Source: Pseudomonadota bacterium
Lineage (GTDB): Bacteria > Myxococcota > JACRCW01 > JAFGSX01
Direction: 5' to 3'
Length of the DNA stretch: 64,000 nucleotides
Assembly (NCBI GenBank): GCA_043821645.1
Contig: JBDRCO010000068.1
Span: forward strand, 128,001-192,000
Positions within the stretch are counted from its first letter, which is position 1; every line of letters begins with the position of its first letter. Position numbers and translations under genes: made by a program. Under the pieces are notes generated by a model. It was given only the letters and a program-made list of their open reading frames with translations, made no database searches and was not told the DNA's origin. This document shows positions 1-64,000 of this stretch, in pieces.

Positions 1-1
1 C

Positions 2-247
2 GCCCCCCGCATCGGAGTGGCACATCTGGCCGGGAGCCGCGATTCGCTGATTGTCGCCGAGCTGGCACCCGGGGAGGATGGGGCTGCGGTCATCCGCGAC
101 CTCGTGTTCAGCAAGGGGGAGGACGCGCAGGTCAGTGCTGCACAGTTCCTGCAGCTGCTCGGCGAGAGTCTGAGCCGCGAGGCCAGCGCCCTGGATGGCC
201 GCGGTTCCGCGACCCTCGAGATCGTGGTCGCCGCCGCACCAATTTGA
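2..247 (+). CDS. C-terminal part of a hypothetical protein running in from upstream of the window
   Basis: Frame is open from the window start to TGA at 245-247 with GC3-rich codons; no recognisable motif. Confidence 0.5.
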   Translation, partial: APRIGVAHLAGSRDSLIVAELAPGEDGAAVIRDLVFSKGEDAQVSAAQFLQLLGESLSREASALDGRGSATLEIVVAAAPI

Positions 248-458
248 CGCTCCAGCCCTCTCCAGTGTGAGCCCGTAGCGTGACCGCCCTCACAATATCC
301 AAATATTTCTGCGACTTGCGCCAATGATGGCGTCTGGTGGGTAATCGACCTGACCGCGCCAGAGCCGTGTCCAGCATTGTCGAGCGGGGCCAAGCGCGGT
401 AGAGGACACAGCACGGCCACAATTTTTTCCACCACCGTCCCTGCACGGAGAGGATGTC

Positions 459-3400
459 ATGAACATGAAGAACAGGTTGGCGTGTCTGGCTTTGCTGAGC
501 GTGGGAGTCCTGGGGATAGGCTGCGAGCCCGAACCGCCTTCGGGTGTGGACGCGAGCATTCGCTACGATGCGGCGAGGCGAGACACCTCTGGCACGGACA
601 GCGTGGCCGCAGACACCACGGGAACAGACACCACCAGTGTGGACACCGCGGTGGATCAGGATGCGGCGGTGGGCCAGGACACCGCAAGTGGCACCGACGC
701 GACCACGACCAACGACGCCGCCACAGGCCAGGATGCGGGGGCTGGCTCTGACGCTGCCGCCGGCACCGACGGCGCAACCGTCACCGACGCAGCGGGTTGC
801 ACCCATGGCTGTGCCCAGGTCGGCGCCCTGCGCTGCGATGGCAACGCCGTGACCACTTGCGAGCTGGTCGGCGCCTGCCGCGCGTGGAGCACGCCAGTGG
901 CCTGCCAGGACGGCTGGTCCTGCTCCAACGGTCAGTGCGAGCAGTCCTGCAGCGACGAGTGCTCGATCGACGGCGCCAAGCGCTGCCTGGATAATGCCAC
1001 GGTGCAGACCTGTGGCCAGTATGACTCCGACTCGTGCAAGGACTGGGGCAACAACCTGGCCTGCACCGGCGGCACCCCTGTGTGCTCGTCGGGTGAGTGC
1101 AAGGCGACCTGCTCCAGCGAGTGCACCCAGGCCGGCGCCCGCCGTTGTTCTGGCAGCGTGGTCGAGGAGTGCGGTGATCCGGATGGCGATACCTGCCTGG
1201 GCTGGAGTGCGCTGGAGACCTGCGTGGCACCGGCGACCTGCTCTGCCGGGGCCTGCACCGACCGCTGCTCCGACGAGTGCAACGCCGTGGGAGCTCGCAA
1301 GTGCGACGGTGACGGCTATGTTGTGTGTGGCAATTCTGATACCAGCGACAGCTGCCTGGAGTACGGCAACACGGTGGCCTGCCCGTCGGGTACCACCTGC
1401 TCCGGAGGCTACTGTCAGCAGACCTGCTTCGACGAGTGCAGCGTGATCGGCGCCCGCGTGTGCCAGGGCACGGGCTACGCGGTCTGTGGTAACTACGATT
1501 CGGACAGCTGTCTCGAACTCGGCACAGTCACCGCATGCGCCCAGGGCACCACGTGCTCCAATGGCTACTGCGCCACGAGCTGCCAGAACGAGTGCCCCAC
1601 CCTCAATGCGAAGCAGTGTTATGGCGACGGCACACGCACCTGCGGTAACCACGACGGCGATCCCTGCCTGGAGTGGAGCGATGTGACGAGCTGCCAGTCC
1701 GGCTACTCGTGCAGCAACGGCACCTGCGTGCCGGGCTGCACGGACGAGTGCACGCAGAGCCAGCGCGACTGCGCGAGCGCGACCAGCTACCGCACCTGCG
1801 GCACCAACTTCGATACCGACGCCTGTTACGACTTCAGCCCGCCGGTGGCCTGTCCGCAGGGCGAGACATGCAACGCCGGCCAGTGCGCCGCCGGCTGCGT
1901 CGACGCATGCCCTGCGGGTACACCCCTCACCTGCTATGACGGCGCCACTACCTTGAGTTGCGTCACTGGAGCCAGCAGTTGCCTGGAGTGGGCCGTCAAC
2001 ACCTGCAACACCGGCTCGTCCTGCATCGGCGTGGCGTGCGCGGCCTGCACCGCTGATGCGCTCGAGCCCAACGACACCGAGGACGACGCCACGGACATCG
2101 CCACCGTCACCTCGACGCCCTTCCAGCAGAACAACCTCTCGCTGTGCCAGCCCGACATCGACTGGTTCAGGTACACGGCCACGGGCGGCCAGAACATCCT
2201 CATCGAGATCAGCTTCACCCACGCGCTGGGCGATCTGGACCTGAGCGTGTTCAACCCCGACGGCGTGCTTGTGGCGCTGGGCTGGAGCTTCACCGACAAC
2301 GAGCGCGCAGTCGTCAACAACACCGTCGCCGGGGACTACCTGATCGCGGTGTTCGGCTGGGACAAGAGCCGCCCCTACGGCGACAGCATCAGCAGCTACG
2401 GCCTCAAGCTCTCGACGGTGACCTGCACCGACGAGTGCACCGACGAGGGCGCGCGCTTCTGCACCGAGGCCAACCAGCGCGCCACCTGCGCCAACATTGA
2501 CGGCGACGGCTGCCTCGAAGCTAACGCCGCGGTCCTGGCCTGCCCGACCGGCACCGTCTGCGACCCCGGCAGTGGAGCCTGCCGGGCGTGCGAGGACGTC
2601 TGCACCCTCAACGACGAGGCCTGTTTCCGCGGTAACGAGTACGACTGCGTCAAGCCTGAGGGCTATCACTGCACCTTCTACAAGAACACGGACTCCTGCG
2701 CGCCCAACCAGGGCTGCTTTGCCGAGACCGGCAACTGCACGGCGTGCACCGCCGACGCCGAGGAGTCCAACAACACCTTCGGCACGGCTACCGTGCTCAG
2801 CGCGTATGGCACGCTCACCAACAAGACCATCTGCGCGGGTGACAAGGACTTCTACCGCGTGACGGTGCAGCCCAACCGCACCCTCGAAGCGGTGGCGACT
2901 TTTGTTCCGCGCTACGACGGTGACGACGGAGCTCTGGCCCTGGCGATCTACAAGCCGGACCAGAGCCTGCACCTGACCACCCTGGGCGGCAGCGACGTGC
3001 CCGTGCGCTTCACCAACACCACGGGCGCGGCCATCAACGCGTGGATCGAGGTGTCAAGTGCGTACCAGGGAGATACCCAACCCATGTCCACCAACACCTA
3101 CACGCTGACCCTGACCGACAGGGGCTGCCAGAACGGCTGCGACCTCGAGGGCGCCCTGAAGTGCTCTGGCACCAACGTGCAGCTCTGCACCGATACCGAC
3201 GGCAATGGCTGCACCGAGTGGCGGGCCGCCCAGACCTGCACCAACCTGTGCCAGGACATCCTGGGCCAACCCTGCGACCAGCTGTCCTGCGCCGGCGACA
3301 ACTGTATCTGGCCCTGCGCGGCTGACGTCTACGACGCAGCGGCTCCCAACGACGACGCGCAGCATGCCACCTTGCTGGCCGTCGGCGGTGGTGCCCAGAA

Positions 3401-4217
3401 CCTGACCCTGTGTCAGGGCGACCTCGACTGGTTCAAGGTGCTGGTGCCGGCCAACCAGTCGCTCAAGGTGGTGGCCGAGGTCACCATAGGCGGCATGGCG
3501 CTGTTCGGCGTGGACGAGGAAGGTAACATCCTGGCACAGCCCAGGACCGTGGGGCTCACCGACAGCATCGTCATGTCCAATCCCACGGCGAGCCAGGTGA
3601 CCATGTACTTTGCTGTGGTGGCGACGGAGGAAGGCGGCGGCACCAGCCAGTACAACATCACCTCCATCGCTACCGGCGCGTGCATCAGTCCGTGCACCTG
3701 GGAGGGCATGTACTACTCGTGCAAGGACGGCAGCGTTCGCTCGCTGTGCGACGAGACTGACGACGGAGATATCTGCTACGAGTGGGACACGCTGTACGAC
3801 AACACATGCGGCGGGGCGACCACCGCGTGCTTGCTGGGTAGCTGCGTCTACCCCTGCACGCCCGATGGCTTCGAGGGCGGCGATGGCAACGACACCTTGG
3901 GGAGCGCCTCCACTCTGTCGAACGGCGCGACCGCCAACCTCACGCTGTGCGGGCTCGACCAGGACTGGTTCGTCATCCCGGCCGTGGCGCTGGGCAGCGT
4001 TGTGACCGTTGCCGCCTCCATCACGACCTCGCTGGACCAGGGCGACCTGGACCTGATCCTGTATGATCCACTCGGCTACCCGGTGGACGCAGCGACGGGC
4101 ACCCTGAGTCCCGAGACCGTGAGCGTCACGGCACGCATGGCAGGCGACTACTACCTGCTGGCGAGGCTCGCTGCCGGCAGCTACGCGGCCTACTCGCTCA
4201 ACCTGACCCGCCAGTAG
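459..4217 (+). CDS. Large Cys-rich surface lipoprotein with about 12 eight-Cys repeats and 4 PPC-like beta-sandwich domains
   Basis: Lipobox-like signal (LLSVGVLGIG-C), D/T-rich linker, ~51-aa repeats CxxEC..GA..C...C..xDxDxCLEW...C....C..G.C, four 'DxxExND...NLxLCxxDxDWF' modules; RBS GGAGAGG upstream. Confidence 0.85.
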   Translation: MNMKNRLACLALLSVGVLGIGCEPEPPSGVDASIRYDAARRDTSGTDSVAADTTGTDTTSVDTAVDQDAAVGQDTASGTDATTTNDAATGQDAGAGSDAAAGTDGATVTDAAGCTHGCAQVGALRCDGNAVTTCELVGACRAWSTPVACQDGWSCSNGQCEQSCSDECSIDGAKRCLDNATVQTCGQYDSDSCKDWGNNLACTGGTPVCSSGECKATCSSECTQAGARRCSGSVVEECGDPDGDTCLGWSALETCVAPATCSAGACTDRCSDECNAVGARKCDGDGYVVCGNSDTSDSCLEYGNTVACPSGTTCSGGYCQQTCFDECSVIGARVCQGTGYAVCGNYDSDSCLELGTVTACAQGTTCSNGYCATSCQNECPTLNAKQCYGDGTRTCGNHDGDPCLEWSDVTSCQSGYSCSNGTCVPGCTDECTQSQRDCASATSYRTCGTNFDTDACYDFSPPVACPQGETCNAGQCAAGCVDACPAGTPLTCYDGATTLSCVTGASSCLEWAVNTCNTGSSCIGVACAACTADALEPNDTEDDATDIATVTSTPFQQNNLSLCQPDIDWFRYTATGGQNILIEISFTHALGDLDLSVFNPDGVLVALGWSFTDNERAVVNNTVAGDYLIAVFGWDKSRPYGDSISSYGLKLSTVTCTDECTDEGARFCTEANQRATCANIDGDGCLEANAAVLACPTGTVCDPGSGACRACEDVCTLNDEACFRGNEYDCVKPEGYHCTFYKNTDSCAPNQGCFAETGNCTACTADAEESNNTFGTATVLSAYGTLTNKTICAGDKDFYRVTVQPNRTLEAVATFVPRYDGDDGALALAIYKPDQSLHLTTLGGSDVPVRFTNTTGAAINAWIEVSSAYQGDTQPMSTNTYTLTLTDRGCQNGCDLEGALKCSGTNVQLCTDTDGNGCTEWRAAQTCTNLCQDILGQPCDQLSCAGDNCIWPCAADVYDAAAPNDDAQHATLLAVGGGAQNLTLCQGDLDWFKVLVPANQSLKVVAEVTIGGMALFGVDEEGNILAQPRTVGLTDSIVMSNPTASQVTMYFAVVATEEGGGTSQYNITSIATGACISPCTWEGMYYSCKDGSVRSLCDETDDGDICYEWDTLYDNTCGGATTACLLGSCVYPCTPDGFEGGDGNDTLGSASTLSNGATANLTLCGLDQDWFVIPAVALGSVVTVAASITTSLDQGDLDLILYDPLGYPVDAATGTLSPETVSVTARMAGDYYLLARLAAGSYAAYSLNLTRQ

Positions 4218-4425
4218 CAGCCGGGCTGGGGCGCTGCCCCTCGGAGCACGGGTGGCGCCCGACCTCCTTCTCTCGACCTCTCCCTGTCAGCATCTGATTC
4301 ACATCCTGTCCCTGTCCGGGGCCGACCTCGGGCTCCTGCCTTGCCTCGAAAACGGTTGACAGGTTCGGGCCAAGTCGCTTGTATCTGGTCCTCTCGTCAG
4401 GCGGCGGTCTCGACGAGGATGGTAC

Positions 4426-4500
4426 AGGCGCGTAGTTCAGTGGGAGAACGCTACCTTGACACGGTAGAGGTCGGTGGTTCGAAACCACTCGCGCCTACCA
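4426..4500 (+). tRNA. tRNA-Val(GAC)
   Basis: Acceptor stem AGGCGCG/CGCGCCT, anticodon arm CTACC-TTGACAC-GGTAG, T-loop GGTTCGAAACC, encoded CCA end. Confidence 0.97.
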
Positions 4501-4501
4501 G

Positions 4502-4534
4502 AAACCCGCGGCATGCTGCTGCGGGTTTTTTTTT
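4502..4534 (+). terminator. Rho-independent terminator after tRNA-Val
   Basis: Hairpin AAACCCGCGGCA-TGC-TGCTGCGGGTTT running into a T tract. Confidence 0.85.
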
Positions 4535-4582
4535 GGATCGGGGGCTGGCGTGTGCGCACGTCACCTCGCGCCGGGAGGCTTC

Positions 4583-5320
4583 ATGGCAGGCAAGAGCAAG
4601 CGTGGCCGGGGTCCCGTTCGAGCGGCAGCGGGTGCACCACAAGCCCAGCCCGCCGCTCCTGGCGGCTATGAGGACGAGGTGACCGTGCGCGAGGTCGCTG
4701 CATCCGAGCAGTCGCCCAGGCGCCCTGGACGTGTGCGCCCGGTGCTGCCTCCGAAGCCCGACACGGATCCCATGCTGGGCGAGGAACCACCGCCAACCCG
4801 GCCGCACTTCACGGTCGAGCTGGTCGGCGATCAGGTCGGCCAGGCCATGAGCCAGATCGTGCACGAGGCCCAGTACTGGCTCAACAAGGGCCGCTACAAC
4901 AAAGTTCGCGTCACCCGCGCGGGCAAGCCCCTGCTGCCGGACATCCCCGTCGGAGCGCTGCTGGCCATAGAAGCCGCCACCTTCTTCTGGGCTGGCATGC
5001 TGCGGGGTGTGGTGGCCAACATCGCCGGCAATGTGCTGTTCGAGGTGGAGCTGATCAACGACGCCAAGGAGCACCTCAACCGCGGTCGCAAGCTGTTCCT
5101 CGACGGAGAGCTGGACGAGGCGCAGAAAGCCATGCAGCTCGCCCTCGAGATCGATGAGCGAGACGCCGAGATCCACATGGGCTTTGCCTCCCTGCTCAAG
5201 GCCCGAGGTTTGCGTGGCCGTGCCGTGGGACATTACCGGCGCGTCATCGAACTCGATCGCGAGGGCAACCTGGCCGAGGAGGCCCGGCACCAGCTCGAGA
5301 AGCTCGGGATCGACCTGTGA
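4583..5320 (+). CDS. TPR-containing protein
   Basis: GGAGG at 4574-4578 before ATG 4583; C-terminal TPR-like helices (AKEHLNRGRKLF...ALEIDERDAEIHMGFASLL...YRRVIELD). Confidence 0.75.
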   Translation: MAGKSKRGRGPVRAAAGAPQAQPAAPGGYEDEVTVREVAASEQSPRRPGRVRPVLPPKPDTDPMLGEEPPPTRPHFTVELVGDQVGQAMSQIVHEAQYWLNKGRYNKVRVTRAGKPLLPDIPVGALLAIEAATFFWAGMLRGVVANIAGNVLFEVELINDAKEHLNRGRKLFLDGELDEAQKAMQLALEIDERDAEIHMGFASLLKARGLRGRAVGHYRRVIELDREGNLAEEARHQLEKLGIDL

Positions 5321-5847
5321 AGCGACCTGGTGTCGTCCTGGCCCTGCTGCTCGCAGCCTGCGGAGGAGCACCCGGGGAGACAGGGCGCACCGGTTCGCGC
5401 CTGCCTCCAGGCTTCGAGGTCCGCCTCGACCAGGTCGTCTACCACCGCCTCGACGAACAGGGCCTACAGATCGAGGCCAGCACGGACCACGTGCTGCTCT
5501 CGCCCAGCTCGGGTCAGGCCCGCTTTCGACGGCTCACCCTGGCTCACCGCGCCGGATCTGCCAGCGGTGGCCTGGTCAGCCTGGTCGCGGGTGGAGGCAG
5601 CTCGAACCTGCTGACTGGCAAGTTGTTACTCACCGACGGGGTGCGGGTCGAGGACAGGCTTGGGCGAGTCCTGGATGTGCCCTCCGCGGCCTTCGATCCC
5701 GATGCCCGGGCTCTCGCGGGCCCCGGGCCAGCCACCCTGACCGGTCCGAACTATCACCTGCGTGCGGACAAGGGTGCCGTGGTCGACCTGGAGACGGCGA
5801 GTGTCGACCTCCTGGGTCCTGTCAGCGGATACATCGAGCCCCTGTGA
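5317..5847 (+). CDS. LptC-like LPS export periplasmic protein (lipoprotein signal)
   Basis: GTGA overlap with upstream stop, LLLAAC lipobox, beta-jellyroll-like pattern (LLLTDGVRVED...GPATLTGPNYHLRA..G..VDLET..V.LLGPVSGYI) typical of LptC. Confidence 0.6.
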   Translation: MKRPGVVLALLLAACGGAPGETGRTGSRLPPGFEVRLDQVVYHRLDEQGLQIEASTDHVLLSPSSGQARFRRLTLAHRAGSASGGLVSLVAGGGSSNLLTGKLLLTDGVRVEDRLGRVLDVPSAAFDPDARALAGPGPATLTGPNYHLRADKGAVVDLETASVDLLGPVSGYIEPL

Positions 5848-5972
5848 TCCTGTGCCGCAGGACCCCGCCGTACGCTGTGAGACGCTCCCCGGGACGAGGA
5901 TGCAGCCGGTGTGCTCATCGAGGGGGACGGGGCTGCGAGTGAGGAGACGGAGCCGGGGGGTGACCGCGAGGT

Positions 5973-6635
5973 CTACTCGGGTACCTCGCTATCCTTGGGG
6001 GGACGGACCTCGAACAGAGGCTCATTGGCCACGCGCTCGCCCTCGATATCGATCACGTAGCGATAGACGCCGGCCTCGGGGAAGCGCATCGACGGGAAAT
6101 CCACGGCATGCTCGATGCGGTTCTTGCCCGTGAAATCAGCGATGCTCTCGGCGCTGCCGATGACCTTGCCGCGGCCGGTCATGACCGTCACGCTCATGCG
6201 CATGGCGCGGCCTGCACCGCCCTCGAGGTGGGCACAGACACTGAGCGGGTCCGTCGAGAATGGAAACTCCGGCGCCACGAAGAAGGTCACGCGCTCGGGC
6301 TTGGGCACGCACTTGCCACCCTTGATGACGATGGAGCGAGCCGCAAACACGCGCTTGACCTTGACCTTGCCATCTCCGGTCACGGCGTTCTTGCGCAGGC
6401 TCAGGGTCGGGTCGTCAGCATTCTGCGAGGACGGGCCCACGTTCTTGGTTGCCTGCTTGAGATCCCCGAGGCCACTTTTGCTGTCACCCAGGGTCCCTCC
6501 CAGGGCCTCGAACAGATCCGCCGACTCGTCCTTGTCCTTGGCGGGCTTCTTCTCGGCAGCCAAGGCCGCCGACGCGGAGAGCACAAGGCTGATGCCCAGC
6601 ATGGCCCGCAGCGCGACTGTCCCCCGGGTCTTCAT
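5973..6635 (-). CDS. Hypothetical secreted protein with C-terminal Ig-like beta domain
   Basis: Start MKTRG overlaps upstream stop (ATGA); signal peptide ending ALA-AE; C-terminal FPEAGVYRYVIDIEGE. Confidence 0.65.
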   Translation of the reverse strand: MKTRGTVALRAMLGISLVLSASAALAAEKKPAKDKDESADLFEALGGTLGDSKSGLGDLKQATKNVGPSSQNADDPTLSLRKNAVTGDGKVKVKRVFAARSIVIKGGKCVPKPERVTFFVAPEFPFSTDPLSVCAHLEGGAGRAMRMSVTVMTGRGKVIGSAESIADFTGKNRIEHAVDFPSMRFPEAGVYRYVIDIEGERVANEPLFEVRPPKDSEVPE

Positions 6636-7156
6636 TTCGTGCTCCCCTCGAGCCACTCGAACAGTTGCTCCGTCTCGAAGCGTAGCGAGGTCACCATCCA
6701 GCGCTCCGCCACCTCCCCGGAGGCCGGGGCCAGGTAGTACACAATCTCCCACACGGCTGGCTTGAGTGGATGGTAAGTGGCGTAATACACCGCGACCACC
6801 CGACTCGAACCAGGCAGCGGCCTTTCGCGCAGCAGCTCGTGGCTGCTCGCGCGCCCCAGTCGATTCTCCAGCTCGGTCATGCGCTCGGCCAGATGCTGGC
6901 GCTTGCCCTCGCTGATCGCGAACACAGGACTCAGACCCTCCATGGCGCGCGGATATTCACCGGCCACCACGGCGTCGAAGAAGGGTGCGCTGATGGCCTG
7001 CAGAGCCTGGCGTCGGGCCTGGGTCGGATCGGGGGGCTTGGTGGTCACAGCCTTGGCCGGTGCGGCCGGCCGGGCACCAGGAGCCACGGGTCGCGAAGGT
7101 TGTGCGGCGAGGGTGAGGGCTGTGCTCAGCAGGAGCATGGCACTGCATGGCATCAT
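6632..7156 (-). CDS. Hypothetical secreted protein
   Basis: Signal-like N-terminus, Pro/Ala linker, translationally coupled to the next gene. Confidence 0.6.
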   Translation of the reverse strand: MMPCSAMLLLSTALTLAAQPSRPVAPGARPAAPAKAVTTKPPDPTQARRQALQAISAPFFDAVVAGEYPRAMEGLSPVFAISEGKRQHLAERMTELENRLGRASSHELLRERPLPGSSRVVAVYYATYHPLKPAVWEIVYYLAPASGEVAERWMVTSLRFETEQLFEWLEGSTK

Positions 7157-7240
7157 GAGTTCACGCTACACCGGCTCCCCGGGCCCTGCAATGCTGGTGG
7201 CCGGTGCACTGGCCACGCCGTGCCGTGCAGAGGATAGAAC

Positions 7241-8041
7241 ATGACACGCGTCAACAGCTTCGCCTTGCTCACGGACTTCGGCACCCACGACGGCTACGTC
7301 GGAGCAGTCAAGGCGGTCATCGCCAGCCTGGTGCCCGATGCCCATTTCATCGACCTGTGCCACGAGGTGGCTGCGCAGGATGTGGTGCACGGGGCCCAGC
7401 TGCTACAAGATCTGTCGCCCTACCTGCCGCGGGCCTGCGTGGTGCTGGCCGTGGTCGATCCCGGCGTGGGCACGGCGCGACGTGGGATCGCGGTCGAGTG
7501 GGTGGGCCACCAGCGCTGGCTGGTGGGACCGGACAACGGCCTGCTGTGGCCAAGCATCGCCGGCAAGGAGGTCAGGATCCACAGCCTGGAGAACTCCGAG
7601 TACCGGCTGCCGCAGGTGGCCTCGACCTTTCATGCCCGCGATGTGTTCGCACCTGCAGCGGCGCACCTGGCACTCGGGATTCCCGTCGAGCGCTTTGGAG
7701 CCGAGGTCACCGACCCCCGGGTGCTGGAGCTGCCGCAGCCCGTCGTCAGCACACGGCAGATCGCAGGGGAGATCCTGCGTGCAGACCACTACGGAAACCT
7801 GATCTCGAGTATTCCTGAAACCCTACTACCTGGTGATGTGCCACGCGAGCAGCTCCGCGTTCAGCTGGGTGACGTCGAGATCGCAGGTGTGGTGGCCAGC
7901 TATGGTCACCGGCCTGTGAACAATCTGCTGGCCACGGTGGGAGGCTTTGGACGGATCGAACTGGCGGTCCATGGCGGTTCTGCGGCGCAGCGCCTGGGCT
8001 ACCGTCCGGACGCCAGTTATTCGCTGCTGGTGCGCTGGTAA
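7241..8041 (+). CDS. SAM-dependent halogenase/hydroxide adenosyltransferase family (DUF62), probably SAM hydrolase type
   Basis: Motifs LLTDFG, VVDPGVGTARR, GPDNG, STFHARDVFAP, DHYGNL. Confidence 0.9.
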   Translation: MTRVNSFALLTDFGTHDGYVGAVKAVIASLVPDAHFIDLCHEVAAQDVVHGAQLLQDLSPYLPRACVVLAVVDPGVGTARRGIAVEWVGHQRWLVGPDNGLLWPSIAGKEVRIHSLENSEYRLPQVASTFHARDVFAPAAAHLALGIPVERFGAEVTDPRVLELPQPVVSTRQIAGEILRADHYGNLISSIPETLLPGDVPREQLRVQLGDVEIAGVVASYGHRPVNNLLATVGGFGRIELAVHGGSAAQRLGYRPDASYSLLVRW

Positions 8042-8046
8042 GCTGC

Positions 8047-8343
8047 TCAGGCCGTGGCCAGAGAACGGAGCCAGGACAGGTCGTCGGCGTCGGGGATGGG
8101 AAAGCTGTCCAGGTCGAAGCCCGCCTGTGCGCGCTGTTCCAGATCGGTGGAAGTGAACTCGATGGCGTAGGGCACGCCCACCCGGTCACCGAGCGCGCCC
8201 TCGACCCGTCGGATCTGCCACAGCTCACGCTGGCGAAGCCGCTCGCTGTAGCGATCCAGGGTCGGCGGCATGGGGTCCAGATCGGTCTGATGCTCCAGCC
8301 AATCGCCAAGTCCAAGGATGCGGATGGTTCGACGACGGGGCAC
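8047..8343 (-). CDS. Small hypothetical protein
   Basis: 98-aa ORF filling the gap, same strand as upstream genes; no motif recognised. Confidence 0.5.
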   Translation of the reverse strand: MPRRRTIRILGLGDWLEHQTDLDPMPPTLDRYSERLRQRELWQIRRVEGALGDRVGVPYAIEFTSTDLEQRAQAGFDLDSFPIPDADDLSWLRSLATA

Positions 8344-8445
8344 GGCTGTACTTTCTACGAGTGTCGACGGATGGGTGGTTCTTATTCGAGCCCAGAAGAC
8401 CTGGCAAGCGCTGTCTTCGTCGTCCTCAACGCGCCAGGCGAGGGG

Positions 8446-9366
8446 TCAGGGTGATCCCCGCACCGCAGGGGGGATTCGGGCCTGGATGGCGTTGATGGTT
8501 CCGCGGTAGCCCACCACACCGTGGGGCTGTCCTTCGATGCGTGCGTGCAGAGCTGTGGACCAGCCGCCATCGAGGTTCAGTGCCCAGCGCAGGCCCAGCC
8601 CACCCGCCTTTTCGTCGCGCGCGGCGAACTCGGCCAGGTCGCGCAAGGTCACACCCGTACTGGTGGTCTGGCGGTTGAGGTAGACCACACCCGCCGTCTC
8701 CTGAGACACCGCCCTGGCGTCGTAGGCCACGGCGAGAACCAGGTGCAGGTGGTCATCGATGCCGACCAGCGAGCGGGCATCGCTCCGCGCCTGGGTGCGT
8801 TCGCGAACCAGGCTCTCACCGTCGGCAACCAGGCGATCGATGCTCTGCAGCGCGTGGTGGATCTCGGGCGAGGGTTTGAACGCGTCCCGGTGCATGATCT
8901 CGGGAACACTCCCCGCCACCACGAACACCCCGGACCCTCCATTGCTTCGGAAGCGCTTGACCTGGTGCCCGTGGGAGACCACCAGCCCCAGGGGGCCGCT
9001 GTCGTCGTAAAATCCACCGTTGATGGCGAGGTAGTCGCCGGGCTCTCTTTCGGCCAGGGACGTGATCTCGGTGATCCGGCGGGGCGCATTGCTGGCGACC
9101 TCGACCGAGAGCTGCACGCCTTCTGGCTTGATGTGTGCAATCCAGATCTCACCGACCTGTGGACCCTGCCGGTAGCGCCAGCGATCGAGGGTGAGAAACT
9201 CCCCGGCGTCTTTCCAGTGCCCCAGCGCCTGCTCCAGGGCGAGGGGAGGCAAGTCGATCGAGCTGGGCTGTGGACAGCCCACCAGGCTCAGCAGTCCGGG
9301 AAGCAACGCGGCGGATGCCTGGGCCGCGAGACAGAGCCGCGCCAGTCGTGGTGCCAGGCGCCACAT
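8446..9366 (-). CDS. Phosphodiester glycosidase (NAGPA-like) family lipoprotein
   Basis: AINGGFY, ARSLVGID and ALNLDGGWST motifs; lipobox LSLVGC. Confidence 0.85.
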   Translation of the reverse strand: MWRLAPRLARLCLAAQASAALLPGLLSLVGCPQPSSIDLPPLALEQALGHWKDAGEFLTLDRWRYRQGPQVGEIWIAHIKPEGVQLSVEVASNAPRRITEITSLAEREPGDYLAINGGFYDDSGPLGLVVSHGHQVKRFRSNGGSGVFVVAGSVPEIMHRDAFKPSPEIHHALQSIDRLVADGESLVRERTQARSDARSLVGIDDHLHLVLAVAYDARAVSQETAGVVYLNRQTTSTGVTLRDLAEFAARDEKAGGLGLRWALNLDGGWSTALHARIEGQPHGVVGYRGTINAIQARIPPAVRGSP

Positions 9367-9372
9367 GGGTTT

Positions 9373-9795
9373 CTAGCGTGCCCGCGAGGTGGTCTTGCGC
9401 AGGCGCCGGCTCAAGACCTTGATGATCCCGAGGGCGATCTCGGGTTTTTCAGTCAGGATGTCTGCGAAATCTTCCTGCTGTATTCGCAGCAGCGTGACGT
9501 CGGTGACAGCGGTGACCGAGGCCGAACGCGGCTCGCTATCGAGCAGGGCCATCTCACCGACAACCTGCCTTTCCCCCAAAACCGCGATCTCGAGCTCGAC
9601 CTTGTGCACCCGCACCTGACCCGAGATGATGAGAAAGAGCGAATCCCCGAGTTCACCCTCGCGCATGACCAGTTGCTCGCGCTCGAACTCGACCTCGTCC
9701 GCAATCTGGGCAATCTGCGACAGATCCTCACCCGAGATCTGACCGAAGAGCTCGACCCCTTTGAGGAACAGTACTTTCTCGACGGTGGAGATCAT
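9373..9795 (-). CDS. Stand-alone cyclic-nucleotide-binding domain protein
   Basis: STVEKVLFLKGVELF N-terminus, REGELGDSLFLIISG, GEMALLDSEPRSASV phosphate-binding cassette. Confidence 0.92.
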   Translation of the reverse strand: MISTVEKVLFLKGVELFGQISGEDLSQIAQIADEVEFEREQLVMREGELGDSLFLIISGQVRVHKVELEIAVLGERQVVGEMALLDSEPRSASVTAVTDVTLLRIQQEDFADILTEKPEIALGIIKVLSRRLRKTTSRAR

Positions 9796-9874
9796 CCCTT
9801 GCCTGTTCCTGGTGGCGGTCCATCGAGCCCGGCGGCGCGCTGCCCGGCAGTATCGGAGCGACCGGCGGTGAGCG

Positions 9875-12823
9875 TCAAGTCAGCGTCGTAGGACTGGGAG
9901 CACCTCCCAGACCGCTCCCGGTGGCGACCATGACGCGTGGGTCCGCCACGGCCAGCAGAGACAGGGCGTAGCGGCGGACCGTGACGTCGGCGTCTTCGAG
10001 CATGAGCTGACAGCAGCGGACGAACTGTCTGGGCTGCTGGAGCACCGACAGGGCGCGCACCGAGGTCTCTCGGATCACGGGATCCGGATCGCGCAGGCCG
10101 CTTTCGACCTGCGGGACGAAGTCGCGCAGCCCGGTCTCGCCGATGTCGTACAGCGCACACACCCGCAGCCAGGTGTCATCGGACTCCAGGAACGCTCCCA
10201 GCCACTCGGTGCGAGGCCGGCGCGCGATCTCGAAGGCATCCGCTCCGAAGCTGATCTTCTGTTCGGCCGACCCCTCGTCAAGGATGGGGAGGATCAGACG
10301 GCCAATTTCTTTGTCCAGGAGATTATCCAGCAGTTCCGCGGCGTTGGCGCGCACGATCTTGGAAGGAGAATGCAGGTTGCGGAACACCAGGTCGATGGTG
10401 CGCAGGGGATACAGGATGCTCAGGAAGCGGAAGATGCGGTCGAGGTTGCGATCCAGGCGCTCCCGCAGCGCATCGGAGAGCAGGTCCACCCCCGTGGGCA
10501 GGTCCAGCCCGCCGATGTCAGCCAGGGCTGCCATGGTCTGGTAATGGTCGCGAACCTCGTCGAGCAAGAAGGGTTTGACCTGGTGGGCTCCGACGTGGAT
10601 GTCCTGCAGCCGGTCGCGAAGTCGCGCCGCAGCTCGGGCGACCTCCCAGCGCAGGCCGCCGTCGCGTACACCGAGATTGCTCAACAGGATGTCCAGGCTG
10701 GCCCGGGATGCGATGGTCGCGAGAACGCGCGGGACCTGGCGGCGGATGACGATGTCCTCGTCGACGTGGGCCAGGACCTTGCCCAGCACTGGCAAGACCT
10801 CATCCCCGTAGCGCGTCAGCGCCAGCAGCGCGGCCCGGGCCGTGTCGCGCCGTGCCAGCTTGTAGATCAGCACCGGGATGAGTTCCGGGCTGCGCATCTC
10901 CGAGGCGGCGGCGATGGCCGCATTCTGCACGCTGCTGTCGCGATCCTGCATCAGGTCGAGCACCGGCTGGAAGAAGTTGCGCACGCGGATCTCACCCAGC
11001 ACCCAGGCGGCCTGGCGACGGACCAGCGGGCTCGAGTCGCGCAGCATCGCCTTGAACTCGTCGGCGCTGGACAGGATGCCGTCGAGACCTCCGTGGCGCA
11101 TCATGCCCGCCACCGCTGCGGCGCGCACCAGGGGGCTGGGATCCGCCAGGTAGCGGCGAACGGTGGGGATGGCGCGCTCGCCGGTGAGGGCGCAGAAGCT
11201 GCGGATGGCCTGGGCGCGCACATCGTCGTCGGTATCGGTAAAGCGATCGTGTACCAGGTCGAGATAGTGGATGGCCACGGCCTCGCCACCGGACAGCAGA
11301 CGCAACGCGGACTGACGGATCTGGGCTGTGCAGTGGGTCGTCAACTGGGCCACGTCGTGTAGCAGTTCGCCTCCGCGCACCCGGGGCACGAGTTCCAGGG
11401 CGTCCAGTACTTCACGGTCCCGGGAGGACCGCAGCGTCGAGCCCAGGAGCTCGATGGTGCGCTGGTCACTGATCTCGAAATTGGACTCCTCGAAGTTGAG
11501 GCGGCGCTTGCGCAGGTTGGCCATGAGCTGGCGCACGTACTCACGTTTGATGCCGACCACGAGTACGATCCAGGCTGCGATGAAACCCAGGGCCACCATG
11601 AACAGGCGCGACACGGGCATGTGCAGCTGGTTGATGACCACGACCAGCACGCCGCCCGCCAGGCCCATCGCCACCGGCTTGAGGATGCCGTCGATGAGCG
11701 CTTTCGCGCGGCCTCGGATCTCTGATGGCACGGCCGTGTAAAGGACCTGCATGGTCGCGTCATACAGGGAGTAGCGCAGGCTGTTCTCGCTCCCCTTGGC
11801 CAGGGTCGCGGCCCACAGGGCACCGGCGGTACTGAATCCCACCGCCGAGAAGCCAAACAGCGCGATGGGGAGCACCAGCAGGGCCACCACGACGCCGAAG
11901 CGTTCGAGGAGCCGGCGCGTCACGAAGAACTGGATCGCAGCGCCGAGCAAGCCTGTGTACAGGAAGAACTCGGAGAAGAAGGTCGTGAGCTCGTCGCCCC
12001 GGAAGTGGTCGCGGGCGATGGACTTGAACGCGAAGTCGATGAACTGGGTCGAGACGAAGGTGATGGCCGTGATGGCGGCCACGATCTGCAGGTGCTTGGA
12101 CTTGAACACCGTGCGCACGTCGTCGAGCATGCCGCCCACGGCGTGAATGGTGGTGGTGGTGCGGCGGGTGGTCAGGGCATCGACGATGCGGTCCCGCTGC
12201 TCGCGGCCAAGGAGCACCACGCAGATGATGCAGATGGCCAGCATTCCTGCCTGCAGCAGGATCAGGTTCTCGGTCCCGATGAGGGGCACCAGTCCGCGGA
12301 CGCCGCCGCCACACAGAGGATTGGCGAGCACACCGACCAGCACAATGAAGGGGAAGATGCGCTTGGCCTCGCGCGACGAGAACACGTCGGAGGCGAAGGT
12401 CCAGAACTGGATCATCAGAAAGGCGCCCAGCACCTCGATCCAGTTGTAGAAGACAAAATAGAACCAGCCGTAGCCCAGGCCTGCCAGCACCCGGGAGATC
12501 AGCAGGGACGAGAAGAGGATGCCCAGCACCACCAGGATCAAACGGTCCCGGCGGTAGCGATCGGCGATGCGGGTGTAGAAGAAGGCGGGCAGGGCGACCG
12601 CCGCGGCGACGGTCACGTAGTTGTAGGCGAGCAGCGACTTGTCGAAGCGCGACAGGAAAAGGGAGTCCCGGGTGATGCGCCCCATGATGAAGGCGCTGAC
12701 CGCAGCGAGCAAGTACAGCGCCATGAGCAAGGCACGGCGCTTCTCGACCGGCCGCACCTTGAACAGAGACCACAGTAACTTGTCGATGGTCGCGACGGGC
12801 ATTCCCACCCACCGTCCGCGCAT
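9875..12823 (-). CDS. NTT/TLC (Npt1/Npt2-like) MFS nucleotide transporter fused to HEAT repeats
   Basis: About 12 TM helices with RDSLFL, FWTFASDVFSSREAKRIFP and LRYSLYD motifs, followed by many DxxPxVRxAA HEAT repeats. The start could be 12802. Confidence 0.88.
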   Translation of the reverse strand: MRGRWVGMPVATIDKLLWSLFKVRPVEKRRALLMALYLLAAVSAFIMGRITRDSLFLSRFDKSLLAYNYVTVAAAVALPAFFYTRIADRYRRDRLILVVLGILFSSLLISRVLAGLGYGWFYFVFYNWIEVLGAFLMIQFWTFASDVFSSREAKRIFPFIVLVGVLANPLCGGGVRGLVPLIGTENLILLQAGMLAICIICVVLLGREQRDRIVDALTTRRTTTTIHAVGGMLDDVRTVFKSKHLQIVAAITAITFVSTQFIDFAFKSIARDHFRGDELTTFFSEFFLYTGLLGAAIQFFVTRRLLERFGVVVALLVLPIALFGFSAVGFSTAGALWAATLAKGSENSLRYSLYDATMQVLYTAVPSEIRGRAKALIDGILKPVAMGLAGGVLVVVINQLHMPVSRLFMVALGFIAAWIVLVVGIKREYVRQLMANLRKRRLNFEESNFEISDQRTIELLGSTLRSSRDREVLDALELVPRVRGGELLHDVAQLTTHCTAQIRQSALRLLSGGEAVAIHYLDLVHDRFTDTDDDVRAQAIRSFCALTGERAIPTVRRYLADPSPLVRAAAVAGMMRHGGLDGILSSADEFKAMLRDSSPLVRRQAAWVLGEIRVRNFFQPVLDLMQDRDSSVQNAAIAAASEMRSPELIPVLIYKLARRDTARAALLALTRYGDEVLPVLGKVLAHVDEDIVIRRQVPRVLATIASRASLDILLSNLGVRDGGLRWEVARAAARLRDRLQDIHVGAHQVKPFLLDEVRDHYQTMAALADIGGLDLPTGVDLLSDALRERLDRNLDRIFRFLSILYPLRTIDLVFRNLHSPSKIVRANAAELLDNLLDKEIGRLILPILDEGSAEQKISFGADAFEIARRPRTEWLGAFLESDDTWLRVCALYDIGETGLRDFVPQVESGLRDPDPVIRETSVRALSVLQQPRQFVRCCQLMLEDADVTVRRYALSLLAVADPRVMVATGSGLGGAPSPTTLT

Positions 12824-12971
12824 CTCGAGGACACGCGCTCCTGTCCTGGATCAGACCCCGGATCTTTACCATGTCTTCGCAGGGCGGGCACCCTCGTCGA
12901 TGCGGGCGTGAGTTGCGGGGCTGGCGGCGGAGTGCTAGAGGGTGTCCTTCGACGACAACAGGGGTATGCAG

Positions 12972-13838
12972 ATGTCGCGTGTCATTGCCGTGGCCAACCA
13001 GAAGGGTGGGGTGGGCAAGACGGTCACCGCCATCAATCTGGCTGCCGAGCTGGCTCGCATGGGCCGACGCACCTTGCTCATCGACCTCGATCCCCAGGGG
13101 CACTGTGGCATCGGCATGGGCATGGATATCGAGGCCGCGGAGCAGACGACCTACGAACTGTTGACCCGGCGGGAGGCGCAGATCGGAGACTGCGCCCGCA
13201 GCGTCGACTTCGATGAGGTTCGTGGCTTTCTGGACTTCATCCCTGCCAACCTCAAGCTCAGCCTGGCCGAGCGAGAGCTGGAGCGGGTGTACTCCCTGCC
13301 GAATCTGGTGCTGGCCAAGAAGCTCAAGGAGGTGCGCGCGGAGTACGATGAGATCGTCCTCGATTGTCCTCCCGCCCTGAGCAAGCTGACCCTCAATGCC
13401 TTCCTGGCTTCGAACCTGATCATCATCCCCATCTCGGTGAGCTACTTCAGCATCCAGGGCGTGCGCATGCTGGCCGAGACCCTGCGCGACATCTTCGAGG
13501 AGACGGGTCTGGACTACGAGATCCGCTGCCTGATCACGCGCTACCGCGATCGCCAGAGCGTGTCGCGCGAGGTGCACGAGGCGGCGCAGGAGCTGTTCGG
13601 GGACTACTGCTTTGACACCCTGATCCGGGACAGCGTCGAGGTCGAGAAGTCCGTCGGGGCGCAGCGACCGCTCTACCTGTACCGCCGCACCTGCGGTCCG
13701 GCCCGGGACTACCTGCATCTGGCCGAGGAGATCGTGGACCTGGGCAAGGTGGACACGACACGACCCCAGAAGACAGGTGACGACGAGGATTCCGAGCAAG
13801 AGCTCCCGCAGGCGCCGGAGATCAGCGCGGTGATGTGA
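12972..13838 (+). CDS. ParA/Soj family ATPase (no parB adjacent)
   Basis: Deviant Walker A NQKGGVGKT, IDLDPQG, DCPP motifs; acidic C-terminal tail. Confidence 0.92.
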   Translation: MSRVIAVANQKGGVGKTVTAINLAAELARMGRRTLLIDLDPQGHCGIGMGMDIEAAEQTTYELLTRREAQIGDCARSVDFDEVRGFLDFIPANLKLSLAERELERVYSLPNLVLAKKLKEVRAEYDEIVLDCPPALSKLTLNAFLASNLIIIPISVSYFSIQGVRMLAETLRDIFEETGLDYEIRCLITRYRDRQSVSREVHEAAQELFGDYCFDTLIRDSVEVEKSVGAQRPLYLYRRTCGPARDYLHLAEEIVDLGKVDTTRPQKTGDDEDSEQELPQAPEISAVM

Positions 13839-13865
13839 GGCAGCCCAGGCAAGCAGAGGTCATCC

Positions 13866-14570
13866 GTGGCGGCGAAGCGAAGCAAGAAAAGCAAGACCAA
13901 GGATCCGGCCAGCGAGGGTGAGCGTCGCAGCAGCGCGCCTTCGGTGATGGGTTTTCTCAAGCGGGTCGGCGGCATGCCGCGGGTTGGCCACACACCCGCC
14001 AAGGGCATGCTCGGTGAGATCTCCAAGGAGGACCTCATCGAGGCAGGTCGCCTGGGTGCGGGCCCCCTGGAGCCCCGACCGGAGCTCGAGAGCGCGGCCA
14101 CGGTCGAGGCCGAGCTGAGCGAACCCGCCGGACGCTGGGAACACCTTGAAGACGTGGTGCTCGAGGACACCGCAGCGGTGAGCCGGCTCCGGCTGGCACG
14201 GCAGGTGGGAGCCCGGGCCAACCGCGGAGATCCGAACGCCCGCCGCGAGGAGCGGATTCCTGCCCGTCTGCGGGTCGAGTACCGGCGCGCCGGCAAGGTC
14301 GAGGTGGATCTCGCCGGCAACATCTCGACCGGTGGAGCCTTCGTGCGCACGGCCAACCCGCTGCAGGTGGGCGATCCGCTCCTGCTCAGCTTCGACGTCC
14401 CGGATCGCCGCTTGCCCCTGCAAGTCGCTGCCCGCGTCAAGTGGGTGACGCCCTTCGGCGACATCAACAACGCGCTGGCCGGGATGGGCGTCGAGTTCGT
14501 CGCTCTCGACGACGACAAGCGTCAGGCTCTGCAGTCTCTGGTCCGGCTGTCCACGGAGGTTCGCCCGTGA
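13866..14570 (+). CDS. PilZ-domain protein (myxobacterial TIGR02266-like)
   Basis: RREER (RxxxR), NISTGGAFVRT, VKWV..., GMGVEF. Confidence 0.88.
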   Translation: MAAKRSKKSKTKDPASEGERRSSAPSVMGFLKRVGGMPRVGHTPAKGMLGEISKEDLIEAGRLGAGPLEPRPELESAATVEAELSEPAGRWEHLEDVVLEDTAAVSRLRLARQVGARANRGDPNARREERIPARLRVEYRRAGKVEVDLAGNISTGGAFVRTANPLQVGDPLLLSFDVPDRRLPLQVAARVKWVTPFGDINNALAGMGVEFVALDDDKRQALQSLVRLSTEVRP

Positions 14571-14950
14571 GCGATCCCCGGCACCCCGACGACGGTGAGC
14601 CGGGGGACCTCCCCGAGCAGACGGAGGCATCCAGCCCTCTGGACCCGAAGGCTGCCGATCCAGCACCAGGATTGGTCCGCCCGGCCAGCGAGGGTCCCGC
14701 CGATATCATCGAGGCCATGAAGTATCAGCAGGTGGTGGTGCGGGCGAACGCCATCACCTACCAGGGCATGTTGCTGGGTGCGGATGAGGAAGAGGTCTAC
14801 CTCAAGACCAACACCCGCTATGTCACGGTGCGCATGGATCGCATCACCAAGATCAGCCTGGCCGGCAGCCGGGACGGCCTGAATCCTCTCAAACAGGTCG
14901 ATCCGGCCTTCTATTCCGTCGACGACATCGAACCGACCGACGCGGACTGA
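14567..14950 (+). CDS. Small hypothetical protein with possible Sm/Hfq-like beta-barrel core
   Basis: GGAGG plus GTG overlapping the upstream TGA; core VVVRANAITYQGMLLGADEEEVYLK...VTVRMDRITKI. Confidence 0.6.
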   Translation: MSDPRHPDDGEPGDLPEQTEASSPLDPKAADPAPGLVRPASEGPADIIEAMKYQQVVVRANAITYQGMLLGADEEEVYLKTNTRYVTVRMDRITKISLAGSRDGLNPLKQVDPAFYSVDDIEPTDAD

Positions 14951-14962
14951 GTCGCACACCTC

Positions 14963-16336
14963 ATGCCCCGCCACACAACCGGATCCGGTGCTCGTGGTGC
15001 CGTCGTCACCGTCGACGATCTGGCGCATGGTGGCGACGGTGTGGCCAGGCTCGAAGGTCAGGTCTACTTCGTCCGTGGAGCGCTGCCAGGGGATCGCGTC
15101 ACCCTGCGCGAGGTGCAGCAACGCCGCCGGCATGCCCTGGCGGAGGTCAGCTCCCTGGTCGAGGCGTCGCCCTTGCGCGTGCCTGCGACCTGCACCCACC
15201 ACCCGGCCTGCGGCGGCTGTCCCTGGCATGAATTGCAGGACACGGCCCAGCTCGAGGCCAAGATCCGGATCGTGGCCGAGACGCTACGCCGGCTGGCTCG
15301 CCTCGACATCGAGAAGCTACCGCCGCTGGAAATCGCCCCCGGTGATCACCAGATCGTTGATGGACTGATTCGCTGTGTGCGCGCAGGACAGGGAGAGGGT
15401 TATCGGATCCGGGCCCGGCTCCACCTGGAACGGCGAGGTGACCACACCCGGGCAGGCTACCGAGCTGCGCGCAGCCACCACGTGATAGACGTGGAGCATT
15501 GTCTCGTTCTCCACCCGTCTCTGGCTCCCTCCGTGTCCATGGCACTGCAGCGCGCACGCGACGAGGGCTGGCCACGCGGCGAGCTCCACGTGGCCCTGGG
15601 GCTACAGCCACTGCACACCTCGGCCGTGCTGCGCAGCGCCGAGCGACCGCACGATCCGGAGGTCCTGGCGCGGGCATTGACGGACTGCGGCTTCGTGGGT
15701 GCGCAGATTCTGTGCCGTCGCGACGACGAGGTCCTGGCGGCCCAAGGAGAGATCGCCCTTGGTGGTGTCATCGCCCCGGAAGCCCCGGGGGGGCCCTTCG
15801 GGCATGACCCGTGGACCTTCACCCAGCCGCAGCACGCAGGCAACAGGCTGCTCATCGAGGCCGTGCAGCTCGCCTGTGATCCTGCGCCGGGTGTGCACAT
15901 CCTCGAGCTGCATGCCGGAGCCGGCAACCTGAGCCTTGGTCTGGCGGGTCGCGGCGCCACGCTGCGCAGCGTCGAGAACGCGCCGCATGCCCTGCACTGG
16001 TTGCGCGCCAACGTGCAGCGCGCGGGAGCCGCCGATCGCATCGAGGTGCTGGCTGCTGACGTCGAGACCCTCCCGCTGCAGGAACTCGCCGCAGGTGCAG
16101 AACCGGACGTCCTGCTGCTGGATCCACCGCGCACCGGTTTTTCGCGCCTGTCCGAGCTGGTGCAGCAGCTTCGCCCCGCGCGCGTCGTCTATGTCTCGTG
16201 TGACCCCGCCACCCTGGCCCGGGACCTGCGCCCCCTGGGCGACCTTGGCTATGCGCCGGCGCGGATCCTCCTCATCGACCTCATGCCCGGGTCGTGGCAC
16301 GTGGAGACCGTGCTGTTGCTGCAGCGCACGGTCTGA
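14963..16336 (+). CDS. rlmD: RlmD/TrmA family RNA (uracil-C5)-methyltransferase with TRAM domain
   Basis: TRAM (DDLAHGGDGVAR...FVRGALPGD), CxHxxxCGGC, LDPPRTG, YVSCDPATLARDL, HVET. Confidence 0.85.
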   Translation: MPRHTTGSGARGAVVTVDDLAHGGDGVARLEGQVYFVRGALPGDRVTLREVQQRRRHALAEVSSLVEASPLRVPATCTHHPACGGCPWHELQDTAQLEAKIRIVAETLRRLARLDIEKLPPLEIAPGDHQIVDGLIRCVRAGQGEGYRIRARLHLERRGDHTRAGYRAARSHHVIDVEHCLVLHPSLAPSVSMALQRARDEGWPRGELHVALGLQPLHTSAVLRSAERPHDPEVLARALTDCGFVGAQILCRRDDEVLAAQGEIALGGVIAPEAPGGPFGHDPWTFTQPQHAGNRLLIEAVQLACDPAPGVHILELHAGAGNLSLGLAGRGATLRSVENAPHALHWLRANVQRAGAADRIEVLAADVETLPLQELAAGAEPDVLLLDPPRTGFSRLSELVQQLRPARVVYVSCDPATLARDLRPLGDLGYAPARILLIDLMPGSWHVETVLLLQRTV

Positions 16337-16518
16337 ACCCGTCTGCGACAGCGCTGTCCGGATTCCGGACGGTTCGAGTCTTGTGATGCCCCGCACACAT
16401 CCCGCACCTCGGGCGCGGTAAATACCCGGCCCACCACTCGCGTCTCAGCGCCAGGAACCCCCACGAGCAACCTGGCAGGGCTCGTGCAAATCAGGGTTCC
16501 ACATGCTGGGAGGAAGAC

Positions 16519-17619
16519 ATGCAAGGCAAGAAGGTTCTGCTGGTGTCCGGAATGGCGCTGTGGCTGGCTGCCACGTCCTGCATCCTGCTGGTGGTCGACG
16601 ACGAGCATTCGCGCACCCGTGAGTATGCTTACACCTGCCTGGGGGCCACCTGCAGGACCTGCGTGCGCGACGCCGACTGCGGTGGGCTCGAGCTCTGTCT
16701 CTCCAATGGCTGCGAGCCTGGCAATGGCGATGTGGACAGAGACGGTCTCTCCAATGGCGACGAACGGCGCTGCGGTACCGACCCCGAGAACGGTGACAGT
16801 GATGGGGATGGCATCGCGGATGGCGACGAGGACATGGACGGTGACGGCCTCAGCAACGCGAGCGAAGTGGCCGCGGGAAGCAACCCCCAGGAGCTGGACA
16901 GTGACGGCGATGGTACACCGGATGGCGACGAGGACAGCGACGGCGATGGCCTGTGCGATCAGGTCGAGCAGGAGCTCGGCTCGGATGCCACACAGCAGGA
17001 CAGCGACCGCGACGGCGTGCTGGATGGTGACGAGGACGCCGACGGCGACGGCTTTGGCAATCTCGATGAGCTTTCCCAGGGCACGGATCCCATGAATCCC
17101 GAGGATCACCCCGCAGACCTGAGCGATCCCACCGGGGACGCGGACCTGGACGGCCTGGCCAATGGTGAGGAACTGAGTTGCGGCACCGACCCGCTCGACG
17201 GGGACAGCGACGGCGATGGTATCCTCGATGGCCAGGACGACCAGGATGACGATGGCCTGGCCAATGCTGACGAGGCGGCCCATGGCTGCGCGTGCCAGGA
17301 CGCGGACAGTGATGGCGACGGGCGAGGGGATGGCGAGGAGGTGGCTGCAGGCAGCGACCCGACTGTCGCCGACGCGACCGCAGGCGCCGATGCGGGAACC
17401 GAGGACGCGGCACGCAGCACCGGGTCCGACGACGATCTTGGCGCGATCCCGGGTGAGACCTGCGCCACCGACGAGAACTGCGCACCGCCCGTGAATCACC
17501 AGCTGCAGTGCGAGCTGGATGGCTGCTGCTGTCGTGGGGGCGGTGCTTTCGGCTCCGGCTCTGCAGCGCTGGCTCTCGGCCTCGGACTGCTGGTGACGCT
17601 GCGCCGTCGTCGGGGTTGA
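16519..17619 (+). CDS. Asp-rich Ca-binding (TSP3-like) repeat surface protein with MYXO-CTERM-like tail
   Basis: ~33-aa repeats DGDGLSNxxExxxG(T/S)DPxxxDSDGDGxxDGDED; C-terminal GCCC + hydrophobic helix + RRRR; GGAGG RBS. Confidence 0.85.
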   Translation: MQGKKVLLVSGMALWLAATSCILLVVDDEHSRTREYAYTCLGATCRTCVRDADCGGLELCLSNGCEPGNGDVDRDGLSNGDERRCGTDPENGDSDGDGIADGDEDMDGDGLSNASEVAAGSNPQELDSDGDGTPDGDEDSDGDGLCDQVEQELGSDATQQDSDRDGVLDGDEDADGDGFGNLDELSQGTDPMNPEDHPADLSDPTGDADLDGLANGEELSCGTDPLDGDSDGDGILDGQDDQDDDGLANADEAAHGCACQDADSDGDGRGDGEEVAAGSDPTVADATAGADAGTEDAARSTGSDDDLGAIPGETCATDENCAPPVNHQLQCELDGCCCRGGGAFGSGSAALALGLGLLVTLRRRRG

Positions 17620-17864
17620 GCACTGGACCGACCTGTCCCTGGCCCTGCCGGACGGCCCCCGCTGCCCGAAGCCATTCCGCGCCGTCCGTCACGAAAACGC
17701 TCCATTGCCAATAACGCAACGCATCCAGAGGTGGCCTCCACCGCATGGCGGGCGTAAACTGGCGCGCATTCTTGCGCACGGATCGTGTGGTCGGGCCCTA
17801 GTCCGCTGGCTTTCTCCGCCAGGCCCCTGCAGTGGTGAATCCTGTGCGCGTTCCGAGGTTGTCC

Positions 17865-20800
17865 ATGTCCTGGGTGCTCAAGCTTCTGCCTTTTCTGCGC
17901 TGGTTCAAGGGGTACAGCGGGTCCACGCTCCGTGCCGACCTGATCGCAGGCATCACCGTGGCCCTGGTGCTGGTGCCGCAGTCCATGGCCTATGCGCAGC
18001 TCGCGGGCATGCCTCCGTACTACGGCCTGTATGCCGCCTTCCTGCCAGGCATCGTGGCCAGCCTGTTCGGGTCGAGCCGTCAACTCGCCACCGGTCCCGT
18101 GGCCGTGGTCTCGCTGATGACCGCGGCGGCCCTCGAACCTCTGGCCAGCGCAGGCAGTGAAGCCTTCGTGGGCTACGCACTGTTTCTCTCGCTGCTGGTG
18201 GGCCTGTTTCAGGTCGCCCTGGGTGTGCTGCGCCTTGGACTGGTGGTCAACTTCCTGTCCCATCCCGTCGTCAATGGATTCACCAACGCAGCAGCGCTGA
18301 TCATCGCCACCTCGCAGCTGTCCAAGCTGTTCGGCGTCTCCGTCGCCAAGGCGCACCTGCACCTGGTGACCGTGGCGCGCGTGCTGGTGGCGGGGGTGCA
18401 GGAGGCACACCTGCCCACCGTGGGCATGGCCGTACTCGCCTTCGCCACGATGATCCTGCTGCGCAAGCTGCAGCCCCGCATCCCCAACGTGCTCGTCGCC
18501 GTCGTGGTGGCCACACTTCTGGCCTGGGCCGTGGGCTTCGAGCAGAAGCAGACCGTGGACCTGAGTCAGATCCAGGCACCCGAGGTCGTGGCGCTGGTTG
18601 ACCGCTACAACGAGGAACAGTCCGTCAAGGAACGCTTCGAGGCGGTGCGGGCTCACGGCCGCAAGGGCTGGGATCCATCGTCGGCCGAGGGCGAGAAGGC
18701 CTGCACCGCTTGTCATGGCGAGCGCGACCCGGCGACCTTCACCGACCAGGCCAAGGGCCCCGTCGACGGTGCCATGGTGAACGCGTTTGCTCTGCATGAG
18801 CTGGCAGGCGTGCTCGAGGCACGCAGCCAGGCGCACCGCCATGGTCTGGGCTCGCTGCGGACGGACCTCACCAGGACCAATCTGGTGCCCGTCCGGGGCG
18901 CCGACGGCAGGCTCGTGTTCGTGGCCCCGGGTCAGGTTCCACCAGGCGTCACCCCGGAAAAGGGTCGCTGGCACCTGCGCGTGAGCACCGGCCCGCTCGA
19001 CACCTCGGCCCTGGTGCTGTCTGGAGGGGGCTCGGTGGTGGGCGCCATTCCCCGGGGCCTGCCGACCCTGCGTGCGCCCTCGATGAACTGGTCCATCCTG
19101 GGCAAGCTCCTGGCGGCCGCCATCATCATCTCGCTGCTTGGCTTCATGGAAGCCATCTCCATCGCCAAGGCCATGGCGGCGCGCACCAGGCAGCACCTCG
19201 ACGCCAACCAGGAACTGGTGGGGCAGGGCCTGGCCAACCTGGTGGGCGCGTTCACCCAGGGCTACCCGGTATCGGGTTCGTTCTCGCGCACCGCGGTCAA
19301 CTACCAGGCCGGTGGACAGACCGGACTGTCCAACGTAGTGGCCGGCGCCATGGTGGGTGTGGTCCTGCTGTTCCTGTCGGGCGCGCTGTACCACCTGCCG
19401 GACGCCGTGCTGGCCGCCATCATCGTCATGGCCGTGGCCGGGCTGATCAACGTCAAGGGTTTCGTCCACGCCTGGCGCACCAGCCGGCTCGACGGTGCGA
19501 TCTCCATCATCACCTTCGGCGTGACCCTGGGCCTGGCTCCGGAACTGGAGTGGGGCATTGCCACCGGCGTGTCCCTGTCGCTCATCGCCTACCTCTATCG
19601 TTCCATGCGACCCGAGGTGGTCGAGCTGGTTCCCGACGAGCAGGGAGTCATGCGCGACGTGCGACGCCACGAGCTCACGCGCTGCAAGCACCTGGCAGTG
19701 GTGGGCTTCGAGGGACCGCTCAACTTCGCCAGCGTCAGCTATCTCGAGGAGACCCTGCTGCACCTGGTGGCGGATTACACGGGGCTCAAGCACCTGGTGA
19801 TCAAGGGCGACGGCATCAGCGAGATCGATGCCTCGGGCGAGGAGACCCTGCGCCACGTGGTCGAGAATCTGCGCACCGCCGGCACCGCCGTCAGTTTCTC
19901 GGGCTGGCCCGAGGGCATCGTCGACGTGCTCCGGCGCTCGGGTCTGCACCAGGAGATCGGCGCTGGCCATTTCTTTCACACCCGGGCCGAGGCTCTGAGC
20001 GCGATCTACGCGGATGTGCACGAGGGCACCGGCGAGACCGACTGTCCGTTCCGACGCGCCATGCCACCGCTCGTCGAGCTGTCCATGCATCCCGACGGCA
20101 CCTTGCGGGATGCCCTTCGTCACAAGCTCCCACGCTGCCGGCACATCGCGGCGCTGCGCTTCGATGCGGACCTGACCTTTGCCAACACCGCATACCTCGA
20201 GGAGGAAACGCGCGCGCGCATCGCCGACCGCAGCAACCTGCGCCACTTGGTCCTGGTCGCCCACGGTGTCGCCAGCATGGATACCTCAGCGGCCAAGCGC
20301 CTGCTGGGCATGATCGAAAAGCTGCATGGCGAGGGCATCGAGGTCTCGCTCAGCGGTCTCAAGGACGAGGTACTCGACATCCTGTCCAGGGACGGCGGGT
20401 TGACCTCTCTTGGCCGCGACCACCTGTATCCCACCCAGGCCGCAGCGATCGCCGGCGTGTACGCCAGAGCCCACGCGGGCTCGTCCGAGGAGGAGTGCCC
20501 CTTCTCGGAGTTCGCGCCGAGGTTGCGCGAGCTGTCCCTGTACTCGGACGGTGCCCTGCGCGAAGCCGACCAGTACCACCTGCGAACCTGCCAGGTCATT
20601 GCCGTGCTGCGCTTTGATGGCTCCCTGCTGCTCGGCAATCCGCGGGCGCTGACGTCGGAGTTTATTGCCTGGGCCAAGACGCGAATCTCCGTCAACACCG
20701 TGCTGTTCACAGCCCAGGCGCTGACCAAGATCGACGACAGCTCGGCCCGCAACCTGCTCGGGCTGGTCGAGGCGGTGCGCGAGGCGGGTTTCCGGGTCGC

Positions 20801-21452
20801 TCTGGTCGGGGTGCCGGACCGCGTGCTCGCCTTCCTGTCCCGCCACGGCATGGCCGACGCGATTGGCCTGGACAACCTCTACCCCGACGAGAGGACCGCG
20901 GTGGCCAGCGTGCACCAGCAGGCCCACAGCCAGTCCAGCGAGGCGGAGTGCCCGCTGCAGCAGCTGCTCCCGCACGTGACCGAACTGGCGCGCCACAGCG
21001 ACGGCTCGCTGCGAGGCTGCGAGCACCATGGCCTGGCCCACTGCCAGCACATCGTCGCCATTCGCTTCGATGGCCTGCTCAACTTCGCCACCATCGGCCT
21101 GCTGGAGCAGGAACTGCGCCGGCGTCTGTCCCAGCGCACGCCGAGTCCGCGGCATGTCCTGATCGCGGGTCACACCCTGGCCAACGTCGACAGCGAGGCA
21201 GCGCAGGATCTTCTCACGCTGATCCAGTCGCTGCGGGGTGAGGGTGTCCGGGTGGCCTTGAGCGGCCTCAGGGACGATGTGCTCGAGGTGCTGGAGCGCG
21301 CGGCAGCGACCTCCGGAGGGCCGCTCCAGGACCTGTTCCCGACCCAGGAAAAGGCGCTCGATGCGCTCCACCCTGAAGCGCACCAGGGGAGCACCGAGCA
21401 GCCGTGCCCGCTGAAGGAAGTGGTCCGGGCCCAGCCGCAGCCCGACGCGTAG
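17865..21452 (+). CDS. SulP/SLC26 anion transporter with large loop insertion (CxxCH) and four tandem STAS domains
   Basis: DLIAGITVALVLVPQSMAYAQLAG, FGSSRQLATGP, NQELVGQGLAN, GSFSRTAVN; four 151-aa STAS repeats start at 19611, 20064, 20517 and 20970. Confidence 0.93.
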   Translation: MSWVLKLLPFLRWFKGYSGSTLRADLIAGITVALVLVPQSMAYAQLAGMPPYYGLYAAFLPGIVASLFGSSRQLATGPVAVVSLMTAAALEPLASAGSEAFVGYALFLSLLVGLFQVALGVLRLGLVVNFLSHPVVNGFTNAAALIIATSQLSKLFGVSVAKAHLHLVTVARVLVAGVQEAHLPTVGMAVLAFATMILLRKLQPRIPNVLVAVVVATLLAWAVGFEQKQTVDLSQIQAPEVVALVDRYNEEQSVKERFEAVRAHGRKGWDPSSAEGEKACTACHGERDPATFTDQAKGPVDGAMVNAFALHELAGVLEARSQAHRHGLGSLRTDLTRTNLVPVRGADGRLVFVAPGQVPPGVTPEKGRWHLRVSTGPLDTSALVLSGGGSVVGAIPRGLPTLRAPSMNWSILGKLLAAAIIISLLGFMEAISIAKAMAARTRQHLDANQELVGQGLANLVGAFTQGYPVSGSFSRTAVNYQAGGQTGLSNVVAGAMVGVVLLFLSGALYHLPDAVLAAIIVMAVAGLINVKGFVHAWRTSRLDGAISIITFGVTLGLAPELEWGIATGVSLSLIAYLYRSMRPEVVELVPDEQGVMRDVRRHELTRCKHLAVVGFEGPLNFASVSYLEETLLHLVADYTGLKHLVIKGDGISEIDASGEETLRHVVENLRTAGTAVSFSGWPEGIVDVLRRSGLHQEIGAGHFFHTRAEALSAIYADVHEGTGETDCPFRRAMPPLVELSMHPDGTLRDALRHKLPRCRHIAALRFDADLTFANTAYLEEETRARIADRSNLRHLVLVAHGVASMDTSAAKRLLGMIEKLHGEGIEVSLSGLKDEVLDILSRDGGLTSLGRDHLYPTQAAAIAGVYARAHAGSSEEECPFSEFAPRLRELSLYSDGALREADQYHLRTCQVIAVLRFDGSLLLGNPRALTSEFIAWAKTRISVNTVLFTAQALTKIDDSSARNLLGLVEAVREAGFRVALVGVPDRVLAFLSRHGMADAIGLDNLYPDERTAVASVHQQAHSQSSEAECPLQQLLPHVTELARHSDGSLRGCEHHGLAHCQHIVAIRFDGLLNFATIGLLEQELRRRLSQRTPSPRHVLIAGHTLANVDSEAAQDLLTLIQSLRGEGVRVALSGLRDDVLEVLERAAATSGGPLQDLFPTQEKALDALHPEAHQGSTEQPCPLKEVVRAQPQPDA

Positions 21453-21476
21453 GATCCAGGACGCCAGGCGCCGAGG

Positions 21477-21908
21477 TCACCAGCCGCGGGTGCGCAGGAT
21501 CTCCTCGACTTCTTTCTGAGAGCGCTTCTCGGCCGCGGCGATGCGCTTGCCGCGGGCGAGGCGGATCTTCTCAAGCAGGGTGCCAATGTCGGTGGGCTTC
21601 TCCAGCACGTCCACCGCACCCAGCCGCGTGGCCTCGACCGCCGCCTTGACCGTGGCTTGCCCGGTGAGCAGCATCACCTGCAGATCCGCGCGCAGGGCGA
21701 GCATGGCCTTGAGCGTGTCGATGCCATTCATGCCGGGCATCGCGAAATCCAGCACCACGGCGTCGTAGGTCCTGGCCTCGACCCGGGACACGCCGGTGTG
21801 GCCGTCGTGGGCGGTCTCGACCTCGAGGCCGCGCGAGCGGAGTCGCTCGGCCAGGGCCTCCACGAACTCCACCTCGTCATCAACCAGAAGCACCTTCTCC
21901 GTCGTCAT
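21477..21908 (-). CDS. Single-domain response regulator
   Basis: VLLVDDE, LDFAMPGMNG, LTGQAT, EKP. Confidence 0.93.
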   Translation of the reverse strand: MTTEKVLLVDDEVEFVEALAERLRSRGLEVETAHDGHTGVSRVEARTYDAVVLDFAMPGMNGIDTLKAMLALRADLQVMLLTGQATVKAAVEATRLGAVDVLEKPTDIGTLLEKIRLARGKRIAAAEKRSQKEVEEILRTRGW

Positions 21909-21919
21909 GGGTCACCTCA

Positions 21920-22597
21920 TCAAGAGACGTGCGCGGTGGCAGTGCCCGCGTGTGCCGGGAGCCAGAATGCGATGCGTGCGTTGTGTTCGGGTGGACAGGC
22001 GCGCAGGGTGCCGCCCAGCGCGTGCAACTGCTGGCGGACGCCGCTCACGCGCTGCTGCGCCGCCTTGGTCAGGGGATCCGGAAAAGCCTGGCCATCCAGC
22101 TCGACCAGCAGGCCTTGATCGACAGGTCGGATCCGCAGGGTCAAGGCCACAGGTGGCGTCTCCAGCCACACCTGCACCGCCGAGAACACCAGCTGGAGCA
22201 GCAGGTAGGGGCAGGTCTCGATCACCACCGGAGAGTCGTGAAAGTCGTGGCTCAGGGTCGAATTGGTCAGCCGCACTGGCCGCTCGAGCAGATCCAGGGC
22301 TCCGCGCAGCAGATCCACCGCGTCGATCACGGCGTGGTTGGCGTCGGTGCTGTGCGCGAAGTGCGAGATGCTGCGCACCAGCCCCTGGCCACGCTGGACC
22401 TGGGCCTGGAGCTTCTGCGCCAGGGCCTGCACGCGCCCGCGCTCGTCGGCAGGAGCCGCGGACAGGTCCTCGATGAGCCCGGCCACCTCGTTGAGGATAT
22501 TGAGGACGTTGATCACCTCGTGGCACTGCGCCGCCACCACCGCGCCAAAGAAGGCCACACCCTCGTCGCAGCGGTGCTGGTCGCCGGCTGTGCTCAC
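21920..22597 (-). CDS. HisKA-like protein with degenerate HATPase domain (pseudo-kinase/phosphotransferase)
   Basis: H-box-like CHEVINVLNILNEVAGLIED, similar to the neighbouring kinase; no N/G1/F/G2 boxes. Confidence 0.7.
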   Translation of the reverse strand: MSTAGDQHRCDEGVAFFGAVVAAQCHEVINVLNILNEVAGLIEDLSAAPADERGRVQALAQKLQAQVQRGQGLVRSISHFAHSTDANHAVIDAVDLLRGALDLLERPVRLTNSTLSHDFHDSPVVIETCPYLLLQLVFSAVQVWLETPPVALTLRIRPVDQGLLVELDGQAFPDPLTKAAQQRVSGVRQQLHALGGTLRACPPEHNARIAFWLPAHAGTATAHVS

Positions 22598-22966
22598 GCG
22601 TCCGCCTCCTCGCCACTGGCAGCGCGCCGCAAAATGCTGACCAGGTGCTTGATGTCCACCGGCTTTTGCAGGTAGTCGAAGGCACCCAGGCGCAGACCCT
22701 CCTCGCGTGCCTCGGCCGAACCGTGGCCCGACATCATCACCACCTTGAGCTCGGGCTGCAGCTGGCGCAGCGTGCGGATCACGTCCAGCCCGTCGAGTCC
22801 GGGCATGCGCAGATCCAGCACCACCACGTCGAAGCGCGCCCCGGCGGCACGTTCCAGGGCGTCGTGACCGTTGGTCGAGCCCACGGCCTCGATGCCGCGC
22901 AGCTCCAGGCGCTCGGTCACCGCCGACACCAGCTCCTCCTCATCATCCACGAACAACACCCGCAGC

Positions 22967-22974
<8 letters not shown>
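22594..22974 (-). CDS. Single-domain response regulator
   Basis: MAKLRVLFVDDEEE, LDLRMPGLDG, SGHGS, QKP; ATG at 22974 overlaps the kinase stop region. Confidence 0.92.
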
Positions 22975-24697
<1,723 letters not shown>

Positions 24698-24872
24698 GAC
24701 GCCTCGCTATGGCGGCGCATCCCCCCGCGGGCGGACTCTCGCGCACCACACGACTATCACAACCCACGTGGACCTTTCGATTAAATCTCTTTATAGGGTG
24801 ACGCGGTGGTTTTTGACCCTTCAGGCCCGAATTCAGTGCCTCGGCACCAGGGACGAGGCGGCAGCCCGGAGC

Positions 24873-26492
24873 TCAACCGTTGAGCATGCGCGGCAGCATC
24901 TTGAACACCCAGCCCAGGCCCTTGAGCCGCTTCCAAACGCTGCGCGACAGGTGCATGTCCGCCAGGCCCAGGATGGCGTCGAAGGTCTGGCGGCTGTGCG
25001 GGTGCCACCAGATGTCCTTCTTGACCAGGGGCAGGTAGTGCTTGATCAGCACCTGGGGTTCGGTCATCTCGTCGAAGCCGATCTGGCCATGGGTGCGGCC
25101 GATGCCGCTGTTCTTGAAGCCGCCCCAGGGCGTCTCGGCCAGGCCGTGGCTCATCAGGTGGTCGTTGAAGGTGATGGCACCGGCCTGGATGCGCCGGCCC
25201 AGCTTCTCGGCGTAGGCCTGGTTGCGCGACCACACGGATCCGGTGAGCCCCAGGTCCGAGTCGTTGGCCAGCTCCACCGCCTGGTCCATGCTGTCGACCT
25301 TCATCACCGCGAGCACCGGTCCAAAGGTCTCCTCGCGCATGGTGCGCATGGTGTGGTTGACCTCGGTGAGCACCGTGGCCGGCATGAACTGGCCGCCGCC
25401 GCCCTTGGGGGCCTCGCTCTGGGCGTAGATGACCGCACCCTTGCCCAGGGCGTCGTCGATGTGCTCCTGCACGGTCTGCATCTGGCCGCGGGTGGTCATG
25501 GCGCCCAGGTCCACGTTGAAGTCGCTGTCCGGGCCCACGCGCAGGGCGCGCACCTTGGTCGCCAGCAGGTCCAAGAAGGGCTGGTACACGTCCTTGTGCA
25601 CGTAGATGCGCTCGACGCCACCGCAGCTCTGGCCGCAGTTGGACAGGCCCGCCCACACCGCGCCGCTGCTGGCGCGCTCGAGGTCGGCGTCGGGGCACAC
25701 CAGCATGGCGTCGTTGCCGCCCAGCTCCAGGGACACGGGCGTCAGGGTCTCGGCGGCCTTGGCCATGAGCTTCTTGCCCACGGGCACCGAGCCGGTGAAG
25801 AACAGCTTGTCGATGCCCGCCTCGAACAGGGCGTCGCCGGCGATGGCACCGGGCAGGTTGATGAAGTGGAACAGCCCCTCGGGCACACCGCCCCCGCGCA
25901 GGCAGGTCTCGATGGCCTTGCCCACCATCAGGGTCTGGCTGGCGGTCTTGAGGATGACCGCGTTGCCCGCGAGCAGGGCCTTGCACACCTCGTGAAAGGG
26001 GATGCCAAAGGGGTAGTTCCAGGGCGACACGATGCCGATGACGCCAAAGGGCACGCGCACCAGCTTGCTCCACTTGTAGACCCTGAACAGCAGGGCGCCG
26101 CCGTGCAGCGGCTGGTCGCGCAGCCAGCCCGGGGCCTTCTTGCAGTAGGTGTCGATGGACAGCGCGGTCGCCACCACCTCGGTGGCCAGGGCATCGACGC
26201 GCACCTTGCCGTTGTCCCGGCACACGGTCTCGGCCAGCTCCTCGGCGTGCTCGACGATGTAGTCGCGCACCTTGAGCATGACCTTGCAGCGCACGCGCAC
26301 CGGTGTCTGCGCCCACACCTTCTGCGCCACCCGGGCCTCGCCCACCGCGCGCTGCAGATCCTCGACGCTGTGCAGGGGCACCTCGCCGATCTTGTCGCCG
26401 GTGGCCGGGTTGAAGGCCTCGGTCACCTTCTTGCTCGCCGCGGCCTTGCCATTGCCATTGCCCTTGTGTGCGCTGTGCTCGCTGCTGACCAT
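24873..26492 (-). CDS. Aldehyde dehydrogenase family protein
   Basis: PWNYPF, FTGS, LELGGND, catalytic GQSC, EETFGP; start MVSSEH at 26492. Confidence 0.95.
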   Translation of the reverse strand: MVSSEHSAHKGNGNGKAAASKKVTEAFNPATGDKIGEVPLHSVEDLQRAVGEARVAQKVWAQTPVRVRCKVMLKVRDYIVEHAEELAETVCRDNGKVRVDALATEVVATALSIDTYCKKAPGWLRDQPLHGGALLFRVYKWSKLVRVPFGVIGIVSPWNYPFGIPFHEVCKALLAGNAVILKTASQTLMVGKAIETCLRGGGVPEGLFHFINLPGAIAGDALFEAGIDKLFFTGSVPVGKKLMAKAAETLTPVSLELGGNDAMLVCPDADLERASSGAVWAGLSNCGQSCGGVERIYVHKDVYQPFLDLLATKVRALRVGPDSDFNVDLGAMTTRGQMQTVQEHIDDALGKGAVIYAQSEAPKGGGGQFMPATVLTEVNHTMRTMREETFGPVLAVMKVDSMDQAVELANDSDLGLTGSVWSRNQAYAEKLGRRIQAGAITFNDHLMSHGLAETPWGGFKNSGIGRTHGQIGFDEMTEPQVLIKHYLPLVKKDIWWHPHSRQTFDAILGLADMHLSRSVWKRLKGLGWVFKMLPRMLNG

Positions 26493-26557
26493 GTGTGAAC
26501 TCCCTGGTGATGCCGTGAAGCCCCGCGCCCGCAGGCGACAGGGCGTGCTCGTCGAGA

Positions 26558-27415
26558 CTAGGCGCGGACCTCGCGCAGGTGCGGGGTCCCCCGAGGCTCC
26601 GCAGGCCGCCCCACGAAGTCCTCCATGCACTTGTTGATACCCAGGATGTCGACCACGACGTCGAACACCCGCACGGGCAGCAACCCGCGCAGCAAGAAGT
26701 CCGTGTACACGATGCGCGGCATGAACAGCCGCGGGCTGTCCTTCTGGATGGCGCACACGATCTTGCCTGCCACGTACTCCTCCTTGAGGATGGGCAGCAT
26801 GAAGCCGAAGCGCGTCTTGACCCCCGCGAACATGCCGGTGTCGATGTAGTAGGGGCAGACCACGGTGGTGCGCACCCCCGGCGCCTGCTCCCGCATCTCC
26901 ATGCGCAGGCACTCGTCAAAGCCAAAGGCCGCGAACTTGCTGGCGCTGTAGTCGCTCATCTTGGCGGATCCGAGCAGTCCGCCGGCCGACGACACGTTGA
27001 CGATGTGGCCCTGGTTGCGCTCCACCATCTGCGGCAAGAAAGCCTTGGTCACCCAGAACAGGGCCAGGGTGTTGACCTTGAGGGTGCGCTCGATCTGCTG
27101 GTCGGGCAGGTCCAGCAGGCGCTTGCCGCTGACGATGCCCGCGTTGTTGACCAGGATGTCGACCCGGCCCACCTCGGCATTGACCCGCGTGGCCACGTCG
27201 TAGACCTGGGTGCGCTCACTGACGTCGCACAGGTAGCCGTGGTGGACGCGGCCGGTGTCCGCACGCAGCTCCTCGACCACCCTGTCCAGGGCGCTGTGAT
27301 TGATGTCCCACACGATGATCTCGGCGCCCAGCCCGGCGAGCTTGCGCGCCAGCAGGCGGCCGATGCCACTGGCTCCCCCGGTGATCAGGACCTTCTTCCC
27401 GGCGACATGAGTCAT
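26558..27415 (-). CDS. Short-chain dehydrogenase/reductase (retinol/17-beta-HSD-like subgroup)
   Basis: TGGASGIG, NNAG, YSASK, CPYYIDTGMF. Confidence 0.93.
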   Translation of the reverse strand: MTHVAGKKVLITGGASGIGRLLARKLAGLGAEIIVWDINHSALDRVVEELRADTGRVHHGYLCDVSERTQVYDVATRVNAEVGRVDILVNNAGIVSGKRLLDLPDQQIERTLKVNTLALFWVTKAFLPQMVERNQGHIVNVSSAGGLLGSAKMSDYSASKFAAFGFDECLRMEMREQAPGVRTTVVCPYYIDTGMFAGVKTRFGFMLPILKEEYVAGKIVCAIQKDSPRLFMPRIVYTDFLLRGLLPVRVFDVVVDILGINKCMEDFVGRPAEPRGTPHLREVRA

Positions 27416-27722
27416 GCGCACCTCGCGGCTGGCAAGTGATACAGGCACCCCCGGCACAGGCCTTTCATCCCGCCCGTCAACCGCGCCAGGCAGGGCGTGG
27501 CGGGCTTGCCAGAGCGGAATGCCGCTGTGCGTCATATGACGACATCTCAAGCAGAAGCTCCTGTCAAGCAGCGGCCTCTGTGGTGGCCTGAGGGCTTTCT
27601 TCGGTGAATCGACGGACCTGCCATGCCTGTCAGGTGATGCTGGAAACCGCATGCGCGCATGCAGGGCAGGGCGGCTGTTACCCCCCCGGATCGATGCTCA
27701 AGCGAGCTCTCTTCTCACTTCA

Positions 27723-27750
27723 GATTTACATGACAAAAACAATGTAAATA
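27723..27750. other. Degenerate Xer-type 11-6-11 palindrome
   Basis: GATTTACATGA-CAAAAA-CAATGTAAATA; same TTTACAT-N10-ATGTAAA core as 33089-33116. Confidence 0.45.
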
Positions 27751-27766
27751 TCTATTAAATATACAT

Positions 27767-27790
27767 TATAATGCTAATTATCATTCTCAT
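27767..27790. promoter_or_regulatory. Fur-box-like operator overlapping a TATAAT hexamer
   Basis: TATAATGCTAATTATCATT matches 14/19 to GATAATGATAATCATTATC and continues as a hexamer array (...CATTCTCAT), within a ~70-bp AT island. Confidence 0.55.
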
Positions 27791-28064
27791 GAATGAACCG
27801 CCGACCCACACCGTCCCAGGTAACAAGCGACTTGAGCGTTTTGCACGGCGAACGCTGGAAACCCTCCGAGCTTCGCGTTCACACCACCAAGAGGTGGCAG
27901 CGACCTGACATTCGTGTCAGCTTCGGCTCGTCGGAAAAAACCGCCGCGTGTGTCCCCTGACCGCCCATCTGCCCGAAATATGAACACAAAACCGGGTCCT
28001 CGCGACCTGGCAAGGTTCCTGCTCATGGACCAGGCAACACGCGCACCCACGGTGGAGGATTTCA

Positions 28065-29324
28065 ATGCGCCATTCCAATCTGGCCCTGGCCCTGCTGGCA
28101 GCCACCCTGACCCTGGCAAGCCAGGGTTGCATCATCATCTCCATCCAGGACTGGGACGACGACAACAATTCCTGCGACGGCTACGGCTGTAGCGACCAGG
28201 CCTGCCCGCCGGACGCCGTGTGGATCTATGGCGAGTGCCAGGACCCGCGCGCCGACTTCGACGGCGACGGCCTGGTCAACGGTGAAGAGGCCGGCTGCGG
28301 TACCGACCCCGCCACCTACGACAGCAACGGCGACGGCATGGCCGATGGCGAGGCGGATGCCGACCGCGATGGCCTGGCCAATGCGCACGAGACCGCCGCC
28401 GGCTGCTCCTGCCAAAACCCGGACAGCGATGGCAATGGCGAGCTCGACGGCAACGAGGACGCCGACGGCGACGGGCTGGACGCCGCCCTGGAGCAAGCCC
28501 TGGGCACGGATCCCGGCATGTACGACTCTGACTACGACGGCGTGGGCGACGGCGACGAGGACTTTGACGGTGATGGCCTGAGCAATGCCGGGGAGTCCAT
28601 CACCGGCAGCGATCCACGCAACGCCGATTCGGACTTCGATGGCCAGCTCGATGGCGCCGAGGATCCCGATGGCGACGGCCTCAGCAATGCCGCCGAGATC
28701 CGCGCGGGCACGGATCCGAACAGCGCGGACAGTGACGGCGACGGCGAGCTCGACGGCGACGAGGACCTGGATGGCGATGGCCTCACCACCAGCACCGAGC
28801 TGCGCGCCGGCACGGATCCGAACAGCGTCGACACCGACCAGGACGGCGTGCCCGATGGCCACGAGGACCTGGACGGCGATGGCATCAACAACTTCGACGA
28901 GCAGTGTGACGGCACAGATCCCCGCATCCCCGACGGCCCGGGCTGGAACCAGGACAGCGACCAGGACGGCCTGAGCGATGCCGCCGAGCAGGCCTGCGGC
29001 ACCGACGCCTTTGCCTACGACAGCGACGGCAATGGCCGCGGCGACGCTTACGAGGACGCGGACGGAGACGGCGTGCCCAATGGCGAGGAGGAGCAGTTCA
29101 ACGGCACCGGTTGCCTCAACCCGGACAGCGACGGCGACGGCACCAACGATGGCGCCGAGGTGGCTTCCCTGCGCGATCCCCTGGTTCCAGATGGCGGCCC
29201 GGTCACCGACTACGGCCTCTACGAGTGCGGCTGCTGCGCGTCCATGCTGCCGGGTTCGGCCAGCCTGTCAGGACTGCTGCTGGGCTTCGGCCTGGTCCTG
29301 CGCCGGCGTCGCCACGCAGCCTGA
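28065..29324 (+). CDS. Asp-rich Ca-binding (TSP3-like) repeat lipoprotein with MYXO-CTERM-like tail; paralog of 16519..17619
   Basis: Signal ending ASQGC, about 10 repeats DGDGLxNxxExxxGTDPxxxDSDxDGxxDGxED, C-terminal CGCC + TM + RRRR; GGAGG RBS. Confidence 0.88.
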   Translation: MRHSNLALALLAATLTLASQGCIIISIQDWDDDNNSCDGYGCSDQACPPDAVWIYGECQDPRADFDGDGLVNGEEAGCGTDPATYDSNGDGMADGEADADRDGLANAHETAAGCSCQNPDSDGNGELDGNEDADGDGLDAALEQALGTDPGMYDSDYDGVGDGDEDFDGDGLSNAGESITGSDPRNADSDFDGQLDGAEDPDGDGLSNAAEIRAGTDPNSADSDGDGELDGDEDLDGDGLTTSTELRAGTDPNSVDTDQDGVPDGHEDLDGDGINNFDEQCDGTDPRIPDGPGWNQDSDQDGLSDAAEQACGTDAFAYDSDGNGRGDAYEDADGDGVPNGEEEQFNGTGCLNPDSDGDGTNDGAEVASLRDPLVPDGGPVTDYGLYECGCCASMLPGSASLSGLLLGFGLVLRRRRHAA

Positions 29325-29387
29325 GCACCCCAGGTCAGGCCGCGCTCGGATACCTACCTCGTCGCCACCCCGACATCAGACCGTGTA

Positions 29388-30683
29388 TCAGTGAATCTCG
29401 CCGTAACGTTGCCTCAGCGCATCGAGGGAGTCGCTGAGTGTGCTGGCGGCCGCGTCGGCGAAGGCACGGCGCTCGGCATCGATGGCTGTCTGCTCACTGT
29501 CGACGTAGAGCAGGGCATCCACCCCGCCGGGGCCGAGCACGGGCAAGACCAGCCATTGCCGGGGCGCCGGCGCACCGAGGAATCCCAGCAGGATGCGATC
29601 GATGGCGTCCATGCGCTCGGGGTCGCCAGCCACCACCTGGCGTGTGGTGTAGGCCAGGCGCAGGGTCGACGGGGGAGTCAAGGGCAGCAGCACGTCGCGG
29701 ATGCGCTGGCTATCCAGGTGCGGCCCACCACCGTCCCAGCCCACGGCCAGGTCATGACGGACCAGGAACACTGCCACGTGGGCAAAGCGCGAGGTCAGCG
29801 AGGGCAAGAGCTGCGCGCTCACGCTGTCCCGCGCGCGCCTGACCTCGTCCTTGTTCACCACGCCTTGCCAGCCCTCGACGGGATCCCGGGTTGTCGCCGG
29901 GGAGTGCCAGCCAGGAACGCGCGCCGCCGCCACAGGTTTCCCGGGCAGGGTCGGCATGAGCGGAGGGTCTTGCTGCAAGGCGAAGGGCGCGGGGGTGAGC
30001 TCGTCGTCAAACTCCGCGTCGCTGAGCTGGACACTGGCCAGGCTGGCCAGCAAGGGCGACTTGCTGCCGTCGCCGAACACGCCGGATCCGGGATCGCTAT
30101 GGGGCGGTTCCTCCCACACCAGGTCGCGGTGAACAGGGATGCCGCCGCTGCTGGCGGTGCGGATACCCACCGCGGGCAAGTGCACGTCCCGAGGGGGTGG
30201 CAGCACTGCTGTCTCGAGCGCGTGCTCGAGGGTGAAGCCTGCCATGGGCGTCGGAGGTGGCACCCGGTAGGCGTCAAACAGGGTTCCAAAAAGCGCACGC
30301 GGCCGCGCCACGTAGGGCTCGACCGCGAGGCTGGTGAACAGGGCCAGATCCTCGATGGCGCGGTCGTCCGACGGATCCAGCATGGCCACATGCAAGCGGT
30401 TGCCACTGCGCAAAAAGGGCACCAGGCAGCAATCCTCGGCCAGGCGACTGGGCACCAGGGCCAGCACGCGCGCCGGAGGCAAGATCGCGAGCTGGGCTGT
30501 GGCGTCGCGGGCGCCGAGTTCGAGCAGGGTGCTAAACACCAGCTCCTCGGCCACCACGCCTGACAGGTGCAGACGCAGCGCGAACAGGCGGCCCCGCAGC
30601 GCAGGCGAGCGCATGATCGTGTCGACCGCGCTCGCGTCGAGCACGCCACGACGAACCAGTTCGGTGGTCAGGCGCGAGGGCAT
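29388..30683 (-). CDS. GspE/PilB N-terminal (T2SSE_N/MshEN-like) domain protein with C-terminal GAF-like domain, no ATPase
   Basis: VLALVPSRLAEDCCLVPF...LHVAMLDPSD...LALFTSLAVEPYVA pattern; Pro-rich linker. Confidence 0.75.
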   Translation of the reverse strand: MPSRLTTELVRRGVLDASAVDTIMRSPALRGRLFALRLHLSGVVAEELVFSTLLELGARDATAQLAILPPARVLALVPSRLAEDCCLVPFLRSGNRLHVAMLDPSDDRAIEDLALFTSLAVEPYVARPRALFGTLFDAYRVPPPTPMAGFTLEHALETAVLPPPRDVHLPAVGIRTASSGGIPVHRDLVWEEPPHSDPGSGVFGDGSKSPLLASLASVQLSDAEFDDELTPAPFALQQDPPLMPTLPGKPVAAARVPGWHSPATTRDPVEGWQGVVNKDEVRRARDSVSAQLLPSLTSRFAHVAVFLVRHDLAVGWDGGGPHLDSQRIRDVLLPLTPPSTLRLAYTTRQVVAGDPERMDAIDRILLGFLGAPAPRQWLVLPVLGPGGVDALLYVDSEQTAIDAERRAFADAAASTLSDSLDALRQRYGEIH

Positions 30684-30867
30684 GCGGTCCTGGCTTCTCT
30701 CGGCGGGCTCCGTCGGTCCCTCGCTCGTCGAGAGAGCATCTCGCCGAGCATCACCCTGGGAGCGTTTGGCCGCATGCTAGGGACGGGGGCGCGCAAAGGT
30801 CAAGACCACACAGCTTGACGCGATGAGCGGGGCCATCTAAGTGCAGGGAGCGCCAGCGAGGAACGCC

Positions 30868-32034
30868 ATGTCGCCACGCCTGTACTGTGACCACAACGCC
30901 ACCAGCCCGGTGCCCCCCGAGGTGCGTGCGGCGATGATCAAGGCCCTGGGGGAGCCCCTGGGCAATCCCTCGAGCGTGCACGCCGCCGGACAGCGCTCGG
31001 CCGAGCTGCTCGAGCGCGCACGGGGTGAGGTGGCCGAGGCCGTGGCTGTCGACGCCGCGCAGGTGCTGTTCACCAGCGGAGGCAGCGAGTCCAACGCACT
31101 GGCCCTGGCTGGCGTGGTTCATGGCAGCCGGCGCAGCGCGGTCGCGGTGAGTGCGGTCGAGCACCCATCCGTGCTCGAGGCGGCGCGCGTGCTGTGCCAG
31201 CGAACCGAGCGCGAACTGCGGCTGCTGCCTGTGGGTCGCAGCGGTCACGTCGAGGTCGAGGCCGCCAGCCGCCTCATTGACGACAGCGTGGCCCTGGTGT
31301 CGGTGCAGTATGCCAACCACGAGACCGGCGCGGTGCAGCCCATCGCCGAGCTCGGCGCGCTGGCGCGGCACCATGGCTGCCTGTTTCACGTCGACGCGGC
31401 GCAAGGTCTGGGCCGCCTGAAGCTGGACCTCGCCGAGTTCGAACTGGACCTGATGAGTCTTTCCGGGCACAAGGCCGGCGCCCCCGCAGGTATTGGCGCA
31501 CTGGTGGTACGGCCGGGGGTACCGCTGCAGCCGCTGTTCTATCGCGGCCACCAGGAGCGCGGTCTGCGCGCCGGCACCCCGAATCTGCTCGGTGCCGTGG
31601 GGCTGGGCGCTGCCTGCAAGTTGCTGGTGCCGCGAAGCCTGACCGCCTGCGCGCGCCTGCGCAGCCTGCGCGACCAGCTGGCGCAGCAACTCGAAGCGCG
31701 CGTGCCGCACACCGTGGTGCTGACCCCGCGTAGCCCGGCCGTGCTGGCCCAGACCCTGTGCCTTGCCTTCGAGGGCGCACACGCCGAGGCCGTGGTGGCC
31801 GAGCTGGATCAGCGCGGGGTGGCCGCCTCGGCCGGTGCCGCCTGCCGCGCCGGACAGAGCGACCCCTCGAGCGTGCTGCTGGCCATGGGGGTGGCACCCG
31901 AGCTGGCGCTGTGTGCGGTGCGCTTCTCCCTAGGGCCGGAGCATGCGGTGGCCGACATCGAGCAGGTCATCGCGGCCACGGTGGAGGCAGTCGCCGCAGT
32001 GCGCACCCACGTGGGGCATGAGGCCGGCCGGTGA
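30868..32034 (+). CDS. iscS: Cysteine desulfurase (IscS/NifS class)
   Basis: YCDHNATSP, GNPSSVH, FTSGGSESN, ANHETG, SGHK (PLP Lys), SAGAAC catalytic loop. Confidence 0.92.
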   Translation: MSPRLYCDHNATSPVPPEVRAAMIKALGEPLGNPSSVHAAGQRSAELLERARGEVAEAVAVDAAQVLFTSGGSESNALALAGVVHGSRRSAVAVSAVEHPSVLEAARVLCQRTERELRLLPVGRSGHVEVEAASRLIDDSVALVSVQYANHETGAVQPIAELGALARHHGCLFHVDAAQGLGRLKLDLAEFELDLMSLSGHKAGAPAGIGALVVRPGVPLQPLFYRGHQERGLRAGTPNLLGAVGLGAACKLLVPRSLTACARLRSLRDQLAQQLEARVPHTVVLTPRSPAVLAQTLCLAFEGAHAEAVVAELDQRGVAASAGAACRAGQSDPSSVLLAMGVAPELALCAVRFSLGPEHAVADIEQVIAATVEAVAAVRTHVGHEAGR

Positions 32035-33089
32035 GCCGCTACCTGGTCGGCCTCAGCGGCGGCGTGGACTCCAGCGTGGCGGCCGCGTTGCTGGTGGAGC
32101 AGGGCCATGAGGTCATCGGCGCCTCGCTGCGCCTGGTCGACGACCCCAGCGCGCCCAGCCACCGCAGCTGCTGTAGCCAGGAAGATCTGGCCGCGGCCCG
32201 CGCCCTCTGCGCGCAGCTGGACATCCCCTACTATGTCTTTGACCTGCGCGCGCGCTTTGACGAGCTGGTCATCCAGCCCTTCGTGCTCGACTACCTGCAG
32301 GGCCGCACTCCCAACCCCTGCGTGCTGTGCAACCAGCACTTCAAATTCGGCGAGCTGCTGCAGCGCGCCCTGGCCCAGGGTGCCCGCCTGGCCACCGGCC
32401 ACTACGCGCGACTGCTTCAGCTGCAGGGCCGCACCTGGCTGGCCAGGGCCTGTGACCGGGGCAAGGACCAAAGTTATTTTCTCTATCGTTTAAGCCATCA
32501 AGCCATTGTAAGCACTGACTTTCCTCTCGGTGGGCTGACCAAGGTCGAGGTCCGCGCGCACGCCCGGCGGCTGGCCCTGAGCGTGCAGCACAGGCCAGAG
32601 AGTCAGGAGGTCTGCTTTGCCGAAGAGGGCGCCGCGACCTTCGTGGCGGGCAGGGCAGGGCGACAGGTCTGCGCCGGAGTGGTGCGGGACGAGCAAGGCC
32701 AGGCCCTGGGTGAGCATGCTGGCATCCACAACTTCACCATTGGCCAGCGCCGCGGCCTGGGGATAGGTGGCGGGCCACGCCGCTTTGTCACGGCGATAGA
32801 CGGCAGCAGCGGTGCGGTCGAGGTGGGGCCGGACAGCGCGCTGTTCAAGCGCCAGGTGATCCTCGAACAGGTTCAATGGTCTGGCGAAAAAGATATGGAT
32901 ACAAAGGAGTTACGGGCAAAAATTCGTGCCCGGCACGAACCCGCAGCGGTGCGGGTGCAGGCGCGGTCCGAGGCCAGCCTGGAGCTGGAATTCGAGCAGC
33001 CGCAACGGGCGCCAGCACCCGGTCAGGCCTGTGTGATTTACTGTGGAGAACGTGTGGTCGGGGGTGGAGTCATCGCCCGTGCCGCATAA
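32031..33089 (+). CDS. mnmA: tRNA 2-thiouridine(34) synthase
   Basis: SGGVDS PP-loop, TPNPCVLCN, ATGHYAR, KDQSYFL, ESQEVCF, TIGQRRGLG. Confidence 0.97.
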   Translation: MSRYLVGLSGGVDSSVAAALLVEQGHEVIGASLRLVDDPSAPSHRSCCSQEDLAAARALCAQLDIPYYVFDLRARFDELVIQPFVLDYLQGRTPNPCVLCNQHFKFGELLQRALAQGARLATGHYARLLQLQGRTWLARACDRGKDQSYFLYRLSHQAIVSTDFPLGGLTKVEVRAHARRLALSVQHRPESQEVCFAEEGAATFVAGRAGRQVCAGVVRDEQGQALGEHAGIHNFTIGQRRGLGIGGGPRRFVTAIDGSSGAVEVGPDSALFKRQVILEQVQWSGEKDMDTKELRAKIRARHEPAAVRVQARSEASLELEFEQPQRAPAPGQACVIYCGERVVGGGVIARAA

Positions 33090-33116
33090 TTTTACATAAT
33101 ATGGATTATGTAAAAT
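33089..33116. other. Palindromic Xer-type site with two identical XerD-like arms
   Basis: ATTTTACATAA-TATGGA-TTATGTAAAAT; both arms are identical to the XerD arm of the dif at 35218. Confidence 0.8.
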
Positions 33117-34479
33117 GAACATCCTCGAGCAGGTCCCGCTCAGCGTCCATCAGACCTGGCAACGCGTGCAGGCGGCAGGTCATGGCATCCACCTGGTGGG
33201 CGGTGCGGTACGCGACATCCTGCTCGGGCGCGCCACCAGCGATTTCGACCTGGCCTCGAGCGCCACGCCACAACAGCTCACCGAGCTCTTTGAGCGTGTT
33301 ATTCCAACAGGTTGGAAGCACGGAACGGTGACCGTGGTACAGCCGGACGGCCTGCTGGTCGAGATCACCAGCTATCGCAGCGAGGGTCCGTATTCAGATG
33401 GGCGGCACCCGGACCTGGTACAGCTCGGCAGCACGATAGAGCAGGACCTCGGACGCAGGGATTTCACCATCAACGCCATGGCCGTGAACTGCAACAGCGG
33501 CCAGCTGCTCGATCTGCATGGCGGTCAGGACGACCTGCGTGCCCGCCTGGTGCGCACTGTTGGCGAGCCAGCCAAAAGATTTCAAGAAGATGGCTTGCGT
33601 CTGTGGAGGGCGGCCCGGTTTGCGGCCACGCTCGAGTTCGAGGTGGAGCCCGGCACGCTGCAGGCCATGCGGGAGCAGTCGGCGTGTCTGCGCAAGGTGG
33701 CGGCGGAGAGGCAAAAAGATGAGCTGTTGCGCTTGCTTCAGGCGGTCGCTCCATCACGGGGTTTCAGGTTGCTGCAGCGCACAGGTCTGTTGAACCTGGT
33801 CCTGCCCGAGCTCGAGCGCTGCGTGGGCGTCGAACAAGGTGGCTGGCACCAGCACGACGTGTTCGAGCATAGTCTTGCAGCCCTGGACGCAGCGCCACAA
33901 GATCACCCAACACTACGTCTTGCTTTACTTTTACATGATATTGGCAAGCCTGGCTGCGCTCGCGGCGAGCTGCCGGATCGGTCCTTTCACGGCCACGAGC
34001 AACAAGGTGCGGAGCTGGCCCGGCAGGTTCTCGAGCGCCTGCGATTTTCCCGCAGCACGGTGGATGAGGTGGTCGCACTGGTTGCGGGCCACATGTGGCA
34101 CTACACAGACGACTGGAGCGATGGTGCGGTCAGGCGCTTTGTCTCGAGGCTGGGCCTGGATCGCCTCAACGATGTTTTCTTGTTCAGGGACGCTGACTTG
34201 CAAGGGAGAGGCGAAACCGGGCTAAAGGACGGTCAGCAACGCTCGCGGGCTTTGACCGCGCGCATCGAGCAGGTGCTGCAAACCAGCCATGTGCTGACCG
34301 TGCGCGACCTGGCGCTCGACGGCAAGGCGGTGTGCCGCATCCTGGGGATAGAGCCGGGCCCCATCGTGGGCCAGGCGCTGGCCTGGTGTCTGGAGCAGGT
34401 GCAGGACAGGCCACAGGACAACAATTCAGAAACATTAGAAAAGATGCTTCGGGACTGGTACCGCGGGCGCGGCCACTAG
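33115..34479 (+). CDS. cca: CCA tRNA nucleotidyltransferase with HD domain
   Basis: VGGAVRD, DFD, DLGRRDFTINAMA, EDGLR, LLLHDIGK. Confidence 0.9.
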   Translation: MNILEQVPLSVHQTWQRVQAAGHGIHLVGGAVRDILLGRATSDFDLASSATPQQLTELFERVIPTGWKHGTVTVVQPDGLLVEITSYRSEGPYSDGRHPDLVQLGSTIEQDLGRRDFTINAMAVNCNSGQLLDLHGGQDDLRARLVRTVGEPAKRFQEDGLRLWRAARFAATLEFEVEPGTLQAMREQSACLRKVAAERQKDELLRLLQAVAPSRGFRLLQRTGLLNLVLPELERCVGVEQGGWHQHDVFEHSLAALDAAPQDHPTLRLALLLHDIGKPGCARGELPDRSFHGHEQQGAELARQVLERLRFSRSTVDEVVALVAGHMWHYTDDWSDGAVRRFVSRLGLDRLNDVFLFRDADLQGRGETGLKDGQQRSRALTARIEQVLQTSHVLTVRDLALDGKAVCRILGIEPGPIVGQALAWCLEQVQDRPQDNNSETLEKMLRDWYRGRGH

Positions 34480-34534
34480 ACCGATTTCGCGCAAAAACGA
34501 AACGGTGAGCAAAGCCCCGCCAAAGGCATCAGAA

Positions 34535-34753
34535 TTTTCCACTTGTTTTCCACAGGGATCGGCCAAAAAACGTGGCCAAATTCGAGGCAGGTGAACGCAA
34601 CAGTGCACGAGCACCACATGAACTTCACATAATTCGCCTAAGGCGTTGTGAAATAAGACTTTTTTAAAGCAACCGATCGTCGTACTTCAGGTCGTGCTGA
34701 TGCAAAACAAAAGGGTTCTTGAAGCTTTGGGTCAGGAGTCGGCCTGTGGAAAA
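34535..34753. promoter_or_regulatory. Small cluster of DnaA-box-like 9-mers in an AT-rich intergenic region
   Basis: TTTTCCACA 34546-34554 (+), TGTGGAAAA 34745-34753 (-), near matches TTTTCCACT 34535-34543 and TGTGAAATA 34647-34655. Confidence 0.4.
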
Positions 34754-34912
34754 GCTGTGACTTCATCCTCACGCGAAAAGTGCCGCCTAAGTCCAACTGA
34801 AAGCATGGTTTTATTTTTTATCAGCCCGGGCGAGGCCAAGCGAGCCAAATTGCCATTGCACAGTCGTCGTGGGGTGCGGTAACAGGGTGCGAGCGAGCAG
34901 CGAGGTTTTCAG

Positions 34913-35218
34913 ATGAGTGAAGGTACCAAGGGTGGAGCCGCAAGCCGGTCCAAGAAGTGGCTGAAGACAGGTATCTTCGCAGCCGGGATGGCGGTCATCC
35001 TGGGGGTGGCGGTGGCGGTCAGCCTGCTGGACACGCCGCCGGTCATGCCCGCTGACGAGACCCATGTGGTCATCGACAAGTTCCCCAACAAGGCCTGCCT
35101 CGAATGCCACGCTCCAGACAGCCTGCCGAACTCGCATCCCATCGAGTACGAGAGGTTTGCCTGCACGAGATGCCACCAGCAGACCCAGAAGACCGCTCCA
35201 CCGGGAGTGACGCAATAA
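34913..35218 (+). CDS. Small membrane-anchored diheme c-type cytochrome (NapB-like layout)
   Basis: N-terminal TM, PPVMP..H, CLECH, SH, RFACTRCH. Confidence 0.85.
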   Translation: MSEGTKGGAASRSKKWLKTGIFAAGMAVILGVAVAVSLLDTPPVMPADETHVVIDKFPNKACLECHAPDSLPNSHPIEYERFACTRCHQQTQKTAPPGVTQ

Positions 35219-35245
35219 TTTTACATAATGCTTCTTATCGGACAA
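35218..35245 (-). other. dif: dif site (XerC/XerD chromosome dimer resolution site)
   Basis: Minus strand TTGTCCGATAA-GAAGCA-TTATGTAAAAT, 11-6-11 like E. coli GGTGCGCATAA-TGTATA-TTATGTTAAAT; intergenic; KOPS polarity switches around it. Confidence 0.9.
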
Positions 35246-35425
35246 TCAGATCGGGCCCCCACCGGACAATATCGATTATTAAAGAGTTTCTGAGCGCCGC
35301 TGCGTCTGCCTCATCCCCCACCATCAACGCACCTGCGCATCGCCCGCCAAGCTTGTGCACAGGAAGCACGCCTTGGGCCTGACAAGCCCCGGGCTGCGGC
35401 AGCTGTGAGCAGCGAGCGCGACTAG

Positions 35426-35569
35426 CAGGACTTGAGCCGCTGGTGCAACGAGCCGCCATCAGGACTTTGGGCCGCTGTGTGCAGCGTGCCGCCATCAGGC
35501 TGTCGCCCGCCAGTCCTGGTCACAGACCGCTCCTTGGACAAGCCCTGGCCCGTCCTAGACAAGCCCTGG
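35426..35569 (+). repeat. Two short imperfect tandem duplications in the gene-free region after dif
   Basis: ~35-bp unit CAGGACTT(T)G(A/G)GCCGCTG(T)GTGCA(A/G)CG(A/T)GCCGCCAT at 35426 and 35460; TCCT..GACAAGCCCTGG at 35531 and 35553. Confidence 0.7.
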
Positions 35570-35765
35570 TGAGCCGGCTTCCCCCTGAACCTGGCTTTTC
35601 TGGCTTCCTGACGTCTCTCTTGTGGCCTTGATGCCTTTGCATGCCGCCCGACCTGGCCTCTGGCTCGCTGTGTTGTGGCCTTGACCAGGTCGCCGCAGGC
35701 CCTGCGCGCGGTGAATGCCCACCCTGGTGGATTCTTAAGTACATCAAGGCCAAGAAAATATTATA

Positions 35766-35818
35766 TATTTACAGAATTTACACAGTTTACAGATTGACAC
35801 GGATGTACGCATTTACAG
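35766..35818 (+). repeat. Array of TTTACA-like hexamers with 8-10 bp period
   Basis: TTTACA at 35768, 35777, 35786, 35812; variants TTGACA 35794 and TGTACG 35804. Confidence 0.65.
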
Positions 35819-36238
35819 CCCTTGGGTAGCGATTTTGACAGGGTCAACCCAAGCCAGCACACCCTACCTGGGCTGCGGTTGCCGCCCTGCACGAGCACCG
35901 AACCACCCAAAATGTGCGCTTGGCCGGCTCACGGGCTTTGGAGTGCAGGACCCCGAACGAAGAAATGCTGCACCCGAACCAGGACGCCCGACCGAGGTTG
36001 GGTTCGGCACGCGGAGGAGCAGCCTCGCCTGACACGTCCCCCTGAACCGATGGATAGGAACGCGCGGGACAGCGTGAACCCAGCCGGTAGCTCAGCCAGA
36101 CGCAGACGCGGGACTCAGGTCCCCGGCCAGGACCGGCGCAGCCATCGCACTGCCAGACGGCTTGCTGCTACCGACATAACAAATTGGTATGATTGGTCAT
36201 TACAGAAGCTCCGGAGCACGGGTTGCAGCTGTGCCGGC

Positions 36239-36266
36239 TTTTTACAGAACAGGGATTATGTGAAAT
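36239..36266. other. Second Xer-type site with two XerD-like arms
   Basis: TTTTTACAGAA-CAGGGA-TTATGTGAAAT (9/11 and 10/11 to the dif XerD arm). Confidence 0.7.
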
Positions 36267-36329
36267 CTGCGCCACCCGAGACCTGCACCGCGGTCGCAAG
36301 GAGCAAAATAACCTCGAATATACAACTAG

Positions 36330-38255
36330 TTATCGAATCACTTTGAGGCGGCGCCGCGCTAGCAAGGCGCCAAGGAGCAGCAGACCTGCGGTCAGGGAGC
36401 TGCGCTGCTCACCGGCACTGGAACACGAGAAACCCTGAACCGGCCCCAGGCTGGCTTTCTGTGACGGTTGCGAGGGTTCCGCGCCCGGCAGGACCGGGTG
36501 CTGACGCGAGTTTGCGAGCTCGAGCTGGGCAACGGGCGCTGGCAGCTGCAGTCCTGGACCGGCTGGCGGTTCCTCGAGCGGAGGTTCTTCGACCGGCGGT
36601 TGTTCTGGCGGAGGCTCGCCAGGCGGAGGCTCGGTGACCACGGAGGTCACGGCACTGAGCGCGATCTCGATGCGCTGGTTGTGACCACCCACCACGCTGA
36701 TGCTGCGCTCGTCGGGTTCGTAGCCGTCCTTGCTGGTGCGCACGGTGGCGGAGCCGGCGCTGAGGGTGAAGTGGACCTCGCCTGAAACCGAGGTCAGCTG
36801 GGCCGCCTGGCCCACGACCTGGACCGTGGCGCCATCCAGGGAGGCGCCCTGCCCGGCCGCCTGATCGTGCACGTGGAAGGTCAGCTCGGCGCTGGTCGGT
36901 ACCGGCGACAGACCGATGGAGGCCCAGGTCTCGGAGCCGGCGGTGACCTGCACGCTGCGCGAACTCTCGGCGTAGCCGGTGGCCGAGGCGGTGATGGTGT
37001 AGGTCCCGGGGTCGAGCTCGAAGCTCCAGTAGGCATCGTCGCTGCGCACGCCGCTGCTGGCGCCGCTGGAACTGCGCACGGTGGCGGCGGTCAGCCGGAG
37101 ATTGCCCAGGTCGGAGGGACCTGCGGTCACGGCCAGGTCCCACACCACGCCCTTGATGCTGCCCTTGGTCGGGGTGGCCGGGGGTGGCGGAGTGGTGGTG
37201 CCGCCGCTGCTCGCCACCGAGCGGAGGGTGCCCATCTGCGCGTACAGGTTGGTGCCCGGGCAGGCGGTGGCGGCCAGGTCGCGGTGGCCGACCACGCTGC
37301 TGCTGCTCACGCTGATGCCGTAGTCACGGGCCAGCAGCCCTATGAGTTTGCCTCCACCCTGGACCATGGCTGCGGGTGGAGTCTGCGGGGGCAGCGACGA
37401 GCAGTCGCTGGTGTGAAAGCAGCCCACGAAGGTGACGCCGAGGTTGTTGGTGTTCTGGTTGGCCACGTGTGCGCCCAGGTACTTGGCCTCGCGCGCCTCC
37501 CAGGTGCGGCCGTCGGCAGTGACGAAGAAGGTGTAGCCCACGTCGCAGTAGCCGCGCGCGTCCATGTGGTAGGCCTGGATCTGGCGCAGGTTGGCCTCGT
37601 AGCTCCCGTTGACCGTGGTGGCCGTCACGGTGTGGTGCACCGTGACCTTGGTCTTGCTGCTGTTCAAAGAGGTGCAGCGGGTGGCGCGAGCGCCCCAGGC
37701 CGCGCGCGACAGCACGCCACCGTTCGCCAGGCTGGTGGCCAGGGCTTGCTGCTGCGCTTCTGCGTTGCGCAGGCTGACAGCGTCGGGCTCCCAGTAGGGT
37801 GCGCTGGCCTGCATCGGGACAAAAAGCTGCCACTGCACGAAGACATAGGCCTCGACCTCGAGCTCCGGGATGCGAATCTGCGCGGCCACCGCCTCGAAGC
37901 CCAGGTCGGCGTGAGCCACGCGCAGAGGGTGTTCCTCCCAGGTGAAGACCACAGGCTGCCAGGGTCCGGGCTGGCCGTCGGCGTCGAGGCCGCGGGCTTC
38001 GGGGTACAGCGGCGCAGCCTCGCGATCCAGCGCCACCTCGATCATGAATCCAGCGCGGGTCACAGGCAGGGTGGAGTCGAGGCTCGGCGACTCGTAGTAA
38101 CCGTCGCGCAGGGTGTAGCTGTCGCGCAGGCGCTCGCCCAGGACGCGAGCCGAGGCCCCGTCATCACCGTCCCAGGGCGCAGGCGCCAGGCGCTCGCAGG
38201 CCAGAACAAGGCTCAGCAGCAGCAAGACGGGCCAGAAAGACTTGTACGCGCGCAT
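36330..38255 (-). CDS. N-acetylmuramoyl-L-alanine amidase (Amidase_2/PGRP-like) lipoprotein with carboxypeptidase-regulatory-like domains and MYXO-CTERM-like tail
   Basis: SRAAWGA, VHHT, IQAYHM, GYCDVGY, GAH, GHRD...TACPG; lipobox LVLAC; C-terminal FSC..TM..RRR. Confidence 0.9.
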   Translation of the reverse strand: MRAYKSFWPVLLLLSLVLACERLAPAPWDGDDGASARVLGERLRDSYTLRDGYYESPSLDSTLPVTRAGFMIEVALDREAAPLYPEARGLDADGQPGPWQPVVFTWEEHPLRVAHADLGFEAVAAQIRIPELEVEAYVFVQWQLFVPMQASAPYWEPDAVSLRNAEAQQQALATSLANGGVLSRAAWGARATRCTSLNSSKTKVTVHHTVTATTVNGSYEANLRQIQAYHMDARGYCDVGYTFFVTADGRTWEAREAKYLGAHVANQNTNNLGVTFVGCFHTSDCSSLPPQTPPAAMVQGGGKLIGLLARDYGISVSSSSVVGHRDLAATACPGTNLYAQMGTLRSVASSGGTTTPPPPATPTKGSIKGVVWDLAVTAGPSDLGNLRLTAATVRSSSGASSGVRSDDAYWSFELDPGTYTITASATGYAESSRSVQVTAGSETWASIGLSPVPTSAELTFHVHDQAAGQGASLDGATVQVVGQAAQLTSVSGEVHFTLSAGSATVRTSKDGYEPDERSISVVGGHNQRIEIALSAVTSVVTEPPPGEPPPEQPPVEEPPLEEPPAGPGLQLPAPVAQLELANSRQHPVLPGAEPSQPSQKASLGPVQGFSCSSAGEQRSSLTAGLLLLGALLARRRLKVIR

Positions 38256-38363
38256 CACACAACCTCCCACACCGTACCGGGACAGTGTGGCAGGACACAT
38301 GGCAGCCGCCATCGGACGCTGGGGGGATAAGAAAAAGCTAAACTAATTCAGGAGGTTGATCGA

Positions 38364-39545
38364 TCAGTCGCGGCGTGCGTGAGCCCAGCCCGCGAATTTC
38401 GAGGACAGGGCATACAGCCAGCCACCGTTGCTGACCACCAGCACCAGATCGTCGGTCACGTCGGGTGCGCCAGCCATGCCCAGGGGCGATCCAAAGATCT
38501 GCCGGGGCTCGCCCGTGATCAGATCGAGCACGTACATGGCGCCCGCGTCGCTCGTGAACAGCACCTTGCCCCGGTCGAACACCGGTCGCGAGGCCGTGCC
38601 CTTGCCAAATTTGAAGGTCCACAGTGTGCGGCCGCTCACCAGGTCGACACCCGCAGCCTGCCCTGCACCCGCGGCCACCAGGACCTTGTCCTTGAGGCCA
38701 AGCCGAGTCATGCCGTCGGTGGCGTTGTGCCACAGGGTCTGGCCGGTGCTCAGCTCGACGGCCGTGATGCCACCGCTGGCGGCTGCAGCCACCAGGACAT
38801 GGCCCGTGATCACGGGGTCCGCGTCGACGTCGAAGAAGGCTTCTCCGCTTCCGATCTGGGCTCGCCACAGTTCGCGTCCAGTGTCGGCCTCGAGCAGGGC
38901 CACGCTGCCGTCGGCATAACCCATGGCCACCACGGTGCGAGCGGTGCCGTCACCGGATGGCAATCGTCCCAGAGCAGGCGAGGCATGGCCGAACAGGGTG
39001 ATGCCCAGGGGCTGCGGATGACGCTGGTGCCAGCGGTAGTCGCCGCTGGCGGCGTCCAGGCAATACAGGGTGTCGAGGGCGGTGGCGAAATACAGCGCGT
39101 CACCGTGCTGTTGCACCGGGCCATCGATCTCTGCGTCGGCCTGGAAGGTCCAGCCCAGCTCGCCGCGCAGGGGATCCAGAGCGTACAGCCGGGCATCGTC
39201 GGCACCGAAGGTCAGCCAGCGAGAGCCCACACTCGGCACGCTGCTGATGCTTCCCCCGGCCTCGAAGTGCCAGACCTCGCGGCGCTGGAGATCCAGCGCG
39301 TGCATCACGCGATCGGAGGTGCCGACGAAGATGAGGCCGCTCGGTGCATGGAACATCGGACCGCTGAACTCGCGATCTTTCCAGTGCGGCGTGAGCAGGT
39401 CCGGCACCGCGGTTGCCGCCGCAGCGACGGGCGTGGCCCACATCAGGCCATAGACCTGGCGGCTGGCGACGGACACCTCGGCGCGCAGGATCGGCGCCGC
39501 CAGCAGCACCGCGAGCAGACCGAGGGTGCGCACGGGACGCCTCAC
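38364..39545 (-). CDS. bamB: PQQ-like beta-propeller protein (BamB-like)
   Basis: Repeated LYALD..G...W motifs; directly downstream of a YfgM-like gene. Confidence 0.75.
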   Translation of the reverse strand: MRRPVRTLGLLAVLLAAPILRAEVSVASRQVYGLMWATPVAAAATAVPDLLTPHWKDREFSGPMFHAPSGLIFVGTSDRVMHALDLQRREVWHFEAGGSISSVPSVGSRWLTFGADDARLYALDPLRGELGWTFQADAEIDGPVQQHGDALYFATALDTLYCLDAASGDYRWHQRHPQPLGITLFGHASPALGRLPSGDGTARTVVAMGYADGSVALLEADTGRELWRAQIGSGEAFFDVDADPVITGHVLVAAAASGGITAVELSTGQTLWHNATDGMTRLGLKDKVLVAAGAGQAAGVDLVSGRTLWTFKFGKGTASRPVFDRGKVLFTSDAGAMYVLDLITGEPRQIFGSPLGMAGAPDVTDDLVLVVSNGGWLYALSSKFAGWAHARRD

Positions 39546-40297
39546 TTCAGTCCTTCGAGCATGCTGGCTGCGTCGGTCTTGTACACGGAGTCGGTGAAGT
39601 CGCTCTCGATGCGCTCGAGATAGCCGCGGGCGCGATCCTTGTCGCCGGCCGCCATGGCAACCCGCGCGGCGTGGTACAGCCCGACATCCTTGCCATAGGA
39701 CTGCTTACCGTCGGCAACCCGAGCATAGGACTGGGCAGCCTGCTCGTTGAGTCCCTTGAGTTCCTGCGCGGCGGCAAGAGCCAGCAGCGCCGTGTTGCGC
39801 AGCGGGTCGGACTCGGCGAACTGGGCCACGGCCTTTTCACACGCGTCCACGGCGCAGTCCGCATCGCCGGTGTCGAGGCAAGCGCGCCCCAGATACAGGC
39901 GGGCCACCGCGCTGCTGCTATGGCTCGGATAGGCGGCGATGACCTTCTCGGCGGCCTCGCGCACAGCCTTGGCCTTCTCCTCGTCCGACTTGAACACGGG
40001 ATCGCCGTTGGGCTCCGGCTTCACCGCGCCCGTGAGATCCACTTGCCCGCGCTCGGCGCGGATCACCTCGGCCAGCACCAGCGAGGCCTTGCCGTCGACG
40101 TGCGCGTTGTAGGTGCTCATGGAGCCATAGACGATGCCGATCACCAGCAGTGCTCCGATCACGGACAGCACCAGCTTGCTGTTGCCCGCCATCCAGTCGA
40201 AGGCGCGCTGCGACAGGGACAGGAACTCGTCCGGGGCATCGACGCTCGGCACGCTGGCCTTGCGCTCATCTTTGGTGGGTTTGATTTTTCTGACCAC
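39542..40297 (-). CDS. YfgM-like membrane-anchored TPR protein
   Basis: Single N-terminal TM, YPSHSSSAVARLYLG and TPR helices; synteny with bamB-like gene. Confidence 0.75.
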   Translation of the reverse strand: MVRKIKPTKDERKASVPSVDAPDEFLSLSQRAFDWMAGNSKLVLSVIGALLVIGIVYGSMSTYNAHVDGKASLVLAEVIRAERGQVDLTGAVKPEPNGDPVFKSDEEKAKAVREAAEKVIAAYPSHSSSAVARLYLGRACLDTGDADCAVDACEKAVAQFAESDPLRNTALLALAAAQELKGLNEQAAQSYARVADGKQSYGKDVGLYHAARVAMAAGDKDRARGYLERIESDFTDSVYKTDAASMLEGLK

Positions 40298-40394
40298 GAT
40301 GCACTCCTGTGAACCTGCGCGGCAGGTAAGCTATCCTCGTCGGAACAGCGCAGGGAACCAACAAGGCGGCAAAAATAGTGATGCCCGGTGCACG

Positions 40395-41024
40395 GTGTCA
40401 AGGTTGACACACAGATCTCATGCAAGAAGCTCGCTGCCGTCGGTGCTCTGGCTGCTCCTGACACCGCTCCTGGCAGGCTCTGCGGGCGACCTGACCCTCT
40501 CGCTGGGCGGCGGCTACCAGGGTGAGGCGGACCCCCAGCAACGCGCTCATCGTGCCCAGCTGGGGCTGGGGCTGGATGCGGCCTTCAACAACCGTGGGCG
40601 CCTGCTGCTGCGCACGCGCTACAGCCAGTTGCTGTACCAGGAAAGTCTCGACGCGCGCGTCGCTCCGGTGGCGATGAGCCACAACGGGCTCGACCTGAGC
40701 GCCGGGGCCGTGGTGCTCATCGATCGCCTCCCCGGGGTCGAGCCGCTGCTCCTCGTCGAGCTGAGCGGAGGCTATCACCCGCTCGCCGCTGCCCCTGCCC
40801 GCACGGGCTGGGCACCGCAGCTTCGCGCCGGTGCTGCCGTGGGTGTGGGTGCCGACGTGCTGCTGGGCGGCGGCTGGATCCTCGGCGTGGTGGCGCGCTA
40901 CAGCCTGAACAACACCATGGAGGGCTGGATGCAAAGTGTGCAGCCCGCCAGCGGCCTGGCCCTGGAGGTCAGCGTTGGCTATCGTCTGCAAGTGGGGCGG
41001 ACTGTCGACGAGAAAAAGCTCTGA
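40395..41024 (+). CDS. Putative small outer-membrane beta-barrel protein (start uncertain)
   Basis: Hydrophobic signal then amphipathic strands (LSLGGGY, LGLGLD, VGVGADV, LEVSVGYRL). Confidence 0.55.
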   Translation: MSRLTHRSHARSSLPSVLWLLLTPLLAGSAGDLTLSLGGGYQGEADPQQRAHRAQLGLGLDAAFNNRGRLLLRTRYSQLLYQESLDARVAPVAMSHNGLDLSAGAVVLIDRLPGVEPLLLVELSGGYHPLAAAPARTGWAPQLRAGAAVGVGADVLLGGGWILGVVARYSLNNTMEGWMQSVQPASGLALEVSVGYRLQVGRTVDEKKL

Positions 41025-41030
41025 ATTCGC

Positions 41031-41405
41031 TCAGAAACAAGCGCCCGTGCTGGAGCTGTCGGCAAGAGATCGGCACTCCTGCCCTGGCGGACAGGCGCTC
41101 TCGCGTGCGGAAGAGCCCGGGGTGCACGACAGGCGGCAGCCGTGATCGGACTCCCAGGGCATTCGCACACAGAGCAGGTCGCGGTGGTTCTTGACCGCCT
41201 CGAACTCGTCGCAGTCTGCGTCCGTGCCGCAGCGCTGTCCCGGCCCCTCGCACACACCATTGCAGCGGAAGCCGTAGGGGCAGTCGTCCTCGGTGTCGCA
41301 GGGGATGCGGTCGTAAAAGTCGATGCAGGCCGCTGCGGCGACCAGCAGCACCAGCAGGGCGATCCAGGGCGGGGCCAGACGTAGCGATCGGTTGAGGGCG
41401 CTCAT
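41031..41405 (-). CDS. Small Cys-rich lipoprotein
   Basis: Lipobox AAAC, repeated CxTDxDC motifs; coupled to upstream gene. Confidence 0.7.
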   Translation of the reverse strand: MSALNRSLRLAPPWIALLVLLVAAAACIDFYDRIPCDTEDDCPYGFRCNGVCEGPGQRCGTDADCDEFEAVKNHRDLLCVRMPWESDHGCRLSCTPGSSARESACPPGQECRSLADSSSTGACF

Positions 41406-42601
41406 AGGCTACCTCCCGCCACACCGGCGCCCACCGCGAGGGCCACCGCGCCGACACCGAGCAGCACGAAGCCGACGGTCTGAAAGGTTTGACCCTGTTC
41501 GATGATGGCACGCACCTGGTTCTCGGCGTGACGTTGCGTCTCCAGTTCCTGGTCCGCGAACACGGCATTGAGAAGGGCCAGGCCGCCACCGCCGGCCAGC
41601 ACCAGACCCAGGCCGGCAACCCCGGCGCCGATGAACACGCCCGCACTCAGGCTGCTCTTCTCGTCGTCGGTGACCGGTGTCGTGGTCCCGGGATCCTCGA
41701 CCGCAGCCGTGGTCTCGGTGCCGGTCTCGGTGCCGACAGCCTCGGATCCGCTCTCCACTTCGGTGGCCTCGACGGTGCTGGTCTCCGTGGCCACGGTGCT
41801 GCTGCTGCCGTCCGTGGTCTCCACAGTGGTGGTGGAGGTCGAGGTGTCGGTACCCGTCGCTGCGGTGGTGTCCACGGCCGTGGTGGTGGTGCTCCCCGTG
41901 GTGCCGGTCGCCGCAGGCGTCGTGGTCGTCGTCGCGGGAGGCGTGGTCGTGGCCGCAGGCGTCGTGGTCGTGGTCGGTGGAGTGACCGCGGCAGTGGCAG
42001 TCGGCGGTGTGGTCACCGCCGCGGTGGCCACCTCGTCAGGCGGGAGCTTCGAGATCGAGGACAGCAGCTTGGCCGTGACCCGGGGCAAGCCCTTGCTGTC
42101 GAGGAGACTCGAGGCGTCCTTGCCCTTGACGCGATCGGTGACCCGGGCCACCACCTGGCTGGTCCGCGTGTCCACGGCCAGGGCATCGACCAGGAAGGTC
42201 GAACCGACCTTGCTCACGGTGGCGGACAGTGCCACGCCGCAACCCACCGAGCGCGCCACCTCGACCACGCAAGGTCCGGACACGCAGGCGTCGATGAAGG
42301 TCGCGATGTTGGGGGACCCCAGACGCACCTCGTCGCCGCTCACGATCTCGCGCCCCTTGCTCCAGGCATGGCTGCGCACCGTCGTCAGGATGGCTGCGGA
42401 CAGCGGCGGCCCCATGGATTCTTCCATGCCCACCGACGGCTTGATCCCGTGCACGTAGACTTTCTTGATGGTGATGGTCGCGCTGCTCGGGAGTCCGGCG
42501 GTGGCCGGAGCCCAGGGCACGAAGGCATCCTCGGCCCAGGCCTCGGTGCTCAGACCAAGGGTGGCAAGCAGCGTGCACACCGCGACATGACCAGCTCTCA
42601 T
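41402..42601 (-). CDS. Membrane protein with CsgG/TolB_N-like alpha-beta domain, Thr-rich linker and two C-terminal TM helices
   Basis: Signal peptide (AWA-ED), C...CVVEVARSVG...VSKVGSTFLV pattern, long PT/TTT linker, glycine-zipper TMs. Confidence 0.7.
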   Translation of the reverse strand: MRAGHVAVCTLLATLGLSTEAWAEDAFVPWAPATAGLPSSATITIKKVYVHGIKPSVGMEESMGPPLSAAILTTVRSHAWSKGREIVSGDEVRLGSPNIATFIDACVSGPCVVEVARSVGCGVALSATVSKVGSTFLVDALAVDTRTSQVVARVTDRVKGKDASSLLDSKGLPRVTAKLLSSISKLPPDEVATAAVTTPPTATAAVTPPTTTTTPAATTTPPATTTTTPAATGTTGSTTTTAVDTTAATGTDTSTSTTTVETTDGSSSTVATETSTVEATEVESGSEAVGTETGTETTAAVEDPGTTTPVTDDEKSSLSAGVFIGAGVAGLGLVLAGGGGLALLNAVFADQELETQRHAENQVRAIIEQGQTFQTVGFVLLGVGAVALAVGAGVAGGSL

Positions 42602-42730
42602 TGTCGCCTCGTGGAGGTGGACGAGGGTTGACGATCTCGACACACCGTCTGCACAGCACTTATCACGTCGCCGCAGCAGGCTAAAGCCTGATATTGTCTG
42701 CGGTCTCAACGGGGCTGTGTCGACGGTCAC

Positions 42731-43783
42731 ATGAACGCGCTCTCGGTCACCAGGCGAGACAGCCAGACGCTCGATGCCGCGGCGTGGTCCAACCGCATCG
42801 AGGCCCTGTTCGAACTCGCGGACCCCTGCCAGCTCTGTCCTCACCGCTGCGGCGCGCACCGCCTGCACGGCGAGCGCGGACGTTGCCTGGTGGGAGACCG
42901 GGCCCTGCTGGCCAGCGCCTGCGTGCATCGAGGCGAGGAGCCGGTGCTCGGTGGGACGCGCGGGGTCGGCAACCTGTTCTTTGGCGGCTGCACCCTGCGC
43001 TGCGTGATCTGCCAGAACCACCAGATCAGCCAAACGCTGCGCGGCCAGCGCATCCCTGCGCGAGGCCCTGGCATCCAGTGCCTGCGCCCGGGGGCGGAGG
43101 CCATTGAGGCTCGCTGGGCCGTCGACGCCGAGGCCTTGCACGCGTCCATGCTGGATCTGCTCGAGCGAGGCGCGCCGGTGATCGGCCTGGTGTCCCCGAC
43201 CCCGCACCTGCCATGGGTGGTGCAAGCTCTGGCTCGCCTGCAGGTCGGCGGGCGGCATGTTCCCATCCTCTACAACAGCAGTGGCTATGAGCGGGTCGAG
43301 GTCCTTGCGCTGCTCGACGGCGTGGTGGACCTGTACCTGCCCGACCTCAAGCATGTGACCCCGCGTGTGGCTGGCCGGCTGTGCGCCGCCCCGGACTACC
43401 CGCAGCACGCGCTCGCTGCCATCCAGGTGATGCACGAACAGGTCGGGTCCCTGCAGCTCGGTGACGACGGGATCGCGCGCCGCGGCCTGCTGGTCCGCCA
43501 CCTGGTGCTGCCGGGACACGTGACCGAGTCAGAACGTGTGCTGCGCGAACTCGCCGGGCGCCTTGGCACCGAGATCGGCGTCAGCCTGCTCGCCCAGTAC
43601 CACCCCAGGCACCACGCGCAGGTGCTGGGGCCACTGGCCCGCCGGCTGCGTCGAGATGAATACCGCCGCGTGCTCCGCTGTCTCGAAGACCTTGGCTTCG
43701 AGCAGGGCTACACCCAGGACCTGGAGGCTCCGGATAGCTACCTGCCCGATTTCGAGCGCGCGCAGCATCCCTTCGAGCCGTGA
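42731..43783 (+). CDS. Radical SAM protein (PflX-like)
   Basis: CQLCPHRC, GEEPVL, CTLRCVICQN, LYLPDLK, RGLLVRHLVLPG. Confidence 0.92.
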   Translation: MNALSVTRRDSQTLDAAAWSNRIEALFELADPCQLCPHRCGAHRLHGERGRCLVGDRALLASACVHRGEEPVLGGTRGVGNLFFGGCTLRCVICQNHQISQTLRGQRIPARGPGIQCLRPGAEAIEARWAVDAEALHASMLDLLERGAPVIGLVSPTPHLPWVVQALARLQVGGRHVPILYNSSGYERVEVLALLDGVVDLYLPDLKHVTPRVAGRLCAAPDYPQHALAAIQVMHEQVGSLQLGDDGIARRGLLVRHLVLPGHVTESERVLRELAGRLGTEIGVSLLAQYHPRHHAQVLGPLARRLRRDEYRRVLRCLEDLGFEQGYTQDLEAPDSYLPDFERAQHPFEP

Positions 43784-43789
43784 CAGCCC

Positions 43790-45046
43790 TCAGCGCCGCA
43801 CCAGCACCAACCGTGGTCCAGGTTCACGCTGCACCCGACCGGCGAGTTCGAGCTCGAGCACGCTGCTGGCGAGCTCCCCTGCACTGAGCCCGAGCCTCCG
43901 ACCCAGGGCGTCGAGTTCGACGCCAGCCGGCGCGCTGGCCAGGACCTCGACCATGGCCCGGGCAGCGCTGCTCAGCTCCTCGTCGACGGGAGCACTGGAA
44001 CCACCGGGTGCGGGGCCCTGGACAGGGGTGTTCGTCGACGCCGGTCGAGAACGCCGAGTTCTCTTCGGGCGGGGTCTCGCCCCCAGTTCGAGCTGCGTGA
44101 CCGGTGCTCGGGACGCGCTCCCACCGTCGCCGCCACATTGTGCATCCAGGGCCTGCATCACGTCGTCGACGTGGCGGCACACCAGCGCGCCCCCGGCGAG
44201 CAGATCGTTGGGGGTCGCCGCCCGGGCATCGCGGAGGTCACCCGGCACCGCCAGGATCGTGCGTCCGAGCCTGCGCGCCCAGTCCGCGGTGATGCGGGCG
44301 CCACTGCGTGCGCGCCCCTGAACCACCACCACCACCTGGGACAGGGCCGCCACCAGCCGGTTGCGGCGCGGGTACATCCAGTTCAGGAGGGGTGCAGCCC
44401 AATACACCTCGCTGAGGACCATCGCGCTGGACCACAGCCAGCGCAGATGGTCGGGCCTGGCTTCGTGCTCGGCATCGAAGCTGCCTCCGAGCACGCACAG
44501 GGTTTCACCACCACCCTCCCGAGCACCCCGATGCGCTGCGGTGTCAATGCCGCGAGCGCCACCGCTGACGACGAGGATGTCGTGCCGAGCCAGGTCGCGA
44601 GCCAGATCGTGGGTCCACTGCAGAGCCTCCCGGCTCGCTTCGCGCGTGCCCACGATGGCGACCCGCGAAGCACCGAGAGAAGTGGGCAGCAGCCGTGGGC
44701 TGGCTGCCAGGAAGACGGGTGGGTCCGGCAGATCGAGGAGACCGGGTAGGCGGTCGACCTCTTCGGGGGGCAGCAGATGGCCACCGGGTTCGAGACCGCG
44801 GCGAATCCTTTCGCCCCAGGCAGCGAGCTGCTCCCTGTCCTCGAGCAGCTCCTGCACACATCCCTGGACGTCCGGGTTCAAGCCCACCTGCGCCAGATCG
44901 CTGGCGTCGAGGTCGCCTGCGGGACGCGGACCGAAGTGTGCGCGCAGGGAGCGCAGACTGGTGGGACCCAGGCCGTCGATGGCAGCGAGCAGGATGGCGT
45001 CGAGGGGAATCTCGGCCGGCGATGTGGGTGCCGGGAGGTCAGGCAT
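43790..45046 (-). CDS. dprA: DNA-processing protein DprA
   Basis: AIVGTR, VSGGARGIDTAAH, RNRLVAALS, SGARITA, C-terminal winged helix LELELAG. Confidence 0.93.
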   Translation of the reverse strand: MPDLPAPTSPAEIPLDAILLAAIDGLGPTSLRSLRAHFGPRPAGDLDASDLAQVGLNPDVQGCVQELLEDREQLAAWGERIRRGLEPGGHLLPPEEVDRLPGLLDLPDPPVFLAASPRLLPTSLGASRVAIVGTREASREALQWTHDLARDLARHDILVVSGGARGIDTAAHRGAREGGGETLCVLGGSFDAEHEARPDHLRWLWSSAMVLSEVYWAAPLLNWMYPRRNRLVAALSQVVVVVQGRARSGARITADWARRLGRTILAVPGDLRDARAATPNDLLAGGALVCRHVDDVMQALDAQCGGDGGSASRAPVTQLELGARPRPKRTRRSRPASTNTPVQGPAPGGSSAPVDEELSSAARAMVEVLASAPAGVELDALGRRLGLSAGELASSVLELELAGRVQREPGPRLVLVRR

Positions 45047-45054
45047 GCGCGGGC

Positions 45055-46233
45055 TCAGCCGTCCGTGCGCATCTCGATGCGGTCGCCAGGATACATCTCG
45101 CGGTTGGACTTGAGCACCACCGCGGTCGACACGTCGTCGCGAACGTCCACCACCAGCAGGCGGCCGATGATCTCGTCAGGGTAGTCCTCTACGCGTCCCG
45201 TCAGGCCGTCCCCGGCTCGCAGCACGGTGAAGGTGTTGCCAGCCACGACGCCAGCCTTGCTGCCCTGGTCCACGAACACGAAATAGTACTCGCCGCTGAT
45301 CTGGGAGAACTCCAGCACGTTGTCGACGATGTAGCCCTTGAGCTTCTTGGTGTTGGCGACCTCGTTGATGCGAGGATTGAAGTCGGCAGACACGGGGCCA
45401 GCCTTGTCCCCGCGCACGATCGGGTCATAGGCCGCCGTGATGACGGCGGTGCTGATCTTGCCGTCGATCTTCTCGACCGAGGCGGCGCCCAGGACCTCGG
45501 TCACGTAGCCCAGGTTGCTCCCGGTGATGGGGTGGCGGACCTCCCGCGAGACCCGGAATAGCTCGTACTGCTGCCCCGGCTGAGCCGAGCTGCTCATGCG
45601 GATATACACGCGCTGGAACAGGGTCAGCATCTCCTGCTCGGCGAAGGATCCTTCGATCTCACCGGAGCTCTTGAGCTCCTCCCGGGTCACGAAGCTGCGT
45701 CGCCTCGGCACGACCTGCTGGCCGGCGGCGCCGAGCTTGCTTGGCAGATCGGCGGGAGCCTCGAACAGCTCGACCTCGTCCACGGTATCTGGGGTGTCCA
45801 GATCAATATCGTCGCCGCCCTCGTCCGCGACCTCGGTGGGTTCGGTCCCTGGCTCTATCTCCCCTGGCAGGGCACCGGCGCCCGGGTAGAAGCGCACGCG
45901 ATTACCCGGATAGATCCAGTGTGGATTCTCGATCTCTGGGTTGTAGGACCAGATCTTGGGCCAGTACCAGGGATTGTTGAGGAAGCGCTTGCACAGGTCC
46001 CACAGGGTATCCCCCTGCTGCACGGTGTACTCTGTCGGCGCCTGCCCAAGGTCCACCGAAGTCCCCTCGGTGGTCGCCTCGCCCTCCGCGGGGGCAGCAT
46101 CGTCTGCCGGCGCCGCCTCCTCGATCGCATCCCCGGTTCCCTCCTCATCACCCTCCTGGCTAAGACCAAGGACGGGAATCCACAGAAGACCGGCAGCAAC
46201 CAGGGCAGTCCAACGTGGCCAGCGCATGTGCAA
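45055..46233 (-). CDS. LysM peptidoglycan-binding protein
   Basis: YTVQQGDTLWDL...PWYWPKIWSYNPEIENPHWIYPG; usual neighbour of dprA. Confidence 0.92.
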   Translation of the reverse strand: MHMRWPRWTALVAAGLLWIPVLGLSQEGDEEGTGDAIEEAAPADDAAPAEGEATTEGTSVDLGQAPTEYTVQQGDTLWDLCKRFLNNPWYWPKIWSYNPEIENPHWIYPGNRVRFYPGAGALPGEIEPGTEPTEVADEGGDDIDLDTPDTVDEVELFEAPADLPSKLGAAGQQVVPRRRSFVTREELKSSGEIEGSFAEQEMLTLFQRVYIRMSSSAQPGQQYELFRVSREVRHPITGSNLGYVTEVLGAASVEKIDGKISTAVITAAYDPIVRGDKAGPVSADFNPRINEVANTKKLKGYIVDNVLEFSQISGEYYFVFVDQGSKAGVVAGNTFTVLRAGDGLTGRVEDYPDEIIGRLLVVDVRDDVSTAVVLKSNREMYPGDRIEMRTDG

Positions 46234-46397
46234 ACTCCTTATCTTGAGGGTCCGTCGCCGAGACCCTGCCCCGTCGCACTGATCCGACGGAGCCCCTGCC
46301 AGGTAGCGAGACCGCGTGGGCCGGACCCACCACGAGCGTCGGGGTCCATGGTAAAGAACAATGGGCCCGCCGGCAAATTTCCGACCCGCCTTTCTTG

Positions 46398-47162
46398 TCA
46401 GGGTGCCGTGGCGCCCTCCGCGAGCAGCACCCTGGCCTCCCGGGCCGCGGTCGATGCCGGGAACTGCTCAACCACCTGGGCCAGATAGACGCGCGCGCTT
46501 ACCTGGTCGTTCAGGGACCGGTAGCAGCGGGCAATGCGCAGCAATGCGTCCGGCACCTTGTCACTTCGGGGATACTGCACCACGACCTGCTGCAGCTGTT
46601 CGATGGCGCGCGCGTATTGGCCGGATCCCTGGAAGCACGCACCTCTCCAGAAGACGGCGTTGTCTGCCAGATCATGTTGCGGGTCCTGCCGCGCGATCTC
46701 CTCGAAGGCCGTCGCAGCCCGCTCGTAATCGCCAGCCTGGAACAGCGCCCTCGCCCTTTCGTAGCTCTCGGCGACCGCCGAGGTCGCACGTCCAGGGTTG
46801 CCGCGGCGCGGTCCTGGCCGCTCGTCTTCGTGAAGGCGGAGCACCACAGGCTCGCTCCCATCTTCGGCGGCCCCGGCTTCGAGCTCGTCCCGCTCCGCCT
46901 CTTCGTCGCTCGGATGGGTGGGCGGCAGGTTCACCACGTCGAGGGCGGGAGGCGCCTGCGGCAAGGCTCGATCGACCTTTCCTGCCAGCATGCCGATGCG
47001 TGCATCGAGGTCGGCCAGACGGCGGTCCATGCCGTCCTGACGGCGCGCCATCTCGCGCAGCTCGCGCTCGGTGTCGCTGGCGACCGCAGGGGTGGGATCG
47101 GCGGTGGAACAGGCCAGCACGCCGGTGAGGAGAAGGGATAGCGGGCCTCGCAATGAGATCAA
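46398..47162 (-). CDS. cpoB: Tol-Pal associated TPR protein CpoB/YbgF
   Basis: Lipobox VLAC, coiled coil, LADNAVFWRG, YPRSDKVPDALL; TTG start with GGAG upstream. Confidence 0.85.
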   Translation of the reverse strand: MISLRGPLSLLLTGVLACSTADPTPAVASDTERELREMARRQDGMDRRLADLDARIGMLAGKVDRALPQAPPALDVVNLPPTHPSDEEAERDELEAGAAEDGSEPVVLRLHEDERPGPRRGNPGRATSAVAESYERARALFQAGDYERAATAFEEIARQDPQHDLADNAVFWRGACFQGSGQYARAIEQLQQVVVQYPRSDKVPDALLRIARCYRSLNDQVSARVYLAQVVEQFPASTAAREARVLLAEGATAP

Positions 47163-47238
47163 GGTGTGCTCCAGACCGTGGTTCTCGGGACGGTTCGTCC
47201 GTCGACGCTTGCACCATAGCGCCGTCGGCCACCCGGCT

Positions 47239-47985
47239 TCAATCGTCGGGGAGAAAGTCCAGTGGATCGAGAGGCTGCCGCCCGCGGCGGACCTCGAAGT
47301 GGAGGTGAGGTCCCTCGGAGCGACCGCTCTTGCCAAGGTGGGCAATGAGCTCCCCAACCTTCACGTGCTGACCCATCTTCACGACGACGTCGCGGTTGTG
47401 CGCGTAAACCGTCACCAGTCCACCGCTGTGCTGCAGGATGACGAGGTGGCCAAAGGCCCTGTCGGATCCCACGTAGAGCACGTCGGCGTCAGCCGCCGCG
47501 CGGACAGGCGCACCCTCGGGGGCTCCGAGGTCGATGCCATCGTGCCGGACCCCCTGGCGCAGGCCAAACCCGGAGTAGAGCACGCCCTCGTCCACGGGCC
47601 AGCGCAGGGTGCCGCGGGTGGCCACGGCCGAGCTCGGCTCGGACATCTCCCGGGGAGCGGGATCGGATCCTGCGGTCGGGGGGGGCAAGGGCGCCATCGG
47701 ATCCAGGTCGGGGATAAAGATCAACCGACCGACCTTGAGGTCGCGCGGGTCGCGAATGCCGTTGACTTCGATGAGCTCGTCGACGTCGACGTGATAGCGG
47801 CTGGCCAGGCCCCACAACGTTTCGCCGGCCTTCAGTTCGTGAAACACACCCAGTGCTTCGGTGGCAGCGGGGACTGCAGGTTCCCTCGCCGCAGGCTCGG
47901 GCGGCGGCACGCGCCGCGGACAGGCGCCAAGTGCCAGCAGGAGCAGCAGCGCCCCCAGGGCATGCTCAGACCTGTGCAAAACCAT
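47239..47985 (-). CDS. LysM + M23 peptidase lipoprotein (NlpD-like)
   Basis: LGAC lipobox, LysM (GETLWGLA), HDGID, YAH, GPHLHFEVR. Confidence 0.92.
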   Translation of the reverse strand: MVLHRSEHALGALLLLLALGACPRRVPPPEPAAREPAVPAATEALGVFHELKAGETLWGLASRYHVDVDELIEVNGIRDPRDLKVGRLIFIPDLDPMAPLPPPTAGSDPAPREMSEPSSAVATRGTLRWPVDEGVLYSGFGLRQGVRHDGIDLGAPEGAPVRAAADADVLYVGSDRAFGHLVILQHSGGLVTVYAHNRDVVVKMGQHVKVGELIAHLGKSGRSEGPHLHFEVRRGRQPLDPLDFLPDD

Positions 47986-48727
47986 CCAGAGACCGCTCCT
48001 GCAGCGATCGCGGGGGCTCGCCCGGACCGAACCGGGCTTGCAGGGGCGTGACCGAGATGAGTCCCTGCCCCACCGCCGCGCAGTCGCTGCCCTCGATGTC
48101 CTCATAGCCAGCCCAGGTCCCCGCGATCTGCAGCCGCTGTCCGTCGGCGCCGGGCTCCAGGTGCTCGATGACGTCCCGGTAGCGGTGCTGACCGACCTGC
48201 GTCAGCCTGTAGCGCGCCGGTAAGGCCAGATGCCGCGGCACATTGACGTTGAGCACCGTGCGCGGCGCCATGCCCTCGCGCAGGATCTGCCGGCCCAGCG
48301 TGGTGACGAAGCGCGCGGCAGCGTCGTAGTCGAGATCGTGCCTGCCGACGAGGGACACCGCCATGGCAGGGATATCGCGCAGGGCACCCTCAACCGCTGC
48401 GGCCACCGTGCCCGAGTACAGGATGTCGTCACCGAGATTGCCACCTGCGTTGATGCCCGACACCAGAAGATCCGGGCGCCTCCCCCCAAGCACCACCTCG
48501 CAGGCCACGAAGACGCAATCCACCGGTGTGCCATCCACGGCGTGCACGCCCGGGTCTCGCCTCTCGAGCTGCAAGGGCCGCCGCAGGGACAGTGCGTGAC
48601 TCGACGCCGAACGCTCTGACCTCGGTGCCACGACGATGACCTCACCCAGGGCCTCGAGAGCCGCGCGAGCGGCGTGCAGCCCGGGAGCGTCCACGCCATC
48701 ATCGTTGGTGAGTAGGATCGTCGGCAC
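47966..48727 (-). CDS. surE: 5'/3'-nucleotidase SurE
   Basis: ILLTNDDG, GTPVDCV, SGINAGGN, YSGTVAAA, NVNVP, ISVTPL. Confidence 0.96.
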   Translation of the reverse strand: MPTILLTNDDGVDAPGLHAARAALEALGEVIVVAPRSERSASSHALSLRRPLQLERRDPGVHAVDGTPVDCVFVACEVVLGGRRPDLLVSGINAGGNLGDDILYSGTVAAAVEGALRDIPAMAVSLVGRHDLDYDAAARFVTTLGRQILREGMAPRTVLNVNVPRHLALPARYRLTQVGQHRYRDVIEHLEPGADGQRLQIAGTWAGYEDIEGSDCAAVGQGLISVTPLQARFGPGEPPRSLQERSLDGFAQV

Positions 48728-48856
48728 TGGGAAACCTCTTGCTTGTTGAACAGATACCACCGATGGCTGGCCTGGGCGAGGTGATGCGGGCCTGGCCAGC
48801 TCGGAGCAGGAGGACGGCGCGCTCGCATCCCTGCGCTCGCGACGCGGCAGCTCCCC

Positions 48857-48888
48857 AAAAAGCAAACGGGTGGCACCTGGCCACCCGT
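48857..48888 (-). terminator. Probable Rho-independent terminator downstream of tRNA-Pro
   Basis: Stem ACGGGTGGC/GCCACCCGT followed on the minus strand by TTGCTTTTT. Confidence 0.6.
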
Positions 48889-48922
48889 GAGTCCCGGACG
48901 TACCGGGTTTTTTTCTGAAAAA

Positions 48923-49000
48923 TGGTCGGGGCGAGAGGATTCGAACCTCCGGCCCCTTGACCCCCAGTCAAGTGCGCTAACCAGACTGCGCCACGCCCCG
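48923..49000 (-). tRNA. tRNA-Pro(GGG)
   Basis: Minus strand CGGGGCG...CTTGA-CTGGGGG-TCAAG...GGTTCGAATCC...CGCCCCG-A-CCA. Confidence 0.97.
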
Positions 49001-49159
49001 ACCTGCAGCCACGCCTCTCGACGTGGAAGCGGTGTGCATCATAGCGACGGGGCACCGGCTGTCAATGACCAAAAGGGTGTCGATCTCGGTTCGCGGGCAA
49101 GGCTAGGGCAAAGACGGACCCTGGATACTAACAGTGCAGGTCGATGCTATCTTCTGCCC

Positions 49160-50137
49160 ATGGGCCGAGCGTTCTTCTTGTGCGTCGCGGGTACCCTGCT
49201 GGGCATGTTGACCCCGGGCTGCCTGCTGTGCACCGCCGAGAATCCGGACCTGTGCCTGGAGCTCTTCAATACCTGTGGAGAGGACAAGGGGGTGCCGATC
49301 GCCACCAGCCTCGTCGACCTGGACCTGCGCCAGCAGTTCGTGTGGACCACGGAAGCCCCCGTGGGCAACATGATCGCGGACGCGATCTACGCCATGGCCC
49401 GTCGCCACTGCGGCACGGCAACGCGCCCCTGCCCCGATGCCGCAGTCGAGAACGCCGGCGCCATCCGCTACGAGACGCCCTGTGGCGAACGCGAGCTGAT
49501 CACGGCAGGCCAGCTGTACGAGTCCGACATCCTGCAGATGCTCCCCTTCGCGAGCAACCGGATGGATGTCATCGAGCTGACCGGGCACGATCTGAAGCTG
49601 GCTCTCGAGCATTCGGTCGATCTGCTCGGGCAACGTCGCGCGTCGGAGCAGGGCGGGCACTTTTTGCACGTGTCGCGGCTTCGCTTCGAGGTGGACTGCG
49701 ACCAGCCCTCGCAGGCCCATGACCCGGCGCGCAAGACCATCGTGGTCCCCGGGGCCCGCATCGTCGACGGTTCGCTGATGATCCGCACCGATCCGGGCGC
49801 GCCGGAGGATCTGGCGATCTGGGAGCCCGTGGTGACGGACCGCACCTCAATCTACCGCATCGCGACCAACAGCTTCATTGGCTCCGGCAACGACGGATTC
49901 CTCGCCCTGGTGGCACGCGAGCAAACCGCCGAGGGCGAGACGGCACTGGAAGGCGATTCACCGGTCTGTGACGGCAGCTTCTTGTGCAAGAACCTGTACT
50001 ATGTCGAAGAGGACGGGGTCTTCGCCAACGATGCCCTGGCCGTGGTCAGCTACCTGCGCCAGCAGGGCGAGGTGGCACCCTACATCGACGGCCGCATCTT
50101 CCAGTCCCCGAGCTGCATCATCGGCAGCAGGCGTTGA
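49160..50137 (+). CDS. Lipoprotein containing only the 5'-nucleotidase C-terminal (substrate-binding) domain
   Basis: EAPVGNMIADA, NAGAIR, MLPF, LTGHDLKLALE, FLHVS, YRIATNSFIGSGNDGF, DGRI; no metallophosphoesterase motifs. Confidence 0.85.
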   Translation: MGRAFFLCVAGTLLGMLTPGCLLCTAENPDLCLELFNTCGEDKGVPIATSLVDLDLRQQFVWTTEAPVGNMIADAIYAMARRHCGTATRPCPDAAVENAGAIRYETPCGERELITAGQLYESDILQMLPFASNRMDVIELTGHDLKLALEHSVDLLGQRRASEQGGHFLHVSRLRFEVDCDQPSQAHDPARKTIVVPGARIVDGSLMIRTDPGAPEDLAIWEPVVTDRTSIYRIATNSFIGSGNDGFLALVAREQTAEGETALEGDSPVCDGSFLCKNLYYVEEDGVFANDALAVVSYLRQQGEVAPYIDGRIFQSPSCIIGSRR

Positions 50138-50177
50138 ACAGAGTGCAGACGACCCGGCGCCCGACACCCAAGGGGCG

Positions 50178-51368
50178 CTAGTCCTCGTCGCGACTGGTGC
50201 CGAGCTTCTCGAAGAAGATGTCCTCGATGGTGGTGTGTACGATCTTCCAGATCAGCTCACGATCCGAGCAGCGCACGAACACGCCCAGGGGGATCTGGAA
50301 GCCGCCCTTGTCGCGGCGCCCACCTCCGTAGTACTTGCCGCTCTGATCGTAGCCAAAAAGCTCCTTCATCCACTTGTCGGGATCCACGGTGTGGCTGGTC
50401 GTGCGCAGCGATCCGTCGATGGTCGTGCCTCCGACGATGCCGTAGACCAGCACCGTGTCCACACCCTCGCGCCGCAACAGGTAGTCTGCAGCCTCGCCGA
50501 CACCGTCGCGGTCCTCCTCGCGAACGAAGCGGACACCCGCGATGCAGTAGGTCCCCTTGATGGATTTGCTGTCCAGGGCCACCTGCAGGATATCCATGCT
50601 CTTGGACGAGATGGACTGCCTGGAAATGACGGCCAGCAGCTCGCGGTCGACGTAGGGCTCGAGGATGGCCGAGGCCTCGAAGTCCAGAGTGCGAGCGGTG
50701 ATGAAATCATCGGTGTCGGAACGGATGCCATACATCAGCGCCGTGGCCAGCACGATGCTCGGCTTGTCGCGAGGCCCCATGCCGACGCTGCCGTGGCGCA
50801 GGTACTCGCAGTAGATGGCCGAGGTCGAGCCCGAGGTCTCGCGCACGTCCACGAAGTCCGCGACGACGGAACTGGTGGATTTGTGGTGGTCGACCAGGCT
50901 CACCAGGTGGAGTTGCTGGGGCAGAGGGATGGGCAGGTCGCCATTGGGAGTGTCGACGCAGCAATAGCCGGCGTAGAGGCTCAGATCGAGACTGACCACC
51001 CACTTGGTGATCTCGATCTCGAGCGTCTTGACCATGGCTTTGTTCTCGTGGTGAGACAGATCCTCGAAGTGAATGATGTCGGTTTCGATGCCGAAGCCAC
51101 GGCAGATGTGCTGGTGCGCCATGGCGCTGGCGATGCTGTCCGGATCCGGGAAACCCTTGAGGAAGATGGCCAGGCGCTTGCCCCGGTAGCGCTGCAAGGC
51201 CGCTTCGAGCTCGTGAACCCGTGGCCGGGTAGAAGCATCCTCGGCCGGCTCCTGATCCTTGTCCGCAGCCGCGGTGGAGTGCTGGGCTGGGAGCTGCTGC
51301 CCGCCACCATCCCGCCGCGCCTCCTCGGCTCGCGAGGGTCTCGTCTCCACACTCTTGCCAGGTTCCAT
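50178..51368 (-). CDS. DHH/DHHA1 family phosphoesterase (NrnA-like)
   Basis: PDPDSIASA, VD, DHH, GIRSDT, SLRT, GGG. Confidence 0.9.
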   Translation of the reverse strand: MEPGKSVETRPSRAEEARRDGGGQQLPAQHSTAAADKDQEPAEDASTRPRVHELEAALQRYRGKRLAIFLKGFPDPDSIASAMAHQHICRGFGIETDIIHFEDLSHHENKAMVKTLEIEITKWVVSLDLSLYAGYCCVDTPNGDLPIPLPQQLHLVSLVDHHKSTSSVVADFVDVRETSGSTSAIYCEYLRHGSVGMGPRDKPSIVLATALMYGIRSDTDDFITARTLDFEASAILEPYVDRELLAVISRQSISSKSMDILQVALDSKSIKGTYCIAGVRFVREEDRDGVGEAADYLLRREGVDTVLVYGIVGGTTIDGSLRTTSHTVDPDKWMKELFGYDQSGKYYGGGRRDKGGFQIPLGVFVRCSDRELIWKIVHTTIEDIFFEKLGTSRDED

Positions 51369-51552
51369 CCTGTCCCCTCGTCACCACCCCTGAGGGTAGT
51401 TGAAAACATCGCCCGCCGTGGTGCAAGCCCTGCGCATGCTGCACTGCGTCACCTGGCCATCGCGAGCGCCGCGCCGGGCAACATGGGTGGTGCGCTTGAT
51501 GTCCGTGCTGCTCTCTGGCAGGGTCCTCGGTTGCTCTGGTGACGGAGGACGC

Positions 51553-53889
51553 GTGCCCCAGGACCTGGTCAGTACCGAGCACCATCCCGTGATCCTCGAG
51601 GAGGAGGCCCTGTACCAGCGCGTCCGGGAACACCTCTCCCAGGTCATCGTGCAACGCGCCGGTGCCATGAACCTCGATCGAGAGCTGGTGGCTCTGCGCG
51701 ACCAGATCGCCGAAGCCAGGCTCGAGGATGTGGCTCCCCTGGTCGAGCACATGTACCGCACCGCCGCCCTGGCCTCGCACCGCGGGATCGCGATCACTCC
51801 GCCGCCGGATCCGAGATCGCCCTACTTCGGCCACATGAGTCTGCGCGAAGGCGATCGCGATCGCGAGGTGCTCCTCGGCAAGCGTTCGCACATCGACCAG
51901 GACGCGGGGGTCATCATCGTGGACTGGCGCAACGCGCCGGTCAGCCGCATCTTCTATCGCTACGAGGAGGGGGATAGCTACGAGGAGCCGATGGCCGGGC
52001 GGGTCGCCGAGGGCGTGGTCACGGCCCGCCGGACCGTCTCGATCTACAACGGGGTGCTGCGGCGCATCACCTATCCGGATGGTAGCTACGTTCGCCGCAC
52101 CGACGGTCGCTGGAGGATGTTTGGCGGCGAGGAGGCCCAGCTCGCCGGTGGCCAGCGCACCGCCCTGCGGCCTTCCGCCGAGAGCCGCGGCGCACCGCGC
52201 GGTCAGGCACGGCAGCGCCTCGGTGTCACCGAGGACGGGATGCTGCGCCCGGACAAGCACCTGCCGGAGATCGCAGCCCTGCTCGACCCAGCCCAGTTCG
52301 GATTGATCACCGGTGCCAGCCGCGGTGTCATGGTCCTCGCGGGTGGCGCTGGCAGCGGCAAGACCACGGTCGCGCTGCACCGGATTGCCTATCTGCATTT
52401 CCAGGACCCGACACGCTTCAGGCCGCGCAACATGCTGGTGGTGGTGCCACAGCGAGGTCTGGTCGAGTACGTGTCCCGGGTGCTGCCCGGGCTGGAGGTC
52501 GAGCGCGTCGAGGTCACCACCTGGCTGAGCTGGGCCCGCCACACCCGGCACCGCATGCTGCCACAGCTCCGCTGGCGAACCGTCGACGAGGTGGACGAGC
52601 GCGTGGCCGCGGTCAAGAAGCACCCCGGCATGCTGGCCGTCATCGACCGCTACGTCACCGATCAGACAGCGCAGTTCCGGGCCGAGCTGCGCCAGGCCCT
52701 GAGTCACGACGGCGATGTTGCACTGGTGCTCGAGGCCTTCGAGCAGGGTGAGGCCACACCTCTCGCGTCGCGGCTGCAGGCCGCCCGGGCCCGCGCTGCC
52801 ACCGTCGGTGGCCGCGCCCGCGATGCCGTGATCAAGGTCCTGGCCCTGGCAATGCGTCGTGTCGACGACATCCTCGCGGACTGGGCCGACATCTGCTCGG
52901 ATCCGGTGCGCCTGCGCGAGGGCCTGGCCGCCACCGCCAGCCCTCCGGATCCGCGATCCATCGACGCCACCGTGCGCGCCACCCTGGCCCAGCTCGAGCG
53001 TCCCGAGGAGGTGCTGGACGCCGTCGACGAGGAGCGCCGCATCGGGGTTGACGGCCGCAGCGAGGATCCGGGTCTGGCCGGCCGACTGGACCCCTGCGAC
53101 GAGGCTCTGCTGTTGCGCTTGTGGCAGGTCAAGCACGGCGACCTGACCACCGACGCGGGCAAACCCATCCGCTACGACCACGTGACGGTCGACGAGGCAC
53201 AGGACTTTTCCCCTCTCGAGATCCAGGTCCTGCTGGCACAGAGCCGCGAGCAAACCATGACCCTCGCGGGCGACATGGCCCAGAAGATCGTCTTCGATAC
53301 CGGTGTCGACAGCTGGGAGGCCCTGCTGCAGGCCCTGGGCTGCATACGCGCCGAGGTGCAGACCCTCGAACTCGCCTACCGCTCCACGGTCGAGGTCATG
53401 ACCCTGGCCCACGACGTGCTCGGCCCCCTCGCCCCGGTGACGGCCCCGGCCTGCACCCGGCACGGGGCGGCGGTCGAGCTCTTCCGCTTCAGCGATCCTG
53501 GCGAGGTCGTGGCCTTCCTTGGCGAGGCGCTGCGCTCGCTCATGCTGCGTGAACGCGCCGCCAACGTCGCGGTGCTGGCGCGCTTCGCGGCCCAGGCAGA
53601 TCTCATTCACGAGGGCCTGGCACGCGCCGAGGTGCCTCGGCTGCGGCGGGTGCGCGCCGGGGACTTCAGCTTCAGCCCGGGGGTCGACGTCACCGACGTC
53701 ACCAGCGCCAAGGGCCTGGAGTACGACTACATCGTCCTCGTGGACGTGGATGGGGCCACCTACCCCGACACCCTCGAGTGCCGCCATCTGCTGCACGTGG
53801 CCGTCACCCGGGCTGTGCACCAGCTGTGGCTGACCTGCACCGGCGAGCCCTCGCCCCTCTTGCCAGGCTGGTTGGTCGAGGACAGTTGA
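51553..53889 (+). CDS. HelD-like/UvrD-family SF1 ATPase
   Basis: SPYFGH, IVDWRNAPVS, GGAGSGKTTVALHRIAYL, VDEAQD, AYRST, AKGLEYD, VAVTRA; GTG start after GGAGG. Confidence 0.88.
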   Translation: MPQDLVSTEHHPVILEEEALYQRVREHLSQVIVQRAGAMNLDRELVALRDQIAEARLEDVAPLVEHMYRTAALASHRGIAITPPPDPRSPYFGHMSLREGDRDREVLLGKRSHIDQDAGVIIVDWRNAPVSRIFYRYEEGDSYEEPMAGRVAEGVVTARRTVSIYNGVLRRITYPDGSYVRRTDGRWRMFGGEEAQLAGGQRTALRPSAESRGAPRGQARQRLGVTEDGMLRPDKHLPEIAALLDPAQFGLITGASRGVMVLAGGAGSGKTTVALHRIAYLHFQDPTRFRPRNMLVVVPQRGLVEYVSRVLPGLEVERVEVTTWLSWARHTRHRMLPQLRWRTVDEVDERVAAVKKHPGMLAVIDRYVTDQTAQFRAELRQALSHDGDVALVLEAFEQGEATPLASRLQAARARAATVGGRARDAVIKVLALAMRRVDDILADWADICSDPVRLREGLAATASPPDPRSIDATVRATLAQLERPEEVLDAVDEERRIGVDGRSEDPGLAGRLDPCDEALLLRLWQVKHGDLTTDAGKPIRYDHVTVDEAQDFSPLEIQVLLAQSREQTMTLAGDMAQKIVFDTGVDSWEALLQALGCIRAEVQTLELAYRSTVEVMTLAHDVLGPLAPVTAPACTRHGAAVELFRFSDPGEVVAFLGEALRSLMLRERAANVAVLARFAAQADLIHEGLARAEVPRLRRVRAGDFSFSPGVDVTDVTSAKGLEYDYIVLVDVDGATYPDTLECRHLLHVAVTRAVHQLWLTCTGEPSPLLPGWLVEDS

Positions 53890-54134
53890 GGCTCGACCTC
53901 GGCAGCAGCCCGCATGTCGAGTTCTCGTTCAGATTCGACACCACCTGGCTGCCCGGTGCGTAGCGCGCACAGACTTTGCCCCGAGATGACGCAGAGACCC
54001 CACGCGGGATGGTCGATAGCGTGTCCTTGTCACACCCTGGGCGCGGGTCCGCAGGAATCTGCGCCCAGGGCCTTGCTGCATCGATCGCTGACCCTACATG
54101 TCAGGCAACTGACGACACCCGGGTGGAGGGGACA

Positions 54135-54479
54135 ATGCAGTGTGTTGTGATGGGTGCGCTGGCTGGCGTGCTGGCTCTGGGACCCGCTTGCGGTGCTTCA
54201 GCCTCGGTGGCCGAGGACCCTGATCTGCCCTGTTACGTCGTCACCGCGCCGGTGGAGCAGACCGTGGTGTCCTGCCATCCTTCACCGGCCGCGCAGCAAT
54301 GCACGGTACAGCTACGGCAACATCCGCGAAGTGATCAAGCCTCGGCAGTGCAGCTGACCCGGGCGGTGGCAGCCTCCGTGGAAAAAAGAAACCTGGCCCT
54401 GAACCGGATCCTTCCCCGCGAACGGCCCACCTGCCCCTCGGGGCGTCGCGCTGCCAACGGCGACTGTCTCCCCGGATGA
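54135..54479 (+). CDS. Small hypothetical exported protein
   Basis: GGAGGG RBS, hydrophobic N-terminus with AC, several Cys. Confidence 0.45.
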   Translation: MQCVVMGALAGVLALGPACGASASVAEDPDLPCYVVTAPVEQTVVSCHPSPAAQQCTVQLRQHPRSDQASAVQLTRAVAASVEKRNLALNRILPRERPTCPSGRRAANGDCLPG

Positions 54480-54510
54480 GTGCCTGGCGCGTGCGGCCGC
54501 ATCGCTGGCC

Positions 54511-55548
54511 CTAGCCCCTGGGCGCGCCAGTGACCTCGTCGCTGTAGGCCTCGCGCAGGTCGGTCGCGGCCTGTTCGCCACCTTGACGCGGAACCCTGAT
54601 CGACAGGATGGCGATGAGGTTGCCTGCGCGCTTGCCAGTGCCCAGGCCCTGCCCCTTGAGCCGAAGCTGCTGTCCTGATTGAGAGCCTGGCTTGATGCTG
54701 AGAGCCAGGGTGCGCCCGTCCGGGGTGAGCATGCTCACCTTGCTGCCAAGCACCGCCTCGTCGACGGTGATGGGCAGATCCACCAGCAGATCCTTGCCCT
54801 CGCGACGGAACACGGGGTGCGCCGCAATCTTGATCTCGAGCACGAGGTCTCCCGCGGCACCGCGACCACCACTCTGGCCCTTGCCCTTGAGGGTGAGCTT
54901 GCTGCCGTCGGGGACCCGGGGCGGGATGTTGACGCTGACGCTCTGGCTCCGCGGGCTGCGACCTCGGCCATTGCAGGCCATGCACACGGACCGGTTGCTC
55001 AGGCCCACCTGGCCACGGCCGTCACACTGGGTGCACTCGACCTCGTCGTCGATGGCGAGCCGCATGGTACCGCCACGCATCGCGGTCTCGAGGTCGACTT
55101 CAAGCGTGCGCGCCAGGTTGCGACTCCGCTGCATGGGACCGCCCCGGCCCCGAAACAGATCGCCAAACAAGTCCTCGACGTTGAAACCACCCGTGCCGGG
55201 AGCACTCTGGAAGCCCCCGAAGCCGTCGCCACCCTCGCCACTCTGCCAGGCGCCAGCGCCCCGGCGCGAACCTGCAGAGCGAGCCCACTTCTGGTAGGCG
55301 CGGGCCTTCTCGGCGTCGAAATTGGGCCGCAGCGCGTCGTCACCGAACTCGTTGTACAGCGCGCGCCGGTCGGCATCTCCGAGCACCTCGAAGGCCGCGG
55401 ACACCTCCTTGAAGCGCTCGCTCGAGGCGGCCTCCCCGCCCGTGGCGTCGGGATGATACTTCTTGGCGAGCTTGCGATAGGCCCGCTTGATCTCCTCGGG
55501 GGACGCGCCGCGCGAGACTCCGAGTGTGACATAGAGGTCCTTGGCCAT
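54511..55548 (-). CDS. DnaJ/CbpA-like co-chaperone
   Basis: J-domain with HPD, G/F region, two CxxCxGxG motifs, C-terminal domain. Confidence 0.92.
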   Translation of the reverse strand: MAKDLYVTLGVSRGASPEEIKRAYRKLAKKYHPDATGGEAASSERFKEVSAAFEVLGDADRRALYNEFGDDALRPNFDAEKARAYQKWARSAGSRRGAGAWQSGEGGDGFGGFQSAPGTGGFNVEDLFGDLFRGRGGPMQRSRNLARTLEVDLETAMRGGTMRLAIDDEVECTQCDGRGQVGLSNRSVCMACNGRGRSPRSQSVSVNIPPRVPDGSKLTLKGKGQSGGRGAAGDLVLEIKIAAHPVFRREGKDLLVDLPITVDEAVLGSKVSMLTPDGRTLALSIKPGSQSGQQLRLKGQGLGTGKRAGNLIAILSIRVPRQGGEQAATDLREAYSDEVTGAPRG

Positions 55549-55698
55549 CGGTGAAGCTCCTTTGGTCGGCGCGTGACCCACCCGATGTCATGGGCGCCGG
55601 TGCGCGACTCCTATAAAATGCGCACCGTCCCATATCCAGGCAAGTCCTGCAGCCCTCCCCGGTTGGAAGCCCGGGACACATGGTCTAGGGTGTCCGGC

Positions 55699-58600
55699 AT
55701 GGCCCTGGACCCACCACCACCCGCTGCTGCAGCCATTGAACCCTTTGTCCGGCAGCTGCTGGAGTCCGCGCCCTTTGGCTTGCTGATGCTGGGCGCGAAT
55801 GGGATCCCCCTGCACGCCAACACGGCGGCTCGCACGCTGCTCCGGCTCGAGCGCAGCGCTACCGATGGCGGCACCTGGTGCCCGGTGCAGTGGCCCACCT
55901 TCGAACGAGAGGGTGAGCTGCTGCCCGCCGGGGAAGATCCCATCACCCAGCTGCTGGCCCACGGCCTGGCCACCAGCCAGAAAGAGTTTCTGGCGCGCTG
56001 GCCCGACGGCTCCAGCTGCTGGCTGCAGCTGTCGTGTTTTGCCCTGGATCAGCCAGGTCCTGCGCGGCAGGGATTCGTGGTGAGGCTCGAGGACATCACC
56101 GAACGCGTGCAGACCCGCGAGGACCTCCTGCGGAGCGAGGAGGCCTTTCGCCTGGCCTTCGAGGCCTCGGCAGACGCGATCTTGTGGGCTGACGCCGAGA
56201 CCGGTCTGCTCGTGCACTGCAATGGGGCGGCCGAACGCTTGCTCGAACGGTCGCGCGCCGACCTCGTGGGCAAACCCCAGTCGACCCTGCACCCGGCCGA
56301 GCTGGTCGAGCACTATCAGCAGGTCTTCGCTCGGCACGTGGAGAATCTCTCCGGTCTCGAGCTCGAGGCCGAGGTGATCACGCCCACGGGTGAACTCCGG
56401 CCAGTGTCCATCGTGGCCTCGGTGGCCGAGATCCGGGGTCGCCGGGTGGTGCAGGGCATCTTTCGCGACCTGCGAGAGCGCCGGAGGGTGGAGCTGGCCC
56501 TGCGCTCGAGCCAGAGCCGTCTGTCCTCGGTTCTCAACGCGATCGCCGATCCTGTCTTCGTCAAGGATCGCGAACACCGCTGGGTGCTGTTCAACGATGC
56601 GTTCGCCACTCTCATCGGGCAGCCGCGCGACGCCATGTTCAGTAAGAGTGACTACGACTTTTTACCGGCCGCCCAGGCCGATGTGTTCTGGGAAAAGGAC
56701 GAACAGGTCCTGGTCACCGGGGAGACCAACCTCAACCAGGAAACCCTGACCGACGCCACCGGTGTGACGCACCACATCGTCACCCGCAAGAGTCGCTACG
56801 TCGATGCCTCCGGCGAGGCCTTCATTGTCGGCGTGATCCGCGACGTCAGTGATCGACACCAGGCCGAGCTGGATCTGCGCCATGCCAAGGACGAGACCGA
56901 CCGGGCCAACCTGCAGCTGCAGGAGGCCGTCGACGAGATGCGCCGCCTGGCCACCCTGGCCCAGGCCGCGAGCCAGGCCAAGAGCGCCTTCCTGGCCAAC
57001 ATGAGTCACGAGATCCGGACCCCGATGAACGGCATCATCGGCATGGCGGGTCTGCTGCTCTCGACGGAGCTTTCGGCCGAGCAGCGCGCCTACGCCCAGA
57101 CCATCCTGCACAGCAGCGAGGCCCTGCTGGTCGTCACCAGCGACATCCTGGACTACTCGCGCATCGAGGCCGGCCGGCTATCCCTCGAGGACCTGCGCTA
57201 TGACCTGCGCGAGCTGGTCGAGGGCGTCAATGATCTGATGGCTTACCGAGCCCACGAACGGGGCCTCGAATACGTGTGCAGCCTGCCTCCGACGATCCCC
57301 GTGCGGGTGCGCGGCGACCCGGGGCGGGTACGCCAGATCCTGACCAACCTCATCGGCAACGCGATCAAGTTCACCGATGCCGGCGAGGTCGTGATCGAGG
57401 TTCGCGCCGTGCGCGATCCCGTGCAGCCGCGGCTTCGCTTCGAGGTCAACGACAGTGGCATTGGCATACCGAAGGCTCGCCAGGAACAACTGTTCGCGGC
57501 CTTCGAGCAGATGGACAGTTCGACCTCGCGACGCTTCGGCGGCAGCGGTCTTGGCCTGGCCATCTGCCAGCGTCTGGTCGAGCTCATGCACGGGCAGATC
57601 GGTGTCCACAGCAAGCCCGACCACGGGTCCACCTTCTGGTTCGAACTTCCGCTAGTCGAGGCGGAGCCGCCCGAGGCGAGCGCCGGGAGCTCTGTCCTGG
57701 ACGGGCACCGGGTCCTGGTGGTCGAGGCACACCCCGAATCGCGGCGCGTGCTCACCGAACAGCTCCAGGCACTGGGTGCCCAGGTGGTCGAAACCAAGGA
57801 CCTCGAGGAGGCCAGTGCGGCTCTCGACGAGGCCAGTCGAACGTCGAAAGTGTTGGACCTCCTATTTGCAGACTCGGACCTGCTGGGTGAGAGCGGGCGG
57901 GCCACGCTCACCGATTGGTTGTCGCGGGATCCGAATCAGATCCAGGCGCGCATCCTGCTCACGCGCTTCGGCCGGCGCCGGTTTCAACAGCAGCTTGGCG
58001 CACTGTTCCCGGTGGTGCTCAACCGCCCGATCAAGCAGGCCGCGCTGGTGCAGGGCGTGCGCCAGGCTCTGGCGACGGAGGCGAGGCCGGTGCCCGCGTC
58101 ACGGATGCCTGCGCGCGAAGCGTCGATGCCCTCGCTGGGCAACACGCCCCTGCTGCTGGTCGTCGACGACAACGAGATCAACCAGCAGATCCTGCTGGCC
58201 ATGCTGCACAAGGCAGGATTCCGGACCCTGGAGGCAAGCCACGGCCACGATGCCCTGAACGCGCTGGTCGAGCACGAGGTGGACCTGGTGCTCATGGATA
58301 TCCAGATGCCAACCCTCGATGGCGTCGAGACCACGCGGATCGTGCGCGACACCAGCGCACCGTGTCGCTGGCACGATGTGCCGGTGCTCGCGATCACTGC
58401 CTTCGCCGCAGAGGAGGACCGCCGGCGCTGCCTCGAGGCGGGCATGGACGACTACCTGGCCAAGCCTGTGCCCGCGGATCTGCTCATGCAGCGGGTTCGT
58501 TTCTGGCTCAGCCGACGACCCGCGCCCTGGCGGCACGAGATCTCTGTCGCCAGGACCACCGTCCTCGACACCCAGGCCCTGGTGCTCCGGGTGGACGGCG

Positions 58601-58938
58601 ACACTCCGTCTGCCCAGCGGGTGGCGCGGAGCTTCCACCAGTATGCCCGGCGCTTGCACCGCGCCCTTCAGGACGCCCTGGTGGCCGGTGACACCGAGAC
58701 CATGGTCCAGCTCGCGCATTCGGTGTTCAGTGCCGCGGTCAACCTGACCGCCGCGACCGTGCAGGTCTGCGCCCACGCGCTGGAGAAGGCCGCCGCGCGC
58801 GGGGACCTGGCGGCAGCCCAGGATCACCTGGGGCAGCTCGGCGTGGCGCTGCAGCAGGTCGATGAGGCGCTGCTCGACGCCCGTCTTCTCGACCGCGCCC
58901 AGATCGATGAGGAGTCCGAGGAGATGCCGCCGAGCTGA
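55699..58938 (+). CDS. Cytoplasmic hybrid histidine kinase (3 PAS, HisKA, HATPase, 2 REC, HPt)
   Basis: [40 protein letters not shown]-terminal LAHS helix bundle; the first REC is degenerate. Confidence 0.93.
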
Positions 58939-58939
58939 C

Positions 58940-59437
58940 TCAGCCGGCACCGAGAAAGAGACCGCACTCGGGACATTCGTCCCCGCTGAGCGTGACCACG
59001 TTGCCACAGGCCGGGCAGGTCAGCTCTGCCCCCTGCTCCACCGTCACGGCGGCGTCGTCCACCTGCACCCCCTCGTTGTCGAGGAGCTCCCGGAAGCGGC
59101 CGACCAGCGCCTCGCGCACACGTTCCACATCTTCCTCGGCGATGAGCACCTGGTAGCGCTGGAACATGGCCGGCACATCGGTGGCGGCCTCCTCGGCATA
59201 TTCCTGGATGAGGCAGGGAATGCCGCTACCCAGGAGGTGATCGCGGATCTCGCGGCAGGGTTCGAGGGCGCCCAGGGTGACCACCGCGGGGCTGCGCGCC
59301 TCGATGTACAGGCGCGCGCCCTCGAGGGTGGTATCGGGCGGCGCGGTGGGCAGCTCCTCGACCAGGGCGACGTCGCAGGCGGCGCAGCGATCCACGCTCC
59401 GCACGTACTCGGACCGGCACTCGGGGCAGTAGGGCAT
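58940..59437 (-). CDS. Zinc-ribbon/DUF2007-like protein
   Basis: CPEC...CAAC at the N-terminus, CPAC...CPEC at the C-terminus. Confidence 0.75.
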   Translation of the reverse strand: MPYCPECRSEYVRSVDRCAACDVALVEELPTAPPDTTLEGARLYIEARSPAVVTLGALEPCREIRDHLLGSGIPCLIQEYAEEAATDVPAMFQRYQVLIAEEDVERVREALVGRFRELLDNEGVQVDDAAVTVEQGAELTCPACGNVVTLSGDECPECGLFLGAG

Positions 59438-59451
59438 GGGCGCGGTGTCCT

Positions 59452-62115
59452 TTACGGGCCGTCCTTGTCGAGGAGGGCCTTGAGTTCGGCAAGCAGGCTC
59501 ATGGCCTGCAAGGGCGTGATGCGATCGAGGTCGAGCGGGCGCAGCTTCTTGCGCAGCGGATCCGCGCCCGCGGGGGGCGCACCGAACAGGTTGAGCTGGT
59601 TGGACGAGGCCCGGGGTTTGCCCCGAACGCGCCCAAGGCGCGGCAGGTTATCGTCGTCGTAGGCATCCTTCTCGAGCTGGGCCAGCACCTCCTTGGCGCG
59701 ATCCAGGACCGCCGACGGCAGGTTGGCCAGGCGCGCGACCTGGATGCCGTAGGAGCGCTCGGCGCAGCCATCGAGCAGGCGGCGAATGAAGTGCACCTCG
59801 TCGTTCCACTCCTTGACCGCCACGTGCACGTTGTGGACGCGCGGTAGCAGTCGCGCCAGCTCGGTCAGCTCGTGGTAGTGGGTGGCGAACACGGTGCGCG
59901 CGCCCACCGTGTCGTGCAGGTACTCGGTCACCGCCCAGGCGATGGCCAGGCCGTCAAAAGTGCTGGTGCCGCGTCCGATCTCGTCCAGGAGCACCAGCGA
60001 GGCCCGGCTGGCGCCGTGCAGGATGCGGGCGGTCTCTATCATCTCGACCATGAAGGTCGAGCGGCCACGGCTCACATCGTCGCTGGCCCCCACGCGGGTG
60101 AACACCCGATCACATAGCGCCAGTCTGGCGCGGGTGGCGGGGACGAAGCTCCCCGCCTGGGCCAGCACCTGGATCAGCGCCACCTGGCGCATGATGGTGG
60201 ACTTGCCCGCCATGTTGGGGCCGGTCATGACCAGCACCTGGCGGTCCTTGCAGTCCAGCTCGACATCGTTGGGCACGAAGGGTTCGCCCAGCTCCCGCGA
60301 CAGCTGCTCGACCACGGGATGCCGGCCCTCCTCGATGAACAGGGCACGATCGTCGTCGTCGTGGATCTCGGGCCTGCAATAACTGTGGCGGGCCGCCGTC
60401 TCGGCGAAGCCGGCCAGGGCGTCGATCTCACCAAGGGCACCGGCGGTGCGCCGCAACGACGGGCCGCGGAGTGTGACCTGCCCGCACAGAGCCTCGAACA
60501 GCGCGAGCTCGCGCGCGAGGCGACGCTCGTCGGCATGCAGGATCTCGTCCTCGAGGGTCTTGAGCTCCTCGGTGATGAAGCGCTCGCCATTGGCGATGGT
60601 CTGCTTGCGGATCCAGTCCACAGGTACCTTGGCCAGGTGGGTTCGCGTGACCTCGATGAAGTAGCCAAAGACCTTGTTGTAACGGACCTTGAGCGAGGGG
60701 ATCCCGGTGCGCTCGCGCTCGCGGTGCTCGATGGCGGCGAGGGCATCCTTGGCTCCTCCCGCGATCCGACTGAGGCGGTCGATCTCGGCATCGTGGCCAG
60801 GTCGCACGAAGCGGCCGTCGCGGGTCTGAGCCGGAGGCTCGTCGACCAGGCTGTGCGCCAGGACCTCCTGCAGCTCGCCCAGGGGTTCCAGGCGCGAGGC
60901 CAGATCCGCCAGGGCGGGAGCGGGCTGCAGCAGGATCTGCACCTCGGGGACGCGCAGCAGGCCATCGCGAAGGGCGCCCAGATCGCGCGGTGACGCATGC
61001 CCGGCGGCCACGCGCGCTGCCAGGCGTTCGAGATCCGGGATGTGGCGCAGCAGGTCCCGCAGATCCTGGCGGGTCACCGGCGCCTGCCACAGAGCCTGCA
61101 CGGCATCGAGACGCGCCTCGACCACGGCGCGCACTCGGGATGGCGCCACCAGCCAGCGCGCACAGCGGCGGCTGCCCATGGCCGTGACGCACTGGTCGAC
61201 CGCACCGAGCAGGGAGCCCCGGCGCTTGCCGTCGACGTTGTTCTGCAGCAGGTCCAGGTGTCGCCGGGTCGCCGCGTCCAGCACCAGGTGGGCATCGGGG
61301 CTGTCCCAGCGCACAGTACCGATCTGATCCGCACGACCGCGCTGCACTTGCAGCACGTAGGCCACTGCGCTGCGGGCGGCTTGGGCCGCGGCGCCGGCCT
61401 CGGATTGTCCCTCGGGCCAGCGCTGCGCCAGGAACTCCGCATCGAGAGCGCGCCCCAGATTCAGGTCGACGTGCTGCAGGCGGCGTCGCCGGTCCAGGCT
61501 CTCGATGCGCTTGATCAGCGAGGCCGTGACCTCCCCGGCCACCAGCAACTCGGCCACGCCCAGGCGATCCAGGGCCTCGACGAGATCCTCCGCATCCGCG
61601 CTCTCCTGCACCGCGATCTCGCCGGTGGACACGTCGAGCGCGCACAGGCCCCACATCACCGTGGTCTCGTCTCGCAGCTCGCACAGCGCGGCCAGGTAGT
61701 TGTTGCGGCGCGCGTCCAGCGACACCTCGTCGAGGGTGGTGCCGGCGGTCACCAGGCGCGTGATCTCGCGCTTGACCAGACCCTTGGCCAGCTTCGGATC
61801 TTCGACCTGGTCGCACACCGCGACTTTGATCCCCTGCTCCACCAGCCGTGGGATGTAGCTGCTGGCGGCATGGTGCGGAAACCCGGCCATGGGAATGGCG
61901 TCGTCACCCTTGTCCCTGTCGCGGCTGGTCAGGGTGAGATCCAGCACCTGCGAGGCGGTCACCGCGTCCTCGAAGAACATCTCGTAGAAGTCGCCCATGC
62001 GAAACAGCAGCAGGGCGTCAGGATGCGTCGCCTTGGCCTCCAGGTACTGGCGCATCATGGGTGTGACACGCGGGGTCGCGTGCTTCTCCCCGCTGCGCTG
62101 TTCGGCCGTGGTCAT
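59452..62115 (-). CDS. mutS: DNA mismatch repair protein MutS
   Basis: TPMMRQY, RMGDFYEMF, TGPNMAGKST, STFMVEM, DEIGRGT, ATHYHEL, SYGIQVA. Confidence 0.98.
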   Translation of the reverse strand: MTTAEQRSGEKHATPRVTPMMRQYLEAKATHPDALLLFRMGDFYEMFFEDAVTASQVLDLTLTSRDRDKGDDAIPMAGFPHHAASSYIPRLVEQGIKVAVCDQVEDPKLAKGLVKREITRLVTAGTTLDEVSLDARRNNYLAALCELRDETTVMWGLCALDVSTGEIAVQESADAEDLVEALDRLGVAELLVAGEVTASLIKRIESLDRRRRLQHVDLNLGRALDAEFLAQRWPEGQSEAGAAAQAARSAVAYVLQVQRGRADQIGTVRWDSPDAHLVLDAATRRHLDLLQNNVDGKRRGSLLGAVDQCVTAMGSRRCARWLVAPSRVRAVVEARLDAVQALWQAPVTRQDLRDLLRHIPDLERLAARVAAGHASPRDLGALRDGLLRVPEVQILLQPAPALADLASRLEPLGELQEVLAHSLVDEPPAQTRDGRFVRPGHDAEIDRLSRIAGGAKDALAAIEHRERERTGIPSLKVRYNKVFGYFIEVTRTHLAKVPVDWIRKQTIANGERFITEELKTLEDEILHADERRLARELALFEALCGQVTLRGPSLRRTAGALGEIDALAGFAETAARHSYCRPEIHDDDDRALFIEEGRHPVVEQLSRELGEPFVPNDVELDCKDRQVLVMTGPNMAGKSTIMRQVALIQVLAQAGSFVPATRARLALCDRVFTRVGASDDVSRGRSTFMVEMIETARILHGASRASLVLLDEIGRGTSTFDGLAIAWAVTEYLHDTVGARTVFATHYHELTELARLLPRVHNVHVAVKEWNDEVHFIRRLLDGCAERSYGIQVARLANLPSAVLDRAKEVLAQLEKDAYDDDNLPRLGRVRGKPRASSNQLNLFGAPPAGADPLRKKLRPLDLDRITPLQAMSLLAELKALLDKDGP

Positions 62116-62213
62116 GCCGCAGTCCCGTTGCCAAGCCCGCCCAAGGGTGCGAAGCGCGGCAAACTAGCACATGAAGTTTTGCTCCGAAAGGCTTGATATC
62201 GCTGGCTTGCCAA

Positions 62214-63182
62214 TCACTGACCCATGCTGGTCTGGCGCAACAAGATGCGCAGCGCGACCACGCCGGGCTGGCATTGCACCAGCAGTTCGTCACCGCTCAA
62301 TGCGTGGTCGGCACCCAGCCTGGCGGCGGGTTGCACGGCGGTGGCATCGAGCACGCGAAAGGCATGCCCATCCACATCCACCCACAGCGGAGCCCAGGCC
62401 GACAGGCCGCGCACAAGGCCAAACACCTGCTGGGCTGGCACATCGAAGCGCAGCTGGAGGTCGTCGTGATCTGGCCTGGCGTGGCGACTCGCGCGCTGCG
62501 GATCCTGCGGCAGAGGTCGTGCGCTGCCATCGAGCACGCTGTCCACAGCGCGGACCATGAGCGCGGCTGCGGTGTCGGCGAGTTTGTCCAGGTAGTGCGG
62601 TCCGGTCTCGCCGGACTCGATGGCCACGGGCTCCTGCTGCAACACGTCGCCCGAATCCTCGCCCGCATCGACAGCGTGGATGGTGATTCCACCCTCGCGC
62701 TCACCGTTCTTGAACATCCAGAACAGCGGTGAGGGACCGCGATAAGCAGGAAGCAGCGAGGGGTGTGCGTTGAGCGTGGCGCGGCGCGGAATCTCGAGCA
62801 CGGATTTCTTGAGCAACTGGTTGAAGAAAGAGATGCAGATGAAGTCCGGCTCTGCCTTTGCGATGAGCTCGCGGGCCTTGAGGGCGCTGGCATTGCCCAC
62901 CACGTAGCATGGGGTGCCAAACAACGCCGCGACATGAAAAGGGTCGGTTTCCTCGCGATCGACGGCGGGCAAGCGGTGGGTCAGGCGATTCACCGCGCGG
63001 GCCGCCACGCCCGTGAAGTAGGTCGAGCGGGTGAGGATGTTGCGGCGCCGGCTCTCAAGGCCGCCAAAGGGTTTGATCACCAGGCATACGTCGTGACCGC
63101 GATGGTAGAGCGCATGGAGCACGCGTGTCGAATACACGCTGTCCATGCCCAGAAACACGATGCGCGTGGCCTGCGGTGCCAT
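62214..63182 (-). CDS. Formyltransferase family protein (Fmt-like)
   Basis: NAHPSLLPAYRGPSP, GGITIH...DSGD. Confidence 0.85.
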   Translation of the reverse strand: MAPQATRIVFLGMDSVYSTRVLHALYHRGHDVCLVIKPFGGLESRRRNILTRSTYFTGVAARAVNRLTHRLPAVDREETDPFHVAALFGTPCYVVGNASALKARELIAKAEPDFICISFFNQLLKKSVLEIPRRATLNAHPSLLPAYRGPSPLFWMFKNGEREGGITIHAVDAGEDSGDVLQQEPVAIESGETGPHYLDKLADTAAALMVRAVDSVLDGSARPLPQDPQRASRHARPDHDDLQLRFDVPAQQVFGLVRGLSAWAPLWVDVDGHAFRVLDATAVQPAARLGADHALSGDELLVQCQPGVVALRILLRQTSMGQ

Positions 63183-63293
63183 GTTCAGGGGATAGCGCAG
63201 CCGCGGTCACGACTCAACAAACATCGCGAGGTGCAGCGCAACTCGAGCTCTTCGGTGTCCGCTTGCGGCAGCCTGGATATCGAGGGCTTGGCG

Positions 63294-63632
63294 TCAACCC
63301 TTCAAGGAGACCTTGTGCTTCCCCTCGGCGTGCCCCGGGTGCACGGAGCCCTGCCCCATGATGCGCCGTATGGTCTGCCGCTCATCGTGCGCACGCTTCT
63401 CGCTGGCCTCGCGCTTGGCCTGCTCCTCGGCGTCGTCGACCAGCAGGGCCTTGGCCCGGGCGGTCTGATTTTCGCCCAGGACCTCGCCGAATTTTTTCTT
63501 GGGCGGCGTGCGCCATGCGCGCTCGGCCCGGGCATAGTCGGCCTGTATGGACTCCACGCGCTCCGGGTCGGTGGTCATCCCGGTCCCGGTGATGATGGCG
63601 CGTGGTTCAACCCGTCGATGTTCTTCTGCCAT
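63294..63632 (-). CDS. Hypothetical protein
   Basis: ATG at 63632 with GAGG upstream; charged helical protein ending LKG. Confidence 0.6.
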   Translation of the reverse strand: MAEEHRRVEPRAIITGTGMTTDPERVESIQADYARAERAWRTPPKKKFGEVLGENQTARAKALLVDDAEEQAKREASEKRAHDERQTIRRIMGQGSVHPGHAEGKHKVSLKG

Positions 63633-63694
63633 GGCCTCTATCTCTGTGGTCTTGCATCCACCTGTCGAAGTATCGGTCGAACTGTCGCCCTTGT

Positions 63695-64000
63695 TCACCG
63701 CGGTCCACAAAGTGCCCAGGCCAGGCCCGCGGCGAAGTCCGCGCCCCTGTCCAGGATGGCCTCCGCTCGTGGCCCAGGCCCCGCGTCGGGAATGATGGGA
63801 AGGCCGAGCGTGGGCGTGGCGAGCTGCACGGATTCGGCACAGGGGGGCTGGATTTGATAGCCCTGTTCCACCTTGAGCCCGGGCCAGACAGCGCGCGCCG
63901 ACTGCTCTGTGTGCGCGACCACCCATCGCAGATTCGCCGGCGGCGCAACCACCTCGCGGTCGTGGGAAAGCACCACCGGCAGCTTCTTGACCCGCAGGTA
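63695..64000 (-). CDS. C-terminal part of a protein starting beyond the window
   Basis: Frame is open from the window end to the stop at 63695; no motif recognised. Confidence 0.5.
   Translation of the reverse strand, partial: YLRVKKLPVVLSHDREVVAPPANLRWVVAHTEQSARAVWPGLKVEQGYQIQPPCAESVQLATPTLGLPIIPDAGPGPRAEAILDRGADFAAGLAWALCGPR

Follow-up and report, generated by a model that had tools for sequence, protein, structure and literature searches.

The locus described here is part of a 64,000-nucleotide stretch (the window) from the genome of a Myxococcota-like bacterium, and it raises the question of whether XerD has sites around the chromosomal dif other than dif itself and, if so, what these sites might do. 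A sequence-only reading of the window had proposed a C/D-type dif surrounded by an array of eight or more XerD sites. What our analysis supports is a pair of XerD-arm-only double sites that bracket dif at -2.1 kb and +1.0 kb and resemble the XerD-specific binding sites (XDS) of Bacillus subtilis.

The dif site and its position in the chromosome

The 28-mer ATTTTACATAA-TGCTTC-TTATCGGACAA on the plus strand (positions 35218 to 35245) has an 11-6-11 layout, with XerD arm ATTTTACATAA at 35218-35228, centre TGCTTC, and XerC arm TTATCGGACAA at 35235-45. The arms were assigned by reference to Table 1 of PMC2731167, which gives dif sequences of Myxococcales, and the site agrees with these published sequences. 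Comparison with the same source indicated that the dif of the family f15 loci has, on its opposite strand, the sequence published for the dif of Anaeromyxobacter dehalogenans. An assignment of the genome to Myxococcota is plausible. In a genome-wide search, the 28-mer was the sole match to the phylum-wide C/D pattern, which occurred in 283 of 401 phylum genomes, nearly always as a single copy and in several genomes twice; the reversed-pattern control gave one match, in G033, among the matches listed.

The site is intergenic and low in G+C and lies at the GC-skew switch, the cumulative GC skew of the 356-kb contig (C68) topping out in the 10-kb bin that contains it. Its first base is the final base of the stop codon of a small two-haem cytochrome c-like gene (34913 to 35218, plus strand), which has two CXXCH motifs, NrfB-like/NapB Pfam matches that are weak and under the cut-off, and a homologue at the equivalent place in G001, one of the closest relatives. 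Being in the skew-peak bin, the only C/D match in the genome, and homologous to the dif of relatives, 35218-35245 is, judged by its sequence and position, the true XerC/XerD chromosomal dif at the replication terminus, as the earlier reading had held.

The genome encodes XerD (335.7 bits; cut-off, 329.6), a XerC-like protein whose score of 334.1 bits is slightly below the cut-off of 335.15, an FtsK gamma domain (90.7 bits), Smc (1008 bits), and ScpA (103.5 bits). With the dif/XerCD-FtsK system of E. coli, as treated in the cited parts of the proteobacterial survey of Carnoy & Roten 2009 (PMC2731167), the locus shares the 11-6-11 layout, with a XerD arm that is conserved and a XerC arm that varies more, and likewise the low G+C, intergenic place, skew switch, and XerC-like, XerD, and FtsK-gamma genes given above. 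It differs from the classic dif in being flanked by sites that have no XerC arm and no centre in common with dif.

Paired XerD arms on either side of dif

These flanking sites each consist of two inverted XerD arms (D-D sites). D-D site 1 (33089 to 33116; ATTTTACATAA-TATGGA-TTATGTAAAAT) joins two XerD arms in a perfect palindrome, with 0 mismatches, at a distance of 2129 bp from dif, on the side of its XerD arm. D-D site 2 (36239 to 36266; TTTTTACAGAA-CAGGGA-TTATGTGAAAT), also 11-6-11, has 2 + 1 mismatches and is 1021 bp away from dif, on the side of the XerC arm. All four arms have 0 to 2 mismatches to the XerD arm and 4 to 5 to the XerC arm. The inner bases are TTATG/CATAA on both sides of site 1, and in site 2 they are TTATG on the right and CAGAA, with one change, on the left. 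The centres TATGGA and CAGGGA differ from each other and from TGCTTC of dif. Because they have no XerC arm and their centres are unlike that of dif, the D-D sites are not extra dif sites.

The exact 11-mer ATTTTACATAA occurs three times in the genome (7.07 Mb), every copy inside 2.1 kb, which bears out the core claim that copies of the XerD arm are concentrated near dif. Copies with at most one mismatch number 8 genome-wide, 4 of them in the dif region, and those with at most two mismatches number 66, of which 7 are in the dif region. We further scanned the genome for two inverted XerD arms with a 6-bp spacer, using the reversed arm as a control. With up to six mismatches in total, five sites were found, namely, dif and its two flanking sites, C87:224461, and C23:174867, and the control gave none with five mismatches or fewer. 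D-D site 1 is unique in the genome, D-D site 2 ranks second, and the scan found no D-D site of equal quality outside the dif region; the double-arm sites read at 33089 and 36239 (0 and 3 mismatches) are thereby confirmed.

The remainder of the proposed array did not hold up. A weaker double-arm site had been suggested at 27723 to 27750 (GATTTACATGA-CAAAAA-CAATGTAAATA; 3 + 4 mismatches), in an AT-rich divergent gap between an SDR gene and a TSP3-repeat gene. It preserves the geometry TTTACAT-N10-ATGTAAA, with changed innermost bases, and it scores at noise level: sites with exactly seven mismatches, this one included, number seven genome-wide versus eight in the reversed control. As for the half-sites, the one at 33928 (2 mismatches) falls within codons of the cca HD motif, the one at 34622 (2 mismatches) lacks a canonical partner arm, the one at 35766 (3 mismatches) is the first unit of a 9-bp tandem repeat, and those near 36172 and 36199 (5 and 4 mismatches) are absent from the matches with three mismatches or fewer. 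When the three 28-mers were masked, the region from 27600 to 36400 retained 2 matches with at most two mismatches (expected, 0.22; P = 0.026) and 10 with at most three (expected, 2.8; sd, 1.7), most of this excess coming from the tandem repeat and from the stretch rich in AT at 27.7 kb. The robust sites thus number two rather than eight or more.

Gene context and distribution among relatives

D-D site 1 fills the 25-nt gap between the stop codon (33087-89) of mnmA upstream of it (tRNA 2-thiouridylase; 32031 to 33089, plus strand; Pfam PF03054, PF20258, and PF20259) and the start at 33115 of cca (CCA-adding enzyme/poly(A) polymerase family with an HD domain; 33115 to 34479, plus strand; Pfam PF01743, PF12627, and PF01966), and it overlaps the translation start region of cca. 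In this place the site could conceivably have a local regulatory role, and the D-D sites would then be operators of an unrelated transcription factor, or RNA/DNA hairpins regulating neighbours such as cca, with an incidental likeness to the XerD arm. TTTACA is similar to a -35 hexamer, a perfect 11-bp inverted repeat is able to form a hairpin, and in G001 the ATG of cca falls within the right arm of the D-D site. Nevertheless, we regard this reading as very unlikely, since the arm of D-D site 1 is that of its own genome's dif, since no other such sites were found in each genome searched, and since the sites track dif, and no particular gene, across three families and varied contexts. Indeed, the gene context changes from mnmA/cca here to an overlap with the cca start in G001 and to a place between two adjacent genes in G101, G071, and G066 (radical-SAM by Pfam in G101), the proximity to dif being constant.

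D-D site 2 lies 63 nt past the stop of a convergent amidase gene. Between it and dif is a non-coding convergent gap of about 1 kb (35246 to 36238), which occurs in this genome only and is missing from G001. From 35766 to 35820 the gap carries TTTACAS units repeated in tandem every 9 bp; it had no convincing Rfam match, the single match, at chance level, being outside the gap. This gap would fit an origin of the D-D sites as scars, with no present function, of Xer-exploiting mobile elements (IMEX, or dif modules like those of Acinetobacter plasmids) or of a local dif duplication. An integrated IMEX typically gives extra dif-like sites beside dif, and the two C/D sites seen in several phylum genomes, as well as one low-depth contig (run X2) that diverges within the XerD arm of dif, point in the same direction. 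Such an origin is, however, highly improbable. Neither D-D site has the XerC arm that would be expected to remain after simple Xer integration; cca and the cytochrome gene, between site 1 and dif, are syntenic with G001, and there is no mobile cargo; and none of the five tyrosine recombinase genes of the genome is on the dif contig. Furthermore, orthologous D-D sites are maintained at the equivalent position in several f4 genera, and perfect or near-perfect palindromes argue for selection. In IMEX and pdif modules, the sites combine a XerC arm with a XerD arm, and mobile cargo lies between them. IMEX attachment sites and pdif modules (cf. PMC9226527 and PMC5357621) are like this locus in presenting extra dif-like 28-mers near dif, whereas here the arms are of the XerD type only and enclose syntenic housekeeping genes. 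As boundaries of an IMEX or dif module the sites were rejected, the flanking sites having no XerC arm and no variable mobile genes lying between them.

Among relatives, D-D sites near dif were called with at most five mismatches to the genome's own XerD arm and within 5 kb. Families f1, f2, and f4 had them at 14 of their 17 loci, and the 44 loci of f6, f7, f11, f15, f30, and f36 had none; the reversed-arm control gave no matches. The locus of G096, which is richer in AT, had one doubtful extra D-D site beyond 5 kb, at +6.7 kb. Sites on both sides of dif were seen in this genome, G024, and G051, and the closest relatives (G001, G002, and G003) have only weaker D-D-like sites (3 to 5 mismatches). 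The class of f4 comprises 18 genomes, 14 of them with a dif, and 10 of these 14 had a D-D site within 5 kb on the same contig; G081 and G056, also of f4, have dif and no D-D site at the thresholds applied. Whole-genome scans of five f4 genomes placed five of six sites with at most two mismatches within 5 kb of dif, the sixth being on a different contig. The strict palindrome occurred in 11 of 401 phylum genomes (this genome, one AT-rich genome of f10, and 9 of the 18 f4 genomes), and strict-threshold sites in none of 172 f11 and none of 67 f15 genomes. The large families f11 and f15 thus do without D-D sites, which implies that these are not essential to Xer function, and the split within the phylum (present in f1, f2, and f4; none in f11 and f15) offers a natural comparison for what the D-D sites contribute.

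Likeness to known terminus sites and possible function

XerD-specific binding sites were reportedly described in Bacillus subtilis and Staphylococcus aureus by Karaboja et al. in 2021 (Mol Cell 81:756). According to the cited sections of PMC9226527, an XDS comprises a XerD arm, a degenerate centre of 5-6 bp, and at least the five innermost bases (TTATG) of a second XerD arm. Like the XDS so described, the D-D sites contain a genuine XerD arm and lack a XerC arm, their centre is not conserved, and they carry the inner TTATG. Besides, both lie in the terminus region, the D-D sites being less than 2.2 kb from dif and in the skew-peak bin, and XerD and Smc-ScpA are encoded here. They differ in that the host is an uncultured, GC-rich, Myxococcota-like groundwater bacterium, in that two robust sites only are found, 1-2 kb either side of dif, and in that one of them is a perfect full palindrome. 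The likeness covers site architecture and terminus position.

The matS sites of E. coli are scattered across a large macrodomain. MatP/matS brings about terminus-specific exclusion of MukBEF, as stated in the cited parts of PMC11840125 and PMC11894783, and would be alike in that a sequence-specific protein on terminus sites keeps an SMC complex off the dif region, but protein and motif are unrelated to XerD and its arm.

Based on these comparisons, the most likely role of the D-D sites is that of docking sites for XerD alone, tied to dif and not recombining. Two XerD molecules would bind each site without XerC, and binding of XerD is probable. The sites would serve as docking places rather than as recombination partners of dif because their 6-bp centres differ from that of dif and from each other, and recombination between them and dif probably does not occur. 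If the D-D sites work like the XDS of B. subtilis and S. aureus, the bound XerD would most likely act upon DNA motors reaching the terminus, either unloading or blocking Smc-ScpAB or stopping FtsK, and the few kilobases around dif would thereby be left free for the action of XerCD-FtsK. We lean, with some reserve, towards this explanation as a whole; SMC unloading as the function of the D-D sites is a tentative suggestion within it, made by analogy. The explanation is weakened by the low number of robust sites and their nearness to dif, by the weaker sites of G001, G002, and G003, by the absence of D-D sites at the thresholds used from G081, G056, f11, and f15, and by the overlap of site 1 with the cca start region.

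XerD might instead be bound in a role other than SMC unloading, such as raising the local amount of XerD for dif, stopping FtsK on either side, or pairing sister termini through XerD tetramers and so aiding dif-dif synapsis. The sites, 1-5 kb from dif, are nearer to it than terminus-wide SMC exclusion seems to need, dif is flanked on both sides in the three genomes named above, FtsK with a gamma domain is encoded, and full palindromes would suit XerD dimers or tetramers. Still, we found no precedent for such a role in the literature searched, and in the cited parts of PMC11840125, PMC11894783, and PMC9226527 SMC unloading is the sole function tested for XerD-only sites. We therefore consider a non-SMC role unlikely.

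With regard to the docking sites that we favour, no description of XDS-type sites in Myxococcota was found in the literature searched, and in the same literature XerD as a sequence-specific SMC unloader is described only for B. subtilis and S. aureus. The presence of XDS-type sites, unique per genome and close to dif, at 14 of 17 loci in three families of a distant GC-rich phylum suggests that this second job of XerD may be widespread. A more far-reaching notion, which we hold to be rather doubtful, is that dif-bracketing XerD-only palindromes constitute a distinct and recurrent "dif fence," in which XerD dimers would halt or unload SMC and/or FtsK and insulate dif, and which would have arisen independently or been kept in at least two Myxococcota classes. 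If true, this would be the first sequence-defined terminus-organising element for Myxococcota, and its loss in the Myxococcaceae-like and Anaeromyxobacter-like families would need explaining.

In f4, the dif centre is TATATC in most loci, and the D-D centres are all different. The D-D arms co-varied with the dif arm of their own genome (permutation test, P = 0.003), a circular measure in that the sites were picked by likeness to that arm. Among 18 D-D sites, the inner five bases were CATAA in 13 left and 12 right arms, and the fifth position was occupied by C in every one of the 36 arms.

A dif site and two sites with XerD arms only

The genome under study (7.07 Mb in 140 contigs, 67% G+C) carries a genuine C/D-type dif at positions 35218-35245 (ATTTTACATAA-TGCTTC-TTATCGGACAA), as the sequence-only reading had proposed. 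On contig C68 (356 kb), of which the window covers 128001-192000, the cumulative GC skew reaches its maximum in the bin 160001-170000 containing dif (C68:163218) and then declines. We found genes for XerD (335.7 bits, above the cut-off), a XerC-like protein (334.1 bits versus a cut-off of 335.15), Smc, ScpA, and an FtsK gamma domain; the genome has only five tyrosine recombinase genes, none of which is on C68. Two of these genes, scpA and the xerC-like gene, share a strand of contig C89 (C89:13230-13880 and 21410-22285), with scpA about 8 kb upstream.

Besides dif, the window contains two D-D sites, i.e., sites with two inverted XerD arms and a 6-bp centre without a XerC arm. Site 1 (33089-33116; ATTTTACATAA-TATGGA-TTATGTAAAAT) is a perfect palindrome, and site 2 is located at 36239-36266 (TTTTTACAGAA-CAGGGA-TTATGTGAAAT). 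The gene order is an SDR gene (minus strand), a further candidate site at 27723, genes for a TSP3-repeat protein, a MshEN-domain protein (minus strand), and a cysteine desulfurase, mnmA, site 1, cca, a gene for a small dihaem cytochrome, dif, about 1 kb of noncoding DNA, site 2, and an amidase gene (minus strand). Site 1 occupies the 25-nt space from the mnmA stop to the cca start, and the last base of the cytochrome stop codon is the first base of dif.

The exact 11-mer of the XerD arm occurs only three times in the genome, always in the dif region, which also holds four of the eight matches with up to one mismatch and seven of the 66 with up to two. We further scanned the genome for two inverted XerD arms with a 6-bp spacer, counting total mismatches and using the reversed arm as a control. 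Single sites were obtained at 0 (site 1), 3 (site 2), 4 (C87:224461), 5 (dif itself), and 6 mismatches, followed by 7, 28, and 119 sites at 7, 8, and 9 mismatches. Since the control yielded no site at up to 5 mismatches (and 2, 8, 29, and 130 at 6, 7, 8, and 9), sites 1 and 2 stand far above background. The only other fairly good match in the genome, at C87:224461-224488 (ATTTGCCATAA-TCCTAA-TTATTTAATAT), is a dif-like 11-6-11 site in AT-rich intergenic DNA, where it forms part of a longer, separate palindrome. Contig C87 has positive skew throughout with no switch, so that this site is not at a terminus; we therefore excluded it from a dif-linked system, and some other protein may use it as an operator.

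Doubtful and rejected sites around dif

The sequence-only reading had described an array around dif, with three double-arm sites and five half-sites. The double-arm sites at 33089 and 36239 held up, whereas the one at 27723, judged by mismatch counts only, is doubtful: it has 7 mismatches, a level at which the count does not exceed background, and its innermost bases are altered, although it lies 7.5 kb from dif. It falls in a very AT-rich 70-bp stretch (27720-27790) between the divergently oriented SDR and TSP3-repeat genes; this stretch has an 8-bp inverted repeat (ATTTACAT/ATGTAAAT) and probably serves as a promoter or operator.

For half-sites, the region 27600-36400 was searched with the three 28-mers masked and compared with simulations preserving local dinucleotide content. 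There were two matches with up to two mismatches versus 0.22 expected (P = 0.026), and 10 with up to three versus 2.8 expected (standard deviation, 1.7). Of the half-sites claimed, the one at 33928 falls within the HD-motif codons of cca, that at 34622 lacks a canonically spaced partner arm, and that at 35766 is part of a 9-bp tandem built from TTTACAS units (35758-35784), whose spacing would be too tight for neighbouring XerD monomers. Counted on the sequence, there are 5 mismatches in the motif near 36172 and 4 in that near 36199. On these grounds we rejected the half-sites as a XerD array, and the two D-D sites do not make up a large array.

The tandem as a whole (35758-35820) comprises roughly six units of 9 bp (TTTACAGAA, TTTACACAG, TTTACAGAT, followed by decaying ones), the first of which equals the left arm of site 2 in 10 of 11 bases. 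It lies in a noncoding convergent gap of about 1 to 1.1 kb that is unique to the genome under study and absent in its relative G001. Scanning the region with Rfam (evalue mode) and for tRNAs revealed no RNA gene accounting for the noncoding gaps, the single Rfam match (mir-598, 28737-28811; 26.8 bits versus a cut-off of 69) being at chance level, and promoter and terminator scans of the region were likewise at chance level.

Distribution of dif and D-D sites in the phylum

Using the pattern TTWACATAA-N6-TTATCRGAC with up to one mismatch, we detected dif in 283 of the 401 genomes sampled from the phylum (including G195, which is flagged as unpublished and on which no conclusion depends) and in 237 of the 316 high-quality ones, nearly always as a single match per genome; the reversed-pattern control gave at least one match. 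At the loci of family f15, dif reads as the reverse complement of that given for Anaeromyxobacter dehalogenans by Carnoy and Roten (2009, Table 1; PMC2731167), and the dif of family f11 is similar to that of Myxococcus xanthus. These matches make Myxococcota the most likely phylum and mark the conserved TTATGTAAA side as the XerD arm. One genome of f26 (G099) has seven matches on one strand, which arrayed Xer-exploiting elements or a dif-carrying repeat could explain. Two matches each were found in G005, G038, G030, G032, G023, G060, G074, G105, G122, G212, and G293, and here a second replicon, an integrated element, or duplication in the assembly could be the cause; in G038, one match (on C8) has a XerD half-site 136 bp off and the other (on C125) a perfect D-D site 4.9 kb off.

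As had been suggested, XerD-arm sites near dif were also sought in relatives, here by mismatch counts. We scanned up to 10 kb on either side of dif at 60 loci in 58 genomes, plus the locus under study, with each genome's own XerD arm and up to 5 mismatches. D-D sites were found at 14 of 17 loci in families f1, f2, and f4 (14 of 15 genomes, G081 being the negative one) and at none of the 44 loci in f6, f7, f11, f15, f30, and f36; the reversed-arm control gave no match over all 61 loci. The 14 positive loci hold 18 D-D sites, at offsets of +67 bp to about 5 kb from dif, with one more weak match at +6746 in the AT-richer G096 locus. Three genomes (the one under study, G024, and G051) have D-D sites on both sides of dif. 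In the nearest relatives the D-D-like sites are weaker, with 5 mismatches at -1979 in G001 (f1), 4 at +1572 in G002 (f2), and 3 at +1509 in G003 (f2).

Closeness to dif was also seen on a wider scale. When five f4 genomes were searched throughout with up to two mismatches, five of six sites lay within 5 kb of dif, and the sixth was on another contig of a fragmented assembly. In the whole 18-genome class of f4, a D-D site lies on the dif contig and no more than 5 kb from dif in 10 of the 14 dif-bearing genomes; in three further genomes it is on another short contig, and none was found in G081 and G056. A strict palindrome (up to one mismatch) occurs in 11 of the 401 genomes, namely, the one under study, nine of these 18, and one AT-rich f10 genome in which it is probably due to chance, and in none of 172 f11, 67 f15, and 20 f6 genomes; the control matched two genomes. 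Furthermore, five complete f11 genomes searched throughout at a relaxed threshold had no XDS-type site, dif alone being found in four of them. A permutation test of arm covariation was discarded as evidence, as the choice of sites was circular.

Possible role of the D-D sites

The gene context of the D-D sites varies. In the genome under study, site 1 has mnmA and cca as its neighbours; G001 keeps cca and the cytochrome gene in synteny, with the cca ATG inside the right arm of the D-D site; in G101, the order, confirmed with Pfam, is a NUDIX gene, dif, a radical-SAM gene (minus strand), the D-D site, and another radical-SAM gene (minus strand), a layout shared by G071 and G066, with open reading frames of similar N termini. 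That nearness to dif is kept while the neighbours change argues against both a role tied to a single gene and scars of recent mobile elements. Xer strand exchange requires matching centres. Those of the D-D sites are all unlike each other and unlike that of dif, which is conserved within f4 (mostly TATATC), and hence the D-D sites look like binding sites rather than recombination partners of dif.

In Bacillus subtilis, XerD unloads Smc-ScpAB at dif-like XerD-specific sites (XDS) in the terminus (PMC11840125, PMC11894783), to which two XerD molecules are suggested to bind (Miele et al., PMC9226527). The two sites in the window have every sequence feature in the passages describing XDS in the latter paper, and several f4 sites (e.g., in G015 and G101) retain just the inner TTATG of the second arm, as described there. 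The D-D sites thus fit well as candidate XDS-type, XerD-only sites tied to dif. Most likely, judging from sequence, XerD dimers would dock at the two sites bracketing dif without recombining them with it and would act on SMC and/or FtsK reaching the terminus. This would extend XDS-like sites to a distant phylum, with a sharply clade-specific distribution, and the D-D sites supply exact targets for experiments.

Groundwater and biofilm metagenomes (four runs, from four studies) contain contigs of near-identical DNA, one of which spans 33011-35269 with the same arrangement. Over 32900-36400 these contigs have no joints between sites, although contigs cannot reveal rare rearrangements and so are uninformative on recombination. 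In a single low-depth contig of run X2, from the metagenome of another study, the match ends at 35226, within the dif XerD arm, and 141 bases of unrelated sequence follow; strain variation, integration of an element at dif, or a chimeric assembly could account for this. As for cca (33115-34479), a pattern-based search returned only distant relatives (29 to 47% identity, mostly Clostridia metagenome-assembled genomes), uninformative for taxonomy and synteny, and its HD-motif region has AT-rich codons (TTA, CTT), seemingly unusual at 67% G+C, a hint that the gene is foreign or has drifted towards AT near the terminus.
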